A stretch of DNA of 35,494 nt, taken from the IMG/VR virus record IMGVR_UViG_2724679140_000015. One strand, written 5' to 3'. Every line of letters starts with the position of its first letter. Positions within the stretch are counted from its first letter, which is position 1. The stretch comes from a virus. Lineage: Duplodnaviria; Heunggongvirae; Uroviricota; Caudoviricetes. A program made the position numbers and the translations under genes. Shown here piece after piece: positions 1 through 35,494 of the stretch. The notes under the pieces were generated by a model. The model did not search any database. It saw nothing but the letters and a program-made list of their open reading frames with translations, and had not been told where the DNA came from.

Positions 1-270
1 TTAATGAGCGTCGATAAATACAATCTTCAGGATAAACATCAGCGCAACGATGATTACGCACGGGCTAAGGTCACGCAGACGCCCGGTACCAATCTTCATC
101 ACGCAGTAGGAGATAAAGCCCAGCGCAATACCTTCGGTAATCGAAAAGCTGAACGGCATCATCACGGCGGTAATAAACGCCGGAACAGATTCAGTAAGAT
201 CCTGCCAGTTCACGCGAGCAAGACTTGAGGTCATCAACACGCCAACGTAGATCAACGCGCCAGCTGCAGC
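1..270 (-). pseudogene. 3' fragment of a host membrane transporter gene (resembles the C-terminus of NCS2/AzgA-type purine permeases), apparently truncated by prophage insertion
   Basis: Minus-strand ORF ending with a stop at 1-3; hydrophobic transmembrane-like sequence; the frame only stays open to ~327 by read-through into phage terminal sequence. Family assignment is from memory of permease C-termini. Confidence 0.4.
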
Positions 271-279
271 TGATGCGGC

Positions 280-312
280 GCGAGATAAATAACACAAAAA
301 AGCGAGATAAAT
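280..312. repeat. Two 11-bp direct repeats GCGAGATAAAT (280-290, 302-312), 22 bp start-to-start; candidate transposase binding sites at the prophage terminus
   Basis: Exact repeat read directly from sequence; the spacing matches the ~22-bp periodicity of Mu end-binding sites. Confidence 0.5.
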
Positions 313-466
313 GGAACAAGCTTTACGTTACGGATATTGAAAAAGAATTGCAATTTTACACAATAGCTTCAAACCTTAACCCTGGCCTCATCACTTGTAA
401 ATATCCATGTTATTCTTTTGTATCAACTAACCTGTAACAGAAATGCATATATTCAGACATACACCA

Positions 467-506
467 GCCTGTACTCATGGATTTTACCGCCATCATGAGT
501 ACAGGC
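467..506. repeat. Perfect 13-bp inverted repeat (GCCTGTACTCATG / CATGAGTACAGGC) with a 14-nt loop, between the last tail gene and the phage end
   Basis: Read directly from sequence; no clear U-tract, so terminator function is uncertain. Confidence 0.4.
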
Positions 507-521
507 CGTAATTGTAGATAA

Positions 522-1142
522 CTATTCAGGTTTCTGAGGGAATTCGATGTCCTGGTTTATTTCTGGATTAACGTCACTAAGTCTTATTGTGTAGATCTCC
601 CACGCTTTAAGCAGTTCTTTTTCTTCATCTGATGCAAGTTCCAGACGAACTTTTCGCTCAAGCTGAGCGATGCGTGTTTCCGCTTCTTCTGATAACACTG
701 CTTTGTGTTTTCTGACAGCATCAATCCTGGCTTTTCTGGCTGCTTCTTTGTCCTCCACCCAGCGATGGCCATCCCATCTGTCAAATTCGCTTGTGGGTTT
801 GTGCATTGTTAATATTTCGGGCAACGGACCAATAAAATTAATGGTTACGGACTCTCTGGTTTGTGTATTAAAGGCTTCCATCCCACGATAATCGTCGACA
901 ATTTCCCAGGCTGTTCCATCTTCCGTGCGTCGAACCGCCTGACTGGCTTTTACTGGTAACTGAGGTTCATCCAGATATGCACCTTCTGACAGGGACACAT
1001 CGAACATGACATATTCCATGGTGGACCCCATGTATTCGCGTGTTACAGGATTAGCAAGGTAGCATTTAACCCATCCGGCCACGCTGGCCAGACCGTTATC
1101 ACCAATTTTTCCTTCCTGAATATTGACGTTATATTTTTGCAT
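522..1142 (-). CDS. tail fibre assembly protein (Mu U / P2 G-like chaperone)
   Basis: 206-aa ORF directly downstream of the tail fibre gene; C-terminal region fits the tail fibre assembly chaperone pattern. Confidence 0.55.
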   Translation of the reverse strand: MQKYNVNIQEGKIGDNGLASVAGWVKCYLANPVTREYMGSTMEYVMFDVSLSEGAYLDEPQLPVKASQAVRRTEDGTAWEIVDDYRGMEAFNTQTRESVTINFIGPLPEILTMHKPTSEFDRWDGHRWVEDKEAARKARIDAVRKHKAVLSEEAETRIAQLERKVRLELASDEEKELLKAWEIYTIRLSDVNPEINQDIEFPQKPE

Positions 1143-2134
1143 TATTTAGCCCTCACGATATATAAAAAAGCGATATTTCGCGGACGCGTTTCATTTGCAC
1201 CTTCATCATTTCCTACAGTGCGAATCGTTACCGAAAAACCACTGCCTACTGGATATTCATAATCCATAACTGGGGTATTGCCGAATTGCTGACTGAGGAT
1301 GCGTCTTCCTGTATCCACACCACGACCATTATCCCAGCCACGAATAAATTCACCGCGCAAATCCGGCAGGACACCACCTGGATAGGCAGAAGCCAGCCCG
1401 GGGTAGGTGGACGGGTTAAATCGTTGTCCGTTACAGATTAAGTAACCCGATGGCGGTGTGGCTAATGGCCAGGGAAGTGGTGCTCCCACAGGATATATGT
1501 CCAGACCGTCCAGAAGCGAAGTTAAATCAGATTTTAATGCCAGTTCCCCATCCTTATCCGGGAAGCTGTAATAAGTCCATTTTCCCCTGCGTTTCAGTCC
1601 AATGTTATTTTTTAGTCCCGGTTCGAGCCTGAGACCGTTTACATCATTTAATGTGTAGATACTGAAAATATCCCTGACTTCAATACTTCCCTGAAAGCGC
1701 TGAATTGTACTTTTCGTCAGGTATGCAACACTTCCTGAATCCGGATACCTGGTATCTGATTCGGCTTTTGTATAGCAGTCAACGGGCTGGTTATTATCTA
1801 ATTTTGACTGCAGATCAGCGATTGCCCCTTTTACAAATTTTGTCGTGGCCAGCTTATTGCTGTTATCCGCTTTATCCGCAGTTGGTGCAGTCGGGGTGCC
1901 GCTAAACGCCGGAGATTCTTTGTGGGCATACTGGGTATGTGGATCAGATGCTTTTTGATGGTCCTCCAGTCCCTTATCCTGACGTTCAGCTTTCTTTTTT
2001 AAATATGCTGTTCTGTTTGCCAGTTGTTCAGCCTGTCGGTTTGCAATCCCCCCTGGACCACCCAAAACTGGATCAGAAACTTCAAGCTGGTAAATGCCGT
2101 CTTCCCAGACAGCAGATTCATTTAGTTTCGCCAT
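1142..2134 (-). CDS. tail fibre protein
   Basis: 330-aa ORF in tail fibre position after the baseplate genes; start overlaps upstream gene stop. Confidence 0.5.
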   Translation of the reverse strand: MAKLNESAVWEDGIYQLEVSDPVLGGPGGIANRQAEQLANRTAYLKKKAERQDKGLEDHQKASDPHTQYAHKESPAFSGTPTAPTADKADNSNKLATTKFVKGAIADLQSKLDNNQPVDCYTKAESDTRYPDSGSVAYLTKSTIQRFQGSIEVRDIFSIYTLNDVNGLRLEPGLKNNIGLKRRGKWTYYSFPDKDGELALKSDLTSLLDGLDIYPVGAPLPWPLATPPSGYLICNGQRFNPSTYPGLASAYPGGVLPDLRGEFIRGWDNGRGVDTGRRILSQQFGNTPVMDYEYPVGSGFSVTIRTVGNDEGANETRPRNIAFLYIVRAK

Positions 2135-2715
2135 TACTGATGACTCCCATAATTATAATTACTGTCATAACAGGCTTCTGCGTTATAACGAACGGGTACA
2201 GACTGATAATCAAGGCTAATAAGATGGCATCGCGCGGGGGCAAAAAATGAAAGTACACGGCGTAATAATGTTGCCTGGTCATTAGTTATTGGCCTCTGTA
2301 ATATTACTCTGTATATAGCCCAGGAACTTTCGTCACCATAAAGGCAATACCCATTGAACTGTCTTTGGCCGTTATAATGTAATCCCCCCAGGCCTTCGAT
2401 TATGTCTACCTCCCCAAAACCGAAACGCCGAATAATCTCTCTGACTGACCACGGCGTTCCTTTGTAGCGGTGCAGCTCGATAGCAGATTTGATAAGCATG
2501 CGACGAACATCGTCCGATTCAGCAAGCTCCCAGCCATCACCGAACAGTGAGAACTGCTCGCCCAACCATGGCAGCGCGGAACTGTCGACGATATCGACGA
2601 GACAGACCATCAGTACGCTCAGGTCAATGTTATCCAGCCGCCCGGCCAGTCTTCCCAGTGTTCTGAGACTGATATCACCCTCAAGCGGTGGCGGGAGTTG
2701 TAACGGCTCAGTCAT
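2134..2715 (-). CDS. baseplate/tail protein (Mu gp48 / P2 gpI-like)
   Basis: 193-aa ORF; synteny after J-like baseplate gene. Confidence 0.45.
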   Translation of the reverse strand: MTEPLQLPPPLEGDISLRTLGRLAGRLDNIDLSVLMVCLVDIVDSSALPWLGEQFSLFGDGWELAESDDVRRMLIKSAIELHRYKGTPWSVREIIRRFGFGEVDIIEGLGGLHYNGQRQFNGYCLYGDESSWAIYRVILQRPITNDQATLLRRVLSFFAPARCHLISLDYQSVPVRYNAEACYDSNYNYGSHQ

Positions 2716-3811
2716 CGGACACTCCGGTCATGTTAAGAGTGATCGCCGTACAGTTTGCCCATTCGTTTTCTGCCAGCACCCGTAGTGTCGGTGTCACCAG
2801 TTCAACCTGGTACACCCCGGAAACGGACAGCACACTGATAATCTGGCTGGGAACAATATCGCGCCCCAGCGTGGCAGTACGAGAAGCCACCCAGTTCTGT
2901 ATGGCACTGTTAGCGTTATCCTTTACCGAGTTGGCATCCTGATCACGATAGATCGTAATCCTGGCTTCAATAGTGTAATCCACTTGAACAGGTGTTTTCG
3001 CCCGCACGGTATCAGTGAGCGGCCTGACTTTTTCGTCAGAACAGAAACTCTCTACCAGAGTGAGGATACTGCTGTCTGGCAGACCAGTACTGAGCAGCGG
3101 ATACAGCTCGACAGTGCCAGGAACCGGGGATAGCACGGCGACGTCGACAATGCTGGGATGCGCGCCCATAGCATGAAAACGGTATGCACCACGGCTTCCG
3201 GCATTGGTGAAGGACTCCGGGGCCAGCCTGATACGCTCCCGGAGTCGGTCATTGTCTTCCTGCTCTGAACCACCAGAACTGGCCGTCAGATTGGTCACCA
3301 GCAGGTCAACATTATCAATCTCATCAAGCAACTGACTGACCTGCGCAGGTTGCCAGCCGTTGCCAGAGGTACCCGGCTCGGTACAGGTGGCCGGGGCATT
3401 GACCAGTTGCAATCCGGCCTTCAGCACCACATCTGTATTGGTGGCAAAAATAACACTGTCGGAAGCGCTGACACGGGTGCCTGCCGGGATCAGCACATCA
3501 ATGGCCAGTGCCTCATCCAAGGAAAACTGAAGTGTGGTGGTGGCAGGCTGCGCGGCAAGGCGGTACACACCAACCAGTTCACCGAGGTAGTCAATCATCG
3601 GCTCGCGGGAAAAGGCGACCAGATTCAGCTTCGCCGCTTCCTGTACCGCCACCCTGACCAGGGTTTCACGATAGGCCCACAGGTCGATCAACAGACGTTC
3701 TGCCTGCGCCGGATACAGCTTTTTTCCGGTATCTGCCTCATATTTCGCAATCATTTCTGCCGTGATTTTATCGGCATCGCGTTCAATAAAATCGGGTTCT
3801 GTCAGCGCCAT
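2708..3811 (-). CDS. baseplate J-like protein (Mu gp47-like)
   Basis: 367-aa ORF; position and size within the baseplate cluster. Confidence 0.55.
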   Translation of the reverse strand: MALTEPDFIERDADKITAEMIAKYEADTGKKLYPAQAERLLIDLWAYRETLVRVAVQEAAKLNLVAFSREPMIDYLGELVGVYRLAAQPATTTLQFSLDEALAIDVLIPAGTRVSASDSVIFATNTDVVLKAGLQLVNAPATCTEPGTSGNGWQPAQVSQLLDEIDNVDLLVTNLTASSGGSEQEDNDRLRERIRLAPESFTNAGSRGAYRFHAMGAHPSIVDVAVLSPVPGTVELYPLLSTGLPDSSILTLVESFCSDEKVRPLTDTVRAKTPVQVDYTIEARITIYRDQDANSVKDNANSAIQNWVASRTATLGRDIVPSQIISVLSVSGVYQVELVTPTLRVLAENEWANCTAITLNMTGVSDD

Positions 3812-4149
3812 AGCAGTTCCTGAGTACGGGGTTGTCCGTCTGAGCCTTTCCAGCTCACCCGGAGCGTAAGATGTTCGCCGTCGACGGCGGGTTTAACCGA
3901 CATAAGCTGGCAGCGGGGTTCCCAGCGCCTGATGGCATCGACGGATTCGCGAACCACATGCGGAATGGCCCGGTCGACAGGCCAGTCGATATAAAGGTGC
4001 AGATTGCTGCCGAACTCCGGGCGATGCGGGTCGCTGCCGCGGGGAGTCCGCAGGATGATCTGGATGGACTGCCGGATATCATCCAGCCCCCGGACGATTT
4101 CGCCGGGAGCCTGCAGAGCTGGTTGCCAGAATACTGAGGTCGTTTTCAT
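3802..4149 (-). CDS. baseplate protein, gpW/gp25-like
   Basis: 115-aa ORF between V-like and J-like genes. Confidence 0.5.
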   Translation of the reverse strand: MKTTSVFWQPALQAPGEIVRGLDDIRQSIQIILRTPRGSDPHRPEFGSNLHLYIDWPVDRAIPHVVRESVDAIRRWEPRCQLMSVKPAVDGEHLTLRVSWKGSDGQPRTQELLWR

Positions 4150-4204
4150 AGGAGCAGTATTGCCCCCGGAAGGGAACGCCGATATTAAAGGCGTTTAAGA
4201 AACT

Positions 4205-4717
4205 TCAGTGCGAGTGATGATTAGAGTTCTGGCCATCTGACAACATACTGCCTGTCGAGTGGGCATTGCCGTTAATTTCAAGGTTGCCATTTACAGTGGT
4301 GGTGTCAGCGGTCAGAACAATAGTTTTCCCTTTCAGGCTGATATCCACTGCAACCTCGATCACCACATGCTCAATACCGCCTTTGACTGTCAGCGTATGG
4401 GTCGCGCGGTTATAACTGAACTCCGCGCCATCAGCGTATTTCGTGCCCCGGACGTTTTTATCACTGAACGGTGGTTTATCGACGTCTGAGTACACCGCGC
4501 CCAGTATAACACCATCCTCGCCGTTAGCATCGAGCAACACCTCAACTTGTTCCCCCACGTCAGGGAGCCAGTAATCCTTATTATCCTGGGTATTGTGCTG
4601 CAGCACGTTAAGCCAGTTTGTGCGCAGGTTATCGCATTCAGGCAGACGCACGCGGGCCTGAACCCTGTCTGCATCAACGGCACTGACCGTACCGACCTGA
4701 CGGGTGACACCAGTCAT
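4205..4717 (-). CDS. baseplate spike/assembly protein V-like
   Basis: 170-aa ORF; synteny in baseplate cluster. Confidence 0.5.
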   Translation of the reverse strand: MTGVTRQVGTVSAVDADRVQARVRLPECDNLRTNWLNVLQHNTQDNKDYWLPDVGEQVEVLLDANGEDGVILGAVYSDVDKPPFSDKNVRGTKYADGAEFSYNRATHTLTVKGGIEHVVIEVAVDISLKGKTIVLTADTTTVNGNLEINGNAHSTGSMLSDGQNSNHHSH

Positions 4718-5868
4718 TTTTTCTTCTCCTTAATCACCGTCGATGTACTGCCATCCGGGTGATAAACCGTGAGTTTCTGAGTTTTTTGTTTTTTCCCTCT
4801 TGTGACTGGCCCCCGTGCCACTTCCAGCTCTGTGGTGTAGCCGCTGTTACGCTCAAACGCATGGCGGGCAGTAATTATCAGCCATGGACCGGATAACTGT
4901 CCAAAGCCCACCAGTTCAATTTTGTTGCCTGCTGTCAGTTGAGGCGTTCCCGTCAGCGTCAGGGAGCCGTTCTGCTGGTATTCGTTATATCTGGCCAGTG
5001 CTGAATCCGCTTTAATCCGGGCACTGTCCGGGTCGCTGACACGGCTGTTAACTTTAAGTGAGTCAGCGCTGGTAACCTTACCACCTTTGAGCTTTTTGTC
5101 GCTTTCACGGGTACCACCATCAGCTTCGTAGACGATCAGTTTTTTACTGCTGCTTTTCTGGTGTTTTACCTTTGCAGATTTATAGACCCGGTTGATGGTG
5201 TCACGCAGGGAAAAGCGGGCCACATCCTGCGGTTTTAACTGCCTGACCGGCTCCTGACTGCGCAGTGTGGCCAGATGAGAAAAAATCAGCTGGTCACTGA
5301 CAACTTTCACTGCATAACCATACTCGCTGGCCAGCCGGCGCAGAAAACCCACGTCGGTTTCAGCATACTGGGTCACCCGGTCGATTTTGATGGACTCAAT
5401 GCTGCCCACCAGTTTCAGCCGGTGCTTTCTGGCAATCCGCCCCGCAACAGCCGCCAGCGTGGTGTTCTCAAAACCACGGCTGGATTTAGTCCGCAGAGCA
5501 CTGTTAACCGAGGTGGCCACCCCACGGATAGCGACAACGGACGCGGGCGAACTCACTTCGATCTCGTCTATTGAAAATGTACCGCAGGACAGCAGTTTCT
5601 CGCCCTGATAGCCCATTTTCAGCGTCAGAGTATCACCCTTACCCGGATACCACTTATCCAGCCAGCGACCATCGGTATCGTCCAGCTCCACCTCGATGGT
5701 ATCGGACTCATTTTTGATGTTATCGCTCCAGGTCACACGGGTAACATAAGGCGCGATATCTGAGGTGATGTTTTTCTGCAGATACCACAGAGTGAATACC
5801 GGTGTCAGCACATCACTGACGCCGGTTAACGCTGATGCGCCTTGCGAAGTGCTCTTTATCTCAGCCAT
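4714..5868 (-). CDS. tail protein, P2 gpD / Mu P-like
   Basis: 384-aa ORF after the X-like gene. Confidence 0.55.
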   Translation of the reverse strand: MAEIKSTSQGASALTGVSDVLTPVFTLWYLQKNITSDIAPYVTRVTWSDNIKNESDTIEVELDDTDGRWLDKWYPGKGDTLTLKMGYQGEKLLSCGTFSIDEIEVSSPASVVAIRGVATSVNSALRTKSSRGFENTTLAAVAGRIARKHRLKLVGSIESIKIDRVTQYAETDVGFLRRLASEYGYAVKVVSDQLIFSHLATLRSQEPVRQLKPQDVARFSLRDTINRVYKSAKVKHQKSSSKKLIVYEADGGTRESDKKLKGGKVTSADSLKVNSRVSDPDSARIKADSALARYNEYQQNGSLTLTGTPQLTAGNKIELVGFGQLSGPWLIITARHAFERNSGYTTELEVARGPVTRGKKQKTQKLTVYHPDGSTSTVIKEKKK

Positions 5869-6071
5869 GGGGCAATATCCTCTTCTGTACGGGCATCTTC
5901 AGCCTCAATAACCGGGATCAGTAACAACAACCCGGAGGGCAGCACTGGCGTAATGGCCACGTGCGGATTGGCGGCAATAATCCGGGGATAGCCCAACGGG
6001 TCACCGTAGTACTGCCATGCCAGCGAATCCCAGCGCTCTCCGTCACAGGTAATATGTTCAAGAAACATCAC
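5856..6071 (-). CDS. tail protein X-like (LysM-like small tail protein)
   Basis: 71-aa ORF with a GxRWD...YYG...II.ANP pattern typical of P2 gpX-like proteins. Confidence 0.5.
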   Translation of the reverse strand: MMFLEHITCDGERWDSLAWQYYGDPLGYPRIIAANPHVAITPVLPSGLLLLIPVIEAEDARTEEDIAPWLR

Positions 6072-6952
6072 ACACTCCTCGTCAGTATTCTGGCGGCCAT
6101 TGCACTTAATCCCGGAGACATGCGGTTGAATGCGGTGCCGGCAGCGTTAAGCTGCCCGGAAACGGTATCCAGAGCACCTGCAATATTTCTTTTGTCCACA
6201 CCACTCAGCGCCGACTGCGCCTGCTGTACACACATGACTGCTTCGCTGGCTGTTCTGGCCAGACTGATGGCATCGGGCATGGATTCAGAGAGAGCATTAA
6301 ATGCCGGAATACTTTTCCCCAGAGATCCGGATATATTACCCAGTCCGCTCATCAGTCCCGGCACACGGGTCAGCGCGACAACGGGGTTACCTTTCATTTT
6401 CTGCGCCACCCGAACGGCACTGATGGTAGTCTGGAGTACAGACTGCGCCTGTTTCGCATAGTTGACACCGTTACGGACGAACTGAGCCACCCCGGAAGGC
6501 GATGGAACAGCACCAGATACGGCCCCGGCTCCGGGAACCTGCCTGCGTATTGCCGGCGGTTGCAGAGGATTTTTGGGGTCACCGGTGTATTCCCGGAGAG
6601 ACACGGTGGCACTGACAGCCAGCACGTTACCGGTGCTGTCTGTCTGCTCGCTGGTTGCGGTCACATCGGTAATCACGAACCAGCCGCGATAGTCACCGTT
6701 GCCGAAAACCAGCGCCAGTGCCTGATGGGCCTTCATGGCTGTTCGCAGTCTCGCCAGCTCCACGTCGGGCACACAATAATGCTGATGGAAGATCAGACTT
6801 ATCTGGATTTCGTCCAGCCTGTCGCCGACGAACTGCAGGCCGGGTTTACCCTCGATGCGGGCATGCTCCGCATAATCGACGCCGAACGTGGCCTCGAAGC
6901 CGTCCCAGTAGGTAATCAGTTCAAACTCAATATCACCCAGTACGGCAAACAT
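6068..6952 (-). CDS. DNA circularization protein N-like (tail protein)
   Basis: 294-aa ORF immediately downstream of the tape measure gene, as in Mu. Confidence 0.45.
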   Translation of the reverse strand: MFAVLGDIEFELITYWDGFEATFGVDYAEHARIEGKPGLQFVGDRLDEIQISLIFHQHYCVPDVELARLRTAMKAHQALALVFGNGDYRGWFVITDVTATSEQTDSTGNVLAVSATVSLREYTGDPKNPLQPPAIRRQVPGAGAVSGAVPSPSGVAQFVRNGVNYAKQAQSVLQTTISAVRVAQKMKGNPVVALTRVPGLMSGLGNISGSLGKSIPAFNALSESMPDAISLARTASEAVMCVQQAQSALSGVDKRNIAGALDTVSGQLNAAGTAFNRMSPGLSAMAARILTRSV

Positions 6953-9417
6953 CAGCTGTACTCCTTACGTTGTTTCTGAATCAGCAGACGCTCCAGCATT
7001 TTTTCCAGCTCATGCAGGCTCATATTCAGGGCACCAGTCAGCCCGGCAGGCGCTGCGGTTTCCTTACCATTGAGGAAAAACTGAGGATTAAAGCTGATCT
7101 GGATACTGCCAGACGTTCCACCGCCAGTGGCAGTTGCTCCACGGCCTGAATATCCGGCAGTCATAATTTCCGGCGACGGGATACGGGGAACATCCGGTGT
7201 CATTTCAGCGGCCAGACGCTGCCCGGCCAGAGCTGCAAGCGGAGTGGTTCGTTGCAGGCCAATGGCGGCCCCCTGTGCGATATTGTCACCAAATCCCATA
7301 AATACTCGACTCGGTGAATGGATGCCCAGCTTTTCGCTGAACCAGCCACTGATGCTGTCACTCATTTCGGTTATGCTGGTTTTGAGCGACTCCCATTTGT
7401 TTCTGATGCCATTTATCAGCCCGTCGATAAGATGACCACCGAAGTCGGTGAACTTCGTCGGCAAATCAACGCCGAGATATTTCAGCGCAGCTGCAAAGGC
7501 TTTATAAAGCAGCCCCGCAGGAGACCAGTTAACCAGCAGTTTACCAATTCCCACTATACCGCCGTTAAAGGCTTCTTTAATGTCAGCCCAGCGCTGTTTA
7601 AACCAGCTACTGACTGCGCCCCAGTTACGGTAGATAAGGTAAGCTGCTGCCGCAACGGCGGTGATAGCGAGACCGATGGGATTCATCAGCAGCGCCCGGC
7701 CAATCCAGAGAACGGCACGCCCGGCGATCATAATGCCGCGAACCAGCCCCCCTGAGAGCACACTACCCAGTGTTCTGGCTCCTCTGGCGACGGCACCAAA
7801 ACCTGTCACCAGCCAGCGGAGCTTACCGCCTTCCCCCAGTGCAAGCGTCAGACGAAGCCAGTTGGCCCGAAGCAAAACAGCATTTTTCCAGACGCTTACA
7901 AAGGGGGAAATAAGGAGATTCAGCCCAAGCTTGAGACCGATAGTGGCCATCCTGAAAGCGAGTAATGCGCCCACAACCTTTATGGTGCTGCTGACGAGCT
8001 GCGGATTTGCCGCTATCCATTTGCCAACGCTGTCCATTAAAGGAATAAATGTTTCACCCAACTGGAGCAAAGCCGGACGCAAGGATTGCCCGATGCTGAT
8101 AGCAGAATCATTAAAGCCGATCTGCATTCTGCGCCAGCGACCTTCAAGCGTATCATTCTGCTTTGCAGCATCCTTATCCAGGGTAGACATTGCAGCCGGA
8201 GCATTCATTTCCTGCTTACTGGAAAGGTATTTATCCCAGCCCTGTCGCATTGACAGTAAATGGTTGACAGTCTGAATATCGGTAAAGACCTCAGCCAGAC
8301 CAAATGACTCCATGAGTTTCTGCTGACCTTCCTGATCGCCTCTTGCTCCTGCGACTTTCCATTGCTGCAAAAACGCTTTGCCTTTACTGTCGATAAAACG
8401 GTTGGCAATCATCAGTGAAGCTTCGTACTGCGAAAAACCCTGAGCGACGTAATTCTGCATTGACCCCTGGTAATCTACCCCGGCTTTAGCATATTTCTGG
8501 ATGGTATCTCCGCGGCCCATCGCTGCCAGCCAGTTGGACATATTGGTGACCGCTTCCTCTGCAGAGCCACTACCTTTACCGACCTCCAGACTGGCAACAA
8601 TCTGGGTAATTGCATCTTTTCCATAAATGCCACGAGCAGCGAAGGCTTTAGCCATACCGGGTAATGCTTTTGCCATATCCTTCAGCTCAAATGACCCAAG
8701 TTTGGCTCCTGTTGCCGCAATACCAAACGCCTGTTCCAGTTCTTTCGCATCGGTGATTCTGAGCGCATCGCTGAAGGCATAAGTCATTTTGGCAAGGTCG
8801 GTCATATCGGCTTTGGTTGCTGTAGCGGTCTTTCCAAGCATCTCTGCAAACGTTGCTGCCCGTTCAGGGGCCATACCATCAGCAACTAATTGTCCGACTC
8901 CCCCTAACAGAGACTCCTGCAGTTGGTTAACCTTCAGTGCGGCCTGTCTGATAGCCAAGCCAATTGCACGTTCCTGTTTTGCATCCAGGTCTCCTGTGAC
9001 ACTGATATCCCGCAACTGTGATTCAAACGAGGCATATTGTTTAACCGAGGCTATGACCGGTGCGCCCAGCGTTCTGCCAATAGCATAGGTTTCTGCACCC
9101 TGACCATAGAGCGCCATGCGGTTAGCCTTCAACGCATCATCGGTGGCTGATACTGCTGACAGACGGCGCTGCTGACGTTCAATTTGCTCCATGGTGCGGC
9201 TTACCCGCAGCAACTCGCTGTTGAGACGCTGCATCCGGGAAGAACCCAACTGACCATAACGTTCTGTTGCCCGGGTTAAGGCATTCTGACGTTCCTGCAG
9301 ACGGCGGGAGGTATCACCAAGGGAATCAAGGGCGCGTCGGGTGCCACTGACGGCTGAGCGGAAGCTGCTCCCGACAATGCCGCCAATAATGACGCCGACT
9401 GAAAATTCACTGGCCAC
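6952..9417 (-). CDS. tail tape measure protein
   Basis: 821-aa ORF with long alpha-helical region and C-terminal hydrophobic/Gly-rich segments; follows chaperone ORFs. Confidence 0.7.
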   Translation of the reverse strand: MASEFSVGVIIGGIVGSSFRSAVSGTRRALDSLGDTSRRLQERQNALTRATERYGQLGSSRMQRLNSELLRVSRTMEQIERQQRRLSAVSATDDALKANRMALYGQGAETYAIGRTLGAPVIASVKQYASFESQLRDISVTGDLDAKQERAIGLAIRQAALKVNQLQESLLGGVGQLVADGMAPERAATFAEMLGKTATATKADMTDLAKMTYAFSDALRITDAKELEQAFGIAATGAKLGSFELKDMAKALPGMAKAFAARGIYGKDAITQIVASLEVGKGSGSAEEAVTNMSNWLAAMGRGDTIQKYAKAGVDYQGSMQNYVAQGFSQYEASLMIANRFIDSKGKAFLQQWKVAGARGDQEGQQKLMESFGLAEVFTDIQTVNHLLSMRQGWDKYLSSKQEMNAPAAMSTLDKDAAKQNDTLEGRWRRMQIGFNDSAISIGQSLRPALLQLGETFIPLMDSVGKWIAANPQLVSSTIKVVGALLAFRMATIGLKLGLNLLISPFVSVWKNAVLLRANWLRLTLALGEGGKLRWLVTGFGAVARGARTLGSVLSGGLVRGIMIAGRAVLWIGRALLMNPIGLAITAVAAAAYLIYRNWGAVSSWFKQRWADIKEAFNGGIVGIGKLLVNWSPAGLLYKAFAAALKYLGVDLPTKFTDFGGHLIDGLINGIRNKWESLKTSITEMSDSISGWFSEKLGIHSPSRVFMGFGDNIAQGAAIGLQRTTPLAALAGQRLAAEMTPDVPRIPSPEIMTAGYSGRGATATGGGTSGSIQISFNPQFFLNGKETAAPAGLTGALNMSLHELEKMLERLLIQKQRKEYS

Positions 9418-9510
9418 GGTGGCTATCCTCTGAAAGCAAAAAAAACGGAAGGGAAGTATCTGAAACCCATGTAGAACAGCCGCGACTGACGGCTGTTAAG
9501 TGATACGTTG

Positions 9511-9768
9511 TTACTGATTGTCGCCGAACTCGCTTTTGATTTGCTCTTCAGCCTGCTCCAGCCACATCTCCAGATCGTCAGTATCGAGGGCATCAATCTC
9601 CCCCGGCTGAAACCTGAACCACCTTGCCAGCAGCCCCTGCGCCTGCGTCAGCGTTTTTGTCGCTCTTGTCCAGCCCAGTGATTTTCTGAAATCGTTTCTG
9701 CAGCTCCATATAGTCGGCAAGATCCATGTTATCGAGGTCCTCCGGGAGGATACCAGTGCTACGGGCAA
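9511..9768 (-). CDS. candidate frameshift extension of tail assembly chaperone (GT-like product)
   Basis: 85-aa ORF overlapping the 3' part of 9593-9928 in the +1 frame, ending just before the tape measure start; classical position for a programmed frameshift. Confidence 0.35.
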   Translation of the reverse strand: MPVALVSSRRTSITWILPTIWSCRNDFRKSLGWTRATKTLTQAQGLLARWFRFQPGEIDALDTDDLEMWLEQAEEQIKSEFGDNQ

Positions 9769-9928
9769 TCAGCGGTTCGTCCCAGTCTGCCGGGTCTTTG
9801 TTGATTTTGCGCACCTGCTTCAGGTCTTTTACCGTCAGGCGTTTCAGTTCAATCTGCTCAATTCTGGTGCCGGCAGCAGTGGTGAAAGGATAAGACAGCG
9901 TAAAAGTATCTGGCTGGGTCTGTGACAT
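9593..9928 (-). CDS. tail assembly chaperone (G-like, upstream frame)
   Basis: 111-aa ORF between tube and tape measure genes; overlapped by a second ORF in another frame. Confidence 0.5.
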   Translation of the reverse strand: MSQTQPDTFTLSYPFTTAAGTRIEQIELKRLTVKDLKQVRKINKDPADWDEPLIARSTGILPEDLDNMDLADYMELQKRFQKITGLDKSDKNADAGAGAAGKVVQVSAGGD

Positions 9929-10026
9929 GATCGTGCTCCTGTGTAAGTTCAGGGCAGTATGTCTGGCGGTGGACGTGACGGATATTAAAGGAGATTAAGA
10001 AGAAAGGGGCCGGAGCCCCTGTGATA

Positions 10027-10308
10027 TCAGCAAGTGCGAAACCCCTTGCAGTTACGCAGGAAAGCGATGAGAAGCGCCTTTCCCTCAGATTTGTCGATGC
10101 CGGAGAACCAGTGATCGGGTGGCTCCCATGCTTCAATCAAATCCGCCAGTTTGCGGGCCTTTGAACGCGAGCAGTCAATCGGGTCATTGGTTTTACGGGT
10201 ATTAAAAAGGGTTTCCACCCCCGGAATATCAAGGAGGGTAAACCACGTACCATTTGACATGCCCAGTGCCGCACATCGTCCTCCTTTATCCGTCAGTTCA
10301 ACACTCAC
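10027..10308 (-). CDS. hypothetical tail-associated protein
   Basis: 93-aa ORF between tube gene and chaperone; no recognised motif. Confidence 0.3.
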   Translation of the reverse strand: MSVELTDKGGRCAALGMSNGTWFTLLDIPGVETLFNTRKTNDPIDCSRSKARKLADLIEAWEPPDHWFSGIDKSEGKALLIAFLRNCKGFRTC

Positions 10309-10310
10309 CG

Positions 10311-10832
10311 TCAGCCTCCGATATTGATGCGGTAGTCGGTCAGTTGATCAACGCCACCGACGCGGAAGATGTTGGCCAGGTAGTCCAGCATCAGCAGCTC
10401 TTCACCATCCAGTACCTGTCTGATATACGTGCAGGTGAAGCTGCTGGAGAACTCGGCGTTCTCGTGCTGTTTGAACGTCCCCAGCGGGTTCTTCTTGAAC
10501 ATAATTGTCAGGAAGGTGACCAGCGGGATTTCGTCAATCAGCCCCTGCGAGCTGTAGCGCTGGACGCTGGAGCGACACTGCAGCGCCAGCGACCTGTACG
10601 GGTTCGCGGCAGACAGCATCGCATCGCGGTAAAAGCTGTTCCATTTGATTTCGCCTTCCAGTTTGTCAAAACCAGCCGGGAGTTCCACCTTACCCACCAT
10701 CCCCAGTGCCTTGTGTTCCTGCATAATCATGGAGACATCGGGGAGTTTAACCTCCTCAGCCCGTCCCAGCAGGTTAGTACCATCCAGATAGATGTTGGCA
10801 TTCGTGATTCGGTTTATCTCAATCTTTGACAT
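10311..10832 (-). CDS. tail tube protein (Mu M-like)
   Basis: 173-aa ORF directly after the sheath gene. Confidence 0.6.
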   Translation of the reverse strand: MSKIEINRITNANIYLDGTNLLGRAEEVKLPDVSMIMQEHKALGMVGKVELPAGFDKLEGEIKWNSFYRDAMLSAANPYRSLALQCRSSVQRYSSQGLIDEIPLVTFLTIMFKKNPLGTFKQHENAEFSSSFTCTYIRQVLDGEELLMLDYLANIFRVGGVDQLTDYRINIGG

Positions 10833-12259
10833 CAGTTGCCCCCTTTCAGGGTTAACAGGTATTCCGAGGTGATCTCAGTCTCAAACGTCAGTCGTTCCAG
10901 CGGCGGTGGTGGCGTGTATTTGTAGCTCAGCAGCAGGTGACCGGCGGCCAGTTCCGTCTCCGGATTGCGGGCCGGATCAAACCAGCAGTTGAAGCCCAGC
11001 AGGGCACCATCACTAATCATCTTTCGACCGTAGGCGTTGACCGACTCCGTCAGTGCATCAATCAGCGCCTGAGTAATCGGCATGTCGATGTACTGCTGAC
11101 TGAAGTAACGAATGGACTCGTTGATCACATCACCGGTGCGACGAACGTTCTCAAAGTTGCGCATATGGGTGACCGTTGGCCATGCTGCCATCCGGTTCCC
11201 CCACAGACGAAGGCCGCTGCCGTAACTGCTGAATACCGTGGTGATCCCCTGTTCGTTAAGCAGGTTCACCTCGCTCTGCGGATCGTCAATCATTGCCGAC
11301 AGCTGGCGCTCCACGCCGGTGATCCCCAGAATTTCCTGATTGGAGGATGACCACCAGTACCCTTTATCCAGGTCGACTTTGGCACGCAGGCCCGCAGCAC
11401 GCTGGCTCAGTGGCTCCAGACGCTCCGTGTTCGTCACCGGGTCATATACCTTCACATGCGGGTAGCACAGGCGGACACGGTCAGAGCTGGTATTAAAGTT
11501 AATGTTGCCTTCCGGGCCACGTCCCGCCAGAGCCTGCGCAAAAGTGGTACCAACCGGCGCATCAATATAGGTTACTGCTCCCAGTTTCTCAGCCATGGCG
11601 ATAAGCTCAACCGAGACGCTGTTCTGGGTGCAGAATACCGGAGCAATCAGGATTTTGGCGAAGTAGCCAAACAGGTTAAAACTGTCGTTAAGCAGCTTCA
11701 TGCCGGTACGGTTGCCTGCAGCGTTAACGGTACCGATGATATCAGCCGGGGTGACTTTGGTCGGATCAGCATAGTTATAGCTGGCCTTCACCGTTGCATC
11801 TGCAGCAATGCTTTTACCCAGGTTAGTAATCACCCCGGTCTGTGCATCAAGCGAGTAGTCCTGACCTTCAACATAAGGCTGACCGTCGCTGTCCGGTTTC
11901 AGTACCAGCTGCGCGACCACCGGATTAGCCAGCCGGGCTCTGCCTGTCGCCTTGTCGAACGACACATTCTCACTGACCACAGCGGTTTTATGCACAGACG
12001 GATCGAGGACGTTAATGACCAGAACGGTGCCTGCACCATGGTCATAAATCGCATCCAGCGCCTGCGGAATGGTAAAGCCGGTGAACTGGCTGCCAAATGC
12101 CGCCGCGTCTTTCTCAGACAGGCACTGTACCAGCGTATTGACGTCCCCCATTGGTGCGGTACCAATCAGGCCAATAACGGCAGATTTCACCGTTTTAACC
12201 GGGCGGGCACCGTTTTCCACTTCAATGGTTTCGACGCCATGCAGATAGTTAGCTGCCAT
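10832..12259 (-). CDS. contractile tail sheath protein (Mu L-like)
   Basis: 475-aa ORF; size and synteny typical of myovirus sheath. Confidence 0.7.
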   Translation of the reverse strand: MAANYLHGVETIEVENGARPVKTVKSAVIGLIGTAPMGDVNTLVQCLSEKDAAAFGSQFTGFTIPQALDAIYDHGAGTVLVINVLDPSVHKTAVVSENVSFDKATGRARLANPVVAQLVLKPDSDGQPYVEGQDYSLDAQTGVITNLGKSIAADATVKASYNYADPTKVTPADIIGTVNAAGNRTGMKLLNDSFNLFGYFAKILIAPVFCTQNSVSVELIAMAEKLGAVTYIDAPVGTTFAQALAGRGPEGNINFNTSSDRVRLCYPHVKVYDPVTNTERLEPLSQRAAGLRAKVDLDKGYWWSSSNQEILGITGVERQLSAMIDDPQSEVNLLNEQGITTVFSSYGSGLRLWGNRMAAWPTVTHMRNFENVRRTGDVINESIRYFSQQYIDMPITQALIDALTESVNAYGRKMISDGALLGFNCWFDPARNPETELAAGHLLLSYKYTPPPPLERLTFETEITSEYLLTLKGGN

Positions 12260-12503
12260 GGGAGTCCTCCGTTTTCACTTCGCTGTCACTGCTGCTTCTG
12301 CGCTTTGGTGACTGCACAGCCGGTGTGCCGGCGGGTTTTGTCTCTTCAGATACCGGCGTCAGATGCTTCAGCGCCACCAGTACCTTCACGTAGTCATGCT
12401 CCTCCGGCAGGGAAACAGTTTTCCCCGGCCAGAGCAGGACTTCGGTTCCGTCCGACAGCGTGACGCCGCTGGCCGGGCCGGAATAGCGGTATGCTTTCAT
12501 CAC
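12249..12503 (-). CDS. hypothetical protein (Mu gp38-like position)
   Basis: 84-aa ORF between head-completion genes and sheath. Confidence 0.35.
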   Translation of the reverse strand: MMKAYRYSGPASGVTLSDGTEVLLWPGKTVSLPEEHDYVKVLVALKHLTPVSEETKPAGTPAVQSPKRRSSSDSEVKTEDSHGS

Positions 12504-12964
12504 TCGCTTTCCTCATAGTTCACTTCGGTTAACAGCGGGCCGGACGGTAAATCGCTGTCTTCGATAAAGACGCTTTCAGTCGCGAAGTCGAGGGCGTATT
12601 GCCACAGCCCCCTGACTTCACCGATAAACACCTCGCGGGTCAGCCAGATACGGCGGCGGCACCCGGGCGGGGTGTAGCCACCGAGAATGCGGCGGACAGC
12701 ATCCAGGACATTAATCGCCCCTTTTTTACCGTTGAGCTGGCGGAAGACCACCGTGACGCAGAGCTGGATAGTCTGAGGCTGGATCACCGCACCGGTATCA
12801 TCCGGCCTGTCAAAGCGCGAACCGGCATAGCTCAGCAGCAACGCGCCGACAGAATGATTGAGGCGATATTCGGACGGCTTTTCCGGGAAGTACTCAACCT
12901 GCAGCTGAGGCAGCTTCTCGCGCAACCGGGCCAGCACCGCATCAAGGACGGGCAGAACGTTCAT
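12500..12964 (-). CDS. head-tail connector/completion protein (Mu gp37-like)
   Basis: 154-aa ORF; synteny. Confidence 0.4.
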   Translation of the reverse strand: MNVLPVLDAVLARLREKLPQLQVEYFPEKPSEYRLNHSVGALLLSYAGSRFDRPDDTGAVIQPQTIQLCVTVVFRQLNGKKGAINVLDAVRRILGGYTPPGCRRRIWLTREVFIGEVRGLWQYALDFATESVFIEDSDLPSGPLLTEVNYEESE

Positions 12965-13410
12965 CAGTATTTCTCCAGTAAGCCGTCACGACCGCCGAAA
13001 GTGGCCGGACGGCTGCGTACACGAAACTCGCCAGGCTCAGGCACATCTTTCTGAGTGGACGGCAGCCCCAGCGTGAGCCTGTTATCACGTAACTCCCTGA
13101 GTTGCCGCAGCGCTTCTTTGTGGTCATCCTTCACCGTATCCGGGAGGTCACCTTCCGGGCGGCGGGCGTAGAGCCGGTAACGGACCAGCGTGATGGCAAT
13201 GTCCCGCAGAACAGTCGGTATCTCTGCCAGTGGCAGGATATAGCGTCCGCGCAGATGGGCATCAATCAGCTCGTCGGCATAGCGGATACAGCTGTCCACC
13301 ACACGGGTATTCACTGTTGCAGGCGAGTCGAAGTCCATCTCTTCACTGGTGAGCTCGATCAGCGTTCGTTCCGGCACCTGCGCAAGCAAATCCTCCAGGG
13401 TGCAGTACAT
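12964..13410 (-). CDS. Mu gp36-like head completion protein (DUF1320-like)
   Basis: Likely start at internal ATG (MYCTLEDLL...), which avoids overlap with the upstream gene; the ORF-track start at 13572 is probably an over-extension. Confidence 0.45.
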   Translation of the reverse strand: MYCTLEDLLAQVPERTLIELTSEEMDFDSPATVNTRVVDSCIRYADELIDAHLRGRYILPLAEIPTVLRDIAITLVRYRLYARRPEGDLPDTVKDDHKEALRQLRELRDNRLTLGLPSTQKDVPEPGEFRVRSRPATFGGRDGLLEKY

Positions 13411-13411
13411 G

Positions 13412-13750
13412 TCACACCCCGCGCAGGATACGAATGACGTCGCCTTCACCCCCGGCTTCATCAAGTGCAATACCACAGGATTTACCGTCGCCGGACTGCG
13501 GCACGGCTCTGGCCTGAGCATCTGACTGAACAGCCACACCACGGCTGACAGCGGCCCCGGCCTCGACAGCAATAATGCCCAGAACGCTCACCGGCGTGCT
13601 GTCGCCGGTAACAGCATCCACTTCGGCAACCCCGAGCGCTGCGGCACCGGCTTTACAGGGGGTATTATCTGCCCCGACAAAACGCTGCTGTGCCAGTGCG
13701 GCCCCTGCCGTTACGGTTGTGATCAGAATGACCTGCTGAGTGGTTCCCAT
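13412..13750 (-). CDS. hypothetical head protein
   Basis: 112-aa Ala/Gly/Val-rich ORF immediately downstream of the major capsid gene. Confidence 0.35.
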   Translation of the reverse strand: MGTTQQVILITTVTAGAALAQQRFVGADNTPCKAGAAALGVAEVDAVTGDSTPVSVLGIIAVEAGAAVSRGVAVQSDAQARAVPQSGDGKSCGIALDEAGGEGDVIRILRGV

Positions 13751-13759
13751 AACGCCTCC

Positions 13760-14713
13760 TTATTTACTGATACCGGTAATGAGATACCCGGCATCGCCAC
13801 CAACCACGGCGACTTTGTAGATATCGGTATAACGGCAGTACTTCACCTTGCCGCCGGCTCCGTCGTACTTGTCGGCAACAGGCATCCCCTTACGGCGCAG
13901 GGTGTAGCCGAAGGACGGCTCGTTCTCGTCCGCGCTGTCCGCCCCCGGCTGCGGCTTGCCGACGTAGTGCAGCATCAGATTGTCTCCCCAGATATCCGTC
14001 GGCACGCTGTCCTTATCCATTGCCGCTTTCATGGACGGCAGGGAGACAGGAGCACCGATGACGATCTCTTCGATCTGAAAGAGGTCCTGCAGGATCTCCG
14101 TGGTGATGCGCTTGCGTTCGTTGGCTCCGATGGCTGCCTGAATTGCCGGGTGGAACTTCAGCAGCGCCATCACGCCGGCCCCCATGGTCATCAGGTTAGG
14201 ACGCAGCCCCGTGGCCGTACGGACCGCTTCCATACCGGCTTCAATCACCCCGATGGGGTCCCCCTTACCACCGGCCCAGCGGTCGCCGGCTGTCAGTTTT
14301 TTAACGTGCCCGGTACGGTAGACCTTTTCATCCTGAGCCAGACGGGCGGCGATAAGTTCACGGCGCAGATTCACGCCATTCGTGGCGCGACGGATGGCCT
14401 TGCTCTCCTCGTTAAACATGGACTCCGCCTGTTCGCGATAGTCCACTGGCGCAGCCAGATCGTGCTCACCCAGCACCAGATCAAGCGTGCCGGTTTTCTC
14501 ACGGACCAGAACATTGCTGTCCGCCCCGACGGCACGCTCGGTGTCATATTCCACAAAGGCGGTTTTCCCGAAGGTCGGCACACGCACGCCTTCCTTGTCC
14601 GTCAGCACGACGGGGAAAATACGTTCGCCAATGAATGCGGCATTTTTATAGCCTCGGGCGATACTGGTCAGTACCGGATCAACGACACGTTTACCTTTTA
14701 AGTAATCAGACAT
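13760..14713 (-). CDS. major capsid protein (Mu T-like)
   Basis: 317-aa ORF following protease/scaffold gene; Mu-type head module synteny. Confidence 0.65.
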   Translation of the reverse strand: MSDYLKGKRVVDPVLTSIARGYKNAAFIGERIFPVVLTDKEGVRVPTFGKTAFVEYDTERAVGADSNVLVREKTGTLDLVLGEHDLAAPVDYREQAESMFNEESKAIRRATNGVNLRRELIAARLAQDEKVYRTGHVKKLTAGDRWAGGKGDPIGVIEAGMEAVRTATGLRPNLMTMGAGVMALLKFHPAIQAAIGANERKRITTEILQDLFQIEEIVIGAPVSLPSMKAAMDKDSVPTDIWGDNLMLHYVGKPQPGADSADENEPSFGYTLRRKGMPVADKYDGAGGKVKYCRYTDIYKVAVVGGDAGYLITGISK

Positions 14714-14727
14714 GCTCTCTCCTTAAA

Positions 14728-15843
14728 TTACAGGCAGCGTGCGACAGCAGCCTCATAGCTGATGCCTTCTTTTTTGGACAGGGCCACTGCTTTCTGATGC
14801 AGGGCCAGACGCTCAGGATCGGCTTCTGCAAACTCCGCCACATCCACCTTCACCGCGTCGCCGACACGATCCTTTGTGGCCTGTTCGGCGAAGTTCATCA
14901 CCGGCTCCCCGTCGGAGAGCAATGAACGGAAGGCGGTGGCCAGCGGTGTGCGGCTTTCCCCCTCAGCAAACTCCACCGGCTTGTCGCCACCGGCGACGGC
15001 ATCCAGCAGGGCAACCACCACGGAGGAGGCGCGGGGAGCCAGACGACCCTCTGCGACCAGTTTTTCTGCAAAGGCCACATTGTCCTTATGCAGTTGATCC
15101 TGTCTGACCTGTGCATCACGCGCATCGCGATCAGCAGCCTGCTGCTTCAGGCGGCGGTTCTCCTCCTGAAGGGCTTCAATCTCTTCTTTTGTCATCGATG
15201 ATTCCTCGTTACTTTTGGAAGACAGCACCTGGCCTGTCTCACTGAATTGCGCACCTGCTGCATCCTGCGACGGTGTGTCGCGGTACGCCTCTTCGCGCAG
15301 ACTGTTGAGCTGCCATTCCGGCAGGACTTTTTCTGCCTCGTCCAGACTGAAGCGGGCGATCAGAAAATCGCGCAGCTTTCCCCACAGGGAGGCATTCGTG
15401 ATGGCCTGCCAGTCGGCGAACTCCACCACACCTTCTTCCTGCTCACTGAAGGACACCTGTTTCAGCCCTTTGACGGAAGGTGGCTGTGCCCCGAGAAAGC
15501 CCACATGGCGAAGGTAGAGCACGCCGGGCTTCGGATTGGACGGTGAATCCGGGAGGTAGAAAGAGGCGGATACCTTTTTGAATCGCCCGTCGGTGACCAT
15601 CTCAGCAAACTGCGGGTCCAGCTGGGCAGGCTCTGCCATCAGATCGGCGCCGCTGAGCGACAGGGCTTTCACCCAGCCCCACGCCGGGTCTTCCGTTCTG
15701 GGATGACCAATCACGAGTGGAGCTTCATGGACGGACGGGTCATAGGCTTTCACGCAGGCGGCAAGATCGTCTGGCGTGAACGGCAGTTTTTTGCCGTGCA
15801 TATCGGTATGAGTACCGGCTTTAAAAATGTGAATGGCTGGCAT
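14728..15843 (-). CDS. head maturation protease/scaffold protein (Mu I-like)
   Basis: 371-aa ORF with acidic coiled-coil C-terminal half, preceding the capsid gene. Confidence 0.6.
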   Translation of the reverse strand: MPAIHIFKAGTHTDMHGKKLPFTPDDLAACVKAYDPSVHEAPLVIGHPRTEDPAWGWVKALSLSGADLMAEPAQLDPQFAEMVTDGRFKKVSASFYLPDSPSNPKPGVLYLRHVGFLGAQPPSVKGLKQVSFSEQEEGVVEFADWQAITNASLWGKLRDFLIARFSLDEAEKVLPEWQLNSLREEAYRDTPSQDAAGAQFSETGQVLSSKSNEESSMTKEEIEALQEENRRLKQQAADRDARDAQVRQDQLHKDNVAFAEKLVAEGRLAPRASSVVVALLDAVAGGDKPVEFAEGESRTPLATAFRSLLSDGEPVMNFAEQATKDRVGDAVKVDVAEFAEADPERLALHQKAVALSKKEGISYEAAVARCL

Positions 15844-16057
15844 TTTGCTGTCCCGCGTTATGTTGTCGGAGACAGTTTGTGAGAAATGCAGGCCCGGCGA
15901 TTTTAATCTGCTTTAGAAAACATCAGGAGTGAAGGACAGGGAAAGCAATGCGGTGAACCGGAGGCGGTTATAAAACAGAGGCTGTAAAGCCTTTATAAAG
16001 GTAATACAGCCCCTCATTCGCTGGCAATGATAAATCACCCGCCTGAAGAGAGAAACC

Positions 16058-16516
16058 TCAGCGACGGGCCGCTGATTCAAGATGGCGGACAATGGTATCG
16101 AGGATGGGGATTACCACTTCAGGCTGTAGTTCTCCATCCCCCGTCACCGGCAGGAACGGGCGGGCCGGAAGTTCAACAGACTCATTACGCCCCGTTTTAC
16201 CCCCGAACTGGTGAATGGCACCGTAAACAACGTTGGTCCCCACAACAGCCTGCCGGTCGTCATGGTCGGTTGATACTGACCCCATCAGACGCCCGGTATC
16301 CTGCAGTGTCTGTCCGTCACGTTCTTCTGCTGCCAGCGAGGGTATCCACCCCGGACGCCCCTCATCAAGAAAGTTAAACTGTGTTTCCGCCAGCAAGGTT
16401 CCGGCGATTTTGCGCATCGCGGGCTCCAGGTCTGTGGCAGCAAGATCCAGCGCACGGAGGCTCCGGCGCAGGGATTTATCGTTAATGGTGATACTGACCA
16501 GGTTATCGGAAGCCAT
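16058..16516 (-). CDS. virion morphogenesis protein (Mu G-like)
   Basis: 152-aa ORF with GAIHQFGG-type motif, downstream of F-like gene. Confidence 0.55.
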   Translation of the reverse strand: MASDNLVSITINDKSLRRSLRALDLAATDLEPAMRKIAGTLLAETQFNFLDEGRPGWIPSLAAEERDGQTLQDTGRLMGSVSTDHDDRQAVVGTNVVYGAIHQFGGKTGRNESVELPARPFLPVTGDGELQPEVVIPILDTIVRHLESAARR

Positions 16517-16518
16517 TG

Positions 16519-17340
16519 TTATCCTCTCAGTTCCTGTTGTGCCAGTGGCTGAAGCGTACCCTGATAGCGGGCCAGGTCGGGACGGTATGCTGCCCCCGGT
16601 GCATAAGACCAGCCGACGTCGGTGGTCACCTTCGTGGTGCCGGTATTAAAGGTGGCCACGTTCCGCATTTCGCCGGTTTTCTCTGAGACCAGTTTCAGTT
16701 CCTGGCCCATGGCAGAGCCGGAGCTGATAACCTTCAGTCCACGGGCACGGACATCCGCCGCACTCAGGGCAATCACACTACAGCGGCAACGCCAGCCGTT
16801 CGGCGGGTAAAATGCCTGCCAGAACGGGTCATCCCAGCTCAGCACCAGACCATGCAGCGCCAGATGGCTCCTGCGGGTATGGCTGTCGTTGATGCCGGTA
16901 TACATCCAGTACGGCCTGTCGTCGACGTTTTCCATCTGTTCCGCCCAACGACCGGCGCTGTAGAGTACGGACATATTGGTGCGAAAGATGGTGTCGAGCC
17001 GCCACGTGCTGCCCTGCTGAATGGTGACCGGCTCACCCGTTACCGGGTCAGTCGTGTCACGTGGTCCCCACCATCCCTTACGCTTCAGCACCGGCTCCAG
17101 CTCCTGCCGGAACCAGCGATCGGTTTTTCCTTCATCGACAGCCTGCTGCAGTGCCCCACGAATATCTTCCAGGATATCCAGGCGGGTCACTTTAGCGACG
17201 GTAAAGGCGCGGGCATGGGCTTCCTGCCACATTTCTTCCCAGTCCCAGGTAATCTGATACCCTTTGGACTTCAGGTAACTGACTGCCCGCTTCGGGGGAA
17301 GCGTCATGCAGTACGCCAGTTCAGCCGTTGTCATGCTCAT
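16519..17340 (-). CDS. head morphogenesis protein (Mu F-like)
   Basis: ORF after portal; start probably at the internal Met (MSMTTAEL) rather than 17367. Confidence 0.6.
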   Translation of the reverse strand: MSMTTAELAYCMTLPPKRAVSYLKSKGYQITWDWEEMWQEAHARAFTVAKVTRLDILEDIRGALQQAVDEGKTDRWFRQELEPVLKRKGWWGPRDTTDPVTGEPVTIQQGSTWRLDTIFRTNMSVLYSAGRWAEQMENVDDRPYWMYTGINDSHTRRSHLALHGLVLSWDDPFWQAFYPPNGWRCRCSVIALSAADVRARGLKVISSGSAMGQELKLVSEKTGEMRNVATFNTGTTKVTTDVGWSYAPGAAYRPDLARYQGTLQPLAQQELRG

Positions 17341-18817
17341 GCAGACGCCCCCAGATATTTGCCACAAAGAGAATGCGGGCCAGCCGTTCCTGCAGATCGT
17401 CCGTGTTCATCTGAGGGTAGAGCTCCGCCAGTTCGCCCAGCAGCTCAGACGGGTTAACCCCGTTTTCGACCCGCTTGAACAGAGCTGCCAGGACGGATTC
17501 CAGCGTGCCAGTTAACACGCCTCCGTTCATCAGAATGTCCAGCGCGTCGTCAAGCTGCTGCTGAGCCTGAATATCGGCATCAATCGCCTCGGCAAATGAC
17601 AGCGGAAGCATGTTCTTCTCGCGTTCTGACGGTGGTGTCTCGTCAATATCGCCGTCCTGCAGCTGGTACTCCCGTTTGAAGTATTGCGAGGTGAAGACCA
17701 CACCAGCGCGGCTGAGTTTCTCGTCGCGGGTTGCCTGGATATCGTCGACCGTTCCCTGTTCCCACATCTTCCAGACGGGGCTGGCCACATCGCCAAAGTT
17801 CATCGATACCGCCATCCTGATGGCCTGATTCACCGCACTTTCCACGATATCTGCATCCGCATCGCGGATATCATCGGTGACCTCCAGTCCGGCCTGCGCG
17901 GAGGCGCGGTTACTGTTGGCCTCGGTGGTCTGGTTCTGCCCCAGCAGGGCGATGGAGATTTCACTGCGGGCAAGCGTGATCAGGTTCTGATAAATATCGC
18001 TGCTGTCGGCCTTGCCTGCGGCCTCCTTAATTTCAATGGATGAATCGTCAGGGATAGCGGCCACCGCGTCTTCCACCATTGCCTCCATGGAGTCCAGCAG
18101 CAGGTCAATCTCGCCCTGTGCGGTACCACGCGGATGCTTGCCGATAACCCACGGAGAGCCGTATTTCTCGGCAAAACGTACCCAGAACTTCATGCCGCCT
18201 TTTTTGAATGTCACGGGCCAGAAACACATCGACAGATCAGGGAAGCCATATGGGTTATCGTAGGTCGCATCCTGACGCGGTACCACGAACTTGTTCAGCG
18301 GTACCGGCTCACCTTCCAGCCCGGCGTCTTTAGCACGAAAGCGCAACAGGTTGTCGTTGTCGAACTGGAACCACTCAGGGGGTTTACCCACGATATCGGC
18401 AATGGCCCAGGATTTAACAGAGCGTCCCCACATGATCTCACAAGGTTGATACCCGTAGAGAACGGCGTCGGTCATCTCGCCGATGATGCGGGACAGATCC
18501 AGATCGTCAAGCATATCCCGGATGAAACTGAATACCCGCGCCGGGGCATGACCTCGTTCAAGGCCGCGCTCCAGTGATTTGACCGCCGCTTTACGCCTGC
18601 GGATGCAGCCGCCGACCAGCGGGTCGGTACGCAGCTCGCGATAGATACGTATATCCCGGCCCTGAGATTTCAGAATGGGGTCAGGGTTAGGCAGGTACAT
18701 CCCCAGCCCGAAAAAGTCGATGGAGCGGCTGCGCGAGGCAATCTGCGCGGTCAGTGATTTCTGAGACTCAGAAAAAGCAACAAATTCATCGGGTGAAACC
18801 CAGATACCCCTCGCCAT
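17321..18817 (-). CDS. portal protein (Mu gp29-like)
   Basis: 498-aa ORF directly after the large terminase. Confidence 0.7.
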   Translation of the reverse strand: MARGIWVSPDEFVAFSESQKSLTAQIASRSRSIDFFGLGMYLPNPDPILKSQGRDIRIYRELRTDPLVGGCIRRRKAAVKSLERGLERGHAPARVFSFIRDMLDDLDLSRIIGEMTDAVLYGYQPCEIMWGRSVKSWAIADIVGKPPEWFQFDNDNLLRFRAKDAGLEGEPVPLNKFVVPRQDATYDNPYGFPDLSMCFWPVTFKKGGMKFWVRFAEKYGSPWVIGKHPRGTAQGEIDLLLDSMEAMVEDAVAAIPDDSSIEIKEAAGKADSSDIYQNLITLARSEISIALLGQNQTTEANSNRASAQAGLEVTDDIRDADADIVESAVNQAIRMAVSMNFGDVASPVWKMWEQGTVDDIQATRDEKLSRAGVVFTSQYFKREYQLQDGDIDETPPSEREKNMLPLSFAEAIDADIQAQQQLDDALDILMNGGVLTGTLESVLAALFKRVENGVNPSELLGELAELYPQMNTDDLQERLARILFVANIWGRLHEHDNG

Positions 18818-20340
18818 CAGAATCCCTCCAGTATACGGGCCGCCTGACGACGTCGTCGTGAGCTTGCTTTCACCGGCCCTTTGTTAATTTCACGGCTGGC
18901 GAAATACGCCAGCGCCAGTGCGATGGCTGAATCCCCGTGGCGTTTACCACCATCAGCCTTTGCTTTTGAGCGTTGCTCCGGCACGCGGGGGACACCGTTC
19001 ACCACCTGAACGGCCCGCAGGTCATCCAGTGTGTCTTCATCTTTTGGTAAGTCCACCAGGTTACCGTCTTCCAGTGCAGCTTTGACCGGAGGCATATGTT
19101 CCCGGTACCAGCCTTCGGTTGGCATCACCTGCTGAACCCGGCTGGAGCCGTAGCGCTGCATGGCGTATTCAGCCAGATAGGCACCATTACCACGGGCATC
19201 AAACGCTGCACCCAGCAGACCGGGCAGTCCATCCATCAGATACCAGGTGATTTGCTCCTGCTGTCTGAACGGCACGTTACGCAGCTCCAGTACAAATGGC
19301 ACGCGTCGTACCAGGTTCTTCTCCTGCAGCAGGGGATAGTCCACCGACAAATCACCGCTGCGGCCAAAGTCGCGCCCCAGGAAAGAGCGGGCATCAGTGG
19401 GGAGTGCCTCCAGCAATGGTTTCAGATGCTCATCAAGCCAGTCCTGCGTCTCGCGGAAGCGAACCTCATCAGACAGCAGTTCATAACCTTCCTGACAGGT
19501 CAGACGCAATACCGGCGTATCAGCGGACATGCGGGACTCTATCAGGGCACGGGACAGCCAGGCACCGCCACCGTTGGCCGGAATACAGTCAAGCTCTTCG
19601 GATGCGCCGGCACCGTAGAATTTGTACACCGATGCCATCCAGGCCTGCTCGGATGCCTCCGACCATTCCTTCCCGGTGCGCAGACAGACGCGCCGGAACA
19701 GCCCCTCAGATACGGCTTCCCGGAAAGTGATGCGATGTACGCTGCCTCCCTGACGTCCGGTACGGATATCCCCGATAAGCGTATTGAACGGATTGTCGTC
19801 ACCGTTATGGGTGGAGATAACGCGTACCTTTCCCCCCCAGATAAGCATCGCCAGCGCCGCTTTCAGCAGTTCGTCCAGTTGCTCATGGAACGCCGCTTCG
19901 TCGATAACAATAATACCCTGACGGCCACGCAGGTTAGACGGGCGGCTGGAGAGCGCAACAATACGAAAGCCGGAGTCAGGAAATTTGATGGTGTAAGTCT
20001 TGATGTGTTTGTCGTCGTCGTCCTCTTCCCAGAATCCTTCTTCAATTTCACTGGCCGCATAGTTGAATGCCCGTGCCCACATCGCACACGCCTGAATGTA
20101 TTCGACGGTCATGTCCTGGTTATAGGCGATGTAATACACATTCATCCCGCCTGCTGGCGCAGAAGAGGCGGCGGTCAGTACGTTATCGGATGCCTCAGCC
20201 CATGTAATACCGGTACGACGGCTCTTTTCCATCACCTTAAGCGGAGAGGCATCTGCCACCCAGCGTTGCTGATAAGGCAGCAGCACCGGTGGGGCTGCAC
20301 ACGCTGTTGTGTCCGGGATATGCGAAGGGATGTTCATCAT
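18817..20340 (-). CDS. terminase large subunit (Mu gp28-like)
   Basis: 507-aa ORF; position between small terminase-like gene and portal. Confidence 0.7.
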   Translation of the reverse strand: MMNIPSHIPDTTACAAPPVLLPYQQRWVADASPLKVMEKSRRTGITWAEASDNVLTAASSAPAGGMNVYYIAYNQDMTVEYIQACAMWARAFNYAASEIEEGFWEEDDDDKHIKTYTIKFPDSGFRIVALSSRPSNLRGRQGIIVIDEAAFHEQLDELLKAALAMLIWGGKVRVISTHNGDDNPFNTLIGDIRTGRQGGSVHRITFREAVSEGLFRRVCLRTGKEWSEASEQAWMASVYKFYGAGASEELDCIPANGGGAWLSRALIESRMSADTPVLRLTCQEGYELLSDEVRFRETQDWLDEHLKPLLEALPTDARSFLGRDFGRSGDLSVDYPLLQEKNLVRRVPFVLELRNVPFRQQEQITWYLMDGLPGLLGAAFDARGNGAYLAEYAMQRYGSSRVQQVMPTEGWYREHMPPVKAALEDGNLVDLPKDEDTLDDLRAVQVVNGVPRVPEQRSKAKADGGKRHGDSAIALALAYFASREINKGPVKASSRRRRQAARILEGF

Positions 20341-20885
20341 GATGCCACTCCCAGAATTTCCCGTCGCAGTGCCTGTACAGCATCCGCAGACAGCCCGCCC
20401 TTACGGGCAATTTTCTCGGCAGCGGCGGCAGCACGTTCAACCCTCTCCCTGACTTCTGCCTGATAGCGCTTGAGGGTGACCGAGGCGCGGGTCAGTGTGG
20501 CGATATTTTTTGAAGCCGTTGCCAGCAGTTTTGCCCGGGCGAAGGGATCGTCATTTTCCCGCGACTCCTGCAGGCGCATCAGGATGTCCGTCATTTCGGT
20601 CTGGACGAGGGTTATCAGCCCGGCTGAACGGTCATCAGGATCGTCTCCGGCCTCCCGAGCAAGCAGACGTGCCGCCTCGGTTGCTGCCCGCACACGGGCC
20701 AGTTGCTGCTCCATTTTGTAGCCAAACCGCTGCAGGGAAGAGCGGGTGATGCTGTAACCCCTTTCCTTCAGCAGGCTTTCAAGCTCTGCATAGCCGGTGA
20801 AATTATTCTCCGTCAGTGCCCGCTCAATCCAGCGACGGACCTCCTTCGGCAGAGAATCAATGCTGCTGCGACGTCCCATAATCAC
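20337..20885 (-). CDS. small terminase-like DNA-binding protein (Mu gp27-like)
   Basis: 182-aa ORF overlapping the start of the large terminase gene. Confidence 0.5.
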   Translation of the reverse strand: MIMGRRSSIDSLPKEVRRWIERALTENNFTGYAELESLLKERGYSITRSSLQRFGYKMEQQLARVRAATEAARLLAREAGDDPDDRSAGLITLVQTEMTDILMRLQESRENDDPFARAKLLATASKNIATLTRASVTLKRYQAEVRERVERAAAAAEKIARKGGLSADAVQALRREILGVAS

Positions 20886-21193
20886 TCACTCCAGTATTTT
20901 TCCGGGCGGGCAATACCGGGGCTGCATTCCACGGTGTATTCCACAATATCCACCCCAAGGCGGCTCAGATCGGCAAACCAGTCACCGGACGGTCTCCTCT
21001 CCAGTTCCACCATTTTGCGATCTGCCAGGTAATCAAGCTCACGGCGCAGCTCCAGTTGCGTGGTGTCCGGGTAGATGGCGCGGGACACTTCCAGCAGCAA
21101 CGTCTCGCTGGCGGTGTAAGGGCGGGTTTTGTTCAGGGCAACCAGCAGACTCCAGCGCAGGGATTCGCGGCGTACCCGGGTAATATCGACCAT
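20882..21193 (-). CDS. hypothetical protein
   Basis: 103-aa ORF translationally coupled to neighbours. Confidence 0.35.
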   Translation of the reverse strand: MVDITRVRRESLRWSLLVALNKTRPYTASETLLLEVSRAIYPDTTQLELRRELDYLADRKMVELERRPSGDWFADLSRLGVDIVEYTVECSPGIARPEKYWSE

Positions 21194-21519
21194 TATTGAC
21201 CTCCGGTATTGCGGTACTGCTGTACCACTTCCAGTTTGTTGTAAAGCGCGTCCAGTTTGGCCTCGATAACTGTCTGGCCACGGATATAATCCTCGCGACG
21301 GACATAATTCAGCGGTAAATCCGCCTTAAATCGCATAAATTCTTTTTCCAGCTCGCCCCAGTTGGAGGCGGACTGCTGCAGTGACTGCTCAAGAGAGGCG
21401 AATCGTGCAGTCTGGCGTTCTTCCGCTTTACTGAACAGCCATTTGGCGAGCCCTCCCACAAACCCCATGAAGGTGAGCAGAAAACTCACCACCGTCCAGA
21501 ATTCAACCTGCAGTGTCAT
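21193..21519 (-). CDS. hypothetical membrane protein
   Basis: 108-aa ORF with N-terminal hydrophobic segment. Confidence 0.35.
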   Translation of the reverse strand: MTLQVEFWTVVSFLLTFMGFVGGLAKWLFSKAEERQTARFASLEQSLQQSASNWGELEKEFMRFKADLPLNYVRREDYIRGQTVIEAKLDALYNKLEVVQQYRNTGGQ

Positions 21520-22166
21520 TTCTGTAATCCTTCCCGTTCATTCAGCAGCGCGTTTATCTGGTTCCGCCAGCGACGACATTGCCCTGCGTTGTCGATGATA
21601 TTGGCGAGGACGTCACGCTGGGAGACACCCGAATTGCGTAACCGGGCGTCAGCGGTTTCAGGTTGCCCGGTCGCTGCGCCAGTGCCGGTGCCAGCGGCGG
21701 CAGTTGCGTCTGAATGACCGGTGTCGACGGATGCGTTGTCATATCCGAGTGCGGCGTTGTACTGGCGCACGAAACCGCGAGTAAACACGCACTCAATGGG
21801 ATGGCTCTTACCTTTTTCATCAATCCAGCGCTGTGTGACATCGTTAATTTGCCCCTGTAGTTGTTTGTTCCGGCTCTCCAGTTGAGCAATCTGCTCAAGG
21901 TAACTGGCTTCAGCCTGCTGCCCGGCGGCCACCTGCTCCTGATACCGTTTTGCCCATGCTCGCAACGCAGCGTTCTCAAGCATTGCCTGCTCCGTTTTGT
22001 ACGCGTCAAATGCTGACTGCAACTGACTGAGCGCGGTATCACCGTCACGCTTTGCAGAGTCATGACCACTTCTGTATCCCATGGCATACAGGCCGATCAG
22101 AAAGGCATTGATAAGAATGGCCAGAAGAATGCCGCGCCATGGCAGTTTTTTAACCAGATGCCACAC
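21516..22166 (-). CDS. candidate i-spanin (Rz-like)
   Basis: N-terminal transmembrane segment followed by coiled-coil-like region, immediately downstream of the endolysin; GTG start at 22166 preceded by GGAGG (ORF track extends to 22268). Confidence 0.4.
   Translation of the reverse strand: MWHLVKKLPWRGILLAILINAFLIGLYAMGYRSGHDSAKRDGDTALSQLQSAFDAYKTEQAMLENAALRAWAKRYQEQVAAGQQAEASYLEQIAQLESRNKQLQGQINDVTQRWIDEKGKSHPIECVFTRGFVRQYNAALGYDNASVDTGHSDATAAAGTGTGAATGQPETADARLRNSGVSQRDVLANIIDNAGQCRRWRNQINALLNEREGLQK
21554..21820 (-). CDS. candidate o-spanin (Rz1-like lipoprotein) embedded in the +1 frame of the i-spanin gene
   Basis: Internal Met followed by signal peptide ending in a lipobox-like LAVSC, then Pro-rich sequence; wholly inside 21516-22166. 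Confidence 0.4.
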   Translation of the reverse strand: MKKVRAIPLSACLLAVSCASTTPHSDMTTHPSTPVIQTQLPPLAPALAQRPGNLKPLTPGYAIRVSPSVTSSPISSTTQGNVVAGGTR

Positions 22167-22890
22167 AACTGCTGCCTCCCCATGTGAGATATCGCGGTGC
22201 CAGCTCACGCAGAATGCGTTGCGGATAATGACGGTTCTCCCGCCAGCTGGCCGCATTGCGTCCGGCATTCACCGTGGCGACATGACCAAACCAGCGGGTG
22301 CTGTCCAGACCTTTCTGTGATGCAAGCCGCCTGTCCCGTTGTACCCAGCCCAGACCACCGTTATAGCCCGACAGTGTCATGGCCATACGCTCGCAGTCGT
22401 TGGCGGCGCTGACGCGCTGCCACAGCCAGCGGTCATAGCTGACCAGCGCCCGGATAGCCCATGCAGGATTAAACGGCTCACGACTGCTCAGCATCGGTAT
22501 CAACTGGCTTATCCAGTCGGCAGTGGCAGGCATGAACTGCGCCAGTCCTTGAGCGCCAGCCGGTGAGACCGCATCAGGTCGCCAGCCGCTTTCCTGATGC
22601 AGTTGCGCGGCAAAGTCGGCCACCGGCGCAGACAGTCCCCATTCAAGCCGGGCATTACGGATCACATCATCGCGATACTGCAGCGCAGCCTGCGGAGGTT
22701 GTGCTGCGCATGCCTGGCTGAAAAAGCCGCCACACCAGAGCAATATTGCGACAAAGAATACCCATGCCATATGAACCAGAAAGGTCCCGGCGCGGACTGA
22801 CAGGCGTTCGGTTCTGATGAAGACCCGAAAGGCTTCGAAAGCCAGTTTCAGGGACATGCATACAATCCAGGTGATCTGCGGCCAGTTCAT
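22150..22890 (-). CDS. endolysin, lytic transglycosylase (SLT domain), possibly signal-anchored
   Basis: GLAQFMPATA motif typical of SLT domains; N-terminal hydrophobic stretch; alternative start at 22770. Confidence 0.65.
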   Translation of the reverse strand: MNWPQITWIVCMSLKLAFEAFRVFIRTERLSVRAGTFLVHMAWVFFVAILLWCGGFFSQACAAQPPQAALQYRDDVIRNARLEWGLSAPVADFAAQLHQESGWRPDAVSPAGAQGLAQFMPATADWISQLIPMLSSREPFNPAWAIRALVSYDRWLWQRVSAANDCERMAMTLSGYNGGLGWVQRDRRLASQKGLDSTRWFGHVATVNAGRNAASWRENRHYPQRILRELAPRYLTWGGSSCVASG

Positions 22891-22892
22891 GA

Positions 22893-23243
22893 TTAAAGCC
22901 CCATCGCAACAGCCAGGCAGACCGCTGCAACAATCAGTGCACGGCGGATTAACGCAGCAGAAAACACCAGGTGAAGGCCGGTCTGTACCGGGAAACGCCC
23001 TTCAGCCATCAGCCTGTCGTCATGTTTCAGGTACTGACCGGGACGGGCTTTGGGGAAGAGCGAACGGTCAAGCCAGTAACCCAGCACTGCTGCCAGCGTG
23101 ATGAGTGCCAGCTTGTAGATCACAACAGGCAGTTGCTGTGGTGAGACCAGAGCGATGGTGCCCAGCAACAGCACTGAGGTCAGCAGCCAGCCGCTGAGGC
23201 GAGGTTTTTTAACAGGGGGAATGAATGTTTTCAGGTTTTTCAT
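22893..23243 (-). CDS. putative holin (small membrane protein)
   Basis: Two to three predicted transmembrane segments; AAGGAG 6 nt upstream of ATG at 23243; immediately upstream of endolysin. Confidence 0.45.
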   Translation of the reverse strand: MKNLKTFIPPVKKPRLSGWLLTSVLLLGTIALVSPQQLPVVIYKLALITLAAVLGYWLDRSLFPKARPGQYLKHDDRLMAEGRFPVQTGLHLVFSAALIRRALIVAAVCLAVAMGL

Positions 23244-23373
23244 GTGTGTCTCCTTATCTGGTGGAGACAGCATCACAAATACAGGGCGCGAAGGATTTTA
23301 AAGCGCGTTAAGAGAGCCGGGGATACGGGATGTGCAGGATAAACGATGAATTATTCACAGAGGAGAATACGAT

Positions 23374-24117
23374 ATGACGCAGACACTGAATCCGGTCATC
23401 ACTGTCACCGTGTCCGGTCCTGTGGGCAGCGGTAAAAGTTACATATTGGCGCGGATAGAGGAAGTGGTGAAACAGGAATTCGGAAACAGCGTCATTGTCG
23501 ACGCCGCAGACGTGGACGGTGAGCGCCGTATGAGTGGGGGTGATCTGAGCACATGGCAGAAACCACGGGCAGGCACACTTATCCGACTGGAGGAATACAC
23601 AGAAAAAACTCCGATGTCATACAGCGAGGGATGCATTCTCCGGACGAATGCACTGCTGGATGTTATATGCCCCACAGGCCAGTACCCATGGACACTGCCC
23701 GATGCACTGCATGCCACTATTGCGGCACTGATGGCAGTTTACGATCAGGAGCTGCTCATGAAGGAGCTACGTAAACTCACTGGTCAGCCAACAGAATGTT
23801 TTTCGGCCCCGAAGTACGGGAAGCAGGAACACATCCCGGTGAACACAATCCCCGTTAACCAGCCTCCCCGGTTCTTCGACGAATACATTCTGACACCGGA
23901 AAATAAAGCTGAGCATGAAGTGATCAAAGAGGCGTTGTTCCGGGAAATCAGGAAGATTGCTGAAATGCAACTGGAGGGCGGGCTGGACAGAGTGATGGCG
24001 AGAGGAGAATGGGAATCGCTGTTTGAAAGAACTTCCCCGGAATTACTTCCCCTCGCACTGGCTATCGGGATTATGCAGACAGCGGATAAACCTCACTTAC
24101 GTTCATTAAACACGTAA
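23374..24117 (+). CDS. small P-loop NTPase/kinase-like protein, function unknown
   Basis: Walker A-like GPVGSGKSY near N-terminus; GAGGAG RBS 8 nt upstream of ATG. Confidence 0.5.
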   Translation: MTQTLNPVITVTVSGPVGSGKSYILARIEEVVKQEFGNSVIVDAADVDGERRMSGGDLSTWQKPRAGTLIRLEEYTEKTPMSYSEGCILRTNALLDVICPTGQYPWTLPDALHATIAALMAVYDQELLMKELRKLTGQPTECFSAPKYGKQEHIPVNTIPVNQPPRFFDEYILTPENKAEHEVIKEALFREIRKIAEMQLEGGLDRVMARGEWESLFERTSPELLPLALAIGIMQTADKPHLRSLNT

Positions 24118-24497
24118 CTCATAATCCGGGATACGCGTTCAGCGATGACTGCATTTTCACCGGTTTTTACTGCATCCAGAAGTGACTCTTTAAATGGTGC
24201 GGGCCGGGGCTGCAGAAGGGTCGGCGTGGCATTGAGCAGACGGAGCGTTTTTTCCGTGAGGACGACATCAGCCGCTCCCACAGCCAGCAACTGAGAGTAA
24301 CGAATATAGCTGTTATCCCGAAGCCATATCAGCGTATCAATAAAATACCGGCACTTTTTCTGGTCGTGATCAACCTGGTCCGGGATATCGAAAAAACCAG
24401 AATAAATCAAAACCTGAGGTGCCGGATGCGTGTTCAGTAATCGGCAGAATATTTTGCCGGTGAGTGCATAAAAATCATCATTTAAGGAGTGCATCAT
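24093..24497 (-). CDS. hypothetical protein, paralog 1 of a duplicated ~130-aa family
   Basis: Shares several conserved blocks with 24963-25343 (e.g. IFxRL, DTxxWLxxxxY, LNATP). Confidence 0.45.
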   Translation of the reverse strand: MMHSLNDDFYALTGKIFCRLLNTHPAPQVLIYSGFFDIPDQVDHDQKKCRYFIDTLIWLRDNSYIRYSQLLAVGAADVVLTEKTLRLLNATPTLLQPRPAPFKESLLDAVKTGENAVIAERVSRIMSYVFNERK

Positions 24498-24711
24498 GAA
24501 TCCCCGATTAACGTTAACAGAACATCAGCGCCGTGCTGAAGCAGTGAACAATGTTCTGGAAGATATTATCCGGTTACATCGCGGAGAACTGAGTGTCTGT
24601 CGTGCCACAGTTCATTTTCAGGAAATACAAAAGCAGTTTGATACTTCTGTTTTTGCAGAAGGTATTACTTATGCCCTGGACCAGATAAGGTCAGAAAATC
24701 GCCCCGGATAA
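24496..24711 (+). CDS. hypothetical 71-aa protein
   Basis: Strong AAGGAG RBS 6 nt upstream of ATG; start overlaps the divergent start of paralog 1. Confidence 0.35.
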   Translation: MNPRLTLTEHQRRAEAVNNVLEDIIRLHRGELSVCRATVHFQEIQKQFDTSVFAEGITYALDQIRSENRPG

Positions 24712-24902
24712 TCCCTAAACCACATTAACAGAAATCACTTCATCCCTGCCGCATCATGAAAGAACGACCAGCCCGGTGCTTCGGACCCACCGGGCTGGCC
24801 ATCGTCCCACAGAAGTGGCTGTGAGCCGACCGAGGTTCAGTCAGTCTCGCGAGACCAGACTAGCCTGCCATATTTTTAATAATTGTAAAATGTTTACAGA
24901 TT

Positions 24903-24956
24903 ATGAAAACGCAGACATTACCCATCGTTCCATGGATTGGTGGCAAACGCTGCCTT
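24903..24956 (+). pseudogene. truncated remnant of a Dam-like methyltransferase N-terminus
   Basis: MKTQTLPIVPWIGGKRCL matches the N-terminus of the intact gene at 25538 (MKEQSLPIVPWIGGKRRL); frame diverges and stops at 25004; upstream ~85 bp also duplicated. Confidence 0.45.
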
Positions 24957-24962
24957 GCGATA

Positions 24963-25343
24963 TTACATAAGACCACGAGACATATATTGCAGACCTATTC
25001 CTAGAGTCTGGCTAACCAGTGATCGCAACGCTTCTTTCCCTTCAATTTTTATAGAGTCAGATATTCTGGCCCCCAACGGTTTTTCCAGACTTCCAGGCGT
25101 AGCGTTTAATACCTCAAGACCTTTAGCCGTTAGCACTGCGTTGTGGATCCCCCCAGAACTACGCGCCCCGATTAAATAGCCACTGTTTTTAAGCCAGTCT
25201 ACGGTATCAAGAAAAAAAGTAAGTTCATTCTGTCTAACGATATCAACTGCCTTTATATCAATTTTGACGGGGAAAGATTCGTAGAGTCTCCCAAATATCT
25301 CACCAACTATTTCATTAAACCGCTCAATATTTTTTGGGGCCAT
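24963..25343 (-). CDS. hypothetical protein, paralog 2 of the duplicated ~130-aa family
   Basis: Likely start at internal ATG (MAPKNIERF...) at 25343; ORF-track start at 25427 probably over-extended. Confidence 0.45.
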   Translation of the reverse strand: MAPKNIERFNEIVGEIFGRLYESFPVKIDIKAVDIVRQNELTFFLDTVDWLKNSGYLIGARSSGGIHNAVLTAKGLEVLNATPGSLEKPLGARISDSIKIEGKEALRSLVSQTLGIGLQYMSRGLM

Positions 25344-25537
25344 GGTATTAGTAACTCCCTTTAATTGTCGCCCATGAAATATGCAAATAACATGAAAAGA
25401 GCGACTCACCTTGTGCAGCGAACACAAGGCGAGTCATCAACTTACAGGTATGAGCTGTGAGTCAACCGAGGCTCTTCCGTTCTCGAGAACAAGGGAAGCC
25501 TATCGCATTTTCATCTAATGAAAAAGGCTTACAGATA

Positions 25538-26302
25538 ATGAAAGAACAATCTTTACCCATCGTCCCCTGGATTGGGGGAAAACGTCGTCTGGCCAAACAC
25601 ATTCTGCCCCAGTTCCCACTCCATACCTGCTATGTGGAGCCATTCTGCGGCGCAGCAGCACTTTATTTTCTCAAGACTCCCAGCAAGATCGAAGTCATTA
25701 ACGATATCAACGGTGAACTGGTAAATCTGTATCGGGTAGTAAAGCATCATCTGGAAGAATTTGTCCGCCAATTCAAATGGGCGCTGGTTAGCCGGCAGAT
25801 CTACAAATGGCAGCAGATCACCCCGGAAGAAACACTGACGGATATCCAGCGTGCGGCACGGTTCTACTACCTCCAGAAGCAGGCGTTTGGGGGCAAGGTG
25901 GCAGAGCACAGCTTCGGCACCTCCACCACCTCCCCGCCACGCTTCAACCTGCTCCGGATTGAAGAAGAACTGTCAGCGGCACACCTGCGGCTTTCCAGAA
26001 CGGTGATAGAACACATGGACTGGCACCAGTGCATTAAGCGTTATGACCGTCCGCACACGCTGTTCTACTGTGATCCGCCCTATCTGGGGACGGAAGGCTA
26101 TGGTGTGGATTTTCCTGAAGAGAACTACACACTACTCGCAGAACTGGCACGGTGCATCAGAGGAAAGATGATTATCTCGGTGAATGACATTCCGCAGATG
26201 CGTCGGGTGTTCACTGAACTGAACATACAGACGGTGAATATCAACTACAGTCTGGCGGGGAAACCCACGCCGCGCCGTGAACTGGTAATCTGCAACTTCT
26301 GA
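25538..26302 (+). CDS. orphan Dam-like N6-adenine DNA methyltransferase
   Basis: N-terminal PWIGGKR and FCGAAA (AdoMet-binding-like) and catalytic DPPY motif; start at ATG 25538 preferred over GTG 25457. Confidence 0.7.
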   Translation: MKEQSLPIVPWIGGKRRLAKHILPQFPLHTCYVEPFCGAAALYFLKTPSKIEVINDINGELVNLYRVVKHHLEEFVRQFKWALVSRQIYKWQQITPEETLTDIQRAARFYYLQKQAFGGKVAEHSFGTSTTSPPRFNLLRIEEELSAAHLRLSRTVIEHMDWHQCIKRYDRPHTLFYCDPPYLGTEGYGVDFPEENYTLLAELARCIRGKMIISVNDIPQMRRVFTELNIQTVNINYSLAGKPTPRRELVICNF

Positions 26303-26308
26303 AACAAA

Positions 26309-26333
26309 ACCGGAAAGCACAATGCTTTCCGGT
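26309..26333 (-). terminator. hairpin (11-bp stem) followed by T-rich tract on the minus strand; likely terminator downstream of the repressor gene
   Basis: CCGGAAAGCA-CAA-TGCTTTCCGG read directly; minus strand continues TTTTGTTTC. Confidence 0.4.
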
Positions 26334-26418
26334 AAACCAAACAACTTCCACTATGTCACTGGCGATGTTTTCTGAAAGCATCCAGATCAACCACGCGCCC
26401 TTTGTGTCCAGGTCAAAA

Positions 26419-26757
26419 TCAGCCTGCGAGTTTGCTTGGTTTGGGTTGAATGAAGACTTTGCCGACCTCAAGAATTGCCCTCCGTTGTTCGGGGCTCATT
26501 TCGTCGAATGCATCCATTAACTCTTTCTTTTCTTGTGACACATAAGGTGCAACAACAGGCTGACTCCGCACCCCAGTAACTACATACAAAATATCTACAC
26601 CGATTTCTGATAGTGCAGATAACTGCACTGCAGTAGGAGAAGTGCGATCTTTTTCCCAATCAATGAAAGTTCTCTTTGCCACACCTATAGCATCAGCCAA
26701 CCCTTGCTGTGTAAGAGATAGACGCTCTCTTTCTTCTTTAATACGTAACCCGATCAT
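26419..26757 (-). CDS. phage repressor, XRE-family helix-turn-helix
   Basis: HTH-like LSLTQQGLADAIGVAKRTFIDWE; divergent from the ner-like gene; start at ATG 26757 preferred because the ORF-track start (26910) overlaps ner by 50 bp. Confidence 0.5.
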   Translation of the reverse strand: MIGLRIKEERERLSLTQQGLADAIGVAKRTFIDWEKDRTSPTAVQLSALSEIGVDILYVVTGVRSQPVVAPYVSQEKKELMDAFDEMSPEQRRAILEVGKVFIQPKPSKLAG

Positions 26758-26781
26758 GTGAGTTTTTCTGCACTCTTTAAG

Positions 26782-26810
26782 TTGACTGGTGAGATAATCT
26801 GCACCATAAT
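26782..26810 (+). promoter_or_regulatory. candidate early promoter (TTGACT-17 bp-CATAAT) with repeated ATAATCT motifs (operator candidates)
   Basis: Sigma70-like hexamers read directly, ~45 bp upstream of the ner-like start. Confidence 0.35.
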
Positions 26811-26857
26811 CTATCACACATAAGGCAAACATCATTGCATCAACAAAGGAGACAACG

Positions 26858-27046
26858 ATGACTGCAGAACAAGTCAAAGCTCTCTTCCGCCAGCGCGGGA
26901 TCACCTTCACCCGCTGGGCAGAAGAAAACGGCTACAACCGCAATGAGGTATACCGCGTTCTCAATGGGCAGACCAAAGCCCGTTACGGTAAATCCCATGA
27001 AATCGCCGTGAAGTTGGGGCTGAAATCAACAGCTCAGGCAGCCTGA
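26858..27046 (+). CDS. ner: Ner-like DNA-binding protein
   Basis: 62-aa ORF with Ner/Nlp-like pattern; AAAGGAG RBS 5 nt upstream; first gene of the rightward early block. Confidence 0.55.
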   Translation: MTAEQVKALFRQRGITFTRWAEENGYNRNEVYRVLNGQTKARYGKSHEIAVKLGLKSTAQAA

Positions 27047-27098
27047 AGATTTTGAGTCTTTGTAAAAGGTTATCACATATCGCAAAAGAGGTATGCAG

Positions 27099-27407
27099 AT
27101 GAGTAAGACGAATGTTTCAAGCTCCGGCAGTCGCATCCTCCGGGTACTCAAAGCGCTGCGCGGTCATGCCCTGAACGGTATTTCCAACGGTGAACTGGCG
27201 GCAGCACTGCACGAGTCACCGGCAAACATCAACCGGGCACTCAACACCCTCATTGAAGAAGGGTTGGCCCTGAAACTGGAAAACGGGCGTTTCGCGCCGG
27301 GCATCCAGTTACTGCAGATCGCTATGGCCCACAGTAACGAGATGGCACGTGCACAGGATCGCATTAACGAAATCAACCAACGTGTCATTTCAGGTAGTCG
27401 TTTGTAA
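27099..27407 (+). CDS. putative winged-helix DNA-binding protein
   Basis: RILRVLKAL...ISNGELAAAL...INRALNTLIEEGL resembles a MarR/IclR-type wHTH; RBS AAAGAGG 7 nt upstream of ATG 27099. Confidence 0.4.
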   Translation: MSKTNVSSSGSRILRVLKALRGHALNGISNGELAAALHESPANINRALNTLIEEGLALKLENGRFAPGIQLLQIAMAHSNEMARAQDRINEINQRVISGSRL

Positions 27408-27417
27408 GGAGTAATAA

Positions 27418-28329
27418 ATGGGACGCACCAAATCACCGATTAACACTGAACTGAACGCCGAGGTACCGCTGTCGGATGATCTCAATGTCAGTCTGAACGC
27501 CATGACACAGCATCGCATGGAGATCATGCAGCAGTTTGGCGATGGTCAGCCCTATGAGCGTGATCGCATAGTTCATGAGGCTCGGTTTTATATGGCACAG
27601 AGCGCTGAGGCCATGCTGGAAGCAGGTAAACGACTTATTATTCTCAAAGAAAATGAACCACACGGGGACTTTGTTGGAATTGTAGAAGAACAACTTGGTC
27701 TGCATGTGCGCGCAGCACAACGAATGATGAAAGCATCTTTGAAATACCTTTCACCAAAACTAGAGCCAAAAGCGACAACGTTGTCGCTTTTAGGTAAGGC
27801 AAAATTATTTGAACTTGTTGCTGAAGATGACGACGACCTTGCTGAACTGGCCGACGGCGGCACAGTCGCAGGACTGACGCTTGACGATGTTGATCGCATG
27901 TCAGTACGTGAATTGCGTCAGGCCCTGCGCGAAGCGCGCGAAACCAACGCAGCACAACAGCGCGTACTCGCCGACAAAAATGAAAAAATAGACTCACTCT
28001 CCACCAGACTGGAGAAGAAATCCCGTATTCAGCCGCCTGAGCCTGATGAGGAGGTTAAGAAGCTGCGGGCGGAAGTAACAGCATTAGCGGTTGAGGCGGA
28101 ATCTGCTATCGCCGTTCGACTGTCCAGCGCTTTTGAGACACTGTGCGCATATTGTGCTGAAAACATGATTGATACCCCCAGAGATTTCATGGCAGGCCTG
28201 GTCTGTCAACTGGAAAGCACAGCGCGTAGCCTGCGCTCCACATTTGACCTGCCGGACGAGCCAACAGGCAATGCAGCGCCTTCATGGCTGACTGAGCCGA
28301 CGCCACAGATTAACGGGCTGGAGGCATAA
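27418..28329 (+). CDS. hypothetical early protein
   Basis: 303-aa ORF with TAAGGAG RBS; sits between ner and the transposase gene. Confidence 0.4.
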   Translation: MGRTKSPINTELNAEVPLSDDLNVSLNAMTQHRMEIMQQFGDGQPYERDRIVHEARFYMAQSAEAMLEAGKRLIILKENEPHGDFVGIVEEQLGLHVRAAQRMMKASLKYLSPKLEPKATTLSLLGKAKLFELVAEDDDDLAELADGGTVAGLTLDDVDRMSVRELRQALREARETNAAQQRVLADKNEKIDSLSTRLEKKSRIQPPEPDEEVKKLRAEVTALAVEAESAIAVRLSSAFETLCAYCAENMIDTPRDFMAGLVCQLESTARSLRSTFDLPDEPTGNAAPSWLTEPTPQINGLEA

Positions 28330-28332
28330 CCA

Positions 28333-30102
28333 ATGAATGCTGCCCTGACTGAACGACTGGTTTATGTCGCCCGCGCGGCACGTGACGCGGGGCATGGTAA
28401 ACGCGGTGCAATATACGACGCTGCCTGTGCTGAACTTGGCATGTCCCGCGCCACTCTGCTGCGCAGGCTGAAGGAGGTCTCTGTGACTGATAAACGCAAA
28501 AAACGCGCCGATGCCGGGCGCAGCGCCCTGACCCGCGACGAAGCCGCGCTGATATCTGCCACACTGCGTGAGGCCACCCGCAAGAACGGTAAGCGTCTTT
28601 ATTCCATCGCGGATGCAGTGGAAACCCTGCGGGCTAACGGCTTTATCTCCGCAGGCAGAACAGATGAAACCACCGGTGAGTTTTTCCCGTTGTCCGAAGA
28701 TGCCATCAGTCGTGCCCTGCGTAACTATGGCCTGCACCCGGAACAACTGGATGCCCCTGCACCGCATACCGAAGTGGCCAGTCTGCACCCCAATCATGTC
28801 TGGCAGATTGACGCCTCACTATGCACGCTTTACTACCTGAGCAATGGACATAAAGGGCTGCAGGTGATGGACAGCGCGAAATTCTACAAGAACAAGCCCG
28901 CTAACCTTGCCCGTATCGCCAGTGACCGCGTGTGGAGTTACGAGATTACCGACCATGCCAGCGGCTGGATTTACGTTGAGTATGTGACGGGTGCGGAATC
29001 CGGTGAGAACCTGTGTTCTGTGCTTATCAACGCCATGCAGGAGCGCGGTGGCGCAGACGTGCTGCACGGCGTGCCGAAAATACTCTATCTCGACCCCGGT
29101 TCGGCGAACACCGCGGGTATGACGAAAAACATGTGCCGCTCACTGGGCATCGACCTGATAGCGCACAGGCCGCATAACGCCCGCGCCACCGGACAGGTGG
29201 AAAAGGCGCGTGACATTATCGAACGCAAGCTGGAGCCGGGTCTGAAGTTCCGGCCGGTTCACAGTCTGGAAGAACTCAACGCGCTGGCCGCGAAATGGCG
29301 CAGCCACTTTAACGCCACGGCTGTTCACAGCCGCCACGGTAAAACCCGCACGGATATCTGGCTGAAGATTACTGCTGAGCAGCTGAAAAAAGCGCCTTCC
29401 GTTGAGGTATGTCGTGAACTGGCTGTGGCGGCACCAGAACTCCGCAAAGTCACGCCAAAACTTCGTGTCTCGTTCCGGGGCACTGAATTTGACGTATCAA
29501 CGGTACCGGGCGTACTGGTCGGTGAAAAACTGATGATTACCCGTAACCCGTGGCGCAGCGATGTGGCACAGGTGGTTCTGACCGGTGAGGACGGCCACGA
29601 GACGTTCTTCCTGGTCGAAGAGGTCAGAAAGAACGAGTTTGGCTTTGCTGAAGGCGCGGCGGTATTTGGCGAAAGTTACAAAGCCCTGCCGGAAACCCCG
29701 GCGCAGATGGCGGCAAAAGAAACCGAAGCGCTGGTCACCGGTACAGACAACGCCGCAGATGCAGCTGCCGCACGCAAGGCGAAGGCACTGCCGTTCGGCG
29801 GACGACTTGACCCGTATAAACATATTGATGACGCCACACTTCCGGCCTATATGCCGAAGCGTGGTCAGGCCTCTGACGTACGCGGGCCGCGCACTGAACA
29901 ACGTCCCATGACTCATGTGGAGGCCGCGAAAGCCCTGCGCGATAAGTTCAGCGCCAACGGCCTTACCTGGACGCCGGAACATTACCGCCAGTTAACGGCA
30001 CAGTACCCGGACGGCGTACCGGAAGCCGCACTGGATGAAGTCATGGCCACGCTGACCACGCCGGTCCGCAGCAGTGTTATCAGCATTGTTAACGGCAACT
30101 GA
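28333..30102 (+). CDS. DDE transposase A (retroviral integrase-fold)
   Basis: 589-aa ORF with N-terminal HTH-like region and catalytic-core-like WQIDAS...ITDHASG motifs; followed by the ATPase gene. Confidence 0.75.
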   Translation: MNAALTERLVYVARAARDAGHGKRGAIYDAACAELGMSRATLLRRLKEVSVTDKRKKRADAGRSALTRDEAALISATLREATRKNGKRLYSIADAVETLRANGFISAGRTDETTGEFFPLSEDAISRALRNYGLHPEQLDAPAPHTEVASLHPNHVWQIDASLCTLYYLSNGHKGLQVMDSAKFYKNKPANLARIASDRVWSYEITDHASGWIYVEYVTGAESGENLCSVLINAMQERGGADVLHGVPKILYLDPGSANTAGMTKNMCRSLGIDLIAHRPHNARATGQVEKARDIIERKLEPGLKFRPVHSLEELNALAAKWRSHFNATAVHSRHGKTRTDIWLKITAEQLKKAPSVEVCRELAVAAPELRKVTPKLRVSFRGTEFDVSTVPGVLVGEKLMITRNPWRSDVAQVVLTGEDGHETFFLVEEVRKNEFGFAEGAAVFGESYKALPETPAQMAAKETEALVTGTDNAADAAAARKAKALPFGGRLDPYKHIDDATLPAYMPKRGQASDVRGPRTEQRPMTHVEAAKALRDKFSANGLTWTPEHYRQLTAQYPDGVPEAALDEVMATLTTPVRSSVISIVNGN

Positions 30103-30112
30103 GGAGGAAAAC

Positions 30113-31279
30113 ATGCTGGTACTGAAGCAGCAACTGAAAGAGGCCCGTATCCCACAGGCGGTGGTGGCGAGAGCTGTCGATGTTTCTGAGGCCACGCTGG
30201 CCCAGATTGTGAATCATAACGCGTGGCCCCGCACCCGCCCCGGAGAAGTGCGCCGGCGTCTTGCGTCCTGGCTGGAAAGTCAGGGGATTGATACAACGAA
30301 GAGTTTTGATGCTGTACAGGGCGCGGCCACGCCCCGTACAGCGGGTACCACAGATAAAACGAGCCTCAGTGAGGAAGAGAATATGTTACTCAAAAAACAG
30401 GTGTTATTTCCAGCAACCAAAAAAGCGTTTGGTCTTTTCCGTGACCCGTTCGCCGACGAAGCCATGCAGGGTTCTGATGATGTGTTCACCACCCCGGACA
30501 TCCGCTATGTGCGTGAAGCGCTGTACCAGACAGCCCGTCATGGTGGGTTTATGGCCGTCATCGGTGAGTCCGGTGCGGGCAAATCCACGCTGCGCCGCGA
30601 CCTGACTGAACGAATCAACCGCGAGAATGCGCCGGTAATTGTTATCGAGCCATACGTCATCGCTATGGAAGACAACGATGTGAAAGGGAAAACTCTGAAG
30701 GCAGCAGCGATTGCCGAAGCCATTATCAGTACCATTGCACCACTGGAAAGCATCAGACGCAGTCAGGACGCCCGCTTTCGCCAGTTGCATCGCGTCCTGA
30801 AAGACAGCAGCCAGGCGGGGTTCAGCCACGTTCTGGTGATTGAGGAGGCCCACAGCCTGCCCATTCCGACACTGAAACACCTCAAACGCTTTTTTGAGCT
30901 GGAGTCCGGTTTCAAAAAACTGCTGTCCATCGTGCTGATTGGCCAGCCGGAACTGGCGACAAAACTGTCTGAACGCAATATGGAAGTCCGTGAAGTCGTT
31001 CAGCGCTGTGAGGTGGTCGAACTTCTGCCTCTGGACAATCACCTTGAAGAGTTTCTGACGTTCAAACTGCAACGGGCCGGTAAACAACTGACGGACATTA
31101 TGGACGCCAGCGCAGTGGATGCCATACGTGCCCGCCTGAGCAATCCGGGAAGTCATCGTAAAAACAGGGTCAGCCTGCTGTATCCGCTGGCCGTCAGTAA
31201 CCTGGTAATAGCCGCCATGAATCTGGCTGCTGAAATCGGGGTTCCACAGGTCAACGCTGACGTTGTCAAAGGGGTTTAA
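30113..31279 (+). CDS. transposition ATPase B (AAA+, MuB/TniB-like)
   Basis: Walker A GESGAGKST; N-terminal HTH-like segment; GAGGAGG RBS 5 nt upstream of ATG 30113. Confidence 0.7.
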   Translation: MLVLKQQLKEARIPQAVVARAVDVSEATLAQIVNHNAWPRTRPGEVRRRLASWLESQGIDTTKSFDAVQGAATPRTAGTTDKTSLSEEENMLLKKQVLFPATKKAFGLFRDPFADEAMQGSDDVFTTPDIRYVREALYQTARHGGFMAVIGESGAGKSTLRRDLTERINRENAPVIVIEPYVIAMEDNDVKGKTLKAAAIAEAIISTIAPLESIRRSQDARFRQLHRVLKDSSQAGFSHVLVIEEAHSLPIPTLKHLKRFFELESGFKKLLSIVLIGQPELATKLSERNMEVREVVQRCEVVELLPLDNHLEEFLTFKLQRAGKQLTDIMDASAVDAIRARLSNPGSHRKNRVSLLYPLAVSNLVIAAMNLAAEIGVPQVNADVVKGV

Positions 31280-31281
31280 TA

Positions 31282-31551
31282 ATGAAATCCACCACAGGTA
31301 TCAACCAGCAAATCAGCAAAGTGCTGTCAGCCATTATGGCGCTTAAGGCGACGAACACGGATGTACAAAGCATCACCATCAGGGGTAACAAACCTGTCAT
31401 TCGCGTTTCCAGGAGTGCGCATTGCATGCGCATGCTTGAGCAGGGGAAAGCCAGTTATCTGTATACCGGTCATGACCACAGGGGACATTTCCGTCAGGGC
31501 GTTTTCGAACTGCACGGCTGTCGCGTCGTGTGGCCGGAATCTCTGTGGTAA
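31282..31551 (+). CDS. hypothetical early protein
   Basis: 89-aa ORF starting 2 nt after the B stop. Confidence 0.35.
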   Translation: MKSTTGINQQISKVLSAIMALKATNTDVQSITIRGNKPVIRVSRSAHCMRMLEQGKASYLYTGHDHRGHFRQGVFELHGCRVVWPESLW

Positions 31552-31578
31552 TCAGCACAACAGGAGGAGTCATAAAAT

Positions 31579-32109
31579 ATGGCAAAAAGTACAAAAGGGG
31601 CAAAACGTATCAAGGCCGCAGCAGCACTCTGGGTGCCGGGGACACGTGAAGAGGTCATTGAGGGAATCAGACTGCTCGGTGACGCACAACGTGAACTGGT
31701 CAGGGCTGAAACAGAAATGAATGACGCCATTGGCGATATCACCGCTCGTTATGCCCCGCTCACCGAGAGCCTGAAAAAACGCATGGCCGAACTGCAGTCC
31801 GGTATCCAGACATGGTGTGAGGCGCACCGTGACGAACTGACCGGCAACGGGAAGGTGAAGTTCGCTAACCTCACCACTGGCGAGGTGCAGTGGCGAAACC
31901 GTCCACCGTCAGTCAGCATTCGCGGGGCGGATAATGTTATTGAACTACTGAGACGTCTGGGGCTTGAGCGCTTTATTCGTGTAAAAGAGGAAATAAATAA
32001 AGACGCTATCCTGAATGAAAAAGAGGCTGTGAAAAATATTCCCGGTATTACCATAAAAAGCGATATTGAGGATTTTTCAATAATTCCTTTTGAACAGGAT
32101 GTGCAGTAA
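31579..32109 (+). CDS. gam: host-nuclease inhibitor Gam (Ku-like DNA end-binding protein)
   Basis: Near-colinear similarity to Mu Gam as I recall it (MAK...KRIKAAAA, ETEMNDAI, RPPSVSIRG, IEDFSIIPFEQ). Confidence 0.8.
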   Translation: MAKSTKGAKRIKAAAALWVPGTREEVIEGIRLLGDAQRELVRAETEMNDAIGDITARYAPLTESLKKRMAELQSGIQTWCEAHRDELTGNGKVKFANLTTGEVQWRNRPPSVSIRGADNVIELLRRLGLERFIRVKEEINKDAILNEKEAVKNIPGITIKSDIEDFSIIPFEQDVQ

Positions 32110-32206
32110 ACACACCACGTTAATTATTTAATAAAAACATTTTCTTTTTTATTCCGGCGTCAGCGCCGTGGGCTTCTGCACGCCGGAAACAGAGGAGAAT
32201 TAAATC

Positions 32207-32401
32207 ATGATATTTAAATGTATTCAGTGCGAGAGGGATATAACAGCCCTGCGTTTTCACAGCGCCATCGCCGTGATGTCCGGTAAGTACCACGTACCTG
32301 CAGTACGTGTCACCCTGGTCTGTCCGTACTGCAGCCAGCATTTTTCGGCGGACGTGCCCGTCATGGAATTCTCCCGCCCTGACAGGGAGGACGCGCAATG
32401 A
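32207..32401 (+). CDS. small zinc-ribbon-like protein
   Basis: CxxC ... CPYC pairs in 64 aa; AGAGGAG RBS. Confidence 0.35.
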   Translation: MIFKCIQCERDITALRFHSAIAVMSGKYHVPAVRVTLVCPYCSQHFSADVPVMEFSRPDREDAQ

Positions 32402-32670
32402 TTACCCCACAGGAAGCACGACAGCGCACCCGACTCCTTGTTGAACACTATGTCAACGAGTGTGAATGCCGCGACCTCACTGATGTGAAGCACGTCCTGA
32501 CGGCGCTAATCAGCATGGCCGCTCAGGCCATTGTGGCGACCAACGGAAAGGAGGCTGCCCTGCAGGTACTGGTGAACACACTCACCCATACGGCACAGCA
32601 CGAAGTGCCGTACCGGATGGAAACCACTGCAGAAGGCAACCTGAACATCACCGTCGATCGGAAGCACTGA
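32398..32670 (+). CDS. hypothetical protein
   Basis: 90-aa ORF translationally coupled to neighbours. Confidence 0.3.
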   Translation: MITPQEARQRTRLLVEHYVNECECRDLTDVKHVLTALISMAAQAIVATNGKEAALQVLVNTLTHTAQHEVPYRMETTAEGNLNITVDRKH

Positions 32671-32679
32671 GGGCGCGGC

Positions 32680-32982
32680 ATGACACGTAACACCATACGC
32701 ACACGCACCGCCCTCTATCGTCTGGCCCTGCAGCGTTTCGGGCCGGATGCACAGTCACTGAAACTGACAGAAGAGGCCGCTGAACTGGCAGCCTGTGCTG
32801 CCCGCAACCTGAACGGACAGGGCAGCGAAAGTGACCTCGCGGCAGAACTGGCAGACGTGGAAATCATGACAGAGCAGTTGCGCCTTCAGGGGATGGACCG
32901 ACTGATTGACTTCCACAAACAGAAAAAACTGGAACGCCTTGCCGCACGGCTGGGCGTCACATACACCGGAGAAATCATATGA
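32680..32982 (+). CDS. possible MazG-like nucleotide pyrophosphohydrolase
   Basis: EEAAELA ... ELADVEIM pattern resembles the EExxE...DxxD signature of small all-alpha NTP pyrophosphatases; weak. Confidence 0.35.
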   Translation: MTRNTIRTRTALYRLALQRFGPDAQSLKLTEEAAELAACAARNLNGQGSESDLAAELADVEIMTEQLRLQGMDRLIDFHKQKKLERLAARLGVTYTGEII

Positions 32983-33362
32983 ACTGCACTGAACAGACGC
33001 CACAACTGACGCCTGAAGATGTTGCACAGCGTATTCGGGTACTGGAAGACGAAAACGAATACCTGCGCAAGAGATTTGAAGAGGTGGACCTGTACTTCGG
33101 GCGCAATCTGGTTGTCATGAAAGCTGCAGTGATTGAGTGGCGGGCCACCGGTGATGCCAGGAACGGCATGGCGTGGATTTACAACACCCTGTGTGGGCCG
33201 GGCGAACTGCCGCCGCAAGAGGAGAAAGAGGCACAGGAATACTTCAACAGGGAAACTGAAGTTATCGACAGAAAACTGGCTGCCCTGTACCACTGGTTCA
33301 GGAAATACCACAGGACACACGCCGCACCTGACCAGACCACCACAGGAGGTACCGGTGACTGA
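32979..33362 (+). CDS. hypothetical protein
   Basis: 127-aa ORF, coiled-coil-like N-terminus. Confidence 0.3.
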   Translation: MNCTEQTPQLTPEDVAQRIRVLEDENEYLRKRFEEVDLYFGRNLVVMKAAVIEWRATGDARNGMAWIYNTLCGPGELPPQEEKEAQEYFNRETEVIDRKLAALYHWFRKYHRTHAAPDQTTTGGTGD

Positions 33363-33570
33363 CACCATTATGGAAATTGTGGTATGGGCTTTCCTGCTTA
33401 CTGGTATAGCCGTGTGCATCTGCGCCGGATTCGCCCTGGTTGCCCTGCTGACCCACGTGGTGACGCAGTGGTTGTGGGTAAAGCTTAAAGCAGCATACAG
33501 CCTGAAAGAGCTGTCCGACGCTGTTCGGGCATGGGAACAGCAAAAAAATACCGGAGATACTGAACAATGA
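33355..33570 (+). CDS. small membrane protein
   Basis: Single hydrophobic helix; GTG start 5 nt after AGGAGG; ORF-track start at 33133 is probably over-extended. Confidence 0.3.
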   Translation: MTDTIMEIVVWAFLLTGIAVCICAGFALVALLTHVVTQWLWVKLKAAYSLKELSDAVRAWEQQKNTGDTEQ

Positions 33571-34250
33571 CAGACCAGGATAAGCACATTGAGAAACTGA
33601 AAAAGTTGCTGGCGCTGGCAGCATCCGGCAACCCGCATGAGGCTGCTCTGGCACTGCGCCGCGCCCGTAAACTGATGGATGTTCACGGCATCACACATTC
33701 CGACATCGCCATGAGTGATATTGATGAAACCATCAGTCACTACTGGCCGACAGGCAGCCTCCGTCCGCCGCGCTACATGCTGGGCCTGATGAACATCATC
33801 CGCGAGGCATTTGGTGTTAACTCCATCATTCACCCCGGCACATATCCGGGTGTGGGGTTCTACGGCAACCGGGAACGGGCCGCACTGGCTGCGTACACCT
33901 GGGAAGTGCTGGCCCGTCAGCTGAAAAAGGCGCGTCAGCAGTATATCAGTACACAGAACAAAAGAATAAAAACCGCCACCCGCACCAGCCGTGGAGACCA
34001 GTTTGCTGAAGGCTGGGTGCTGGCCGTTATCAGTGAAATACAGTCCTTCGCCCTGACCGATGACGAACGTGAACTGATGCAGCAGTGGCTGGAACATAAA
34101 TACCCGCAGACGCAAACCACCAGGGCGCGTAAACCGGGAAGAAGTCGCAATGGCGACACCTCGCGCTATGCGGGGTTTCGAGAAGGGCAGAACGTCAGAC
34201 TGCACCGACCGGTCAGTGGGCGGGAACAGCAGAAACTGGAGGCCAGATGA
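33567..34250 (+). CDS. DUF2786-like phage protein
   Basis: N-terminal IEKLKKLLALAASGNPHEAALALRRARKLM matches the hallmark of that family as I recall it. Confidence 0.45.
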   Translation: MTDQDKHIEKLKKLLALAASGNPHEAALALRRARKLMDVHGITHSDIAMSDIDETISHYWPTGSLRPPRYMLGLMNIIREAFGVNSIIHPGTYPGVGFYGNRERAALAAYTWEVLARQLKKARQQYISTQNKRIKTATRTSRGDQFAEGWVLAVISEIQSFALTDDERELMQQWLEHKYPQTQTTRARKPGRSRNGDTSRYAGFREGQNVRLHRPVSGREQQKLEAR

Positions 34251-34477
34251 TGACGTTATCAGGTAACAGCCGGAAATTAAAAGCCTGCCGAATATCTGCC
34301 AGATACCTTTTTGCCCGCGCCTTTTTTAAGAACGTCAGGCCGGGGATCACAATTGGTGTTATTGCCGGACGCGAACAGGTTGAAAAATATATGTCAGGTG
34401 CATGGTGGAATAACGACCCAGTCATTGCTGCCCGTAATATTCATATCAGTTGGGGGGATATTCAGAATGACGGCTGA
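34247..34477 (+). CDS. hypothetical protein
   Basis: 76-aa ORF, translationally coupled. Confidence 0.3.
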   Translation: MMTLSGNSRKLKACRISARYLFARAFFKNVRPGITIGVIAGREQVEKYMSGAWWNNDPVIAARNIHISWGDIQNDG

Positions 34478-34682
34478 ATCTGTTGTATGTGCCCTGTTCT
34501 GGTATTGTTTTGTCGGTTGGTGTACTGCTGAACTGCAGCGCCGTTCAGGGTTTTATTCACGTTACAGTGGTGCCGGCTACTGGATTAGCTGGTCGGTGAT
34601 GTTCCTGTGCTGGCCTGTGGCGCTTCCTTTATATGTCGATTATATCGGTGGCGCAGGTAAAAGGAGCAACGATGATGACTAA
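34467..34682 (+). CDS. small membrane protein
   Basis: Two hydrophobic, Trp/Cys-rich segments; start at internal ATG 34467. Confidence 0.3.
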   Translation: MTAESVVCALFWYCFVGWCTAELQRRSGFYSRYSGAGYWISWSVMFLCWPVALPLYVDYIGGAGKRSNDDD

Positions 34683-35124
34683 ACAACGTCTTATCCAGCT
34701 CATTCATATTGCCCGTAATGAACTGGGTATGGATGAAGACACCTACCGCCAGATGTTAGAGGGGCTGACCGGTAAAGCCTCAACCAAAGGAATGGATACC
34801 ACACAACTAAACTGCGTGCTGGAATCCATGAAAAGGAAAGGCTTTCGCGTTAAGCCTGCCGGAAAAGCCAGCTCCGGTTTACAGCTGGATAACCATCCGC
34901 AGTCCAGGAAAATCCGTGCGCTATGGCTTGAAATGGCTGCTGCCGGCATTGTTCGTGACCGTTCAGAAAATGCATTAGCGCGGTGGATCAAGCGGGAAAC
35001 GGGCATCAGCGCCCTGCGCTGGCTCAGTACTGAACAGGCAAGCAGTGTTATTGAGAAACTGAAGAAGTGGCAGCGCAGAGCTGCGGGAGTAAAACATGAG
35101 CGACCTGAATCAGTTTCGAAGTAA
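34672..35124 (+). CDS. GemA-like protein (Mu gp16-like)
   Basis: Located immediately upstream of the Mor-like gene as in Mu; AAGGAG RBS 5 nt upstream of ATG 34672. Confidence 0.5.
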   Translation: MMTKQRLIQLIHIARNELGMDEDTYRQMLEGLTGKASTKGMDTTQLNCVLESMKRKGFRVKPAGKASSGLQLDNHPQSRKIRALWLEMAAAGIVRDRSENALARWIKRETGISALRWLSTEQASSVIEKLKKWQRRAAGVKHERPESVSK

Positions 35125-35494
35125 AGGGCCGGAACTCCTGGTGGAACTGGCACAGCATACCTCTGAGACCGTTCGCGAGATTATTGATATTGAGCCCGCA
35201 ATTGCCGACCAGATTGGTCAGGCCGTCGCGAACCGAATGATGCAGGTCTGGGGCGGGCAAAACGTTTATTTCCCGATGGGCATGGTATGGAAGGTCAGTC
35301 AGCGCGACCGGGAAATCTTCAGGGAGTTTAACGGACGCAACCACCACGAACTGGCCCGCAAGTTTGGTGTTTCGCTTCAGTGGGTCTACAGCGTGGTTAA
35401 GCGGGTCAGAAAAGAAGAACTGGATCGGATGCAGGGCAGGTTGTTTGATGAAGATCTGCCAGAGGAGACGAAAGACGTTAACAAATCCAGATAA
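35096..35494 (+). CDS. mor: Mor-like middle-operon transcription activator (Mor/C family)
   Basis: 132-aa ORF with C-terminal HTH-like region (GRNHHELARKFGVSLQWVYSVVKRVR); position after gemA-like gene. Confidence 0.55.
   Translation: MSDLNQFRSKGPELLVELAQHTSETVREIIDIEPAIADQIGQAVANRMMQVWGGQNVYFPMGMVWKVSQRDREIFREFNGRNHHELARKFGVSLQWVYSVVKRVRKEELDRMQGRLFDEDLPEETKDVNKSR

Follow-up and report, generated by a model that had tools for sequence, protein, structure and literature searches.

Phage morons are known from lambda (bor and lom), from HK97 (gp15) and from the JBD phages of Pseudomonas. Prophage exclusion combined with self-immunity is known from P22, where SieB is paired with Esc, an internal in-frame product, and from BstA, which is paired with the DNA element aba. 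Phage switches coupled by antisense transcription or interference include PRM/PR of lambda with its leaderless cI, PR/PL of coliphage 186 and sar/ant of P22. The locus analyzed here resembles each of these in part. It lies in a BcepMu-like transposable prophage of 35,494 nucleotides, the whole of which is referred to as the window, and contains two genes of the PHROG 2266 family within a variable cargo hotspot extending from the holin to a Dam methylase.

24093..24497, minus strand: paralog 1, a family protein of 134 aa (ORF; phrog_2266 at E=4.2e-43, residues 2-133)
24963..25343, minus strand: paralog 2, a family protein of 126 aa with an ATG start (ORF; phrog_2266 at E=9.6e-36, residues 3-122)

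BLASTP aligned the two proteins over 121 residues with 27% identity and 47% positives (46.6 bits, E=2e-12), and the full length of each is matched by one and the same PHROG profile, so the similarity is far beyond chance. The sequence-only reading had described two full-length paralogs, and the pairwise statistics confirm them, at the level of sequence, as true diverged homologues; the conserved blocks it listed (F..xG.IF.RL, F.DT..WL...Y and VLT.K.L..LNATP) were all present in the alignment. The two fall in distant clades of the family tree. Paralog 1 sits on a long branch and deviates at the near-invariant family positions N5, I6, Y21 and F24, and its dN/dS within E. coli was about 0.3-1.2, a range derived from very few substitutions and compatible with either relaxed or diversifying selection, so that it may be decaying in that species. 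In paralog 2, the loop between strand 1 and helix 3 is shortened; a longer, TTG-initiated ORF extends to 25427 and starts inside a hairpin (listed below), and RefSeq annotates the 126-aa form.

The family had been called unrecognized, and the searches gave it neither a Pfam model nor a named function. PHROG 2266 is annotated as 'unknown function', and neither Pfam, PADLOC v2.0.0 nor NCBI-style names gave a match for paralog 1, paralog 2 or the neighboring ORF71, nor did Pfam give one for the partner family to which ORF71 belongs. A PDB sequence search with two profiles returned nothing significant (best E about 0.1), Rfam gave no family at the gathering threshold and only noise at E of about 1, and literature searches found no publication describing the family. 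DUF2513 (PF10711), a label that UniRef gives to some homologues, likewise comprises small phage and bacterial proteins of similar size and winged-helix character, and was rejected as a name for the family: neither window protein and none of 57 diverse members matched it, and 2 of 21 members did so weakly (E=0.043). No score reached the curated Pfam threshold of DUF2513, so the family is separate at Pfam resolution.

With 1,867 clusters at 50% identity, the family is large, and it is uniform in length at about 130-155 aa. It is restricted to phages, variable in presence among related phages and acidic overall (median pI 4.8), unlike paralogs 1 and 2, which have a pI of about 7.9. In most loci the family gene is antisense within late structural operons; the window paralogs, unlike the Pseudomonas loci, share a strand with the lysis and late genes. 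One distant member is found in a Mu-like early region downstream of GemA. A further member occurs in a defence island (Avs2/PD-T7-5), a single anecdote.

The AF2 model of the family protein (pLDDT 91) consists of an alpha/beta winged-helix core, with a three-stranded sheet and wing, followed by two C-terminal helices. Its top structural matches were winged-helix domains, the best fold neighbors being CymR/IscR (Rrf2), MarR, MntR and AspA, and many of the neighbors are true DNA-binding regulators of the Rrf2, MarR and PadR-like types. Foldseek searches against BFVD and the PDB gave no match at E<=1e-3, and matches to the named PadR, Rrf2 and MarR families were stray and below threshold; the winged-helix fold is assigned here, and membership of any of those families is not. 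A HEPN assignment, which the earlier reading had already considered unsupported, was rejected. The RSSGGIH motif is limited to paralog 2 and its close kin and is not a conserved column in paralog 1 or the family; moreover, the confident model shows an alpha/beta winged helix in place of the all-alpha four-helix HEPN fold, which makes the assignment wrong.

The adjacency of the two copies, next to a methyltransferase gene, had been taken to suggest tandem retention for specificity or immunity-like diversification. The following features were mapped around them.

23840..24701: paralog-1 module, 862 bp that are inserted in comparison with the Salmonella-type prophage (L118, by blastn of the window); it encodes the partner B domain, paralog 1 and ORF71
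24959..25453: paralog-2 module, 495 bp that are inserted in comparison with the common E. coli prophage (L002 and L003, by blastn)
24751..24958, plus strand: a second, diverged copy of the methyltransferase leader and first methyltransferase codons (24903-24958), antisense into paralog 2
25402..25436, minus strand: terminator-like hairpin upstream of paralog 2, its 15-bp stem preceding a T-run (from a consensus scan whose total matches were not above shuffled controls, and thus no sign of function)
24770-24805: similar terminator-like hairpin, upstream of ORF71 and paralog 1 (consensus scan)
25538..26302, plus strand: Dam-type N6-adenine DNA methyltransferase (PF02086 at E=3e-27; PADLOC MTase_II at E=1e-113; RefSeq annotation)

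The common E. coli prophage has only paralog 1, and a Salmonella relative has only the paralog-2 type in the same slot, which in other related prophages is filled by different cargo. The three-gene paralog-1 module is also found free-standing in Serratia (L124 and L125). Among 5,426 complete E. coli genomes, the paralog-1 segment alone was present in 498 and the two-copy arrangement in five, all of them 100% identical. The leader copy at 24751..24958 is 72% identical to 25444-25584 and 97% identical to the true methyltransferase leader and 5′ end in L002, and can also be aligned with the leaders of L115 and L124. These comparisons show that two independent insertions are combined in the window, their cargo modules having been stacked with no local duplication. 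The insertions separate genes that are neighbors in related phages, their boundaries are mapped and their presence varies, as in morons. In addition, the family was single-copy in 110 of 110 other loci, so homologues are singletons as far as copy number is concerned, the outcome that the sequence-only reading had itself named as refuting; tandem retention as a sign of specificity or immunity-like diversification is not supported. The methyltransferase is a constant gene of the hotspot, and its linkage to the family genes is positional only because the adjoining cargo varies between loci.

The neighborhood survey did identify a conserved association that the sequence-only reading had missed, and this is with a small opposite-strand partner gene, not with the methyltransferase. 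In about two-thirds of loci, the family gene abuts, head-to-head, a gene for a helical partner of ~80 aa (PHROG 25421); about a third of loci are without any partner, and the partner therefore cannot be essential. Both genes are under strong purifying selection. Upstream of partner-less family genes there is no other conserved gene, the upstream ORFs being phage structural genes or noise, and the PHROGs for the partner are families of 'unknown function' only. Paralog 2 is without a partner gene, and paralog 1 is flanked by two partner copies, ORF71 on its 5′ side and the C-terminal domain of the P-loop protein on its 3′ side.

23374..24117, plus strand: P-loop protein of 247 aa (phrog_3787), convergent with paralog 1, the 3′ ends overlapping by 25 nt (24093-24117)
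24496..24711, plus strand: ORF71, a diverged partner of 71 aa (partner A), head-to-head with paralog 1 (phrog_4490 at E=5e-51)
24484..24505: head-to-head junction with reciprocal ribosome-binding sites (from sequence)

ORF71 was linked to the partner family through a partner HMM built from 57 non-E. coli sequences only, which it matched at E=1e-3 (1.5e-4 for the L001 allele) in a database of 10,694 ORFs; hhalign gave a probability of 85.6% (E=5.6e-6). A 73-aa intermediate from Serratia matches both ORF71 (E=2.4e-12) and the partner HMM (E=1.9e-4). The same HMM detected a second partner domain, partner B, in the C-terminal ~80 residues of the P-loop protein (about nt 23866-24114) with E=1e-7 to 1e-32, and in Serratia an 89-aa partner B stands alone, with 47% identity to that domain (E=1.8e-13). 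Free-standing P-loop forms of 141 and 158 aa are without the partner domain, and such P-loop genes adjoin unrelated cargo. PADLOC returned only weak P-loop noise for the P-loop protein at 23374-24117, and its predicted structure was unusable (pLDDT 44.5).

At the junction, the partner and family start codons overlap in a CATG, and the Shine-Dalgarno sequence of each gene lies within the first codons of the other. In the window, the start codons of paralog 1 and ORF71 overlap by 2 nt (CATG at 24495-24498), with a putative Shine-Dalgarno sequence for ORF71 (AAGGAG, 24484-24489, plus strand) within codons 3-5 of paralog 1 and one for paralog 1 (GGGGA, 24505-24501, minus strand) within codons 2-4 of ORF71. 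Elsewhere, the reciprocal design was present at 50 of 60 unique partnered junctions, and partnered junctions contain no intergenic DNA. Synonymous sites are constrained as well: TCC was used in 30 of 34 Ser codons at partnered loci versus 5 of 22 at solo loci (raw counts). Because each Shine-Dalgarno sequence is inside the opposite gene's first codons, the two mRNAs must be complementary across both ribosome-binding sites. A self-hairpin of the quasi-palindromic junction, hiding the ribosome-binding site, was considered and rejected, as all junction RNAs folded no better than shuffled sequences (z = -0.2 to +1.6; partnered junctions, +0.3 to +1.6). Promoter and terminator scans gave counts not above shuffled controls.

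Our best guess, possible rather than probable, is an accessory binding protein that is expressed in lysogeny and whose antagonist is coupled to it in antisense. The family protein would be a non-enzymatic moron product that the lysogen makes from the gene's own strand; it may bind protein or nucleic acid and most plausibly excludes other phages or modulates the host or prophage. The partner would antagonize or regulate the family protein and would appear only on transcription of the opposite strand, which in Pseudomonas prophages is the late operon and in the window the presumed P-loop-to-ORF71 transcript. Antisense coupling could then make the family-protein and partner states mutually exclusive. 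Several observations run against this candidate function, namely the lack of a PADLOC match, the partner-less third of loci, the non-acidic window paralogs, the many DNA-binding fold neighbors, the strand of the window genes compared with the Pseudomonas loci, the null promoter scan, the possible decay of paralog 1 and the singularity of the defence-island case.

Given the fold, the family protein might instead be a dimeric winged-helix transcription factor of the PadR/Rrf2/MarR-like type that acts on operators in or near the junction and controls either adjacent phage genes or the partner, the latter then being the real effector. The C-terminal helices are placed like the dimerization helices of the CymR/IscR, MarR, MntR and AspA neighbors, profile matches to AspA and MarR were found, if weak, divergent regulator-target pairs are common, and the pI of the window paralogs is near neutral. 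We still regard this reading as unlikely, while giving it appreciable weight. The family differs from the PadR/Rrf2/MarR regulators (CymR 2y75, AspA 4rs8/5k1y, MarR 3s2w), with a best sequence E of about 0.1; it is acidic, helix 2 of the would-be helix-turn-helix is variable or deleted, and K74 is the only conserved basic residue in helix 3 or the wing. Furthermore, the zero intergenic DNA leaves no room for operators, in a third of loci there is no partner that could be regulated, and matches to DNA-binding families were all below threshold.

The placement of most family genes, antisense in late structural operons, fits neither the location nor the timing of an early anti-defence gene, and it makes improbable a counter-defence role in which an acidic inhibitor or mimic would neutralize a host defence from the accessory region that it shares with the phage Dam methylase. 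The small size, acidity, phage restriction, variable presence and apparently non-enzymatic nature of the family would fit such a role, as would the Mu-like early-region member and the methylase adjoining the family genes in the window, itself a plausible anti-restriction function, but the window paralogs are not acidic and the constant methyltransferase has no specific linkage to its variable cargo. A toxin-antitoxin or abortive-infection pair, in which one protein is toxic and the other neutralizes it, would explain two small, tightly coupled genes under strong purifying selection that are mobile as a unit, as well as the member in a defence island. This appears distinctly improbable, as the genes are divergent or convergent rather than co-directional and co-transcribed like those of type II toxin-antitoxin systems, toxin-like domains and PADLOC or Pfam toxin-antitoxin matches are absent, and either gene occurs alone, as solo family genes or as a partner domain fused to the P-loop protein. 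Least probable, and largely refuted, is the original proposal of a local tandem duplication kept for diversified specificity or immunity with the methyltransferase or P-loop protein. The mapped insertion boundaries, the separate lineages in which each paralog is the sole copy, the distant clades, the rarity of the two-copy genomes, the 0 of 110 other loci with two copies and the P-loop genes lacking the partner domain all oppose it, even though two diverged copies do stand side by side near the methyltransferase and P-loop genes, the P-loop protein does carry a partner-type domain and two stacked alleles could broaden specificity.

A more ambitious form of the accessory-protein reading, which we think unlikely, is that the unit is an undescribed, widespread phage toggle, with a lysogen-only winged-helix exclusion or defence factor and a lytic-only antidote, and that stacked alleles broaden protection. 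If the family were such a factor with a self-antidote, it would constitute a new non-enzymatic prophage system and would help to explain how temperate phages escape harm from their own defences. The tandem-paralog finding as first stated is mostly ordinary, a rare mosaic in which two cargo modules share a prophage hotspot. Its value lies in a large phage-restricted family (about 1,900 clusters at 50% identity) with a confident fold and no Pfam model, and in an unusual conserved architecture of overlapping divergent starts, reciprocal Shine-Dalgarno sequences and measurable synonymous-site constraint. This architecture predicts mutually exclusive expression, which is concrete and cheap to test.

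Compared with the known systems, the family gene is like the phage morons in being small and single, in lying mostly antisense to the flanking late genes and in being present or absent between conserved structural genes, and differs from them in its coupling to a partner ORF by an overlapping start codon and in the absence of membrane or signal features. SieB/Esc and BstA/aba are similar in the proposed logic only, a lysogen factor harmful to lytic development together with the phage's own antidote; there is no homology, and the candidate antidote here is a separate opposite-strand protein. We know of no earlier description of such a head-to-head design of ribosome-binding sites in a conserved gene pair. 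As in the lambda, 186 and P22 switches, the transcription units are opposed and their expression is expected to be mutually exclusive, but here, unlike in those switches, both ribosome-binding sites and both start codons lie in one ~30-nt segment, and both products are proteins.

The window corresponds to the E. coli type of BcepMu-like (Bcepmuvirus-type) transposable prophages, with lysis and structural genes running leftward, ner-like, IclR-HTH, DUF3102 and rve transposase genes running rightward, and both paralogs lying between the holin and a Dam-type methylase (MTase):

22893-23276, minus strand: holin; the SLT, Mu gp27-like small terminase, large terminase and portal genes share its leftward direction
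23374-24117, plus strand: P-loop protein
24093-24497, minus strand: paralog 1, ORF of 134 aa
24496-24711, plus strand: ORF71, phrog_4490
24963-25343, minus strand: paralog 2, ORF of 126 aa counted from ATG
25538-26302, plus strand: Dam-type methylase, PF02086
26419-26910, minus strand: cI-like repressor

BLASTP aligned the paralogs over 121 residues (E = 2e-12, 27% identity, 47% positives) and recovered the same conserved blocks on which the sequence-only reading had aligned them, and phrog_2266 ('unknown function') spans both proteins end to end (E = 4e-43 for paralog 1, 1e-35 for paralog 2), similarity that establishes the two as homologs. An alternative TTG start would extend paralog 2 to 25427; that start lies inside a hairpin, and RefSeq does not carry this form. 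At E ≤ 1e-3, a profile search of 1.84 billion representatives returned 1,867 family clusters, of which 1,099 also passed E ≤ 1e-10; almost without exception the members are single-domain proteins of 130-155 aa. Pfam has no model for the family, PADLOC gave no match to it, and we found no literature on it, its PHROG identifiers or its RefSeq accessions. The DUF2513 label that UniRef gives some members was rejected, its model being reached by neither window protein and by 0 of 57 diverse members, and a HEPN identity was rejected as well. Modelling establishes a fold resembling PadR/Rrf2/MarR regulators, despite which the family fails every sequence-family test.

The main new result of the analysis is the association with a partner gene. 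In about two-thirds of loci a small opposite-strand ORF (PHROG 25421) abuts the family gene head-to-head; its ~80-aa product, for which Pfam has no model, carries the conserved motif 'Q.xG..D..RAR.YW ... LAEAL' and constitutes a real protein family. Codon substitutions demonstrate purifying selection on both genes, with a median dN/dS of 0.14 for the family gene and 0.08 for the partner (61 pairs). Of 60 unique junctions, 50 have overlapping start codons (CATG); in the others the two starts are separated by 0-4 nt. In 39 of 50 junctions a GGAG falls within partner codons 3-5, at 5-18 nt before the family ATG, and CTCC (GGAG on the other strand) occupies family codons 3-4, again in 39 of 50. 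For the Ser ahead of the conserved Asn, 30 of 34 partnered loci use TCC versus 5 of 22 partner-less ones (Fisher p = 1.6e-6, phylogeny ignored), three partner-less loci with TCC falling within partnered clades, and the full CTCC is present in 24/37 versus 3/35 (p = 6e-7, phylogeny likewise ignored). This partner-linked synonymous constraint is direct sequence evidence that the putative Shine-Dalgarno of each gene is embedded in the other gene, so that each mRNA would reach into the other coding region and the two would be complementary over both ribosome-binding sites. Junction RNAs are no more structured than shuffles, consistent with genuine initiation sites; a self-hairpin at the junction is thereby ruled out.

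The same design recurs between paralog 1 and ORF71, where a CATG stands at 24495-24498, an AAGGAG that would serve ORF71 lies within paralog 1 codons 3-5 and a GGGGA that would serve paralog 1 lies within ORF71 codons 2-4. An HMM of 57 non-E. coli partners only reached ORF71 at E = 1e-3 and a close allele at 1.5e-4 (10,694-ORF database), hhalign of ORF71 against the partner gave 85.6% probability, and a 73-aa Serratia gene occupying the equivalent position links them, matching ORF71 at E = 2.4e-12 and the partner HMM at 1.9e-4; by these comparisons ORF71 is a diverged partner. A second partner copy is identified likewise in the C-terminal ~80 residues of the P-loop protein, which match the partner HMM (E = 1e-7 to 1e-32 by model) and are 47% identical to a free-standing 89-aa Serratia gene (E = 1.8e-13); this domain is missing from the free P-loop forms (141 and 158 aa), which makes the E. 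coli protein a fusion. The P-loop gene converges on paralog 1 with an overlap of 25 nt (37 nt in the Serratia equivalent). With partner copies at either end, paralog 1 is thus flanked on both sides by opposite-strand partner genes, and a plus-strand transcript from the P-loop gene to ORF71 would be antisense to all of it. Paralog 2 has no partner, just an 11-codon stub, is free of the CTCC constraint and groups in the tree with mainly partner-less relatives.

The P-loop module itself, compared between the window and proteins P0050-P0059, is tiny (Walker A GPVGSGKS, then LIRLEE). Besides the 141- and 158-aa forms there are 182-aa ones with internal deletions, the most distant homologue has a degenerate Walker A (GAESSGKN), and AF2 gave a poor model (pLDDT 44.5); it is doubtful that the protein is an NTPase. 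Among E. coli alleles of paralog 1 (window, L001, L002, L003, L035), substitutions are mostly nonsynonymous (8/8 and 6/6 in two pairs), with dN/dS of 0.3-1.2 on small counts compared with 0.24-0.35 for the adjoining P-loop gene; selection there may be relaxed or diversifying, the counts being too small to choose.

Comparison with collinear relatives identifies the holin-MTase interval as a cargo hotspot, with the following contents:

Type A, common E. coli (L002, phage PhiKM): P-loop gene, paralog 1, ORF71
Type B, Salmonella (L118): 158-aa P-loop and paralog-2-type gene only
Type C, L115-117: 141-aa P-loop and an unrelated 164-aa coiled-coil/Zn-ribbon gene (phrog_1244)
Type D, Serratia (L124/125): 89-aa gene, paralog-1-type gene and 73-aa gene, without P-loop
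Untyped, Klebsiella phage KP12 clone: DUF2441 gene

Enterobacterial BcepMu-like prophages thus hold at least five alternative contents here (window 23277-25537; L002, L034, L115, L118, L121, L124): a paralog-1 module, a paralog-2 module, both, the phrog_1244 gene or the DUF2441 gene (188 aa); in Serratia L121, unknowns of 327 and 206 aa precede a family gene. The KP12 clone (L034, OM835952.1, 'Klebsiella phage KP12 clone KP12_2') is filed under Vequintavirinae, but the clone, 35 kb long, runs collinear with transposable prophages of the BcepMu-like kind (transposase, Mu gp27-like terminase and others) and is probably co-assembled prophage sequence.

Two insertions set the window apart: 495 bp at 24959-25453 are absent from the common E. 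coli type, and 862 bp at 23840-24701, containing paralog 1, ORF71 and the C-terminal part of the P-loop gene, are absent from the Salmonella type. Between the two lies a shared segment (24702-24958), which duplicates the MTase leader and first codons in diverged form and offers an obvious candidate recombination substrate. A survey of 5,426 complete E. coli genomes located the paralog-2 segment (24959-25440) in five, all 100% identical, the paralog 1 and ORF71 segment in 498 and the wider locus in 634. The paralogs fall in distant clades of the family tree, and a second family copy within 12 kb was found at 0 of 110 other loci (30 from GTDB genomes, 80 from IMG/VR). The two-copy arrangement is therefore a mosaic stacking of modules and not a tandem duplication. 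The sequence-only reading had taken the tandem copies to suggest specificity- or immunity-like diversification, a claim that these results mostly deflate; duplication retained for specificity is largely refuted and now very improbable.

One of the five two-paralog genomes (NZ_CP068394.1) is E. coli M-17, the strain in the probiotic medicine 'BIOFLOR'. The second MTase-leader copy (24751-24958 against 25444-25584, 72%; first MTase codons at 24903-24958) is also present in the Salmonella type, and transcription that it directs along the plus strand would run into paralog 2 in antisense. Three terminator-like hairpins on the minus strand (25402-25436, 24770-24805, 26309-26333), of which one follows the repressor gene and each MTase-leader copy contains one, might shield the paralogs against read-through from the repressor side; in total the scan gave no more hits than shuffled controls. 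Another tightly packed divergent pair is formed by the longest repressor ORF (26419-26910) and the ner-like gene (26858-27046, plus strand), whose 5′ ends overlap by ~50 nt; the repressor forms annotated by RefSeq are shorter.

That the family behaves as phage cargo we count as established. Loci in the genome collection, mostly Pseudomonas prophages, carry the family gene as a lone insert in late operons, between gpW/portal and large terminase or between tape measure and tail tube/sheath, a moron-like placement; a few loci are not obviously prophage. Of 97 unique loci, 46 have the gene on the strand opposite that of both large flanking ORFs, and only seven have all three on one strand. Antisense late-operon insertion is not universal, since in a Mu-like early region a distant member (P0201, L123:1016-2242) lies downstream of a GemA-domain gene and an 89-aa ORF and points the same way. 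A family gene without partner, from an uncultured Pseudomonas MAG (L016:6001-11814), directly adjoins Avs2 (E = 2e-162) and PD-T7-5 (E = 1e-113), homologies that place it in a defence island.

We tentatively favor, at somewhat under an even chance, a model in which the prophage would express the family protein as a non-enzymatic binding protein, the partner, produced on transcription of its own strand, would act as antagonist or regulator of the family protein, and the antisense overlap would enforce mutually exclusive expression. In orientation the partner agrees with the flanking late operon at most Pseudomonas loci, and in the window it agrees with the P-loop transcript. From the moron-like placement and the one defence-island neighbour, we would guess at superinfection exclusion, defence or host/prophage modulation as the output. 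The main rival, an ordinary winged-helix repressor acting on the partner or nearby genes, is in keeping with the fold and yet unlikely. The segment at the helix 2 position varies in length and sequence across the family and is almost deleted in paralog 2, the family is acidic (median pI 4.8, net charge -6) although both window paralogs, atypically, have a pI of ~7.9, and the near-invariant residues are mostly hydrophobic (N5, I6, F9, L20, Y21, F24, P25, W50, L51, L71, L76, L79, P83), K74 being the sole conserved basic residue; these three features make a textbook DNA-binding wHTH less likely. An anti-defence role ranks below the repressor as improbable, and a TA/Abi system slightly lower still.

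What stands out in this very large, uncharacterised phage family is the family-partner junction, a clean oddity that lends itself to testing. P22 SieB/Esc and BstA/aba are self-immunity arrangements, and phages also have antisense or interference switches; the logic proposed here is like that of both, without homology of the family to either. The family is like PadR/Rrf2/MarR regulators in fold only and like morons in genomic placement, and with its partner it represents phage accessory cargo in which the unusual, conserved head-to-head architecture is the new element.

What the first reader, a model, noticed from the sequence alone, without database searches (positions are those of the whole stretch)
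23374..24117. Small P-loop protein of unknown function next to the lysis cassette
A Walker A motif (GPVGSGKSY) at residues 14-22 is followed closely by VIVDAADVDG, but there is no clear canonical Walker B or helicase motif, and at 247 aa it is too small for most ATPase families. It may be a nucleotide or small-molecule kinase, which phages sometimes carry for nucleotide pool manipulation or counter-defence.
Basis: partly seen in the sequence, partly recalled or inferred. Interest (0 to 1): 0.5.

Follow-up and report, generated by a model that had tools for sequence, protein, structure and literature searches.

The report
Miniature P-loop domain with shuffled tails
The gene is real and its ATP-binding-type motif is conserved, but the motif sits in a roughly 75-residue "mini P-loop" domain, too small to be a normal kinase or ATPase, that belongs to an undescribed phage family and is fused here to interchangeable helical modules of unknown function.

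Summary
The ORF at 23374..24117 (+, 247 aa) exists as described. It lies next to the lysis cassette of a BcepMu-like transposable prophage of E. coli and is under purifying selection.

- **Walker A motif:** GPVGSGKS (aa 15-22) is conserved in 250 of 253 homologues.
- **VIVD:** it is not conserved, so it is not a Walker B. The conserved acidic residue is E74, at the end of strand 3.
- **Conserved unit:** only aa 1-76 are widely conserved (strand, P-loop, helix, strand, E-R loop, strand ending in Glu).
- **Family:** this mini-domain defines at least 260 protein clusters with no Pfam or NCBIfam model. Most are free-standing 70-90 aa phage proteins.
- **Remainder of the protein:** module M3, a linker and module M7. 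These come from a pool of at least 8 small modules, found in at least 12 combinations at this slot in enterobacterial relatives. In one phage they are split into three ORFs.

A conventional kinase is not supported. My best, inferred reading is an oligomerising phosphate-ligand (NTP or nucleic acid) binding module joined to exchangeable adaptor modules, serving an accessory phage function. I rate it a new variant of a known kind, of moderate interest.

The parts
23374..24117 (+). Complete ORF (247 aa plus stop), a modular mini-P-loop protein and member of phrog_3787
   Evidence: phrog_3787 E 3.2e-149 over the full length; the exact protein occurs on 166 E. coli contigs, always named 'hypothetical'; dN/dS 0.35-0.42
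23360..23365 (+). Shine-Dalgarno sequence GAGGAG, 8 nt upstream of the ATG
   Evidence: read directly from the sequence; an AGGA core is conserved in diverged orthologous loci
23374..23601 (+). N-terminal mini-P-loop domain, aa 1-76 (strand 8-15, P-loop, helix 21-39, short strand ~41, E50-R51 loop, strand 69-76)
   Evidence: It is the only part conserved across the family. AF2 with a 69-sequence MSA gave pLDDT 71, pTM 0.59. dN/dS is 0.13-0.18.
23416..23439 (+). Walker A motif GPVGSGKS (aa 15-22)
   Evidence: G15, G20 and K21 are invariant and S/T22 is 69/69; 244 of 253 domains have GxxxxGK[ST] and 250 of 253 have GK[ST]
23521..23526 (+). E50-R51 loop motif
   Evidence: E in 54 of 68 sequences and R/K in 51 of 68; the role is inferred (a possible trans-acting Arg)
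23575..23595 (+). Strand 3 ending in the conserved Glu (TLIRLEE, aa 68-74), a Walker-B-like hhhLxE
   Evidence: E74 in 68 of 69 and L72 in 58 of 69 sequences, with hydrophobic positions 69-71; its geometry relative to the P-loop was not verified
23638..23796 (+). Module M3 (aa 89-141), predicted helical, '..W.LPDA.HA.IAAL..YDQ.L..ELRK'
   Evidence: Found in other architectures (P0020, P0023, P0048, P0050, P0059), without the N-domain (P0055, P0057), and inside a separate ORF in L016. dN/dS is about 0.5.
23797..23895 (+). Pro-rich linker (aa 142-174), no predicted secondary structure
   Evidence: low-confidence model, no secondary structure at 137-174; restricted to the close E. coli/Salmonella alleles
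23896..24114 (+). Module M7 (aa 175-247), predicted helical, '..DRVMARGEWESLF..'
   Evidence: Homologous module in P0031, P0035 and P0038, and as a separate 76-aa ORF in L016

Best explanation
SHOWN. The gene encodes a modular accessory protein of a BcepMu-like transposable prophage. Its conserved core is a ~75-residue truncated P-loop domain: strand 1, GxxGxGK[ST], helix 1, strand 2, a loop with E-R, then strand 3 ending in Glu. This domain defines a family found almost only in phage genomes and prophages, usually as a free-standing 70-90 aa protein under strong purifying selection. In enterobacterial BcepMu-like prophages it is followed by combinatorially shuffled small helical modules; here these are M3, a linker and M7. 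The modules can also be encoded as separate adjacent ORFs. INFERRED. The domain is too small to be a self-contained kinase or ATPase. It most likely self-associates. It would use Lys21/Ser22 of the P-loop, with Glu74 and perhaps Arg51 from a neighbouring subunit, to bind a phosphate-bearing ligand, either an NTP or nucleic acid. The exchangeable C-terminal modules would act as adaptors that couple this module to different phage or host partners. Free-standing relatives sit among replication, recombination, nucleotide-metabolism and pre-packaging genes. In BcepMu-like phages the gene opens a variable slot that ends in a Dam methylase. I therefore place its role in DNA transactions or host takeover during the phage cycle, rather than in nucleotide-pool phosphorylation.
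Against: No binding, oligomerisation or activity data exist. The AF2 model is of moderate confidence only (pLDDT 71; residues 43-51 below 50), and multimers could not be modelled. A small subclade (P0020, P0027, P0034) has GAExxGKN, with an acidic residue in the loop and no Ser/Thr, so nucleotide binding is not universally required. No gene partner is conserved across clades; the recurrent neighbours (TerS, TerL, HNH, portal, GemA) reflect synteny within lineages. The timing of expression is unknown, and no sigma-70-like promoter was found upstream. Conservation of the P-loop is partly circular, because homologues were recruited with profiles that contain it.
Confidence: 0.45

Rival explanations
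1. It is a small nucleotide or small-molecule kinase (NMP-kinase, dNK, zeta-toxin or shikimate-kinase-like) that alters nucleotide pools or phosphorylates a defence signal.
Confidence: 0.07
2. It is a prophage-encoded defence or superinfection-exclusion protein expressed in the lysogen. The conserved mini-P-loop would be the effector or switch, and the hypervariable C-terminal modules would sense incoming phage proteins.
For: The gene lies in a variable accessory slot between the lysis cassette and the repressor gene, where BcepMu itself carries unrelated genes. The combinatorial module diversity and mosaic divergence along the gene are typical of arms-race loci. The element is common, in 583 of 5426 complete E. 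coli genomes.
Against: No PADLOC model matches above noise (best E 0.0023, P-loop only). No toxic effector domain is recognisable. Free-standing homologues sit in the early/DNA-metabolism regions of T7-like, ERF/RecT-type and Mu-like phages, where a role in lytic growth is more natural. Many E. coli alleles are frameshifted.
Confidence: 0.15
3. It is a counter-defence or host-takeover factor. As a small oligomer it would sequester a phosphate-rich immune signal or nucleotide, or dock onto and poison a host P-loop enzyme or nucleic-acid machine. The variable modules would retarget it.
For: The family is restricted to phages. Its members are small and sit among early or accessory genes. An identical gene is shared horizontally between unrelated phage backbones. 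A Dam methylase, a classic anti-restriction function, is conserved at the end of the same slot.
Against: This is purely contextual. There is no similarity to any characterised sponge or inhibitor, and the ligand is unknown. The same evidence fits a neutral accessory DNA-metabolism role.
Confidence: 0.15
4. The P-loop is a structural relic. The N-domain would serve only as an oligomerisation or scaffold domain, and the biology would reside in the C-terminal modules.
For: GKN variants with an acidic residue in the loop exist in full-length, otherwise conserved proteins. The fold is incomplete for catalysis.
Against: Retention of GK[ST] in 250 of 253 domains plus a near-invariant E74, across very divergent free-standing proteins at 25-40% identity, is hard to explain without ligand binding. 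Free-standing forms have no C-terminal modules to scaffold.
Confidence: 0.1
5. It is a chance ORF or decaying pseudogene that happens to carry a Walker A motif.
For: A single motif is within chance expectation for the window. Many truncated or frameshifted alleles exist.
Against: dN/dS is well below 1. There is a strong ribosome-binding site. The full-length gene is conserved across hundreds of genomes. The family is deep, with conserved motifs.
Confidence: 0.02

Closest known systems
P-loop NTPases of the kinase type (nucleoside/nucleotide kinases, zeta toxin, PRK06762/AAA_33-like)
   Different: Only about the first third of the fold is present (75 aa against at least 150-170 aa). There is no LID, NMP-binding or acceptor site, and no fourth or fifth strand. 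All scores are below family thresholds.
Laboratory minimal P-loop proteins: 'phosphate-loop protein' prototypes (PDB 6c2u/6c2v) and the de novo designed ATPase PL2x4_2 (PDB 9jix)
   Same: They are the best sequence-profile hits in the PDB (E 1.2e-4 for 9jix, aligned from strand 1 to strand 3; E 0.017 for 6c2u). They have a comparable minimal strand-(P-loop)-helix context. The prototypes act as oligomers and bind NTPs and ssDNA.
   Different: Those are engineered or reconstructed proteins, some built from repeats. The window protein belongs to a natural phage family with its own extra motifs (E-R loop, K-P, LxExN) and fused modules. No biochemical equivalence has been shown.
PHROG family phrog_3787 (unknown function)
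   Same: Full-length match at E 3.2e-149. Free-standing relatives match its first ~75 positions.
   Different: The PHROG carries no functional annotation and models the 242-aa E. coli-type architecture, not the mini-domain as a unit.
Domain-shuffled phage regulators of the BRO / KilA-N / ANT type (analogy from my own knowledge of Iyer, Koonin and Aravind 2002; not tested here)
   Same: A conserved small N-terminal module is combined with many alternative C-terminal modules in phage accessory regions, including split-gene versions.
   Different: There is no sequence or fold relationship. The N-module here is a P-loop rather than a DNA-binding BRO or KilA-N domain.

Membership tests
P-loop NTPase superfamily | Walker A motif GxxxxGK[S/T] between a strand and a helix | tested here: met
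   GPVGSGKS at aa 15-22, lying between the predicted strand 8-15 and helix 21-39; conserved in 244-250 of 253 homologues
P-loop NTPase superfamily | Walker B: a hydrophobic strand ending in Asp or Glu placed next to the P-loop | tested here: inconclusive
   VIVD (aa 40-43) is not conserved. TLIRLEE (aa 68-74) ends in E74, conserved in 68 of 69 sequences.
P-loop NTPase superfamily | Complete three-layer alpha/beta/alpha core with a parallel sheet of at least five strands (about 140 aa or more) | tested here: not met
P-loop NTPase superfamily | Mg-NTP binding and hydrolysis or phosphotransfer | not testable with these tools
   Requires biochemistry.
   There are no such regions. The C-terminal 170 aa are helical modules unrelated to kinase folds and are not conserved. 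Kinase HMM matches have E of 0.14 or worse, or lie far below the cut-offs.
Zeta toxin (PF06414) | Pfam gathering score of 22.3 bits over the kinase domain | tested here: not met
   11.6 bits, E 0.18, covering aa 7-46 only.
ABC transporter ATPase / KAP NTPase (names some databases give to alleles) | A match to the family model above its cut-off (including the ABC signature and the Q and H loops, or the KAP domain) | tested here: not met
   KAP_NTPase scores 13.4 bits against a cut-off of 20. ABC_tran scores 18 bits or less against a cut-off of 25, and only over the P-loop region. NCBIfam ABC models match at E of 0.07 or worse, far below their cut-offs.
phrog_3787 | Full-length HMM match | tested here: met
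   E 3.2e-149, aa 1-247 against profile positions 1-242.
Known anti-phage defence proteins (PADLOC-DB v2) | A significant match to any defence-system model | tested here: not met
   The best match is Csx3-AAA at E 0.0023, 15.6 bits, over aa 7-50 (P-loop only). The two neighbouring unknown ORFs have no match.

The most novel reading that the evidence does not exclude
The N-terminal domain is a natural 'half' P-loop: a ~75-residue strand-(P-loop)-helix-strand unit that becomes functional only by self-assembly. It would build composite NTP- or ssDNA-binding sites across subunits. That would make it a living counterpart of the hypothetical ancestral P-loop prototypes, and the smallest natural P-loop protein family. 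Phages would use it as a portable nucleotide-dependent switch that is retargeted by swapping small adaptor modules.
Probability: 0.25. Interest if true: 0.8.

Novelty: new variant of a known kind. Interest (0 to 1): 0.55.

Why it matters
If the mini-domain binds nucleotides or nucleic acids as an oligomer, it would be the smallest natural P-loop module known. It would also give a natural test case for ideas on how P-loop enzymes arose from short strand-loop-helix peptides. For phage biology, it defines an unannotated family of at least 260 clusters. The family is present in about 11% of complete E. coli genomes through a BcepMu-like prophage. It shows unusually clear combinatorial module shuffling and gene fission, the pattern expected at a host-phage or phage-phage conflict interface. 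It also corrects misleading database names such as 'ABC transporter ATPase', 'KAP family NTPase' and 'uridine kinase'.

Tried and rejected
- **Full-length AF2 model:** with the shallow 8-sequence alignment it gave pLDDT 39.5 and was unusable except as a crude secondary-structure guide.
- **afdb50 fold search:** the library was not available.
- **Foldseek against the PDB:** nothing significant. The 4-oxalocrotonate tautomerase and STIV2 B204 hits have E above 1.
- **P0047:** a 2018-aa protein with 13 'stretches' is a eukaryotic Ig-repeat protein and a spurious hit.
- **161-aa ORFs:** those downstream of the Acinetobacter phage genes are NinB-like and unrelated to the 161-aa M1-M2-M3 ORF of L016. 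The shared length is a coincidence.
- **Systematic neighbour clustering:** across 47 loci it found no partner family shared between clades, only lineage synteny (TerS, TerL, HNH, portal, GemA).
- **Derivation from the phage's own MuB/ExeA-like ATPase:** hhalign shows only a generic 27-column P-loop match.
- **Pfam and PHROG scans of C-terminal regions of 20 relatives:** nothing, apart from one PG_binding_1 fusion.
- **Literature searches:** searches for the accession, the PHROG, small phage P-loop proteins and BcepMu-like E. coli phages found no description of this gene.
- **Promoter scan:** no sigma-70-like promoter was found upstream of the gene.

Full report
**Observation.** The window is essentially a whole BcepMu-like (genus Bcepmuvirus) transposable prophage of E. 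coli. It carries tail, head and Mu-type portal/F genes, a DUF3486-type small terminase, and a holin/SLT-endolysin/spanin-like lysis cassette on the minus strand. On the plus strand it carries a repressor, a Ner-like protein, an rve transposase, an ExeA/MuB-like ATPase, Gam, GemA (annotated 'gp16 family') and Mor. It has an ATG start, encodes 247 aa, and has a GAGGAG ribosome-binding site 8 nt upstream. It is transcribed divergently from the holin (PF13272, E 1.5e-41).

VIVDAADVDG occupies residues 40-49. A lone Walker A motif is not beyond chance: the window's six-frame translation has two, against 1.4 +/- 1.1 in shuffles. The other one is in the MuB/ExeA-like ATPase. The feature is nevertheless real, for these reasons:
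- The identical protein is on 166 E. coli contigs.
- The gene is in 583 of 5426 complete E. coli genomes.
- dN/dS against two orthologues is 0.35-0.42 overall and 0.13-0.18 in the N-terminal 76 codons.

**What is conserved.** Pfam, NCBIfam, PADLOC and the PDB sequences give only sub-threshold, generic P-loop matches confined to roughly residues 2-57. The one strong match is phrog_3787, of unknown function. The word-indexed homologue search found only close enterobacterial alleles and one 40%-identical protein.

An exhaustive HMMER search of 1.84 billion representatives was decisive. Of its 75 hits, nearly all match only profile positions 1 to about 76. Many of those hits are complete proteins of just 73-90 aa. 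Two further profile searches raised the family to 136 and then 260 clusters at 90% identity. None carries any precomputed Pfam domain, and the source names are a scatter of automatic guesses: 'AAA+ ATPase', 'uridine kinase', 'ABC transporter ATPase', 'KAP family NTPase'.

In a 69-sequence alignment at 25-55% identity, G15, G20 and K21 are invariant and S/T22 is 69/69. I28, L32, G37 and E74 are at least 90% conserved, and E50 (54/68) and R/K51 (51/68) are common.

**Structure.** With the shallow full-length alignment AF2 failed (pLDDT 39.5). With the 69-sequence alignment of residues 1-80 it gave a moderate model (pLDDT 71, pTM 0.59). The model has strand 8-15, the P-loop, helix 21-39, a one-residue strand at 41, a poorly defined 43-51 segment, a short helix 49-54 and strand 69-76.
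- Foldseek against the PDB found nothing significant.
- In BFVD the only near-significant hit is a 72-aa viral protein that is evidently a family member.
- A profile search of PDB sequences put a de novo designed ATPase (9jix, E 1.2e-4, aligned from strand 1 through strand 3) first. The laboratory 'phosphate-loop protein' 6c2u was also among the hits.

The domain therefore looks like an idealised first third of a P-loop fold and nothing more. In strand 1, alternate positions 9, 11 and 13 are hydrophobic, whereas positions 10 and 12 are mostly Thr, Glu, His or Asp. From this I infer that one face of the sheet is not covered by the protein's own helices, and that a partner surface is needed, either self-association or the C-terminal modules.

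**The rest of the protein.** Iterative searches within the collected set resolve the window protein into N[1-76], M3[89-141], linker[142-174] and M7[175-247]. They also show that the enterobacterial relatives are built from at least eight small modules in at least twelve orders:
- N-M1-M2-M3
- N-M1-M2-M4
- N-M2-M7
- N-M2-M4
- N-M2-M5
- N-M5
- N-M8-M5
- N-M1-M8
- N-M1-M2-M6
- N-M6, N-M7, N-M3, N-M2 and N alone.

In locus L016, another BcepMu-like phage, the same slot holds three consecutive ORFs: an 88-aa N-domain protein, a 161-aa M1-M2-M3 protein and a 76-aa M7 protein. Fusion in one phage and fission in another argue that the modules work together but fold independently. M3 also occurs without the N-domain (P0055, P0057). 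None of the modules matches Pfam or any PHROG other than phrog_3787 or another family of unknown function (phrog_37202). One relative fuses a peptidoglycan-binding domain in front of the N-domain (P0064). Divergence along the window gene is mosaic: dS is 0.35 in N, 0.27 in M3, 0 in the linker and 0.04 in M7 against E. coli M-17, which suggests recombination between alleles.

**Genomic context.** In diverged BcepMu-like phages the gene always opens the slot just beyond the holin, on the opposite strand. A D12-class Dam methylase closes the slot before the repressor gene. What lies between varies (window; PhiKM; L007/L008; L016). BcepMu itself has unrelated genes gp18-20 there.

Free-standing family members occur in several other phage types:
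- Acinetobacter P22/lambdoid-type phages, between HNH/NinB-type genes and the terminase.
- Marine phages, next to T7-like RNA polymerase/ligase, DNA polymerase A/primase-helicase, or ERF/YqaJ genes.
- Next to RecT/HNH, NinG, an NAD-dependent ligase, or thymidylate synthase/DHFR/Dam/RNR.
- Mu-like marine phages, just upstream of GemA.
- A Thalassolituus genomic island beside a giant polyvalent protein.

These genes are under strong purifying selection (dN/dS ~0.10; another pair shows 6 synonymous and 0 nonsynonymous changes). One identical 78-aa gene sits in three different phage backbones. Clustering of neighbours across 47 loci found no partner shared between clades.

**Interpretation.** What is shown is a genuine, selected, phage-restricted mini-P-loop domain, fused here to exchangeable modules. 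What is inferred is the mechanism. Seventy-five residues with one helix cannot form the three-layer, five-stranded core or the acceptor site of a kinase. I therefore reject the conventional kinase reading (confidence about 0.07). Near-absolute retention of GK[S/T] and E74 argues for phosphate-ligand binding.

By analogy with engineered strand-(P-loop)-helix polypeptides, which bind NTPs and ssDNA and act only as oligomers (10.1101/2020.07.30.228619), I propose an oligomeric NTP- or nucleic-acid-binding module. Its variable tails would act as adaptors. The GKN subclade warns that, at least in some members, the domain may be purely structural. The biological role cannot be decided from sequence. 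Candidates are accessory DNA-transaction or host-takeover functions, counter-defence, or prophage-encoded exclusion. The early/DNA-metabolism placement of the free-standing forms favours the first two. The hypervariable slot next to the repressor keeps the third alive.

**Comparison and novelty.** The protein meets the Walker A criterion of the P-loop superfamily but fails the complete-core criterion. It belongs to phrog_3787 and to no characterised family. I found no paper describing it. I classify it as a new variant of a known kind: a miniaturised P-loop domain family with combinatorial module fusions. It is of moderate interest for phage biology. It would be of higher interest for protein evolution if self-assembly and ligand binding are confirmed.

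Noticed in passing
window 24093..24497 (-) and 24963..25427 (-): Two paralogous ORFs of 134 and 154 aa (27% identity, E 4e-12), both in phrog_2266 (unknown function). Neither has a Pfam or PADLOC match, and a PDB sequence search of the 134-aa ORF found nothing. They are inserted between the P-loop gene and the Dam methylase and are absent from L007/L008.
   Followed up: partly
window 24495-24498: The start codons of the 134-aa ORF (-) and the 71-aa ORF 24496..24711 (+, phrog_4490) overlap back-to-back (CATG). This leaves no intergenic space for either promoter.
   Followed up: no
window 24093-24117: The 3' end of the P-loop ORF and the 3' end of the convergent 134-aa ORF overlap by 25 nt.
   Followed up: no
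window 23260-23345 (intergenic, holin / P-loop gene): Sequence blocks GGAGACAGCAT and TTTAAAG(C/G)G..TTAA are conserved across diverged BcepMu-like phages (window, M-17, PhiKM, L007, L008, L016). They are candidates for a divergent late promoter or activator site. No sigma-70 consensus was found.
   Followed up: partly
relatives P0021-P0025, P0093, P0102, P0133, P0142 (E. coli alleles of this gene): Many alleles are frameshifted around codons 60-80. They give N-domain-only products with the same out-of-frame tails. These could be pseudogenisation, homopolymer sequencing errors, or a recurrent route to a free-standing N-domain.
   Followed up: no
L009, L010/L011, L012 (marine viral contigs): An identical 78-aa mini-P-loop gene (0 nucleotide differences) sits in three different phage backbones: ERF/YqaJ type, T7-like RNAP/ligase type, and DNA polymerase A/primase-helicase type. 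This implies recent horizontal exchange.
   Followed up: partly
protein P0064 (159 aa, metagenomic): A peptidoglycan-binding domain (PF01471, E 4.7e-15) is fused in front of the mini-P-loop domain. This pairing is unexpected for a presumed cytoplasmic nucleotide-binding module.
   Followed up: no
window 25457..26302 (+): A D12-class Dam DNA adenine methylase (PF02086, E 2.9e-27) is conserved as the last gene of the variable slot in all BcepMu-like relatives examined. It is on the same strand as the P-loop gene.
   Followed up: partly
L003-L006 (Thalassolituus genome and marine contigs): A free-standing family member lies in a cluster of small unknown ORFs. The cluster sits between a type I-F CRISPR-Cas/BrxR region and a giant ~3300-aa ORF; where that stretch is called as smaller genes (L004), the products carry LPD38 and (faint) methyltransferase hits. 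This looks like a mobile-element or defence island.
   Followed up: no

Follow-up and report, generated by a model that had tools for sequence, protein, structure and literature searches.

Orphan methylases that phages encode at the position of mom guard phage DNA against restriction by the host and, when mistimed, can be harmful to it. The control of mom-position methylases is known mainly from phage Mu. We examined one such gene, dam, in a window (the whole stretch of DNA analyzed) of 35,494 nucleotides that is a BcepMu-like transposable prophage of E. coli. By analogy, dam is the counterpart of mom, whose position in Mu it occupies, and a late DNA-modification function. A first-pass annotation of this DNA, made from the letters alone, had reported that the 5′ region of dam occurs twice, each time with a 12-bp palindrome, and had likened the palindrome to controller-protein operators of restriction-modification systems. 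Why does this region occur twice, and what does the conserved sequence do?

Results

The dam 5′ region occurs twice

A repeat finder located both segments at a spacing of 635/636 bp with 72 to 74% identity, bearing out the claim that they are homologous. The homologous stretches (24759-24958 and 25396-25593) begin approximately 60 nt farther upstream than first noted (at 24759 and 25396), which adds another hairpin. The motif said to recur in both is indeed present, as GCTGTGAGCCGACCGAGG at 24818-24835 and GCTGTGAGTCAACCGAGG at 25454-25471, located 85 nt before the ATG at 24903 and 84 nt before the ATG at 25538; these are the sole close matches within the window, where 0.11 would be expected by chance. 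Both 12-bp palindromes are exact (GTCTCGCGAGAC, 24844-24855; GTTCTCGAGAAC, 25479-25490). In a global alignment, the copies are 67.6% identical in the 145-nt noncoding part, 75% identical in the first 56 coding nucleotides, and approximately 47% identical in the adjacent flanks. The similarity therefore extends beyond the coding N terminus, and the common upstream sequence is better read, as proposed, as a conserved regulatory region than as coding carry-over. Also as described, only copy 2 runs on into a complete dam (Table 1); copy 1 stops after approximately codon 18, six bases short of the par2 stop codon, which lies on the other strand.

Searches of Pfam, PHROGs, and PADLOC for the function of the paralogs par1 and par2 returned only phrog_2266, a PHROG of unknown function, and par2 matched no Pfam or PADLOC family. 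The dam neighbors par1, par2, and orf71 contain no helix-turn-helix (HTH) and no Pfam family, and all lie in PHROGs of unknown function; of the dam flanks, orf247, par1, orf71, and par2 gave no significant PADLOC match, and dam scored as a methyltransferase only. No nuclease open reading frame (ORF) was found flanking dam. The closest genes with an HTH, 0.9 to 1.3 kb distant, encode the phage repressor and a Ner-like protein, and a Mor/C-family activator is encoded at 35096-35494 (phrog_532; E, 2e-45).

Table 1. Mapped features of the dam region (positions in the window)
Feature	Position	Strand	Description
par1	24093-24497	-	Paralog of par2 (par2 versus par1, 27% identity; E, 2e-12)
E1 (copy 1)	24759-24905	+	Resident element before truncated dam stub; covariance model R1, 150 bits; E, 4e-43
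E1 H1	24766-24800	+	GACCAGCCCGGTG / loop CTTCGGACC / CACCGGGCTGGCC
E1 a + b	24806-24827	+	a, CCCACAG (24806-24812); 6-nt loop; b, CTGTGAGCC (24819-24827)
E1 H3	24834-24865	+	Three tiers, GGTT-C-AGTC-A-GTCTCG / CGAGAC-CA-GACT-AGCC; apex, palindrome 24844-24855; from folds and covariation
E1 H4 + c	24873-24899	+	T-run/A-run (24873-24890); decayed c and Shine-Dalgarno, TGTTTACAG (24891-24899); from alignment
dam stub	24903-24958	+	First ~18 codons of resident dam; homology ends at 24958
Foreign patch within dam	24959-25650 (~690 bp)		From identity breaks versus single-copy E. coli prophages
par2	24963-25343	-	126 aa; phrog_2266 (function unassigned in PHROGs); paralog of par1
E2 (copy 2)	25396-25540	+	Imported element before functional dam; R1, 133.6 bits; E, 4e-38
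E2 H1	25403-25435	+	GACTCACCTTGTG / CAGCGAA / CACAAGGCGAGTC; minus-strand reading terminator-like, then CTCTTTTCAT
E2 a + b	25441-25463	+	a, CTTACAG (25441-25447); loop; b, CTGTGAGTC (25455-25463)
E2 H3	25470-25500	+	GGCT-C-TTCC-GTTCTC / GAGAAC-AA-GGGA-AGCC; apex, palindrome 25479-25490
E2 H4 + c	25508-25534	+	H4, TTTTCAT-CTA-ATGAAAA (25508-25524); c, GGCTTACAG (25526-25534), -12 to -4 of dam start codon
dam	25538-26302	+	254-aa D12-class N6-adenine DNA methyltransferase; Pfam PF02086, E 2e-27; PADLOC MTase_II, E 8e-114

The second copy arrived in a recombination patch

The earlier account of the repeat, local duplication followed by divergence, is contradicted by comparison with other prophages: the flanks are 92 to 100% identical to single-copy prophages, while the two copies differ by approximately 30% and copy 2 is 87 to 95% identical to other lineages (for lineage L012, over 25457-25575). 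Positions 23300 to 24958 are 95% identical to single-copy E. coli prophages; sliding identity to the same prophages is 45 to 82% inside the patch (over 25380-25650) and 87 to 100% from 25655 on. In most E. coli prophages exactly 635 bp are missing, and E1 is joined to full dam. E. coli SK1144 has such a single element before full dam, and E1 of the window is 95% identical to it. The patch contains par2 on the opposite strand, element E2, and approximately 35 dam codons; its left junction (24958/24959) is illegitimate, and its right junction, formed by homology, lies inside dam near 25650. These breaks show that the resident dam acquired, by recombination, a patch of approximately 690 bp that came from another lineage. 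Homology within dam resolved the right end of the patch, and its left end joined behind resident codon 18 in an illegitimate event, leaving E1 and 18 codons as a stub. Two element copies are present because a patch with its own E2 entered the resident gene, and not through duplication in place.

The two-copy form occurs in 5 of 5,426 complete E. coli genomes, always in the same arrangement, and the one-copy form occurs in approximately 630; the patch is 99.9% identical among the five carriers. A search of E. coli genomes and IMG/VR for a donor returned only this two-copy arrangement and Photorhabdus homologues with 53 to 58% identity, in which par2 is downstream of dam. The open frame of the stub continues to 25004, giving a 33-aa relic. 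In the Shine-Dalgarno region the stub carries TGTTTACAG in place of the GGCTTACAG of functional copies, and the G-to-T and C-to-T changes in this segment (segment c) are confined to stub copies (the window, C51, and L166). Judging from these substitutions, the ribosome-binding region of the stub has begun to decay.

The repeat belongs to an element that precedes dam or com-dam in related phages

The element, of approximately 145 nt, lies on the dam strand directly before dam or com-dam in approximately 118 of 152 related loci (88 nonredundant and 30 more). These loci come from Gamma-, Beta-, and Deltaproteobacteria. Phage B3 carries the element too, before its com gene ORF47. All matches to nhmmer and to covariance model R1 are on the dam strand and directly adjoin dam or com. 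In related phages dam is preceded by a com gene, forming com-dam operons, and in 15 loci an ORF for a Com-like zinc finger begins immediately behind segment c; enteric members are without com, and dam follows the element directly. Com-methylase operons are known to occur in Mu-like prophages (PMC3299994). BcepMu-like phages have the leader-(com)-dam unit between their lysis genes and repressor, B3 has it in the tail operon, and others have it near a genome end; it travels as a cassette among transposable phages.

No Rfam 15 family for the element was found in window positions 23000-27500 at E ≤ 5 or in 14 diverse loci at the gathering score. The scan of 23000-27500 returned three chance-level matches only (E of approximately 1.2 to 1.3, eukaryotic miRNA/HLE families, far under their gathering scores). 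The element is not described in the literature that we searched. The RNA motif of Com is CC(N)2-3GAG (PMC6483171); the likeness of CCUGUGAG in segment b to this motif was dropped as a candidate because com-bearing members do not keep it.

Both window copies contain a 22-codon ORF that ends at the same CTG TGA. A leader peptide was considered and rejected: the sequence of this ORF is not conserved, and its start codon is missing in other members.

The palindrome is modeled as the tip of a hairpin

A single 12-bp palindrome is not rarer than chance in this window, which has 12 perfect palindromes of at least 12 bp versus approximately 9 in shuffles. The nonrandom feature is the homologous position of the two palindromes, together with their persistence as palindromes in relatives. 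Among 89 sequences, the apex is loop-less and perfectly palindromic through its center in 64, and approximately 25 different apex sequences occur, so that self-complementarity is kept while the sequence varies. The symmetry extends into an imperfect three-tier hairpin, H3, with conserved bulges and G-U pairs, in which all pairs covary. Photorhabdus phages tolerate a 7-nt tandem insertion (a duplication) in the apex.

An operator is expected to keep its own sequence. The controller-protein operator reading found no support: there is no adjacent C-type HTH or nuclease gene, the apex sequence varies and tolerates an insertion, the apex type does not follow the repressor type, and the symmetry belongs to a bulged hairpin. 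In our model the palindrome is the tip of H3 rather than such an operator, and a shape-recognizing protein may bind the hairpin. An RNA hairpin needs no perfect palindrome through its center; that 64 of the 89 sequences have one is a hint that the apex is recognized or formed as DNA.

Two other readings of the apex were rejected. Against a repressor operator, apex and repressor types do not covary (the same apex occurs with repressors that are 33 to 100% identical), and the half-sites of the apex show no enrichment around the early operator. As a methylase target site, the apex centers (CGCG, TCGA, TGCA, GTAC, CCGG, and others) share no site and include no GATC; neither E1 nor E2 contains GATC, and only 11 of 97 elements hold any. 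In addition, one and the same dam body stands behind E1 and E2.

Covariation points to a helix over the ribosome-binding region

The element is modeled in four parts: a strong 5′ hairpin, H1; an a/b/c switch; the three-tier hairpin H3 with its palindromic apex; and an A/U hairpin, H4. Within the switch, segment b (CUGUGAGCC) would pair either with the upstream segment a (CCCACAG), forming H2, or with segment c (GGCUUACAG). In E1, a and b together make up H2 and the anti-ribosome-binding-site strand, and the GCTGTGAGCCGACCGAGG motif corresponds to segment b plus the junction to H3.

In the main alignment of 97 distinct sequences, which had been fitted to the model structure, all 38 modeled pairs change on both sides, and 88.7% of paired cells are complementary, versus 70.7% when shuffled and 32 to 43% with partners slid; none of 500 shuffles reaches any of these measures. 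Changes on both sides affect 13 of 13 pairs in H1 (97 sequences), 12 of 12 modeled pairs covary in H3, and H4 covaries as well (C-G to U-A; A-U to U-A or G-C). Folding z-scores are -3.0 and -3.7 for the window copies and -5.2 for B3.

The long-range helix b:c joins CUGUGAGCC to GGCUUACAG at -12 to -4 of the start codon, over the ribosome-binding region, and segment a competes as an alternative upstream partner for strand b. The helix is 95% paired in 36 sequences; in the 97 sequences, with an alignment not fitted to b:c, it is 82% paired versus 19 to 44% with partners slid. The shuffle control for b:c is weak (93.8% against 95.1%) because both strands are highly conserved. Distant members show three-way compensatory changes (CACTG/CAGTGAA/TTCAC; CACGG/CCGTGAGCC/GGCTCACG; CCGTAGGC/GCCTACG). 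The complementarity spans approximately 80 nt, and its wobble pairs are G-U on the plus strand. Unconstrained folding recovered b:c in 45 of 59 diverse leaders, with a mean unpaired probability of 0.33 for positions -12 to -1, and segment c overlaps a strong Shine-Dalgarno sequence in some members (e.g., AGGAGGCTCACATG). In E2, a:b outcompetes b:c (6.3 versus 0.9 expected pairs). The occluding helix has comparative and thermodynamic support.

Alternative readings of the element

Strand signals from wobble pairs and folding energies are mixed: H1 and H2 lean toward the minus strand, b:c and H4 lean toward the plus strand, and H3 is neutral. Minus-strand RNA folds better in 33 of 36 elements (H1, 31 versus 5; H2, 32 versus 3), and plus-strand A-C mismatches outnumber G-U in H1 (110 versus 43) and in the outer pair of H2 (70 versus 3), which points to a minus-strand RNA or a DNA-level role for H1 and outer H2. 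One such role would be that of a cis-antisense small RNA or insulator, whose leftward transcript would begin close to the dam start codon, cross H3′ and H2′, and end at H1′, an intrinsic terminator; the RNA would repress dam by pairing with the leader, and H1′ would in addition keep leftward transcripts of the repressor gene or par2 from reading through into the lysis/late operon. We regard this as unlikely. The H1′ of E2 scored as a terminator, with 15 pairs followed by CTCTTTTCAT, and E1 has part of the same combination of stem and U-tract; the conserved left boundary of the element coincides with this U-rich tract. In minimal relatives H1′ lies approximately 35 nt upstream of the holin late promoter, with the repressor gene transcribed toward it, and a minus-strand promoter-like site (TTTTCA-16-TACAAT) is present at 24909-24882. 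However, betaproteobacterial members are without the U-tract (GGTCGCTGTCTCTC), the promoter-like hexamers are not conserved and the -10s are poor in E2 and in the KP12 type, and two columns, possibly just unpaired, account for much of the A-C excess. The plus-strand lean of b:c and H4 and the neutrality of H3 also argue against it, as does the setting: no leftward transcription is expected where plus-strand genes follow dam or where dam is in a late operon, as in B3.

A DNA-level role is also conceivable, if improbable to a similar degree. The dyads (the H3 palindrome and CACAG-N7-CTGTG) would bind dimeric regulators of a dam promoter inside the element, candidates being a Mor/C-type late activator, the phage repressor, or a C-protein-like factor, with a -10 in the H4 loop beside the T-run, as in Mu Pmom. 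No other noncoding DNA upstream of dam is conserved across very different left-hand contexts, and a promoter is therefore expected within the element or at its edge. A T-run followed by -10-like hexamers (AATAAT, TCTAAT) lies approximately 40 bp downstream of the palindrome center, recalling Mu Pmom, which has a T6 run and TAAGAT and whose C site is centered near -43. The frequent loop-less apex and the phage's own Mor/C-family gene also fit this reading. Against it, the apex differs freely among close relatives, recurs with dissimilar repressors, and accommodates the 7-nt duplication; H4 covaries, which is unexpected for a promoter spacer or -10; b:c complementarity reaches over its ~80 nt with strand-specific wobble pairs; and there is neither a C gene nor a nuclease, nor a GATC cluster in the element. 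The late promoter, upstream of holin, has a different conserved motif, TTAACGCnnTTTAAAATCC, which occurs once in the window and outside the element, and a Mor/C site was rejected on this ground. Promoter scans of both strands found nothing conserved; for the plus strand upstream of H1, no convincing conserved promoter was found, and weak -10-like hexamers abut the element. Plain tandem duplication of the dam 5′ region, with palindromes that are chance or neutral, would fit a direct repeat at 635/636-bp spacing and agrees with the near-shuffle frequency of 12-bp palindromes, but we consider it very improbable: besides the flank identities given above, E2 resembles other lineages more than it resembles E1, changes that distinguish the copies compensate each other within hairpins, and the element and its palindromic apex are conserved across the approximately 118 loci.

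Discussion

We are moderately confident in the account as a whole, that the element is a translational-control 5′ leader of the dam (or com-dam) mRNA, a functional analogue of the control of Mu mom, and that its second copy in the window came with the patch. Homology of the copies, their mosaic origin, the distribution of the element, its covariation, and where segment c lies are shown by the sequences; the active strand, the site of the promoter, the trigger, and the reason for the constant palindromic apex belong to the inferred part. In this leader model, plus-strand RNA would be the active form. Pairing of b with c would close a junction around H3 and H4 and bury the Shine-Dalgarno region, thereby turning translation off; pairing of a with b would free the region and turn translation on, in response to a trigger that the model presumes. 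More tentatively, and with rather less confidence than in the leader itself, we suggest that the element represents a previously undescribed, widespread class of phage cis-regulatory RNA that gates translation of an anti-restriction methylase operon (dam or com-dam) in Mu-like phages across Proteobacteria. In that case, the loop-less palindromic apex of H3 could serve as a site of RNA-RNA dimerization that senses the concentration of late-infection transcripts, as a handle for a shape-specific dimeric factor, or as a structure that serves a sense/antisense pair on both strands.

An odd local repeat has in this way become an element of approximately 145 nt with clear boundaries, a covariance model, approximately 118 instances, and a testable a/b/c switch model. 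The case also documents how a gene was rebuilt by a patch that came with its own version of the 5′ end of that gene. In annotations, the element explains tiny spurious ORFs such as ORF45/46 of B3 and the 33-aa relic of the window.

One of the closest known counterparts is the com-mom region of Mu. In both, a late DNA-modification operon follows directly, and for the element its first gene encodes a Com-like zinc finger in 15 relatives and B3. The b:c helix of the element is predicted to bury the translation start region, as does the Com-dependent translation-inhibition structure of mom, and it has a T-run beside a -10-like hexamer, as does Pmom. Unlike com-mom, it shows no sequence or structural homology to Mu: R1 matches nothing in Mu, and homology to Pmom, sought by inspection of the Mu sequence and by the R1 search, was rejected. 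Inhibition by the predicted helix would fall on the leading gene, com or dam, and not on the second gene of the operon, and the helix belongs to a three-part a/b/c switch of approximately 80 nt, whereas Mu uses a short Com-bound hairpin. The element is also without the GATC/OxyR module, its enteric members are without com, and it does not share a C-binding-site motif with the phage's late promoter (TTAACGCnnTTTAAAATCC is absent from it).

Like the C-boxes of restriction-modification systems, the element places dyad symmetry at a fixed distance upstream of a DNA-methylation gene. Unlike C-boxes, it comes without a C gene, an endonuclease, or a conserved box sequence, and it keeps its symmetry while the sequence changes, as part of an imperfect bulged hairpin of more than 30 nt. 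With leaders that sequester the ribosome-binding site (translational riboswitches, RNA thermometers, and kinetic switches such as those of the MS2 maturation gene and hok), it shares anti-Shine-Dalgarno, Shine-Dalgarno-proximal, and competing upstream strands and, in most members, an equilibrium fold that hides the ribosome-binding site. It differs from them in matching no Rfam family, in having no known ligand, protein, or temperature signal, and in its extra long hairpin with a loop-less palindromic apex. As in moron-type cassettes and mosaic scars of phages, leader, (com), and dam move as a unit, and the stub is a typical remnant of illegitimate recombination. In contrast to those cassettes, the incoming patch brought a second copy of the 5′ region of its target gene, so that the gene was rebuilt and not disrupted.

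Two homologous dam upstream elements in a BcepMu-like prophage

A complete transposable prophage of E. coli, BcepMu-like (Bcepmuvirus), makes up the window; it is inverted in orientation relative to BcepMu and closest among named phages to Escherichia phage PhiKM (92.6% identity). BcepMu has the identical divergent layout but lacks a dam gene. The first-pass annotation had described a diverged duplication of the dam 5' region carrying a 12-bp palindrome in each copy, an observation that we confirmed and extended. Its coordinates and sequences were correct: the 18-nt motif occurs at 24818 and 25454 only, both palindromes are perfect, and a repeat finder aligned the segments at 72 to 74% identity with a spacing of 635/636 bp. 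The homology exceeds the extent first described, covering 24759-24958 and 25396-25593. Because the copies are 67.6% identical in the 145-nt noncoding part, versus ~47% in the adjacent flanks, the similarity is not confined to the coding N terminus (75% in the first 56 coding bases). Palindromes of at least 12 bp number 12 in the window versus ~9 in shuffles, and a single one of 12 bp is not unusual; their signal lies in homologous position and conservation. Differences between the copies preceding the truncated dam stub (E1) and the full dam gene (E2) are largely compensatory (CCAGCCCGGTG/CACCGGGCTGG versus GACTCACCTTGTG/CACAAGGCGAGTC; AGTC/GACT versus TTCC/GGGA; GTCTCG/CGAGAC versus GTTCTC/GAGAAC).

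Features of the prophage and its dam region (window positions)
Feature	Position	Strand or direction	Remarks
Late genes	23276 to 1	leftward	from the holin gene
Late motif TTAACGCGCTTTAAAATCC	23293-23311	-	upstream of the holin gene
Accessory island	23374-26400		
par1	24093-24497	-	PHROG 2266
GAGTGCA(T), two direct repeats	24462-24493		between the par1 (24497) and orf71 (24496) starts
E1	24759-24905	+	
dam stub	24903-24958		truncated
Foreign patch	24959 to ~25650		par2, E2, ~35 dam codons
par2	24963-25343	-	PHROG 2266
E2	25396-25540	+	
dam	25538-26302	+	full gene
Hairpin ACCGGAAAGCATTGTGCTTTCCGGT	26309-26333		terminator-like
Repressor	26419-26910	-	
GAGTGCA(T), inverted copy	26763-26780		early operator region
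Predicted early promoter	26782-26810		TTGACT-17-CATAAT
Early genes	from 26858	rightward	include a Ner-like gene
DUF3102 ORF	27418-28329		early operon
Palindrome AAAAGCGACAACGTTGTCGCTTTT	27768-27791		24 bp, perfect
Transposase	28333-30102	rightward	early
Mor/C-type late activator	35096-35494	rightward	with the early genes

Several other sites were observed. The late motif is kept in all BcepMu-like relatives compared, occurs once in the window, and is likely the binding region of the Mor/C-type activator. Where dam and the repressor gene converge, the intervening hairpin is likely bidirectional, since one flank is A-rich and the other T-rich. The palindrome within the DUF3102 ORF is the longest in the window, and AAAGCGAC within it recurs in the dam element's 5' flank. 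The starts of par1 (minus) and orf71 (plus), which diverge and overlap, have two GAGTGCA(T) repeats between them, and an inverted copy adjoins the predicted early promoter; these may be shared repressor operators that place par1 and orf71 under immunity control.

The second copy arrived on a recombination patch

Nearly all of the 635 complete E. coli genomes holding this region lack exactly 635 bp and carry a single E1-type element fused to full dam (e.g., SK1144). Compared segment by segment with such single-copy prophages, the window shows 95% identity over 23300-24958, 45 to 82% over 25380-25650 (yet 87 to 95% there to the lineage of locus L012), and again 87 to 100% from 25655 onward. The patch, 99.9% identical among its carriers, was found in only 5 of 5,426 genomes, each time in the two-copy arrangement. 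The segment identities and this rarity therefore indicate that the second copy came by a recombination patch; the diverged duplication first proposed did not take place locally.

The right junction lies inside dam, by homology; the left is illegitimate, placed where resident codon 18 ends and six bases away from the stop codon of par2. The paralogs par1 and par2 (27% identity) have no match in Pfam or PADLOC, and PHROG 2266 is without known function. Photorhabdus phages carry a par2 homologue downstream of dam and convergent with it, and a donor search of E. coli genomes and IMG/VR returned no closer source than these phage homologues. The dam stub has TGTTTACAG where GGCTTACAG is otherwise invariant, a change consistent with relaxed selection on a translation start that is no longer used. 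In the stub copy of an IMG/VR version of the two-copy prophage (L166, 2439-2583), the apex palindrome is point-changed to GTCTCGTGAGAC, a second sign of drift among stub copies. The duplication itself is an ordinary recombination scar, and a neat case of an incoming patch rebuilding the gene that it interrupted.

A widespread, covarying element abuts the methylase operon

Searches with a profile, followed by a covariance model, recovered the ~145-nt element exclusively on the dam strand, abutting the gene in every case. It occurs in 88 nonredundant loci and 30 of 63 further loci, from Escherichia, Klebsiella, Photorhabdus, Xenorhabdus, Erwinia, Serratia, Burkholderia, Paraburkholderia, Variovorax, Iodobacter, Paludibacterium, Methylophaga, Geobacter, and Desulfuromonas. 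The element's 3' end coincides exactly with the start of a Com-like zinc-finger ORF in 15 loci, with dam following. In the Paludibacterium prophages L049 and L082 (~2309-2600), the Com-like ORF runs into dam with no intervening stop, suggesting either a Com-Dam fusion or a junction that depends on a frameshift. In Pseudomonas phage B3, the element lies upstream of the com gene ORF47 (L175 3730-3866; AF232233 25729-25865); the tiny hypothetical ORF45 and ORF46 are annotated on it and are probably not genes. The covariance model and sequence reading gave no match in phage Mu, and no Rfam family matches the element. Because Mu-like prophages often carry com and then an adenine methylase replacing mom (PMC3299994), we place this dam in the mom role. 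For the methylase operon that is the mom analogue in Mu-like phages, the duplicated unit is a widespread and strongly covarying control element, apparently undescribed.

On the dam strand, the element opens with AGCGACC and hairpin H1 (a 13- to 14-bp stem with a true loop), followed by the junction CATCAAC, segment a (CCCACAG), a 6- to 7-nt loop, segment b (CUGUGAGCC), and the junction AACCGA. H3 is a hairpin of three tiers, interrupted by a conserved bulge and internal loop, and its apex is the palindrome first noted; H4 pairs a T-run with an A-run across a short loop. Segment c (GGCUUACAG) ends 3 nt before the ATG. When 97 distinct sequences are aligned to the model, paired cells make up 88.7%, versus 70.7% when shuffled and 32 to 43% with partners slid; all 38 pairs show two-sided changes, and no shuffle matches any measure. 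With plain MAFFT alignment, 11 of the 14 pairs in H1 alone show double changes.

Segment b has alternative partners, a (forming H2) or c. The b:c helix spans 9 bp and is 95% paired in 36 sequences; an alignment of 97 sequences made without fitting to this helix gives 82% pairing, versus 19 to 44% when slid. In distant members all three segments change jointly (CACTG/CAGTGAA/TTCAC; CACGG/CCGTGAGCC/GGCTCACG; CCGTAGGC/GCCTACG). Where b:c departs from Watson-Crick pairing, the dam strand has G-U; the other strand would have A-C mismatches. Relative to the start codon, segment c runs from -12 to -4, overlapping the Shine-Dalgarno sequence (e.g., AGGAGGCTCACATG). Unconstrained partition-function folding recovered b:c in 45 of 59 diverse leaders, with a mean unpaired probability of 0.33 from -12 to -1. 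In E2, the functional copy, segments a and c are identical (CTTACAG) and a:b prevails over b:c (6.3 versus 0.9 expected pairs). We propose an RBS-sequestering leader in which b:c would hide the ribosome-binding site and the competing a:b helix would serve as anti-sequestor.

Palindromic apex and alternative readings

Of 89 distinct elements, 64 have an H3 apex that is a perfect, loopless palindrome of 8 bp or more; H1, in contrast, has an ordinary conserved loop. Symmetry is conserved and sequence is not: there are ~25 apex sequences, with centers CGCG, TCGA, TGCA, GTAC, CCGG, ACGT, AGCT, GGCC, GATC, and GCGC (B3 apex, GCTCACGTGAGC). The first-pass annotation had likened the palindromes to controller-protein operators of restriction-modification systems, an analogy that is not supported, given this variation, a 7-nt tandem insertion tolerated within the Photorhabdus apex, and the absence of a C gene or nuclease near dam (ORF neighbors, Pfam, and PADLOC). 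A sequence-specific operator is unlikely for the same reasons and because identical apices accompany repressors of 33 to 100% identity, the late promoter has its own, different motif, unique in the window, and GATC is absent from E1 and E2. A promoter or operator acting at the DNA level is a rival reading of low probability. The self-complementary center might reflect RNA dimerization, a dimeric factor that reads shape, or a hairpin tip renewed repeatedly by template switching.

H1 may have a leftward role as well, insulating or ending an antisense RNA, because in H1 and the outer H2 pair A-C exceeds G-U on the dam strand and folding is better on the other strand, E2 H1 read leftward scores as a terminator, and the element's conserved left boundary coincides with the U-rich tract of this terminator-like hairpin. 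In minimal relatives, moreover, the holin operon's late promoter lies ~35 nt downstream of H1, and the repressor gene is transcribed toward H1. H1 of the E1 stub would then be the par2 terminator. Betaproteobacterial members, however, have no U-tract, and a search for a conserved leftward promoter found none; nor was a conserved rightward promoter found upstream of H1. We treat the antisense or insulator model, too, as a rival of low probability.

Interest centers on the duplicated element, not on the duplication: it presents a testable RBS-sequestration switch and an always-palindromic apex. The proposed sequestering leader resembles the translation-inhibition structure of Mu mom as a functional analogue; it differs in that its sequence is unrelated and its target would be the operon's first gene.

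Follow-up and report, generated by a model that had tools for sequence, protein, structure and literature searches.

The 100-bp gap (26758-26857) between a leftward repressor gene and the rightward gene of a BcepMu gp16-family protein probably operates as a lysis/lysogeny switch, in which an early promoter (Pe) would be governed by three operators, one of them (O3) acting through DNA looping, the specificity of the repressor would be carried by a swappable cassette, and the gp16 protein would act at a shared leader. That the repressor binds these sites and represses Pe, that a loop forms, where the transcript starts and where gp16 acts are inferences from the comparison of related loci. The first-pass annotation had described a divergent control region for the repressor and the early operon at this place, and this description holds with exact coordinates, the two ATG codons being located at 26757 (- strand) and 26858. 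No experimental description of the immunity control of these prophages was found in the papers searched. The operator and promoter coordinates are now precise and testable, and they could help annotation, superinfection-immunity grouping and the engineering or curing of prophages. Besides, two unsupported transfers from phage Mu are corrected, namely operators doubling as an enhancer and the identification of the first early gene as Ner. The switch itself is of the conventional repressor/promoter/operator type of a known phage group and leaves the understanding of phage switches unchanged.

Gene order and occurrence of the prophage

The whole stretch of DNA analysed here (35,494 nucleotides), hereafter referred to as the window, is a BcepMu/B3-like transposable prophage of E. 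coli. A small HTH protein of the gp16 family is encoded first, divergently from an HTH repressor, and an rve transposase and a MuB-like ATPase follow downstream in the same operon. The repressor gene (26422-26757, - strand; 112 aa, HTH_3) was identified as an ORF with Pfam and PHROG matches, and the gap separates it from the first early gene (26858-27046, + strand), whose 62-aa product matches TIGR04111 and phrog_925. Further along the same strand are found the genes of an IclR-type HTH protein (27093-27407), a DUF3102 protein (27418-28329), the rve (DDE) transposase (28333-30102; Pfam rve, phrog_310 with E=3e-147) and the MuB-like ATPase (30074-31279; phrog_296, DNA transposition protein, E=1e-93).

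On the other side, a terminator-like hairpin (26309-26333, - strand), made of an 11-bp stem followed by a T-rich tail, lies 3' of the repressor stop codon and is the probable end of the repressor transcript; beyond it lies a Dam methylase gene (25457-26302, + strand). Just upstream of this intact dam, a truncated duplicate of the N-terminus of the methylase (MKTQTLPIVPWIGGKR..., 24903-24960) was observed, with a low-GC ORF of 154 aa in the opposite orientation 3' of the duplicate (24963-25427), for which Pfam gave no match. Altogether, the segment 24903-25427 looks like a moron insertion with a duplicated dam 5' end. An Rfam search returned no RNA family anywhere in the 35.5-kb window.

The nearest phage record is Escherichia phage PhiKM (Bcepmuvirus), with 93% identity across 76% of a 1.1-kb probe. 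Related prophage DNA was detected in 621 of 5426 complete E. coli genomes (~11%), ST131 and the asymptomatic-bacteriuria strain 83972 among them, and the exact immunity region of the window is present in 92 of these 621 genomes, e.g., in strains C51 and 83972.

Two candidate operators in the gap

Two sequences of the gap, GTGAGTTTTTCTGCAC (26758-26773, + strand) and GTGAGATAATCTGCAC (26789-26804, + strand), constitute a 16-nt direct repeat, 31 bp apart, which had been missed in the first-pass annotation and has a shuffle probability of about 0.018. These candidate operators, O1 and O2 respectively, are 16 bp long and share the form GTGAG-N5-CTGCAC. O1 abuts the repressor start codon and its flanks are conserved; O2, the candidate main operator, occupies 16 bp of the 17-bp spacer that separates the -35 hexamer of Pe from its -10 hexamer.

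Orthologues having the same repressor HTH domain were collected through a scan of GTDB genomes with the repressor and a pattern scan of IMG/VR. The latter gave 73 matches, mostly due to chance, of which 15 passed a repressor-context filter; one (L092) was spurious and there were 11 distinct genuine orthologues. The alignment contained 12 sequences plus the window (13 in total), with orthologues from Mixta, Klebsiella, Symbiopectobacterium and uncultured phages, and as these are mutually related, their conservation statistics are to be taken as approximate. In 11 of these 13 sequences, O1 and O2 alike retained GTGAG and CTGCAC as flanks, and the two Symbiopectobacterium loci kept O1 with two to three changes in the flanks of O2. 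The five-base centre of O2 varied among the 13 sequences (ATAAT, GTAAT, GAAAT, GTTTT, TTTTT, ATTTT). The distance between O1 and O2 is 31 bp in the window and 30 bp in the Klebsiella type.

Every heteroimmune type carries, exactly within the promoter spacer, a dyad peculiar to it, and the other immunity types also present an operator-like site at, or overlapping, their own repressor start codon. A half-site consensus of the family, GTGCA-N6-TGCAC, was seen in B3, in Microbulbifer (GTGCAATATATTGCAC) and in a Rhodocyclaceae relative. The left halves of O1 and O2 (GTGAG) deviate from the family half-site GTGCA; hence, these two sites can be read as direct repeats rather than dyads. As in Cro/CI (XRE) systems, an HTH_3 repressor is accompanied by repeated sites, which overlap the promoter and vary in step with the specificity of the repressor.

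According to this arrangement, the 112-aa XRE-type repressor would most likely bind the 16-bp sites as a dimer, and its presence on O2, between -35 and -10, would exclude RNA polymerase. O1, placed three helical turns (31 bp) from O2 on the same helix face and against the repressor ATG, could provide cooperative binding and autoregulation. A 17-nt inverted repeat (26759-26775/26860-26876) was also considered as an operator and rejected, its right arm being in the gp16 coding sequence, which is common to types with unrelated operators.

A candidate remote operator inside the repressor gene

A mismatch scan revealed a third candidate site, O3 (GTGCAGATAACTGCAC, 26613-26628), which overlaps codons 44-49 of the repressor (AVQLSAL) and is separated from O1 by 145 bp and from O2 by 176 bp. 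This perfect palindrome, GTGCAG-ATAA-CTGCAC, is the sole perfectly symmetric site of the three; one exact match occurs in the window versus 0.12 expected at one mismatch or fewer. All 16 nt are identical in 13 of 13 orthologues, synonymous positions included, compared with 26-58% of the other repressor codons with a conserved amino acid that carry synonymous changes. O3 falls within 17 invariant columns, the longest such run in the aligned part of the repressor coding sequence, and a rough joint probability of 1e-3 to 1e-4 for this conservation over three lineages was obtained by multiplying the rates.

As O3 is coding sequence that would also form an RNA hairpin, other causes of its synonymous conservation are possible. 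It could be kept for an mRNA hairpin (6-bp stem, 4-nt loop), for a codon or translation constraint on the conserved AVQLSAL codons or for another factor, leaving only the two promoter-proximal operators. This proposal agrees with B3, in which the spacer operator stands alone at up to two mismatches, with no O1- or O3-like sites; because B3 is devoid of these extra sites, an arrangement with three sites does not characterise the family as a whole. However, the proposal is unlikely in view of the O3 half-sites, which are identical to the CTGCAC kept unchanged in O1 and O2 and fit the family consensus, and of the heteroimmune types, which carry their own, different operators intragenically at different codon positions. 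L002 contains in its own repressor gene a copy of its own operator (TGCTCATTCCAGTGAGCA) with 1 mismatch over 14 specified bases (~7e-4 expected per locus, by our own estimate), and L003 and L005 also have intragenic operator copies in their own repressor genes (TATACCCAACTGTGT(A/G)CA). Since intragenic copies of differing operators are not predicted by an RNA or codon explanation, the latter is disfavoured. Considered as an operator, O3 would presumably be the strongest site and would probably strengthen repression by DNA looping.

An exchangeable immunity cassette

Local blastn comparisons with L002, L003, L004 and L005 placed breakpoints at 26528/26533 and 26805/26806, and the heteroimmune E. 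coli relatives align with the window only left of 26533 and right of 26805. The interval between them (26534-26805, ~270 bp) comprises the coding sequence of the repressor HTH domain together with O3, O1, the -35 and O2, i.e., the first ~75 repressor codons and the left 48 bp of the gap, and its right end is exactly at the -10. Conversely, the -10, the 47-nt leader and gp16 constitute the common background of the E. coli immunity types. On the evidence of these alignments, immunity specificity resides in this ~270-bp cassette, which is swapped as a unit between relatives.

The repressor consists of an N-terminal XRE/HTH_3 domain and a C-terminal part of ~35 aa in common with heteroimmune repressors. 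A motif, FDxMxxEQ(R/Q)RxxLxxGKxxxQPKPxK(L/I/F)AG, encoded by the ~37 C-terminal codons (26422-26533), was observed in repressors with unrelated N-terminal HTH domains, and the left recombination breakpoint of the cassette coincides with the start of this shared segment. Such a C-terminus may be a common oligomerisation module, or the target of an antirepressor or protease.

In two loci of Candidatus Symbiopectobacterium (L009/L010), the repressor HTH domain, the promoter, O1 and O2 correspond to those of the window, and past the -10 both the leader, which contains repeats of AACCAC, and the first early gene are different ones. These loci independently support the view that recombination joins the parts at the -10. 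A different replacement was seen in L007, a relative from E. coli strain E8 (2120-2428), in which both the repressor and the gp16 gene are replaced by unrelated ones, namely a repressor of 138 aa and a small ORF encoding an HTH, which is not annotated, with AT-rich dyads of their own (TGAATAAGTACATTTATTCA). From the IclR-like gene on, L007 has the same early operon, with a transposase N-terminus 100% identical to that of the window.

As gp16 and its site are common to immunity types, cross-talk between prophages through gp16 is possible. The broader scheme, in which a plug-in cassette with an intragenic loop operator is combined with a shared gp16 acting on prophages of other types, leading to cross-talk or cross-induction, is tentative and rather doubtful. 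If true, such effects would concern the BcepMu-like prophages, which are present in ~11% of complete E. coli genomes.

The gp16 protein and the shared leader

The label "ner-like" given to the first early gene in the first-pass annotation is appropriate to its position and does not extend to its family. The protein belongs to the BcepMu gp16 family (TIGR04111, 97.4 bits versus a cut-off of 34), and its score against the Ner/Nlp family (Pfam HTH_35) stays below the cut-off (17.9 versus 25 bits). A phmmer search with gp16 against all PDB sequences, which presumably include the Mu Ner structure, gave no match at E<=10. The AF2 model of gp16 (pLDDT 89.7) had as best PDB fold matches the 434 repressor DNA-binding domain and 434 Cro (TM 0.56-0.61, with weak E-values), and no Ner entry appeared in the top 50 of this fold search. 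Hence, the fold predicted from the model is an HTH of the 434 Cro/repressor type, and a distant fold may be common to gp16 and Ner.

The gp16 protein is 87-100% identical across immunity types that have unrelated operators, its gene being outside the exchanged cassette. Because of this near-identity, gp16 would act at a shared site and not at the repressor operators; from the covariation, it would not behave as a Cro-like partner on those operators. The shared leader (26811-26857, + strand) contains CACACAT (26815-26821) and CAAACAT (26826-26832), 11 bp apart, and the Shine-Dalgarno sequence AAGGAG (26846-26851). CACAC occurs 18 times in 11 leaders of gp16-family genes versus 1.9 expected, a count that is only suggestive as the loci are interrelated, and tandem repeats of CACAC type are present in such leaders of Pseudomonas (TCACACGAAA, two copies), Microbulbifer, Rhodocyclaceae and B3. 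By hypothesis, the leader is thus a candidate gp16 binding region, where gp16 would probably bind repeats of the CACAC type (+1 to +15) in the manner of Mu Ner, and not the operators in the manner of lambda Cro.

The operator region and the Mu enhancer

In Mu, as pointed out in the first-pass annotation, the region equivalent to the gap also acts as the transposition enhancer. That the operator region doubles here as an enhancer bound by the transposase is very improbable. Its case consists of the positional analogy with Mu and the presence of a DDE transposase and a MuB-like ATPase downstream, but the repressor and the transposase are not homologous, BLASTP finding no similarity between them (E=7.5). 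Moreover, the transposase N-terminus does not covary with the operators: its first 150 aa are 100% identical in L004 and L007, the operators of which are unrelated to those of the window, and 77 of 84 residues are identical in L006, which has the same operators. At E<=0.01, Pfam detected in the transposase nothing but rve, with no Mu-specific family and no Mu I-alpha domain (PF02316). The alignment of the transposase to phrog_310 starts no earlier than profile position 129, which is consistent with a missing N-terminal domain. Finally, matching of the full IHF consensus (WATCAANNNNTTR) gave no site anywhere in the window. A transposase site may instead be located within the shared leader.

A palindrome inside the DUF3102 gene

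Inside the DUF3102 gene, a perfect 24-28-bp palindrome, CCAAAAGCGACAAC|GTTGTCGCTTTTAG, centred on AACGTT, was observed at 27766-27793. Its arms differ between relatives and remain complementary up to the centre; of the 14 pairs, seven carry changes on both sides, and pairing is retained in 96% of cells. Covariation scores 0.554, as compared with 0.196 in shuffled data (none of 500 shuffles reached the observed value) and at most 0.10 with the pairing slid. Between relatives, the palindrome type changes together with a variable segment of the DUF3102 protein itself (residues ~85-110), for which a helix-turn-helix is predicted with low confidence, and independently of the IclR-like protein, of gp16 and of the transposase N-terminus. 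This covariation suggests that DUF3102 is probably a DNA-binding protein with a site inside its own gene, lambda O/ori and ParB/parS being comparable protein-site pairs. The structure model of DUF3102 has a pLDDT of 55.5, a search of PDB sequences returned nothing meaningful and no function was found for DUF3102 in the literature. If there is an accessory cis element for transposition or regulation, one may speculate that the palindrome is a better candidate than the operator region.

The ATAATCT motif

Two copies of ATAATCT, at 26794-26800 and 26806-26812, i.e., 12 bp apart in the gap, had been proposed as operator half-sites overlapping the -10. The copies do exist, and the motif is over-represented in the window, with six copies versus 1.9 expected (0 of 100 shuffles reach six). 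Nevertheless, an exact 7-mer repeat at 7-30 bp was obtained in ~21% of shuffled gaps and is not above chance, and the other four copies of the window (2432, 2838, 24898 on the - strand and 35178 on the - strand) have unrelated contexts, with no promoter-like or dyad feature in common. The first copy corresponds to the variable centre of O2 plus two nt of its right half-site and varies under the same repressor HTH domain: L039, the repressor of which is identical to that of the window, has GTAATCT in its place. The second copy is made of the -10 plus the leader start and is common to all immunity types; therefore, it is not an immunity-specific operator. The half-site model is thus largely refuted by the comparative data, and its chance of being correct is extremely low. 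The preferred operators remain the 16-bp sites O1 and O2.

The probable early promoter

The TTGACT (26782-26787, + strand) and CATAAT (26805-26810, + strand) hexamers, already proposed in the first-pass annotation as the early promoter, match the consensus at 10 of 12 positions with a 17-bp spacer upstream of the gene, as expected for sigma70 (16-18 bp). The window contains three such matches of at least 10/12 on both strands versus 2.8 expected, so that consensus alone is not above chance; the probability that one falls by chance in a 100-bp stretch of the gap composition is ~0.018. With position weights, which are approximate values, the pair scores 12.45 and is the single best placement on both strands of the 35.5-kb window, no other reaching 11. 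It is also the sole good promoter placement near the gap.

The strongest evidence comes from relatives. A TTGnnn -35 and an nATAAT -10 are present at fixed positions in the E. coli immunity types, the hexamer positions being kept in five heteroimmune relatives, and they are also kept in the Klebsiella, Mixta and Microbulbifer relatives and in B3. TTGACT and CATAAT flank the spacer gGTGAGATAATCTGCAC in the window type. L002, the common 68%-coverage variant among the E. coli matches, O25b:H4-ST131 strains included, has TTGATA and AATAAT around the dyad TGCTCATAATTATGAGC; TTGCTT and TATAAT surround TATACACGTTTGTGTA in L005, TTGACA and CATAAT surround ATGAGAACAATAGTTCT in L004, and TTGACA and CACTAT surround GGTGCAATATTTGGCAC in B3. 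Since these positions are constant across unrelated spacers, the hexamers would be a real promoter and the spacer element an operator. That the match is fortuitous and early transcription begins elsewhere is scarcely credible, for although sites of this quality occur window-wide at the chance rate, this one is the top-scoring placement, lies 47 nt upstream of the first early gene and is positionally conserved in heteroimmune and distant relatives, and RNA-seq of phage Fc02 favours a start upstream of the ner-like gene (PMC9936078).

TTGACT-17-CATAAT is thus very probably, on these comparisons, the early promoter. The transcription start predicted from the hexamer positions is located ~7 nt past the -10 (26816-26818, + strand); starting near 26817, the early transcript would have a 41-nt leader with the AAGGAG Shine-Dalgarno sequence. 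Pe, a strong sigma70 promoter, would drive the rightward operon encoding the Cro-like gp16 protein, the IclR-type HTH protein, the DUF3102 protein, the DDE transposase and the MuB-like ATPase.

The repressor and its own transcription

The 112-aa repressor matches Pfam HTH_3 (PF01381) with E=1.6e-7 and 31.7 bits versus a cut-off of 23, as well as PHROG families of transcriptional repressors or regulators, and contains no RecA-cleavable peptidase domain. Its start codon is the same as that given by RefSeq for the repressor of L006. No convincing Shine-Dalgarno sequence is visible for this gene, and no convincing leftward promoter was obtained, the best leftward scores being at most 6.6, a value equalled by 290 placements in the window.

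Two candidates were considered and rejected. The best local one is an extended -10-like TGaTAGATT (26816 to 26808, leftward, score 5.35), which overlaps the -10 of Pe, so its conservation is inseparable from that of the -10 and leader; this overlap recalls the overlapping pC2 and pE of B3 and Fc02. In Fc02, of the B3 family, pC2 and pE overlap within a gap of 106 bp; RNA-seq showed that pE fires on repressor inactivation and that the lysogenic repressor transcript comes from a distal promoter antisense to the early genes (PMC9936078). The other candidate, TCGTCA-18-AATAAT (9/12, 27833-27804, - strand), has hexamers that are not conserved in relatives. It was noted that this leftward sequence is located just upstream of the DUF3102 palindrome and recalls pC1, the distal lysogenic promoter of Fc02. 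By analogy, a repressor promoter overlapping Pe and a distal one as in Fc02 are both possible arrangements.

Comparison with known systems

The layout of B3 and Fc02 (Beetrevirus) is among the closest. Like the window, they have an HTH repressor gene and a first early gene of the gp16 family that diverge from a gap of ~100 bp, a TTGACA-17-bp promoter with a dyad of GTGCA-N6-TGCAC type in its spacer, a similar CACAC/GCAACATC leader, and DUF3102 and transposase genes downstream. However, the repressor is different (ORF18 of B3, 136 aa), B3 presents one operator-like site and the early operon differs in gene content. In Fc02, the distal pC1 transcribes the repressor in lysogeny, and no equivalent was identified in the window.

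BcepMu of Burkholderia (gp17 repressor, gp16) also resembles the window in its TIGR04111 first early gene, the nearest record, PhiKM, being in Bcepmuvirus, and PhiKM likewise has a gp16-family gene divergent from an HTH repressor. In KS10 and BcepMu, the repressor and the DNA-binding protein are divergent (PMC2628397). No description of BcepMu operators or promoters was found in the papers searched.

With Mu and D108, the window shares a divergent repressor, a first early gene that encodes a small DNA-binding protein and precedes the transposition genes, three sites attributed to the repressor, and an early protein that is probably at its own site and not at the operators of the repressor. Unlike theirs, its repressor is of XRE type, not of the Mu c/MuA I-alpha type, and is not homologous to the transposase. 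The window also differs from Mu and D108 by the lack of an IHF consensus and by a first early gene that stays below the Ner-family (HTH_35) cut-off. The Mu gap is roughly 200 bp long, versus 100 bp in the window.

TP901-1 CI (OR, OL, OD) and coliphage 186 CI are examples of three-site looping switches. The lambdoid phages and 434 (CI/Cro) are like the window in having a Cro/CI-type HTH repressor, a divergent partner, here 434 Cro-like, and multiple dyads with cooperative spacing. One distant site in the window suggests looping, as in the TP901-1 switch (PMC7250872). In contrast to all of these, the Cro-like gene of the window is outside the immunity cassette and its product would have no operators in common with the repressor, the remote site is inside the repressor gene, and the repressor is devoid of a RecA-cleavable peptidase domain.

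Follow-up and report, generated by a model that had tools for sequence, protein, structure and literature searches.

The gene directly upstream of the transposase gene in this prophage encodes a 303-aa protein of the DUF3102 family and carries, inside its own coding sequence, a perfect and gapless 26-bp palindrome. From its conservation and covariation, the product of that same gene probably binds there. The window (the whole 35,494-nt stretch of viral DNA analysed here) had previously been interpreted from its letters alone, and this sequence-only reading drew attention to a pair of genes (ORF1 and ORF2) lying between a ner-like gene and the transposase gene. The pair is there, but the most informative feature, the conserved palindrome within the 303-aa gene, had been missed. 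We give an even chance to the explanation that a dimeric DUF3102 DNA-binder, with its cognate site in its own gene, would regulate or organise the downstream transposition genes.

Both genes are present as plus-strand ORFs (Table 1). Judged by their profile matches, they are genuine genes and not chance ORFs: ORF1 matched phrog_1368 at 9e-45 and ORF2 matched phrog_1748 at 1.9e-140, and the pair was found in 633 of 5426 complete E. coli genomes (∼12%, matched by product name and gene order). The full open frame of ORF1 spans 27093-27407 and would encode 104 aa. The ATG at 27099 is, by sequence context, the better start, because it is preceded by AGAGG 8 nt upstream and because homologues are 101-102 aa long. 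ORF2 has an AAGGAG motif 6 nt 5′ of its ATG. Only 10 nt separate ORF1 from ORF2 and 3 nt separate ORF2 from the ATG of the transposase gene, and the three genes therefore appear to form one tight operon.

Table 1. Features of the early region, with positions in the window.
Feature	Position	Strand	Description and evidence
Candidate early promoter	26782..26810	+	TTGACT-17-CATAAT; 10/12 matches in a consensus scan, consensus match only
62-aa Cro/Ner-like HTH protein ("ner" of the sequence-only reading)	26858..27046	+	TIGR04111 BcepMu_gp16 (97 bits, 3.2e-28); phrog_925 (3.8e-33)
ORF1	27099..27407	+	102-aa basic winged-helix DNA-binding protein (predicted); IclR/MarR-type wHTH only, without effector domain
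ORF2	27418..28329	+	303-aa acidic DUF3102-family protein
Palindrome	27767..27792		Perfect, gapless, 26 bp; left half CAAAAGCGACAAC, right half GTTGTCGCTTTTA; inside the DUF3102 gene, codons 117-125
Transposase A	28333..30102	+	589-aa rve transposase (Tn552/BcepMu-type); rve (2.7e-9), phrog_310 (3.2e-147)
AAA_22 ATPase	30074..31279	+	Transposition protein B analogue; AAA_22 (3.3e-20), phrog_296 "DNA transposition protein" (1.2e-93)

The sequence-only reading had set these genes against phage Mu and had called them extra. The prophage, however, does not derive from Mu by insertions. It is a BcepMu/B3-type transposable phage, with a Tn552-like rve transposase rather than MuA and an AAA_22 partner, and the records nearest to it are those of Escherichia phage PhiKM, Klebsiella phage KP12 and Phi06_2974 B. 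The two genes are thus extra only relative to Mu. Among BcepMu/B3-type transposable phages they are, as far as the comparison of gene order and protein sequence goes, standard core early genes, with equivalents in B3 (ORF14 and ORF13), BcepMu (gp12 and gp10), PM105 (gp14 and gp13) and phiSHP3 (orf18 and orf17). The 303-aa and 102-aa proteins are 54% and 57% identical to B3 ORF13 and ORF14, and 43% and 34% identical to BcepMu gp10 and gp12, respectively. The order wHTH gene, DUF3102 gene, rve tnpA and AAA_22 tnpB was found in every examined locus long enough to cover it: the 80 IMG/VR loci, B3, BcepMu, PM105, phiSHP3 and D14K. In every related locus that reaches far enough, the wHTH gene lies just 5′ of the DUF3102 gene, in some cases separated from it by a single small ORF. 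Of five divergent members from metagenome contigs, four showed the same four-gene order; in the fifth (L089) the gene upstream gave no wHTH match, and this member possibly lacks a wHTH gene. Phage KS10 has no wHTH gene, and its DUF3102-like gene still lies directly 5′ of the transposase gene. The window holds a minimal version of the arrangement: the CII-like gene of B3 (ORF15) and BcepMu (gp13) is absent, and so are small ORFs that other phages have inserted here, for example gp11 in BcepMu and a 105-aa ORF in PhiKM. By the earlier reading's own terms, homologues that are standard early genes with known roles would have counted against it. Standard they are, but no role came with them: the literature searched (DUF3102, BcepMu/B3 phages, palindrome/enhancer) gave no published function for either gene, and neither the records nor that literature assign one to the B3, BcepMu, PM105 and phiSHP3 homologues. 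That both gene products act as regulators or accessory factors of transposition is plausible.

The surrounding early genes fit the same phage type. The leftward repressor gene and the gp16-like gene are ∼100 bp apart; the candidate promoter sits in this gap, would drive a rightward early operon, and is flanked by two 16-nt direct repeats (GTGAGTTTTTCTGCAC and GTGAGATAATCTGCAC, 26758-26804); a repeat search of 26.3-27.45 kb returned candidate repressor operators only. On its profile matches the 62-aa "ner" product belongs to the BcepMu gp16 family, and HTH_35, the Pfam family of Ner, matched it weakly (17.9 bits, below the cut-off of 25). The transposase is 56-69% identical to those of B3 and BcepMu; rve was its only Pfam match, with no Mu-specific domain. 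It aligns to positions 129-687 of the 696 of phrog_310, so that the first ∼128 profile positions have no counterpart. The motif of the transposase end repeats, GCGAGATAAAT, was not enriched elsewhere. The AAA_22 gene probably starts at the ATG at 30113; its PhiKM homologue begins 11 nt past the transposase stop.

The sequence-only reading described the first gene product as winged-helix-like, and the profiles bear this out: residues 14-59 of ORF1 matched HTH_IclR with 27.3 bits (cut-off 22), HTH_24 matched with 23.7 bits, and phrog_1368 carries the label "transcriptional regulator". Best PDB sequence matches were weak and fell on MarR-family wHTH regions (E-values 0.2-0.7). A full-length IclR protein has ∼250 aa, and Pfam found no IclR C-terminal effector-binding domain in the 102-aa protein, whose 302 homologues are nearly all 100-103 aa long. 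On these matches the "IclR family" label given to homologues in phage records overstates the case, and "IclR family regulator" is a name that annotators should avoid here. ORF1, whose pI is 10.7, is a small basic winged-helix protein, predicted to bind DNA and probably a dimeric regulator.

The second product had been called acidic and helix-rich. Its pI is 4.83 (52 D+E against 36 K+R), and the AlphaFold2 model is helical throughout (mean pLDDT 91.8) apart from the N-terminus. Residues 1-20 are of low confidence and lack secondary structure, and residues 21-40 form a single helix; this disordered N-terminus is followed by a helical, HTH-containing domain (∼41-162), a long coiled-coil hairpin (163-248) and a C-terminal helix with a conserved tail. 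The modelled hairpin would make ORF2 a dimer. PF11300 (DUF3102) scored 24.2 bits (E-value 4.2e-5), 0.2 bits below the 24.4-bit gathering cut-off. The same profile matched 31 of 34 homologous N-domains, precomputed matches exist on 90%-identical relatives, an identical protein is named DUF3102 in its sources, and tblastn with a Firmicute DUF3102 protein recovered the KP12 and B3 homologues. By these sequence matches ORF2 is a member of the DUF3102 family. At 50% identity its family comprises 1522 cluster representatives; a further homologue search, made with the domain profile, recovered fragments of genes for the most part. "ATPase involved in DNA repair", a label for homologues of the 303-aa protein, should be avoided by annotators.

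The HTH domain of ORF2 is possibly of a ParB/KorB-like fold. A Pfam scan (E-value up to 1) of the 34 N-domain homologues gave no ParB, KorB or other recurrent HTH family, and PDB sequence searches with the 303-aa protein and with a 60-sequence profile gave coiled-coil noise only. Some long homologues carry N-terminal extensions of 90-260 residues, several of them Cys-rich; checked as possible fusions, these extensions had no Pfam match. Where the N-terminal domain has been replaced (D14K/JBD25 type), the C-terminal third of ORF2 is kept (hhalign probability 98.5).

The palindrome lies ∼20 codons downstream of the predicted HTH recognition-helix codons, just past them, and tnpA follows 540 bp further on. 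Within the window this palindrome is both the longest and unique (0 of 100 shuffles gave a match); likewise, that of BcepMu is the longest in its whole genome, and unique. Neither the window nor BcepMu contains further copies or half-sites, and the window contains no iterons. At 75 of the 80 IMG/VR loci the gene region held a gapless palindrome whose arms agreed at 11 or all 12 positions. B3 and BcepMu carry theirs at the same codon position as the window, and an equivalent gapless palindrome occupies the corresponding codons of DUF3102 genes from Firmicutes, namely those of a Levilactobacillus plasmid, Bacillus phage IEBH, S. thermophilus phage 5093 and an Alicyclobacillus plasmid. No strong palindrome was found in PM105 gp13, and the DUF3102 gene of C. 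perfringens plasmid p5 has none. One locus (L093) has three copies, two of them between the wHTH and DUF3102 genes and one within the gene; another (L094) has its palindrome upstream of the DUF3102 gene instead of inside it, and its DUF3102 protein, though only 42% identical to that of L062, goes with the same 26-bp site, a sign of conserved function. A 47-kb viral contig has four scattered copies, and its DUF3102 gene contains one of these. An example of a heterologous palindrome, with other arms than those of the window, is CAAATGTGCCAGCGCTGGCACATTTG.

We compared 42 distinct palindrome variants. In the true register 95.2% of the cells were paired, against 30-53% in slid registers; 10 of 14 pairs changed on both sides, and the observed values were reached in 0 of 500 shuffles. 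The innermost pairs never break (column pair 19/22 is GC in 26 variants, AU in 15, UA in one and unpaired in none), and the central four bases are always self-complementary (ACGT, GCGC or TTAA). The encoded peptide, by contrast, varies freely (KATTLSLL, KRSALSVL, NVPTLAHL, KAQALALL) while symmetry is kept. Coding constraint was rejected as the cause of the palindrome because the peptide is free and because the centre covaries across a Thr/Ala codon and a synonymous Leu codon.

Such compensatory changes would also suit an RNA stem. The palindrome might act in the transcript, as a small intrinsic terminator or attenuator or as an mRNA-stabilising hairpin, independently of both proteins; it would limit read-through from the early promoter into tnpA and tnpB and so keep transposase low, and the two proteins would be ordinary early regulators acting elsewhere. 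In the transcript an A-tract and a GC-rich stem precede UUUU, the hairpin being predicted at -16.8 kcal/mol, and the two tandem intergenic copies of L093 each read GCGCCG-UAA-CGGCGC-UUUU at a place where an attenuator would make sense. A terminator scan flagged the palindrome, but on the minus strand only; on the plus strand the stem is followed by only 4 U. Several points speak against an RNA role: the four central nucleotides, which would be the loop, always covary, conservation of the upstream A-tract equals that of the T-tract even though there is no leftward transcription to terminate, and mismatches show no G-U preference on the sense strand. In most phages the element lies within a translated region, where ribosomes would melt a hairpin; its codon position relative to the HTH is the same in Proteobacteria and Firmicutes; some genomes have dispersed extra copies elsewhere; and an Rfam scan of 26300-28500 gave no match. 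We consider this RNA-based explanation improbable. The covariation pattern argues for a DNA dyad rather than an RNA hairpin only, because the would-be loop nucleotides stay paired and because the A-tract and T-tract are conserved to an equal degree.

Which protein would read such a dyad? The wHTH protein is strongly basic with a bona fide wHTH match, in contrast to the acidic DUF3102 domain; palindromes of 16-24 bp are typical targets of small wHTH dimers; and palindrome copies of L093 and L094 lie just past the stop codon of the wHTH gene. The 102-aa protein could then bind the palindrome, with the acidic DUF3102 protein serving as a non-DNA-binding scaffold, antirepressor or DNA mimic. However, wHTH proteins that are 99-100% identical occur with three different arms (GCGACAAC, TGTGCCAG and ACGCTCAG), and because identical wHTH proteins accompany different arms we discarded the idea that the wHTH protein reads the palindrome. 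Moreover, phage 5093 has the palindrome without an annotated wHTH gene between cro and the DUF3102 gene; plasmid p5 also has no wHTH gene annotated there, though it has no palindrome either. In a reverse search AAANNCGACAACGTTGTCGNNTTT occurred 51 times in 2.9 million viral contigs, and these occurrences track DUF3102 ORFs (33 of 51 lay within DUF3102-like ORFs). Binding by the wHTH protein is therefore very unlikely. Each recognition-helix class of DUF3102 has its own arm sequence, and V97 and Q101, both in the predicted recognition helix, were the residues most informative on the half-site after those encoded by the palindrome itself. In the sequences compared, the arms thus track the DUF3102 helix class and not the wHTH protein.

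Returning to the DUF3102 protein as the reader of the palindrome, we infer that it binds DNA, dimerises and acts on the genes downstream, as follows. ORF1 and ORF2 would be co-transcribed and translationally coupled with tnpA and with tnpB, its AAA+ partner. A DUF3102 dimer would bind the palindrome inside its own gene, so that protein and site would form a tightly linked specificity cassette, by analogy with lambda O/ori, SPP1 G38P/oriL and spo0J/parS. The bound protein would autoregulate, and it would either gate transcription into tnpA-tnpB or nucleate, through its conserved C-terminal part, a complex that would include the transposition proteins.

In a more specific version of this explanation the main role would be architectural rather than transcriptional: DUF3102 protein and palindrome would form a transposition enhancer system, a split equivalent of the enhancer-binding MuA domain I-alpha on the Mu internal activation sequence, in which a dimer on the internal site, by way of its conserved C-terminal module, would recruit TnpA (or TnpB), or bring it into line, as the transpososome assembles. 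The part of phrog_310 missing from the transposase, which has ∼150 residues before its catalytic core, points this way, as does the position of the DUF3102 gene, always directly 5′ of tnpA and translationally coupled to it; KS10, whose transposase is of another type, also has a gp10-like gene there. Retention of the C-terminal third when the N-domain is replaced is the pattern expected of a partner-binding module, and window and BcepMu have a single site per genome. On the other side, at least 7.7 kb separate the palindrome from the phage end closest to it, whereas the Mu enhancer is ∼1 kb from the left end, and the same embedded palindrome is found in DUF3102 genes of non-transposable Firmicute phages and plasmids, where the neighbours are cro, antirepressor or replication genes. 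The ancestral function can therefore not have been one specific to transposition. We regard a dedicated enhancer as possible, though unlikely. A similarly low likelihood is given to a broader proposal, in which DUF3102 and its gene-embedded palindrome would be a widespread protein-plus-site cassette of temperate phages and plasmids in Proteobacteria and Firmicutes, recruited as an enhancer-equivalent in BcepMu/B3-type phages. As a specificity module it would be self-contained, with a KorB-like operator or with an anchor resembling a centromere or an origin, and it would provide an internal organising site for a Tn552-like transposase without an enhancer-binding domain. That such a broad cassette is so far undescribed is, likewise, a tentative claim.

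The gene pair itself is commonplace; what is new is the embedded palindrome. It gives a large family, present in two phyla and in early operons of temperate phages and plasmids, a concrete and directly testable hypothesis on its function, that of a sequence-specific dimer whose site travels within its own gene. If this is true, DUF3102 would be a new specificity determinant of mobile elements, apparently hypervariable between otherwise near-identical prophages, and the palindrome would supply a cis-acting site so far missing from what controls or carries out the transposition of Tn552-type phages.

Among known systems, Mu shares the general layout (repressor | Cro/Ner-like gene, transposase, ATPase, kil-like gene, gam ... 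gemA, mor). It has no genes between ner and A, no Mu record was among the matches listed for the 303-aa protein search, and the window transposase is of the Tn552/rve type with its partial coverage of phrog_310; a Mu early operon, with an HTH_35 Ner and a MuA-type transposase, is not what the window contains. ParB- and KorB-family proteins bind palindromic operators or parS sites, and in B. subtilis a parS lies inside spo0J, but the N-terminal, CTP-binding ParB/Srx domain of these proteins has no Pfam counterpart in ORF2. Initiators with sites inside their own gene are known from lambda (O/ori-lambda), SPP1 (G38P/oriL) and the lactococcal replisome organisers. A transposable phage such as Mu replicates through transposition, without the need for an origin; in the window there is a single dyad rather than an iteron array with an AT-rich region, and ORF2 matches neither Phage_rep_O nor Phage_rep_org_N in Pfam, so that the analogy is one of layout only. 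Within that layout the likeness to these initiators is as follows: the cis site lies within the coding sequence of its putative binding protein, the N-terminal DNA-binding part and the site vary together, as a cassette, next to a conserved C-terminal part, the gene is directly 5′ of the replication (here transposition) machinery, and DUF3102 genes of Firmicutes stand beside replication genes.

The sequence-only reading had placed two ORFs between the Ner-like gene and the transposase gene, and both were confirmed at 27099-28329 on the plus strand, tightly packed. Ten nucleotides separate the wHTH gene from the DUF3102 gene and only three separate the latter from the transposase ATG (28333). 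From ATG 27099, which carries AGAGG 8 nt upstream, the wHTH protein has the 102-aa length of nearly all its homologues. Its proposed winged-helix character was borne out by HTH_IclR and HTH_24 matches that both exceed their cut-offs (pI 10.7), and the acidic, helix-rich nature of the 303-aa protein by a pI of 4.83 and an AlphaFold2 model in which all secondary structure is helical (pLDDT 91.8). The early region opens with a leftward XRE-type repressor, followed by a candidate early promoter and the gene of a Cro/Ner-like protein (62 aa, BcepMu-gp16 family). Past the two ORFs come genes for an rve transposase of 589 aa and an AAA_22 ATPase, then a kil-like ORF of 89 aa and Gam, with GemA and, at the window end, Mor farther along. 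When the transposase was aligned to the phrog_310 profile, the alignment began only at position 129 of 696, the first ~128 positions having no counterpart. This transposase is not MuA, and the nearest phage records are Escherichia phage PhiKM (92% DNA identity; classified under Bcepmuvirus), Klebsiella phage KP12 and Phi06_2974 B. Therefore, Mu, against which the two genes had been called extra, is the wrong reference.

Coordinates of the features in the window
Feature	Position	Strand	Details
Exact copies	280-290, 302-312		GCGAGATAAAT
Dam-like methylase gene	25457-26302	+	
Hairpin	26309-26333		11-bp arms, ACCGGAAAGCA-caa-TGCTTTCCGGT
Repressor ORF as listed	26419-26910	-	GTG start
Direct repeats	26758-26773, 26789-26804		16 nt each
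wHTH ORF	27093/27099-27407	+	102 aa from ATG 27099
DUF3102 ORF	27418-28329	+	303 aa; AAGGAG 6 nt 5′ of ATG
Palindrome	27767-27792		26 bp, perfect, gapless; arms CAAAAGCGACAAC and GTTGTCGCTTTTA
Transposase gene (tnpA)	28333-30102		
Inverted repeat	30312-30341		12-bp arms, 6-nt spacer, CTGTACAGGGCG-cggcca-CGCCCCGTACAG
GemA gene	34633-35124		
Mor-family activator gene	35096-35494		

A ~100-aa wHTH gene and a gene for a ~300-aa helical protein stand directly upstream of transposase genes A and B in B3 (ORF14, ORF13), BcepMu (gp12, gp10), PM105 (gp14, gp13), phiSHP3 (orf18, orf17) and likewise D14K. This four-gene order is kept in 80 related IMG/VR loci wherever the contig reaches that far, and the repressor/gp16 region upstream of the module is mosaic across them. 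The same module was present in four of five more divergent members from metagenome contigs; for the remaining one (L089), no wHTH match was obtained with the upstream gene. KS10, whose transposase is of another type, lacks the wHTH gene but has a gp10-like gene directly upstream of the transposase. Small ORFs are inserted now and then, as BcepMu gp11 and a 105-aa ORF in PhiKM; such ORFs, of 70-105 aa and unknown function, were seen at variable points of the module (PhiKM locus L003, 5921-6238; BcepMu locus L002, 4556-4768, which is gp11; locus L094, 4867-5100) and are absent from the wHTH-DUF3102-tnpA module of the window. The gene pair is found in 633 of 5426 complete E. coli genomes. Proteomics of an E. 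coli strain detected a DUF3102 domain-containing protein, the adjacent HTH protein and Gam (PMC9927464), which we equate with those of the window by name and gene order only. Both are early genes, conserved, in the same orientation and coupled in translation; the simplest view of the wHTH protein is that of a second early regulator. The sequence-only interpretation was partly right: the two genes belong to the standard core set of an already known phage type, and no function assigned to them was found in the searchable literature. By itself, the gene pair is ordinary.

Several other features of the window were recorded. Its start looks like flanking host DNA, judging from the sequence and a change in ORF pattern, with the phage end apparently near 272 (TGATGCGG...); the two GCGAGATAAAT copies that follow are candidate transposase end-binding repeats, with no enrichment of this motif elsewhere in the window. 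Since the stop codon of the Mor-family gene, which GemA precedes, forms the very end of the window, the second phage end lies outside the window. The hairpin, which separates the methylase stop from the 26419 end of the leftward repressor gene, resembles a bidirectional terminator. As listed, the repressor ORF overlaps the gp16-like gene; its true start is likely ATG 26757 (MIGLRIKEE..., 112 aa), leaving a 100-bp regulatory gap that contains a candidate promoter, TTGACT-17-CATAAT, and the two direct repeats. The listed GTG start of the AAA_22 (B-like) ORF (30074) overlaps the tnpA end, and ATG 30113 (MLVLKQQ...), as annotated in PhiKM, is more likely. Inside this ATPase gene lies the second-best inverted repeat of the window.

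The 303-aa protein belongs, judging from profile matches, to the DUF3102 family. Its own match scores 24.2 bits against a cut-off of 24.4 bits, relatives exceed the cut-off, and 31 of 34 N-domains match DUF3102. In the model, the N-terminus (residues 1-20) has low confidence and no secondary structure. A helical domain (~21-160) follows, in which helices 82-92 and 97-110 form a helix-turn-helix-like pair; next come a long coiled-coil hairpin, with antiparallel segments 163-204 and 209-248, and an additional helix (255-276) that leads into a conserved tail. In D14K/JBD25-type B3-like phages, the protein at the equivalent position retains the C-terminal third and has a divergent N-terminal domain with an HTH-like segment at the matching place, indicating that the architecture is modular. 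Two Paenibacillus phages, C7Cdelta and Ash, have their DUF3102-like match in genes that carry a DNA methylase annotation, which suggests a DUF3102 N-domain fused to a methyltransferase.

The longest palindrome of the 35.5-kb window, a feature absent from the sequence-only reading and present in a single copy, occupies codons 117-125 of the DUF3102 gene, directly after the predicted recognition helix. In the complete BcepMu genome the longest palindrome, a unique 30-mer, has the same position in gp10, and gapless palindromes of 20-30 bp occur there in B3, phiSHP3 and 75 of the 80 IMG/VR relatives. A strong palindrome is missing from PM105 gp13, KS10 gp15, loci L089 and L090, the C. perfringens plasmid p5 and a Latilactobacillus phage. 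Across 42 distinct variants, 95.2% of cells were paired, compared to 30-53% in slid registers; both sides had changed in 10 of 14 pairs, and none of 500 shuffles matched the observed pairing and covariation values. The peptide encoded by the palindrome varies freely (KATTLSLL, KRSALSVL, NVPTLAHL, KAQALALL), which rules out selection on the peptide as its cause and implies that the selected object is the nucleic-acid dyad. Homogenisation by template switching might be partly responsible for the symmetry being perfect.

Gapless palindromes of 24-28 bp were also found at the equivalent post-HTH place in four Firmicute DUF3102 genes, carried by a Levilactobacillus plasmid, Bacillus phage IEBH, S. 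thermophilus phage 5093 and an Alicyclobacillus plasmid; of these sites, the one in phage 5093, CCAAATTCGACAACGTTGTCGAATTTAG, is nearly the same as that of the window. The DUF3102 gene of these Firmicute elements comes after cro, or has antirepressor or replication genes close by. The palindrome position is conserved with compensatory changes across proteobacterial and Firmicute DUF3102 genes. Among 2.9 million viral contigs, 33 of the 51 occurrences of AAANNCGACAACGTTGTCGNNTTT fell inside DUF3102-like ORFs, of proteobacterial or Firmicute type, and four more ~1.4 kb from such an ORF. The conserved, covarying dyad is tied to the DUF3102 gene family, and appears undescribed in the searchable literature. 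In one group of viral contigs (loci L106 8111-8175, L138 9853, L146 851 and L123 9251) a 151-aa ORF contains or adjoins the palindrome core, which lies ~1.4 kb away from a weak DUF3102-like ORF; in L106 the core occurs twice, 41 bp apart.

With regard to the protein that reads the palindrome, wHTH proteins 99-100% identical to that of the window accompany three different arm sequences, and the wHTH protein is therefore excluded as the specific reader. The arms correspond one-to-one to the recognition-helix class of the DUF3102 protein, even between distantly related pairs (...RAA... with GACA, ...RTA... with GC(A/C)A, ...RIA... with GAAA, K(S/T)TA with TCCCA). Within this helix, V97 and Q101 are the most half-site-informative columns after the palindrome-encoded residues and outrank equally near residues 3′ of the site, a measure confounded by linkage and shared ancestry. 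The segment comprising the HTH and the site (residues ~81-140) is the most variable stretch of an otherwise conserved module, which suggests a specificity determinant.

The palindrome might instead work as an RNA element, a rival that is kept alive by its terminator-like anatomy (A4, stem, U4; -16.8 kcal/mol). However, the four central bases, which would form the loop of a hairpin, are always self-complementary (ACGT, GCGC or TTAA), and the A/G...T/C central pair switches jointly on several arm backgrounds and is never broken. Also, the A-tract 5′ of the stem is conserved equally with the T-tract 3′ of it, and no G-U bias was seen among sense-strand mismatches of the variants. This pattern argues for the dyad symmetry of duplex DNA. 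A putative protein-binding site is further supported by the copies found elsewhere: locus L093 carries one 23-bp palindrome three times, once in the DUF3102 gene and twice in the interval between this gene and the wHTH gene; the site upstream of the DUF3102 gene in L094 matches exactly the one inside the gene in L062, despite only 42% identity between the two DUF3102 proteins; and the 47-kb contig IMGVR_UViG_2506783054_000001 (L107, L110, L126) carries four dispersed CAAATCCGACAACGTTGTCGGATTTG-type palindromes, including one in its DUF3102 gene and one where two divergent ORFs leave a gap, an arrangement like that of a regulon or of a set of centromere sites.

We infer that the DUF3102 protein dimerises via its coiled coil and binds the dyad, where the dimer would sit 540 bp upstream of tnpA within the early transcript. 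The bound protein would act either as an operator or roadblock, with feedback on its own expression and that of tnpA and tnpB (the ATPase gene), or as a nucleus for a transposition-protein complex, through the conserved C-terminal module. The Firmicute contexts indicate an ancestral role that is not specific to transposition; this speaks for the operator role or for that of a general organiser. A DNA-binding protein with its site in its own gene is already a known arrangement; the embedded covarying palindrome makes a large DUF family a testable case. The shorter window transposase may be without a counterpart of the MuA domain I-alpha/enhancer function, and in the nucleating role the DUF3102 protein and its dyad would be analogous, in split form, to MuA domain I-alpha and the Mu enhancer. 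In lambda O/ori, SPP1 G38P/oriL and spo0J/parS, the site sits within the gene of the binding protein, and the DUF3102 gene with its embedded palindrome would have a similar layout.

Follow-up and report, generated by a model that had tools for sequence, protein, structure and literature searches.

B-type AAA+ ATPases decide the insertion sites of Mu-like phages and of many transposons, and they also govern the avoidance of self-insertion. TnsC is likewise an AAA+ regulator and connects the choice of target with a DDE transposase. To our knowledge, no internal start is known for MuB and none has been reported for TnsC. In other systems a single frame yields a full-length and an N-terminally shortened protein: E. 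coli ClpB is made as long and short isoforms (ClpB95/80) through an internal in-frame start, and phage T7 gene 4 contains an in-frame internal Shine-Dalgarno (SD) sequence with its ATG, the products gp4A and gp4B co-assembling in one NTPase oligomer. Tn5 Inh is an N-terminally truncated in-frame transposase without the DNA-binding end, which is made from its own transcript and inhibits transposition. Two isoforms of ClpB are also stated for M. tuberculosis (PMC6168691). MuB itself consists of a flexible four-helix HTH N-terminal domain (NTD) joined to an AAA+ module; the function of this head was still an open question in 2024, and filament–filament contacts have been proposed for it (PMC11292022).

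Gene B and the protein it encodes

The window, which is the whole 35,494-nt stretch of viral DNA analysed here (IMG/VR record IMGVR_UViG_2724679140_000015), carries a BcepMu-like, transposable (Mu-like) prophage to which phage PhiKM is near-identical. Gene B lies in the early transposition operon, with the transposase on one side and a Gam homolog on the other. Its position directly downstream of the DDE transposase gene A is the same in PhiKM, KP12, BcepMu, B3 and the homologous genome loci (Table 1). Gene A is annotated as 'transposase' in the PhiKM and KP12 records, and B as a single CDS in PhiKM, KP12, BcepMu (gp08) and B3 (ORF11). Every database record for B lists a single CDS, which often goes under the misnomers 'ExeA' family, 'Eha' or 'type II secretion protein'; 'ExeA' here names a domain rather than a function. 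A literature search for an experimental paper on a B protein of the BcepMu/B3 family found none.

Table 1. Features of the A–B region, numbered from the first letter of the window
Feature	Positions	Strand	Basis or remark
Gene A, DDE (rve) transposase, 589 aa	28333..30102	+	Pfam rve 2.7e-9; PHROG 310 transposase 3e-147
B-long Shine-Dalgarno GAGGAGG	30101..30107	+	5-nt spacer to ATG 30113; SD:anti-SD dG -12.1 kcal/mol
B-long CDS, 388 aa, 43.0 kDa, HTH N-terminal domain, linker and AAA+ module	30113..31279	+	ORF
N-terminal four-helix HTH domain, aa 1-60, B-long only	30113..30292	+	AF2 helices 3-10, 15-21, 26-35, 43-56
Linker, aa 66-86, hypervariable, indel-rich, disordered	30308..30370	+	Alignment indels, no conservation; low pLDDT
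Internal SD core GAGGA, codons 87-88 (Glu-Glu)	30371..30375	+	7-nt spacer AGAGAAT to ATG 30383
Internal in-frame ATG (Met91), proposed B-short start	30383..30385	+	ATG in 52/52 and 54/54 distinct homologs
Initiation region, codons 92-97 (LLKKQV), Leu92 = TTA	30386..30403	+	A-rich, weakly structured
Proposed B-short CDS, 298 aa, 33.1 kDa, AAA+ module only	30383..31279	+	Conserved SD and ATG; NTD-less Lonsdalea genes
Walker A GESGAGKST, aa 151-159	30563..30589	+	Sequence; G154, G156, K157 invariant in 90 sequences
Walker B VLVIEE, aa 240-245	30830..30847	+	Sequence; E245 and H247 invariant in 90 sequences

The stop codon of gene A (TGA, 30100-30102) overlaps the first SD of B, which is followed by AAAAC and then by the ATG. 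This SD is found in 98% of 52 homologs, mostly abutting the A stop codon. Because of the overlap, initiation of the full-length product, B-long, is probably coupled to translation of A.

B-long matches Pfam AAA_22 (3e-20) and PHROG 296, 'DNA transposition protein' (4e-93), and PHROG 296 also matches aa 1-64 (8e-16). The AF2 model used here was built from a 90-sequence alignment (pLDDT 93.5) and replaced a model from 20 close homologs (pLDDT 64). The helices of the HTH domain have pLDDT values of 95-98, and a PDB search with the NTD profile gave XRE/Cro/HipB HTH chains. The linker falls below pLDDT 50 at residues 72-84 in the 90-sequence model and at residues 69-90 in the 20-homolog model, and its indels among homologs are always multiples of three. 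Residues 91-100 are ordered (pLDDT 94); the MLL-KQ-L within them is conserved as protein, as is the FGLFRDPF that comes next. The AF2 models place the domain boundary at residue ~91, where the internal ATG coincides with the end of the linker and the start of the AAA+ module. This boundary, together with the XRE/Cro matches of the NTD profile, bears out the prediction in the first-pass annotation that a product of the internal start would lack an N-terminal HTH segment.

In the model the AAA+ lid forms the end of the 388-aa protein, with no C-terminal extension past the ATPase. With the AF2 model as query, Foldseek returned Cdc6/Orc1, TnsC and RFC matches; a whole-protein profile searched against PDB sequences gave only P-loop matches to ABC ATPases, which are uninformative. 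On sequence and model, B is predicted to fit the class of AAA+ target-selection ATPases of DDE transposons and transposable phages (MuB, TnsC, IstB). The upstream part of the ORF also appears to be translated, judging from its own SD, the conserved and folded NTD, and a linker that is kept in frame.

Conservation of the internal start

The first-pass annotation had noted that the ribosome-binding site (RBS) and start of B recur in frame 270 nt (90 codons) downstream of ATG 30113, and both the coordinates and the sequence were confirmed. An ungapped comparison of the two starts from -12 to +21 gave 19/33 identities. In the same comparison across 502 + strand ATGs (mean 10.6, sd 2.6) the internal site ranked second, and the 14 other annotated PhiKM gene starts reached 15/33 at most; the resemblance thus exceeds generic RBS similarity. 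The reported peptide repeat, EENML(V/L)LK(Q/K)Q, holds for ML(V/L)LK(Q/K)Q but not for the 'EEN' before the first Met, which is the untranslated SD read in frame. For this 'EEN' to be coding, translation would have to begin at the GTG at 30074, which was rejected as an alternative upstream start of B because it overlaps the end of gene A, lacks an SD and is not matched in homologs, which begin at ATG. The M-L-x-x-K-(Q)-x-L resemblance between both N-termini persists across homologs: a PSSM of the internal 8-mer, run over the whole protein, has its best match at the N-terminal 8-mer in 48/52 sequences.

Seen in a single sequence, the combination of an SD-like motif and an in-frame ATG is not significant and could be chance; B has a second site of this kind at 30551, which is not conserved among homologs. 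In the clade of the analysed prophage the internal SD, GAGGA, is moderate (-6.5 kcal/mol vs -12.1 at the first start), and the local fold at the internal start of this prophage (-6.4) is not especially weak. It is the comparative evidence that makes the internal-start observation significant.

Homologous sequences were collected as 106 distinct contexts, 52 of them genome-derived and 54 from independent, more distant viral contigs, covering Enterobacterales, Pasteurellaceae, Burkholderiales and metagenomic phages with identity down to about 50%. The internal ATG is invariant (106/106), and a GGAG/GAGG/AGGA core lies 4-10 nt upstream of it in 102/106 contexts vs 5.5% of other in-frame codons, in raw counts that overstate independence because the homologs are phylogenetically related. 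The AGG core is fixed at -11 to -9. Lack of the internal motif in homologs had been named at the outset as the observation that would speak against a start; the motif is conserved, and all intact homologs that were examined keep the ATG and its own SD as nucleotide sequence.

Position -10, a third codon position, is G in 49/52 and 51/54 sequences (100/106), and is the most conserved third position among 381 columns in one data set and 298 in the other. The codon to which it belongs (codon -4) encodes seven different amino acids (E, K, Q, T, G, A, P) despite the constant third-base G, with GAG used 55 times vs GAA 3, AAG 20 vs AAA 1, CAG 16 vs CAA 0, and ACG (7) as the only Thr codon; the pentapeptides upstream of Met are of 65 different kinds among the 106 contexts. 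Directly after the ATG comes a Leu codon, TTA/CTA, whose third position shares first rank with -10 in the first data set and comes third in the second; the third base of Leu92 is A in 49/52 and 49/54 sequences, including genes of 63% GC. Synonymous codon identity is maximal at codons 85-101, where it reaches 1.3-1.45 times expectation (gene-wide sd 0.13).

Codon 91 is also the top column for SD:anti-SD energy, with a median of -6.5 and no value above -5 in the 52 sequences; no SD precedes Met codons 185 and 369, which are conserved too. For the distant set the median is -9.5 at the internal ATG vs -1.7 at 342 other in-frame ATGs. Downstream, third-position A makes up 0.50 and 0.55 of codons 92-97 in the two data sets vs 0.18 and 0.13 over the remaining gene, a bias opposite to the host GC3 of 0.6-0.7. 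Family-wide, the local MFE at the internal start is -3.6 vs a gene median of -7.9, and the local GC is 0.41 vs 0.54 for the gene. Nearly all of 150 representatives, obtained by clustering at 50% identity, have Met91, and the same internal start signal is present in phages BcepMu (Met105) and B3 (Met97). Six of the 150 representatives begin at Met91 and were not counted as evidence; the one checked is a truncated contig whose frame is open upstream. As read from these alignments, the comparison shows that the start signal, beyond the protein itself, is under purifying selection across the BcepMu/B3 family.

Natural B genes without the NTD were also found. In two Lonsdalea loci, B is a 301-aa ORF with no NTD remnant in which GGAGGcaaggATG precedes MLLKKQ; the likely start of these genes is the conserved ATG, which has GGAGG upstream with a 5-nt spacer. 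A Lelliottia B has only a 19-aa leader before the AAA+ module. These Lonsdalea and Lelliottia prophages encode NTD-less B only, directly after the transposase. In E. tracheiphila the long frame is broken by a 1-nt deletion and the short ORF is intact.

The two-product reading and its alternatives

The sequence evidence makes it probable, in our assessment, that gene B is a nested two-product gene encoding a 43-kDa B-long (HTH and AAA+) and a 33-kDa B-short (AAA+ only). Initiation at ATG 30113 would give B-long, composed of the four-helix HTH head, the disordered linker and a Cdc6/TnsC-type AAA+ module, and ribosomes binding the internal SD independently would start at ATG 30383 and give B-short, the AAA+ module alone; both proteins would come from one early mRNA. 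B-short could be a functional core ATPase, self-assembling or co-assembling with B-long on target DNA, and the long:short ratio would then set the number of HTH heads on the oligomer and tune the role of the head. This suggested role of the isoform ratio is modelled on MuB, a protein with no BLASTP similarity to B. The acidic patch (E/D-E/D) at the end of the linker may largely follow from the presence of an SD in the reading frame, in which case B shows an amino-acid motif dictated by an embedded RBS. The predicted N-terminal peptide of B-short is (f)MLLKKQVLFPATK. A literature search, incomplete in its coverage, for internal starts in BcepMu/B3-type B or in other transposable-phage genes returned nothing relevant.

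The internal signal could instead be the fossil of a gene fusion, in which the RBS and start of a once-separate AAA+ gene survive inside the fused ORF and no longer initiate. Its location exactly at the module boundary fits such an origin, as do the NTD-less genes, which start at the conserved ATG or shortly upstream of it, and other relatives in which different or longer N-terminal regions are joined at the same point. A functionless RBS should, however, decay synonymously, whereas position -10, as G, shows the highest conservation of any third position in two independent data sets that span several proteobacterial orders, and the codons after the ATG keep their A-rich, low-structure bias against the host GC3; we regard a fossil as highly unlikely. 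It is also very unlikely that the constraint lies only in the protein or its elongation, with Met91 and the acidic residues being structural, or an SD-like pause aiding folding of the head, and no short protein being made. The residues MLL-KQ-L and FGLFRDPF are indeed conserved as protein and ordered in the model, conservation of Met alone could be structural, and acidic residues commonly precede Met. Yet such a constraint does not account for a third-base G at a codon spanning at least seven residues, nor for the diversity of the pentapeptides before Met. A pause site could do without an ATG at 5-9 nt and without A-rich, unstructured codons after it, and in Lonsdalea the sole B product probably starts at this ATG, which is preceded by a GGAGG of its own. 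Synonymous constraint imposed by another overlapping element, be it a DNA site bound by a protein, a folded RNA element or a gene in another frame, seems extremely unlikely. TTA after the ATG and ATGTTACT are conserved more strongly than an RBS strictly needs, and a second synonymous peak at codons 182-193 has no start codon; the conserved bases nevertheless make up a canonical SD followed, after 5-9 nt, by an ATG, in a region less structured than the gene average. No alternative frame across the internal start is open in all 52 sequences, and an overlapping gene was rejected on the stops in frame +1 (19/52 sequences) and frame +2 (38/52). A search for a promoter-like site upstream of the internal start found none, and the linker there is hypervariable, so an internal promoter of the Tn5 type was set aside. 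A programmed frameshift at CTC AAA AAA C was likewise rejected: in most homologs the site reads GCA AAA or CGC AAA and contains no A-run.

A further question is what B-short would do. The first-pass annotation had pointed to inhibitor isoforms, and B-short could, in the manner of Tn5 Inh, block transposition in a dominant-negative way by entering mixed oligomers with B-long that are inactive. The conserved internal start would yield a form without the putative DNA-binding head, mixing is plausible for oligomeric AAA+ proteins (the TnsC and Cdc6 fold matches), and truncated inhibitor isoforms are known in transposition systems (Tn5 Inh). Tn5 Inh is, however, a truncated transposase and not an ATPase, and prophages that encode only the short form beside the transposase are ill-suited to a pure inhibitor. 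In addition, MuB without its first 65 residues retains ATPase activity, filament formation and target immunity (PMC3894238). Because of these truncation data and the short-only prophages, B-short looks more like a functional ATPase core than like a poison subunit, and we consider a purely inhibitory role unlikely.

Within the two-product reading, a more specific arrangement is conceivable although doubtful. B-long would be made at about one copy per A, through coupling, and B-short in excess, and M-L-x-x-K-(Q)-x-L would be a functional signal. B-short would form the bulk of the oligomer on target DNA, with sparse B-long heads marking the engagement of A or bridging filaments; the shared motif could act as a recognition tag for a partner or protease or as an initiation enhancer, and its duplication may date from the insertion of the HTH module. 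If this were true, translation would control the dosage of a MuB-type N-terminal head across a whole phage family. For the two-product reading in general, a family-wide start that is maintained by selection and removes exactly the HTH head would imply a need for both headed and headless subunits. The family includes the tractable phages BcepMu, phiE255, B3 and JBD67.

Comparison with described systems

MuB resembles B in architecture and in the position of its gene after the transposase in a transposable phage. The B NTD profile matches MuB residues 10-63 weakly (hhalign probability 64%, E 6e-5), and BLASTP detects no MuB–B sequence similarity (E 2.5); B is an architectural analogue and not a demonstrable member of the MuB family. 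MuB also differs in having 312 aa and no Met at the domain boundary, whereas B falls under Pfam AAA_22 and PHROG 296. TnsC of Tn7 and CRISPR-associated transposons ranks among the solved structures closest to B in fold (8fcu_Q, 7m99_A and 7mcs_F; Foldseek E 1e-7 to 1e-5), but the sequence identity is 13-15% and TnsC has no HTH head of the B kind. ExeA/GspA and MshM, ATPases of type II secretion and pilus systems, share with B the AAA_22 P-loop domain and FGL..PF near the ATPase start. Assignment of B as an ExeA/GspA type II secretion ATPase was rejected on the transposable-phage A–B operon context, the lack of an exeB-like neighbour in the ORF and feature tables, and the lack of a C-terminal extension.

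Among systems with truncated products, Tn5 is different in that the shortened protein is the transposase, whereas in the B locus it would be an accessory AAA+ protein, with gene A separate. Tn5 Inh also comes from its own transcript, and for the B locus neither an internal promoter nor inhibition is indicated. ClpB is, like B, an oligomeric AAA+ ATPase, and the internal start in its gene lies where the N-terminal domain ends, as is proposed for B. It differs as a cellular protein disaggregase that forms a hexameric ring and whose N-domain binds substrates, whereas B is of the Cdc6/TnsC type with an HTH head, and its isoforms are predicted. T7 gp4B, like the predicted B-short, is missing an N-terminal nucleic-acid-recognition element; T7 gp4 is, however, a RecA-type helicase-primase rather than an AAA+ transposition factor and has no sequence relation to B. 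Internal-start isoforms are already known, for example in ClpB and T7 gp4A/4B, and B of the BcepMu/B3 family is predicted to be a further case.

Gene B and its first start site

The window is a BcepMu-like (genus Bcepmuvirus) transposable prophage, whose A–B region is 97.9% identical to Escherichia phage PhiKM and ~89% identical to Klebsiella phage KP12. The KP12 record is classed under Vequintavirinae, yet it is BcepMu-like across the A–B region. The B protein matches PHROG 296 ('DNA transposition protein') along its whole length, and its counterparts are BcepMu gp08, phiE255 gp39 and B3 ORF11 ('transposase B subunit'). Its database labels are 'ExeA family' or 'Eha'; in PQ738613, AY539836, PQ349087 and OM835952 it appears as 'Eha protein', 'exe/eha type II secretion pathway subunit', 'type II secretion system protein' or 'hypothetical protein', and the gene has been taken as a possible virulence factor (PMC2628397). 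Gene position and PHROG 296 mark B as a transposition ATPase. A single CDS for B is annotated in all phage records. One NCBI protein (P0001, 493 aa) is 99% identical to B over B's whole length and ~105 residues longer, and probably results from a gene call that was over-extended, or fused, into the end of gene A.

Genes A and B and the first and proposed internal start sites of B in the window
Feature	Coordinates	Strand	Description
Gene A	28333-30102	+	rve/DDE transposase
Gene B	30113-31279	+	388 aa; AAA_22 P-loop domain
First start of B	30100-30115	+	TGA-GGAGG-AAAAC-ATG
Proposed internal start	30371-30385	+	GAGGA-AGAGAAT-ATG; in frame, 270 nt downstream of first

TGAGGAGG, the SD region of the full-length product (B-long), begins with the gene A stop TGA, and most homologs have TAAGGAG or TGAAGGAG at this position. 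The location of the A stop within this SD suggests that B-long, and not the shorter product proposed from the internal ATG (B-short, starting at Met91), may be translationally coupled to A. Of the homologs, 98% carry the B-long SD, as a rule right next to the stop of A; the N-terminal HTH domain (head) is conserved and linker indels are never frame-breaking. The long form, too, is clearly maintained.

The RBS–start context of B recurs in frame downstream, as the first-pass annotation described. The two contexts have 19 of 33 bases in common over −12 to +21, and when the 502 + strand ATGs were scored against the first context (mean 10.6, SD 2.6), the internal site ranked second; the genuine starts of 14 other genes of this phage scored at most 15. 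The repeat EENML(V/L)LK(Q/K)Q that was claimed along with it holds only in part: the 'EEN' ahead of the first Met is an in-frame reading of the untranslated RBS, while an M-L-x-x-K-(Q)-x-L resemblance stands. The internal SD in the window's clade is moderate (−6.5 vs −12.1 at the first start; local fold −6.4).

Conservation around the internal ATG

Homologs were compared in two sets. Set 1 comprised 80 genome loci from Enterobacterales, Pasteurellaceae, Burkholderiales, Neisseriales and Rhodocyclales (55–94% protein identity), reduced to 52 sequences of <95% nucleotide identity; set 2, independent and more distant, comprised 80 viral contigs retrieved with different peptide patterns, giving 54 distinct contexts whose ATPase module is <68% identical to that of the window. 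The internal motif is conserved in both, with the ATG in 52/52 and 54/54 and a 4-nt SD core at a 4–10 nt spacer in 102 of the 106 pooled contexts compared to 5.5% of 38,228 other in-frame codons, although the sequences are related by descent and the counts are not independent events. The same signal is found in phages BcepMu (Met105 with cAGGAGGaatccATG) and B3 (Met97 with GAGGAGtgcgaccccATG).

Every intact set 1 copy keeps Met91 and the motif MLL-[KAR]-[KR]-Q unchanged, after a hypervariable, indel-rich linker, and in the DNA an AGGA/GAGG/GGAG core lies ~5–9 nt upstream of the ATG in each copy. Position −10, a third codon position, is G in 49/52 with seven different amino acids in the same codon column; together with the Leu codon after the ATG (TTA, third base A in 49/52), it is one of the two most conserved third positions among 381 codon columns. 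For pairs that share a residue, synonymous codon identity is highest at codons 85–101, at 1.3–1.45 times expectation (gene mean 1.00, SD 0.13). By SD:anti-SD pairing energy, codon 91 also ranks first among the columns of the gene (median −6.5 kcal/mol, 52/52 at −5 or lower), and by this measure no SD was found in set 1 ahead of the other conserved Met codons (185 and 369).

Set 2 gave the same picture, with A at −11 in 53/54, G at −10 in 51/54 and G at −9 in 45/54, and a median SD energy of −9.5 against −1.7 at 342 other in-frame ATGs. Codon −4 again ranked top of 298 columns for third-position conservation and the A-ending Leu codon third, against a GC3 of 0.72. In the pooled data, 65 distinct pentapeptides precede the Met, and codon −4 is NNG in 100/106 (GAG 55, AAG 20, CAG 16, ACG 7, GCG 1 and CCG 1; the others are GAA 3, GGA 2 and AAA 1). 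These comparisons indicate that it is nucleotides, not residues, that are conserved, and the acidic residues that close the linker look like a side effect of an SD written into the reading frame.

The 41-nt window at the internal ATG is weakly structured (median MFE −3.6 vs −7.9 in the rest of the gene), falling within the least-structured 25% in 42/52 sequences. Local GC is 0.41 vs 0.54, also in genes of 63% GC, and the third position of the six following codons is A in 50–55% vs 13–18% elsewhere. The rare TTA (or CTA) Leu92 codon (30386–30388) is kept in 49/52 and 49/54, including Burkholderia genes of 63% GC, which is more than low structure alone obviously requires. Here ATGTTACT is nearly a fixed octamer. 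We found no sigma-70-like promoter upstream of the internal start, and no alternative frame that is open through the site in all sequences.

A lone SD-like motif with an in-frame ATG is not rare, and B has another at Met147 (30551–30553), with GGTGGG upstream (−6.0 kcal/mol); it lies within the AAA+ core directly ahead of Walker A and, being unconserved (Met in 27/52), is most likely a chance occurrence. A further synonymous-conservation peak (1.3–1.38 times expectation) lies at codons 182–193 (30656–30691, EPYVIAMEDNDV), without a start codon or SD; as these codons overlap the set 1 retrieval pattern EPY[IV][IL]AME, the peak may partly reflect retrieval bias. In set 2, for which other retrieval patterns were used, Asn/Asp columns 105 and 106 (numbering of the set 2 alignment) still come 4th and 11th in third-position conservation. 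The N-termini of B-long (30113–30136, MLVLKQQL) and of the proposed B-short (30383–30406, MLLKKQVL) remain alike across Enterobacterales, Pasteurellaceae and Burkholderiales, and the best match of the internal 8-mer PSSM in the whole protein is the N-terminal 8-mer in 48/52 sequences (34/52 without Met). This resemblance could be a duplication scar, a common N-terminal signal or an initiation preference.

Natural variants and domain architecture

In two Lonsdalea genomes (L. quercina and L. iberica; L048 2369–2575 and L053), ~200 nt of apparently non-coding DNA separates A from B, and tblastn with the N-terminal domain found no trace of the head in these prophages. The Lonsdalea B ORF, of 301 aa, opens MEAR-MLLKKQ (DNA ATGGAGGCAAGG-ATG-TTA-TTG-AAA-AAA-CAG). 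The likely start of this ORF is the ATG homologous to the internal one, and this ATG has a GGAGG of its own. In a Lelliottia prophage, a leader of just 19 aa takes the place of the head. In Erwinia tracheiphila (L019 2501–2770), a 1-nt deletion in a T run (AAGAGTTTGATG vs AAGAGTTTTGATG) shifts the frame between head and linker and leaves the 298-codon short ORF intact, so that only a head peptide and an internally started ATPase could be produced. Database entries 'starting at Met91' were rejected as support, as these can be contig artefacts, of which P0126 is one.

An AlphaFold model built from 90 sequences (mean pLDDT 93.5) has a compact four-helix domain at residues 1–60, a single stretch with pLDDT <50 (residues 72–84), and an AAA+ module that is ordered with confidence from about residue 91 onward. 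Structural matches to the complete model include Cdc6/Orc1 and TnsC. In the PDB, the profile of the head hits XRE/Cro/HipB HTH domains, and it has a weak alignment to MuB residues 10–63 (hhalign probability 64%, E 6e-5); BLASTP of the B protein against MuB found no similarity. B therefore resembles MuB, a flexible HTH head plus AAA+ (PMC11292022), in architecture, but cannot be shown to belong to its family. The domain boundary of MuB itself carries no Met.

Two probable products from gene B

The best explanation of these data is that B is a nested two-product gene, and we consider the internal site a probable working start. B-long (43.0 kDa) would be made from 30113, probably coupled to translation of A, and B-short (33.1 kDa) from 30383. 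As residues 91–100 are ordered and also conserved at the protein level, the Met by itself proves nothing about a start. A purely protein-level constraint or a pause site is hard to square with the fixed third positions, the fixed spacing of SD and ATG and the A-rich, weakly structured codons that follow, and the same features stand against a decaying fusion relic and against another overlapping element.

As to function, the first-pass annotation linked an isoform without the HTH segment to the inhibitor isoforms of transposition systems. A role like that of Tn5 Inh is possible but not indicated, and Inh is a different kind of protein. We favour B-short as a functional core subunit that may assemble alone or mixed with B-long, setting the density of HTH heads, because short-only prophages exist and MuB minus its first 65 residues retains ATPase, filament formation and immunity and loses only filament 'stickiness' (PMC3894238). 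In the tractable phages BcepMu and B3, the arrangement would allow direct experiments on what the MuB-type N-terminal head does. We found no description in the literature of an internal in-frame start in the B gene of a transposable phage. Elsewhere, the loss of an N-terminal domain through an internal in-frame start is a well-known phenomenon, as in T7 gp4A/4B, IF2 and Tn5 Inh. ClpB is a further case (PMC6168691).

Follow-up and report, generated by a model that had tools for sequence, protein, structure and literature searches.

Gam, a Cys4 zinc-ribbon-like protein and a divergent MazG-like protein in the early operon of a BcepMu-like Escherichia coli prophage, with a conserved hairpin downstream of gam

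The window (the whole stretch of viral DNA analysed here, 35,494 nucleotides) is nearly an entire BcepMu-like transposable prophage, and positions 31579-32982 lie in the middle of the early operon of this E. coli element (genus Bcepmuvirus). An earlier sequence-only reading had delimited an accessory cluster at these positions, and the bounds are exact, running from the start of Gam to the stop of a 100-aa ORF. According to the ORF list, the region contains four co-directional, tightly packed genes, all on the + strand. Three of these had been named in the earlier reading, which missed a 90-aa gene lying between the small genes. The features are as follows.

31579-32109, + strand: gam, encoding a 176-aa Ku-like protein of the Mu Gam type, predicted to bind double-strand ends and to inhibit a host nuclease.
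32152-32188, + strand: a conserved GC-rich hairpin inside the 97-nt spacer between gam and the Zn64 gene.
32207-32401, + strand: Zn64, a 64-aa Cys4 zinc-ribbon-like protein (C5xxC8, C39xxC42).
32398-32670, + strand: p90, a 90-aa orphan protein (phrog_3691).
32680-32982, + strand: a 100-aa single-domain MazG-like protein (E31-E32-x-x-E35, E56-x-x-D59).

Each of the four genes has either a Shine-Dalgarno sequence or a start/stop overlap. The gam and Zn64 genes are preceded by AGGAGG and GAGGAG respectively, the p90 start overlaps the end of Zn64 by ATGA, and the MazG-like gene begins 10 nt past p90, behind GAGGG. A 127-aa ORF further downstream overlaps the MazG-like gene, again by ATGA. In the order of the early operon, a DDE transposase (28333-30102), an AAA+ ExeA/MuB-like ATPase and an 89-aa protein precede Gam, Zn64, p90 and the MazG-like protein, which are followed by the variable 127-aa gene, a small membrane protein, a DUF2786/DUF7168 protein, GemA and Mor. 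The region is 95.4% identical to that of Escherichia phage PhiKM (genus Bcepmuvirus), and is carried by 636 of 5426 complete E. coli genomes, most at 90-99% identity. Its counterpart in phage Mu is the semi-essential early region between A/B and gemA/mor, where only Gam and GemA have homologues; none was found in Mu for Zn64, p90 or the 100-aa MazG-like protein. The element also differs from Mu in being a BcepMu-like prophage whose early operon is inverted relative to the late genes.

Selection was assessed against orthologues of each gene from two sources, a prophage of Proteus mirabilis (L006) and another contig (L005). In all four genes, substitutions gather at third codon positions, and dN/dS is ∼0.1-0.26 where dS could be estimated (dS being saturated in two comparisons), with values of ∼0.1 for Zn64 and ∼0.11 for p90. 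These comparisons indicate that purifying selection acts on all four genes. Because of the third-position substitutions and the low dN/dS, the four ORFs can be regarded as genuine + strand genes and not chance ORFs. The PhiKM record contains a minus-strand ORF over the Zn64 gene, which is unsupported.

The identification of Gam in the earlier reading is borne out by all searches. The protein matches Pfam PF07352 (Phage_Mu_Gam) with an E-value of 5.6e-41 and 140.4 bits (cut-off 28.3), the alignment covering Gam residues 23-169 and profile positions 1-148 of 149. It also matches phrog_491 (1.7e-73) and is 62% identical to Mu gp10 Gam over 169 aa (E 4.7e-66), and its RefSeq product name is 'host-nuclease inhibitor Gam family protein'. 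Judged from these matches, membership of the 176-aa protein in the Phage_Mu_Gam family is certain. Mu Gam is a Ku-like dimer that caps linear phage DNA ends against RecBCD. The prophage protein is equal in length and occupies the same early-operon place downstream of the transposase and ATPase genes, and by analogy would form a Ku-like dimer on the ends of linear phage DNA, shielding them from RecBCD. Some relatives (L005-type elements) encode a DUF3164 protein in place of Gam.

The 64-aa protein, Zn64, belongs to phrog_3401 (1.7e-40, no function annotated). No curated zinc-ribbon or zinc-finger family in Pfam or NCBIfam matches it at threshold. Its Pfam matches, all under the cut-off, are Sgf11, zf_C2H2_6, DUF7560, PyrI_C, YnfU and Zn_ribbon_10, with no Com family among them. 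The CxxC...CxxC arrangement from which the earlier reading proposed a zinc ribbon is nevertheless strictly kept, with C5, C8, C39, C42 and P40 identical in 10 of 10 aligned sequences, the farthest being ∼31% identical. The pattern C-x2-C-x29-30-C-P-x-C is found in all ten, including divergent gam-adjacent homologues, and intact orthologues at 52-56% identity all retain the four cysteines. Since the cysteines are kept in both close and divergent homologues, the prediction that Zn64 is a Cys4 zinc ribbon is well supported. Close homologues are restricted to Enterobacterales prophages (many of the database entries being frameshifted), and homologues lie directly 3' of gam in several Mu-like prophage lineages.

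The remaining small protein, p90, matches phrog_3691 (9.8e-54, no function annotated). It belongs to a narrow family, its full-length homologues all being at least 65% identical and nearly all named E. coli. The AlphaFold2 model contains three helices and a beta-hairpin, at low confidence (pLDDT 64.9). The gene is present in 3 of 17 related loci, and p90 is thus an optional orphan insert in the module.

The modularity of the gam-linked genes was surveyed in 17 loci carrying the Zn64 gene. Zn64 directly precedes the MazG-like gene in 12 of the 17, often with overlapping stop and start. The MazG-like gene alone lies downstream of Zn64 in most loci, p90 together with the MazG-like gene in three, and two tandem MazG-like genes in one (L005). 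In three loci (L011, L014, L022), Zn64 is followed by two unrelated small genes and there is no MazG-like gene, and in two other loci (L066, L067) the MazG-like gene comes directly after gam, without Zn64. The small genes thus often travel together, though not obligatorily, and make up a modular accessory set, not an obligate complex.

The spacer between gam and Zn64 contains the GC-rich hairpin TTCCGGCGTCAGCGCCGTGGGCTTCTGCACGCCGGAA. A U-tract (32140-32150) lies before it, and GAAACAG and the Zn64 Shine-Dalgarno sequence (32192-32197) come after it. The predicted RNA fold has a free energy of -29.5 kcal/mol (z = -4.1) and is extended by base pairing between the U-tract and the Shine-Dalgarno region of Zn64. 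The hairpin hardly varies among 14 sequences drawn from several Enterobacterales, while synonymous sites in the flanking coding sequences are saturated. Across the 14 sequences, 98.6% of cells are paired, one pair shows a compensatory change (C:G to U:A), and at four pairs a change in just one arm leaves a G-U wobble. These one-sided wobbles point to a + strand RNA. Covariation gives the stem modest support.

Phage Mu contains a GC-rich hairpin at the matching place, between gam and gp11. The Mu and prophage hairpins share the flanks ATTTAAT...TTCTTTTAATTA and GAAACAG, and the core GCGTCAG. RNAalifold missed the long stem in an alignment mixing Mu and BcepMu-type sequences, owing to misalignment of the arms. 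No Rfam family matches the hairpin, no sigma-70 promoter was found near it, and a literature search found no paper describing a gam-proximal stem-loop in Mu. An intrinsic terminator was considered and rejected. The hairpin may act in translational masking, as an mRNA processing or stability element, or as a protein-binding site.

The masking arrangement is reminiscent of Mu Com, a 62-aa zinc-finger protein that activates translation of mom by binding the mom leader. Zn64, too, is a small protein of a Mu-type phage with a predicted Cys4 zinc site, and its Shine-Dalgarno sequence is apparently masked by a structured leader in the predicted fold. Zn64 differs from Com in its cysteine spacing, in the absence of a Com-family Pfam match, and in its location in the early region and not at mom. 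One rival proposal groups the hairpin, Zn64 and the MazG-like protein into a single regulated unit, in which Zn64 either binds the hairpin in the manner of Com or is a subunit of the enzyme. Binding of Zn64 would open the sequestered Shine-Dalgarno sequence, controlling translation of Zn64 and of the downstream pyrophosphatase. The pairing of the U-tract with the Shine-Dalgarno sequence agrees with such a unit, as do the far greater conservation of the hairpin compared to the flanking genes and the frequent, often overlapping succession of Zn64 and the MazG-like gene. Several distant MazG-like proteins also carry N- or C-terminally fused CxxC...CxxC segments (P0075, P0084, P0156, P0175, P0188, P0195). 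However, these cysteine-rich segments have no detectable homology to Zn64, and frameshifts apparently account for the two close Zn64::MazG-like fusions (P0031, P0041), so that the strong form of the Rosetta-stone (fusion) argument is rejected. The hairpin also stands ahead of unrelated genes in Mu and in other elements (L061/L064, L075). Zn64 matches no Pfam family at threshold, the Com-type zinc finger included, and, as described above, Zn64 and the MazG-like gene each occur without the other. We consider a single regulated unit very unlikely.

The last gene, found in 635 of the 5426 complete E. coli genomes, encodes the 100-aa protein. The earlier reading called this protein MazG-like from an EExxE/DxxD pattern. 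The call is upheld; of the pattern, EExxE is correct (E31-E32-x-x-E35), while the second motif is actually ExxD (E56-L-A-D59). The predicted metal ligands E31, E32 and E35 are encoded by codons at 32770-32784, and E56 and D59 at 32845-32856. A basic helix (K80/K83/R86) comes after the acidic motifs. In MazG proteins the spacing between EExxE and ExxD is 12-28 residues. Here, 20 residues separate E35 from E56, and the metal-binding motif EExxE-x(12-28)-ExxD is conserved family-wide. Among 140 representatives, E31 is retained in 139, E32 in 136, E35 in 136, E56 in 138 and D59 in 138, and Q25, Q66, K83 and R86 are conserved too.

Family searches place the protein in phrog_2245 (nucleoside triphosphate pyrophosphohydrolase, 1.6e-33), with a further match to phrog_4856 (1e-3), and RefSeq names a 101-aa allele (WP_000197789.1) "nucleoside triphosphate pyrophosphohydrolase family protein". 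An exhaustive profile search with the 100-aa family collects 11,033 cluster representatives at E <= 1e-3. The curated models PF03819 (MazG), PF12643 (MazG-like), PF01503 (PRA-PH) and those of NCBIfam give no match to the protein itself at E <= 0.1. Among 72 relatives, 17 match Pfam MazG (PF03819), two MazG-like and two PRA-PH; the MazG matches are weak, the best having an E-value of 2.2e-5. The HMM searches that the earlier reading had suggested as a check thus gave a PHROG match but none to Pfam or NCBIfam, and it is through PHROGs and structure only that a relationship to MazG families is obtained, because no Pfam or NCBIfam model matches.

Comparisons with known structures and with E. coli MazG gave matches of low significance. 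A phmmer search of the 100-aa protein against PDB sequences found nothing significant. The top match of the family profile is an unrelated STAS-domain protein (E 0.0023), and five of nine weak profile matches are MazG-family chains (5ie9, 2q73, 2q5z, 1vmg, 2gta). A Foldseek search of the PDB places YpjD and Bacillus MazG first, but with E-values of only 0.3-0.8. Alignment of the family profile with the single E. coli MazG sequence using hhalign lines up the motifs, placing E31/E32/E35 on YEEIDE and E56/D59 on EEEMGD of the C-terminal domain, though not significantly (E 0.13, probability 0.4%). The AlphaFold2 monomer (pLDDT 91) is predicted to contain three helices, including one of 42 residues, and not a compact four-helix bundle, and its BFVD matches at TM 0.73-0.80 are viral proteins named NTP pyrophosphohydrolase. 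We conclude that the protein is a predicted member of the all-alpha NTP-PPase superfamily, divergent, phage-centered and of one domain, in which the catalytic motif is intact.

Several single-domain MazG-like proteins are available for comparison, including Saccharolobus SSO3215 (1vmg), iMazG from a Vibrio integron (2q5z/2q73), Bacillus MazG (5ie9), YpjD (2gta) and the PRA-PH domain HisE. In contrast to these, the 100-aa protein is beyond the reach of the curated Pfam and NCBIfam models, its predicted monomer fuses the last two helices, and its family is phage-centered (phrog_2245). E. coli MazG (3cra) is a tandem-domain NTP-PPase encoded in the relA-mazEF operon, whereas the 100-aa protein has one domain and no mazEF context. 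Longer members of the family have no recognisable partner domains, and some members (P0156, P0175) look haloarchaeal by sequence.

The cluster is probably best explained as part of a Mu-like early operon, in which the end protector Gam is accompanied by a MazG-type pyrophosphohydrolase carried as accessory cargo and likely engaged in dNTP-pool sanitation. The MazG-like protein would be made together with the transposase and the replication-transposition functions, and would assemble as a dimer or tetramer of helical bundles. E31/E32/E35 and E56/D59 would hold Mg2+ and the basic K80/K83/R86 helix the phosphates, and the alpha-beta bond of a (deoxy)nucleoside triphosphate would be cleaved to give NMP and PPi. 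By analogy with other MazG enzymes, the protein would most likely act during replicative transposition, sanitising or reshaping the pool of dNTPs, with dUTP and damaged or modified dNTPs as candidate targets. This role is favored because canonical or aberrant dNTPs are the substrates of most characterised enzymes of the single-domain MazG-like kind, because a cyanophage MazG prefers dGTP and dCTP (PMC6850273), and because the family appears to reach haloarchaeal-type sequences; to our knowledge, (p)ppGpp signalling is generally absent in haloarchaea. It is a prior taken from other MazG enzymes, and not derived from this locus.

A rival proposal departs from enzymatic activity altogether. Phage dUTPases derepress pathogenicity islands by partner binding, and on this model the 100-aa protein would be a non-enzymatic helical bundle of MazG-like shape that binds a partner, the motif resemblance being a relic. 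The lack of a match to a curated MazG model, the insignificant PDB sequence and Foldseek matches and the unusual three-helix topology of the AlphaFold2 model are compatible with this, as is the alanine at position 55, where 110 of the 140 relatives have glutamate. We regard a non-enzymatic protein as extremely unlikely.

The main rival to dNTP sanitation is (p)ppGpp hydrolysis of the Atd1 type, which corresponds to the depletion of nucleotide signals raised in the earlier reading. The MazG-like protein would then be a counter-defence enzyme that hydrolyses (p)ppGpp, or another nucleotide alarm or chain-terminator, early after induction. Instead of cleaning the dNTP pool, it would block abortive infection mediated by the stringent response or by toxins. 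The precedent is Atd1 of Pectobacterium phage PcCB7V, whose MazG-like catalytic domain dephosphorylates ppGpp (Km ∼50 uM), and which relieves cells of the toxicity exerted by TIR-STING and retron-TIR (bioRxiv 10.1101/2022.06.09.495361). The location of the gene is also compatible with such a function, in an early accessory region beside Gam (itself a host-nuclease inhibitor) and in a slot that is variable in the manner of an anti-defence island. However, the cyanophage S-PM2 MazG prefers dGTP and dCTP and leaves (p)ppGpp untouched, despite a long-held assumption (PMC6850273). Atd1 (likened here by its published description), S-PM2 MazG and the 100-aa protein are all phage-encoded MazG-type domains, and the two published ones manipulate host nucleotide chemistry, but with opposite measured preferences (ppGpp versus dGTP/dCTP). 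Further points against an Atd1-type enzyme come from the searches. With the 100-aa protein or the E. coli MazG C-domain as tblastn query, no Pectobacterium phage is among the matches listed. No Pfam nucleotidyltransferase family, the kind of neighbour that led to Atd1, is matched by any of the six proteins scanned (31282-33362). A PADLOC scan gave no match for the 100-aa protein; its sole match was between the DpdH model and the 127-aa ORF, and a literature search on DpdH yielded nothing useful. The apparent inclusion of haloarchaeal-looking sequences in the family weighs in the same direction. An Atd1-type enzyme is thus possible though unlikely, and dNTP-pool sanitation is preferred.

A more elaborate extension would treat the slot next to gam as a counter-defence slot, in which the MazG-like protein destroys an immune or alarm nucleotide ((p)ppGpp, or a chain-terminating or modified NTP) and its expression is gated by the hairpin and read by Zn64 as a Com-like switch; we find this quite improbable. 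The finding is correct but ordinary, as Gam is known, and the MazG-like protein, a common one in E. coli, already carries its label in PHROGs and RefSeq. If the MazG-like protein does no more than clean up dNTPs, a well-known superfamily gains a further uncharacterised subfamily. If degradation of an alarmone or immune nucleotide were true, the single Atd1 precedent would be extended to a phage family of >11,000 sequence clusters, and the disputed question of phage MazG versus the stringent response would become testable in a tractable E. coli/Mu-like system. The prophage type is present in ∼12% of complete E. coli genomes, and on induction its early accessory genes would therefore be active in many strains, both clinical and commensal. 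Only two elements are mildly new, namely the broad association of gam with the zinc ribbon and the conserved post-gam hairpin shared with Mu. This shared hairpin may have a regulatory function in the early operon of Mu.

The intergenic region between gam and the 64-aa zinc-ribbon gene contains a strongly conserved GC-rich hairpin, which has a counterpart in the same position in phage Mu:

32152-32188 of the window (within 32140-32200): GC-rich hairpin between gam and the next gene
6368-6398 of phage Mu: counterpart of the hairpin

Counterparts also occur there in further Mu-like lineages, and in some cases unrelated genes come next. Like the one in Mu, they share with the window hairpin the flanks ATTTAAT... 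and GAAACAG and a GCGTCAG core. A U-tract beside the hairpin is able to pair with the Shine-Dalgarno sequence downstream. Identity as a terminator was ruled out, and the hairpin matched no family in Rfam.

The GenBank record of phage PhiKM places a hypothetical ORF over the zinc-ribbon gene:

5921-6142 of PhiKM (window ~32120-32341), minus strand: hypothetical ORF

RefSeq, conservation and codon-position statistics favor the plus-strand zinc-ribbon gene at this site, and the minus-strand ORF is likely a mis-annotation.

Two further small genes lie on either side of the stretch from gam to the MazG-like gene:

31282-31551, plus strand: 89-aa protein, directly 3' of the ATPase gene
32979-33362, plus strand: 127-aa ORF, directly after the MazG-like gene

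The 89-aa protein occupies the slot held by kil in Mu. It strongly matches phrog_2041 (unknown function) and weakly matches phrog_6381, "Kil septation inhibitor" (E 0.009), and is named "HI_1482 family protein" in one RefSeq record. The 127-aa ORF is a variable cassette: among the matches listed, five prophage copies carry it, and it is absent from PhiKM and from those E. coli copies whose alignment spans just 81% of the query. Its product, labeled hypothetical in RefSeq, matches PADLOC model PDLC02890 (E 9.9e-90, all 127 model positions covered), although the model's name, "DpdH", may not be meaningful here. Further matches are to phrog_18739 and phrog_250, in each case to the C-terminal part.

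A related prophage (L005), which lacks the 90-aa gene and carries DUF3164 where Gam would be, encodes two tandem MazG-like genes:

5688-5984 of L005: MazG-like gene
6001-6303 of L005: MazG-like gene

Other members of the MazG-like family (P0081, P0099) are tandem-domain fusions and in this recall E. coli MazG, which has two domains.

The end of the prophage just past mor lies against a truncated host gene in two E. coli genomes:

7449-8201 of L002: prophage end and adjoining host gene
6865-7773 of L003: prophage end and adjoining host gene

One of the two truncated genes is emrA and the other is a DUF2300 gene, a difference that fits Mu-type transposition, in which insertion is near-random and hits different places in the chromosome.
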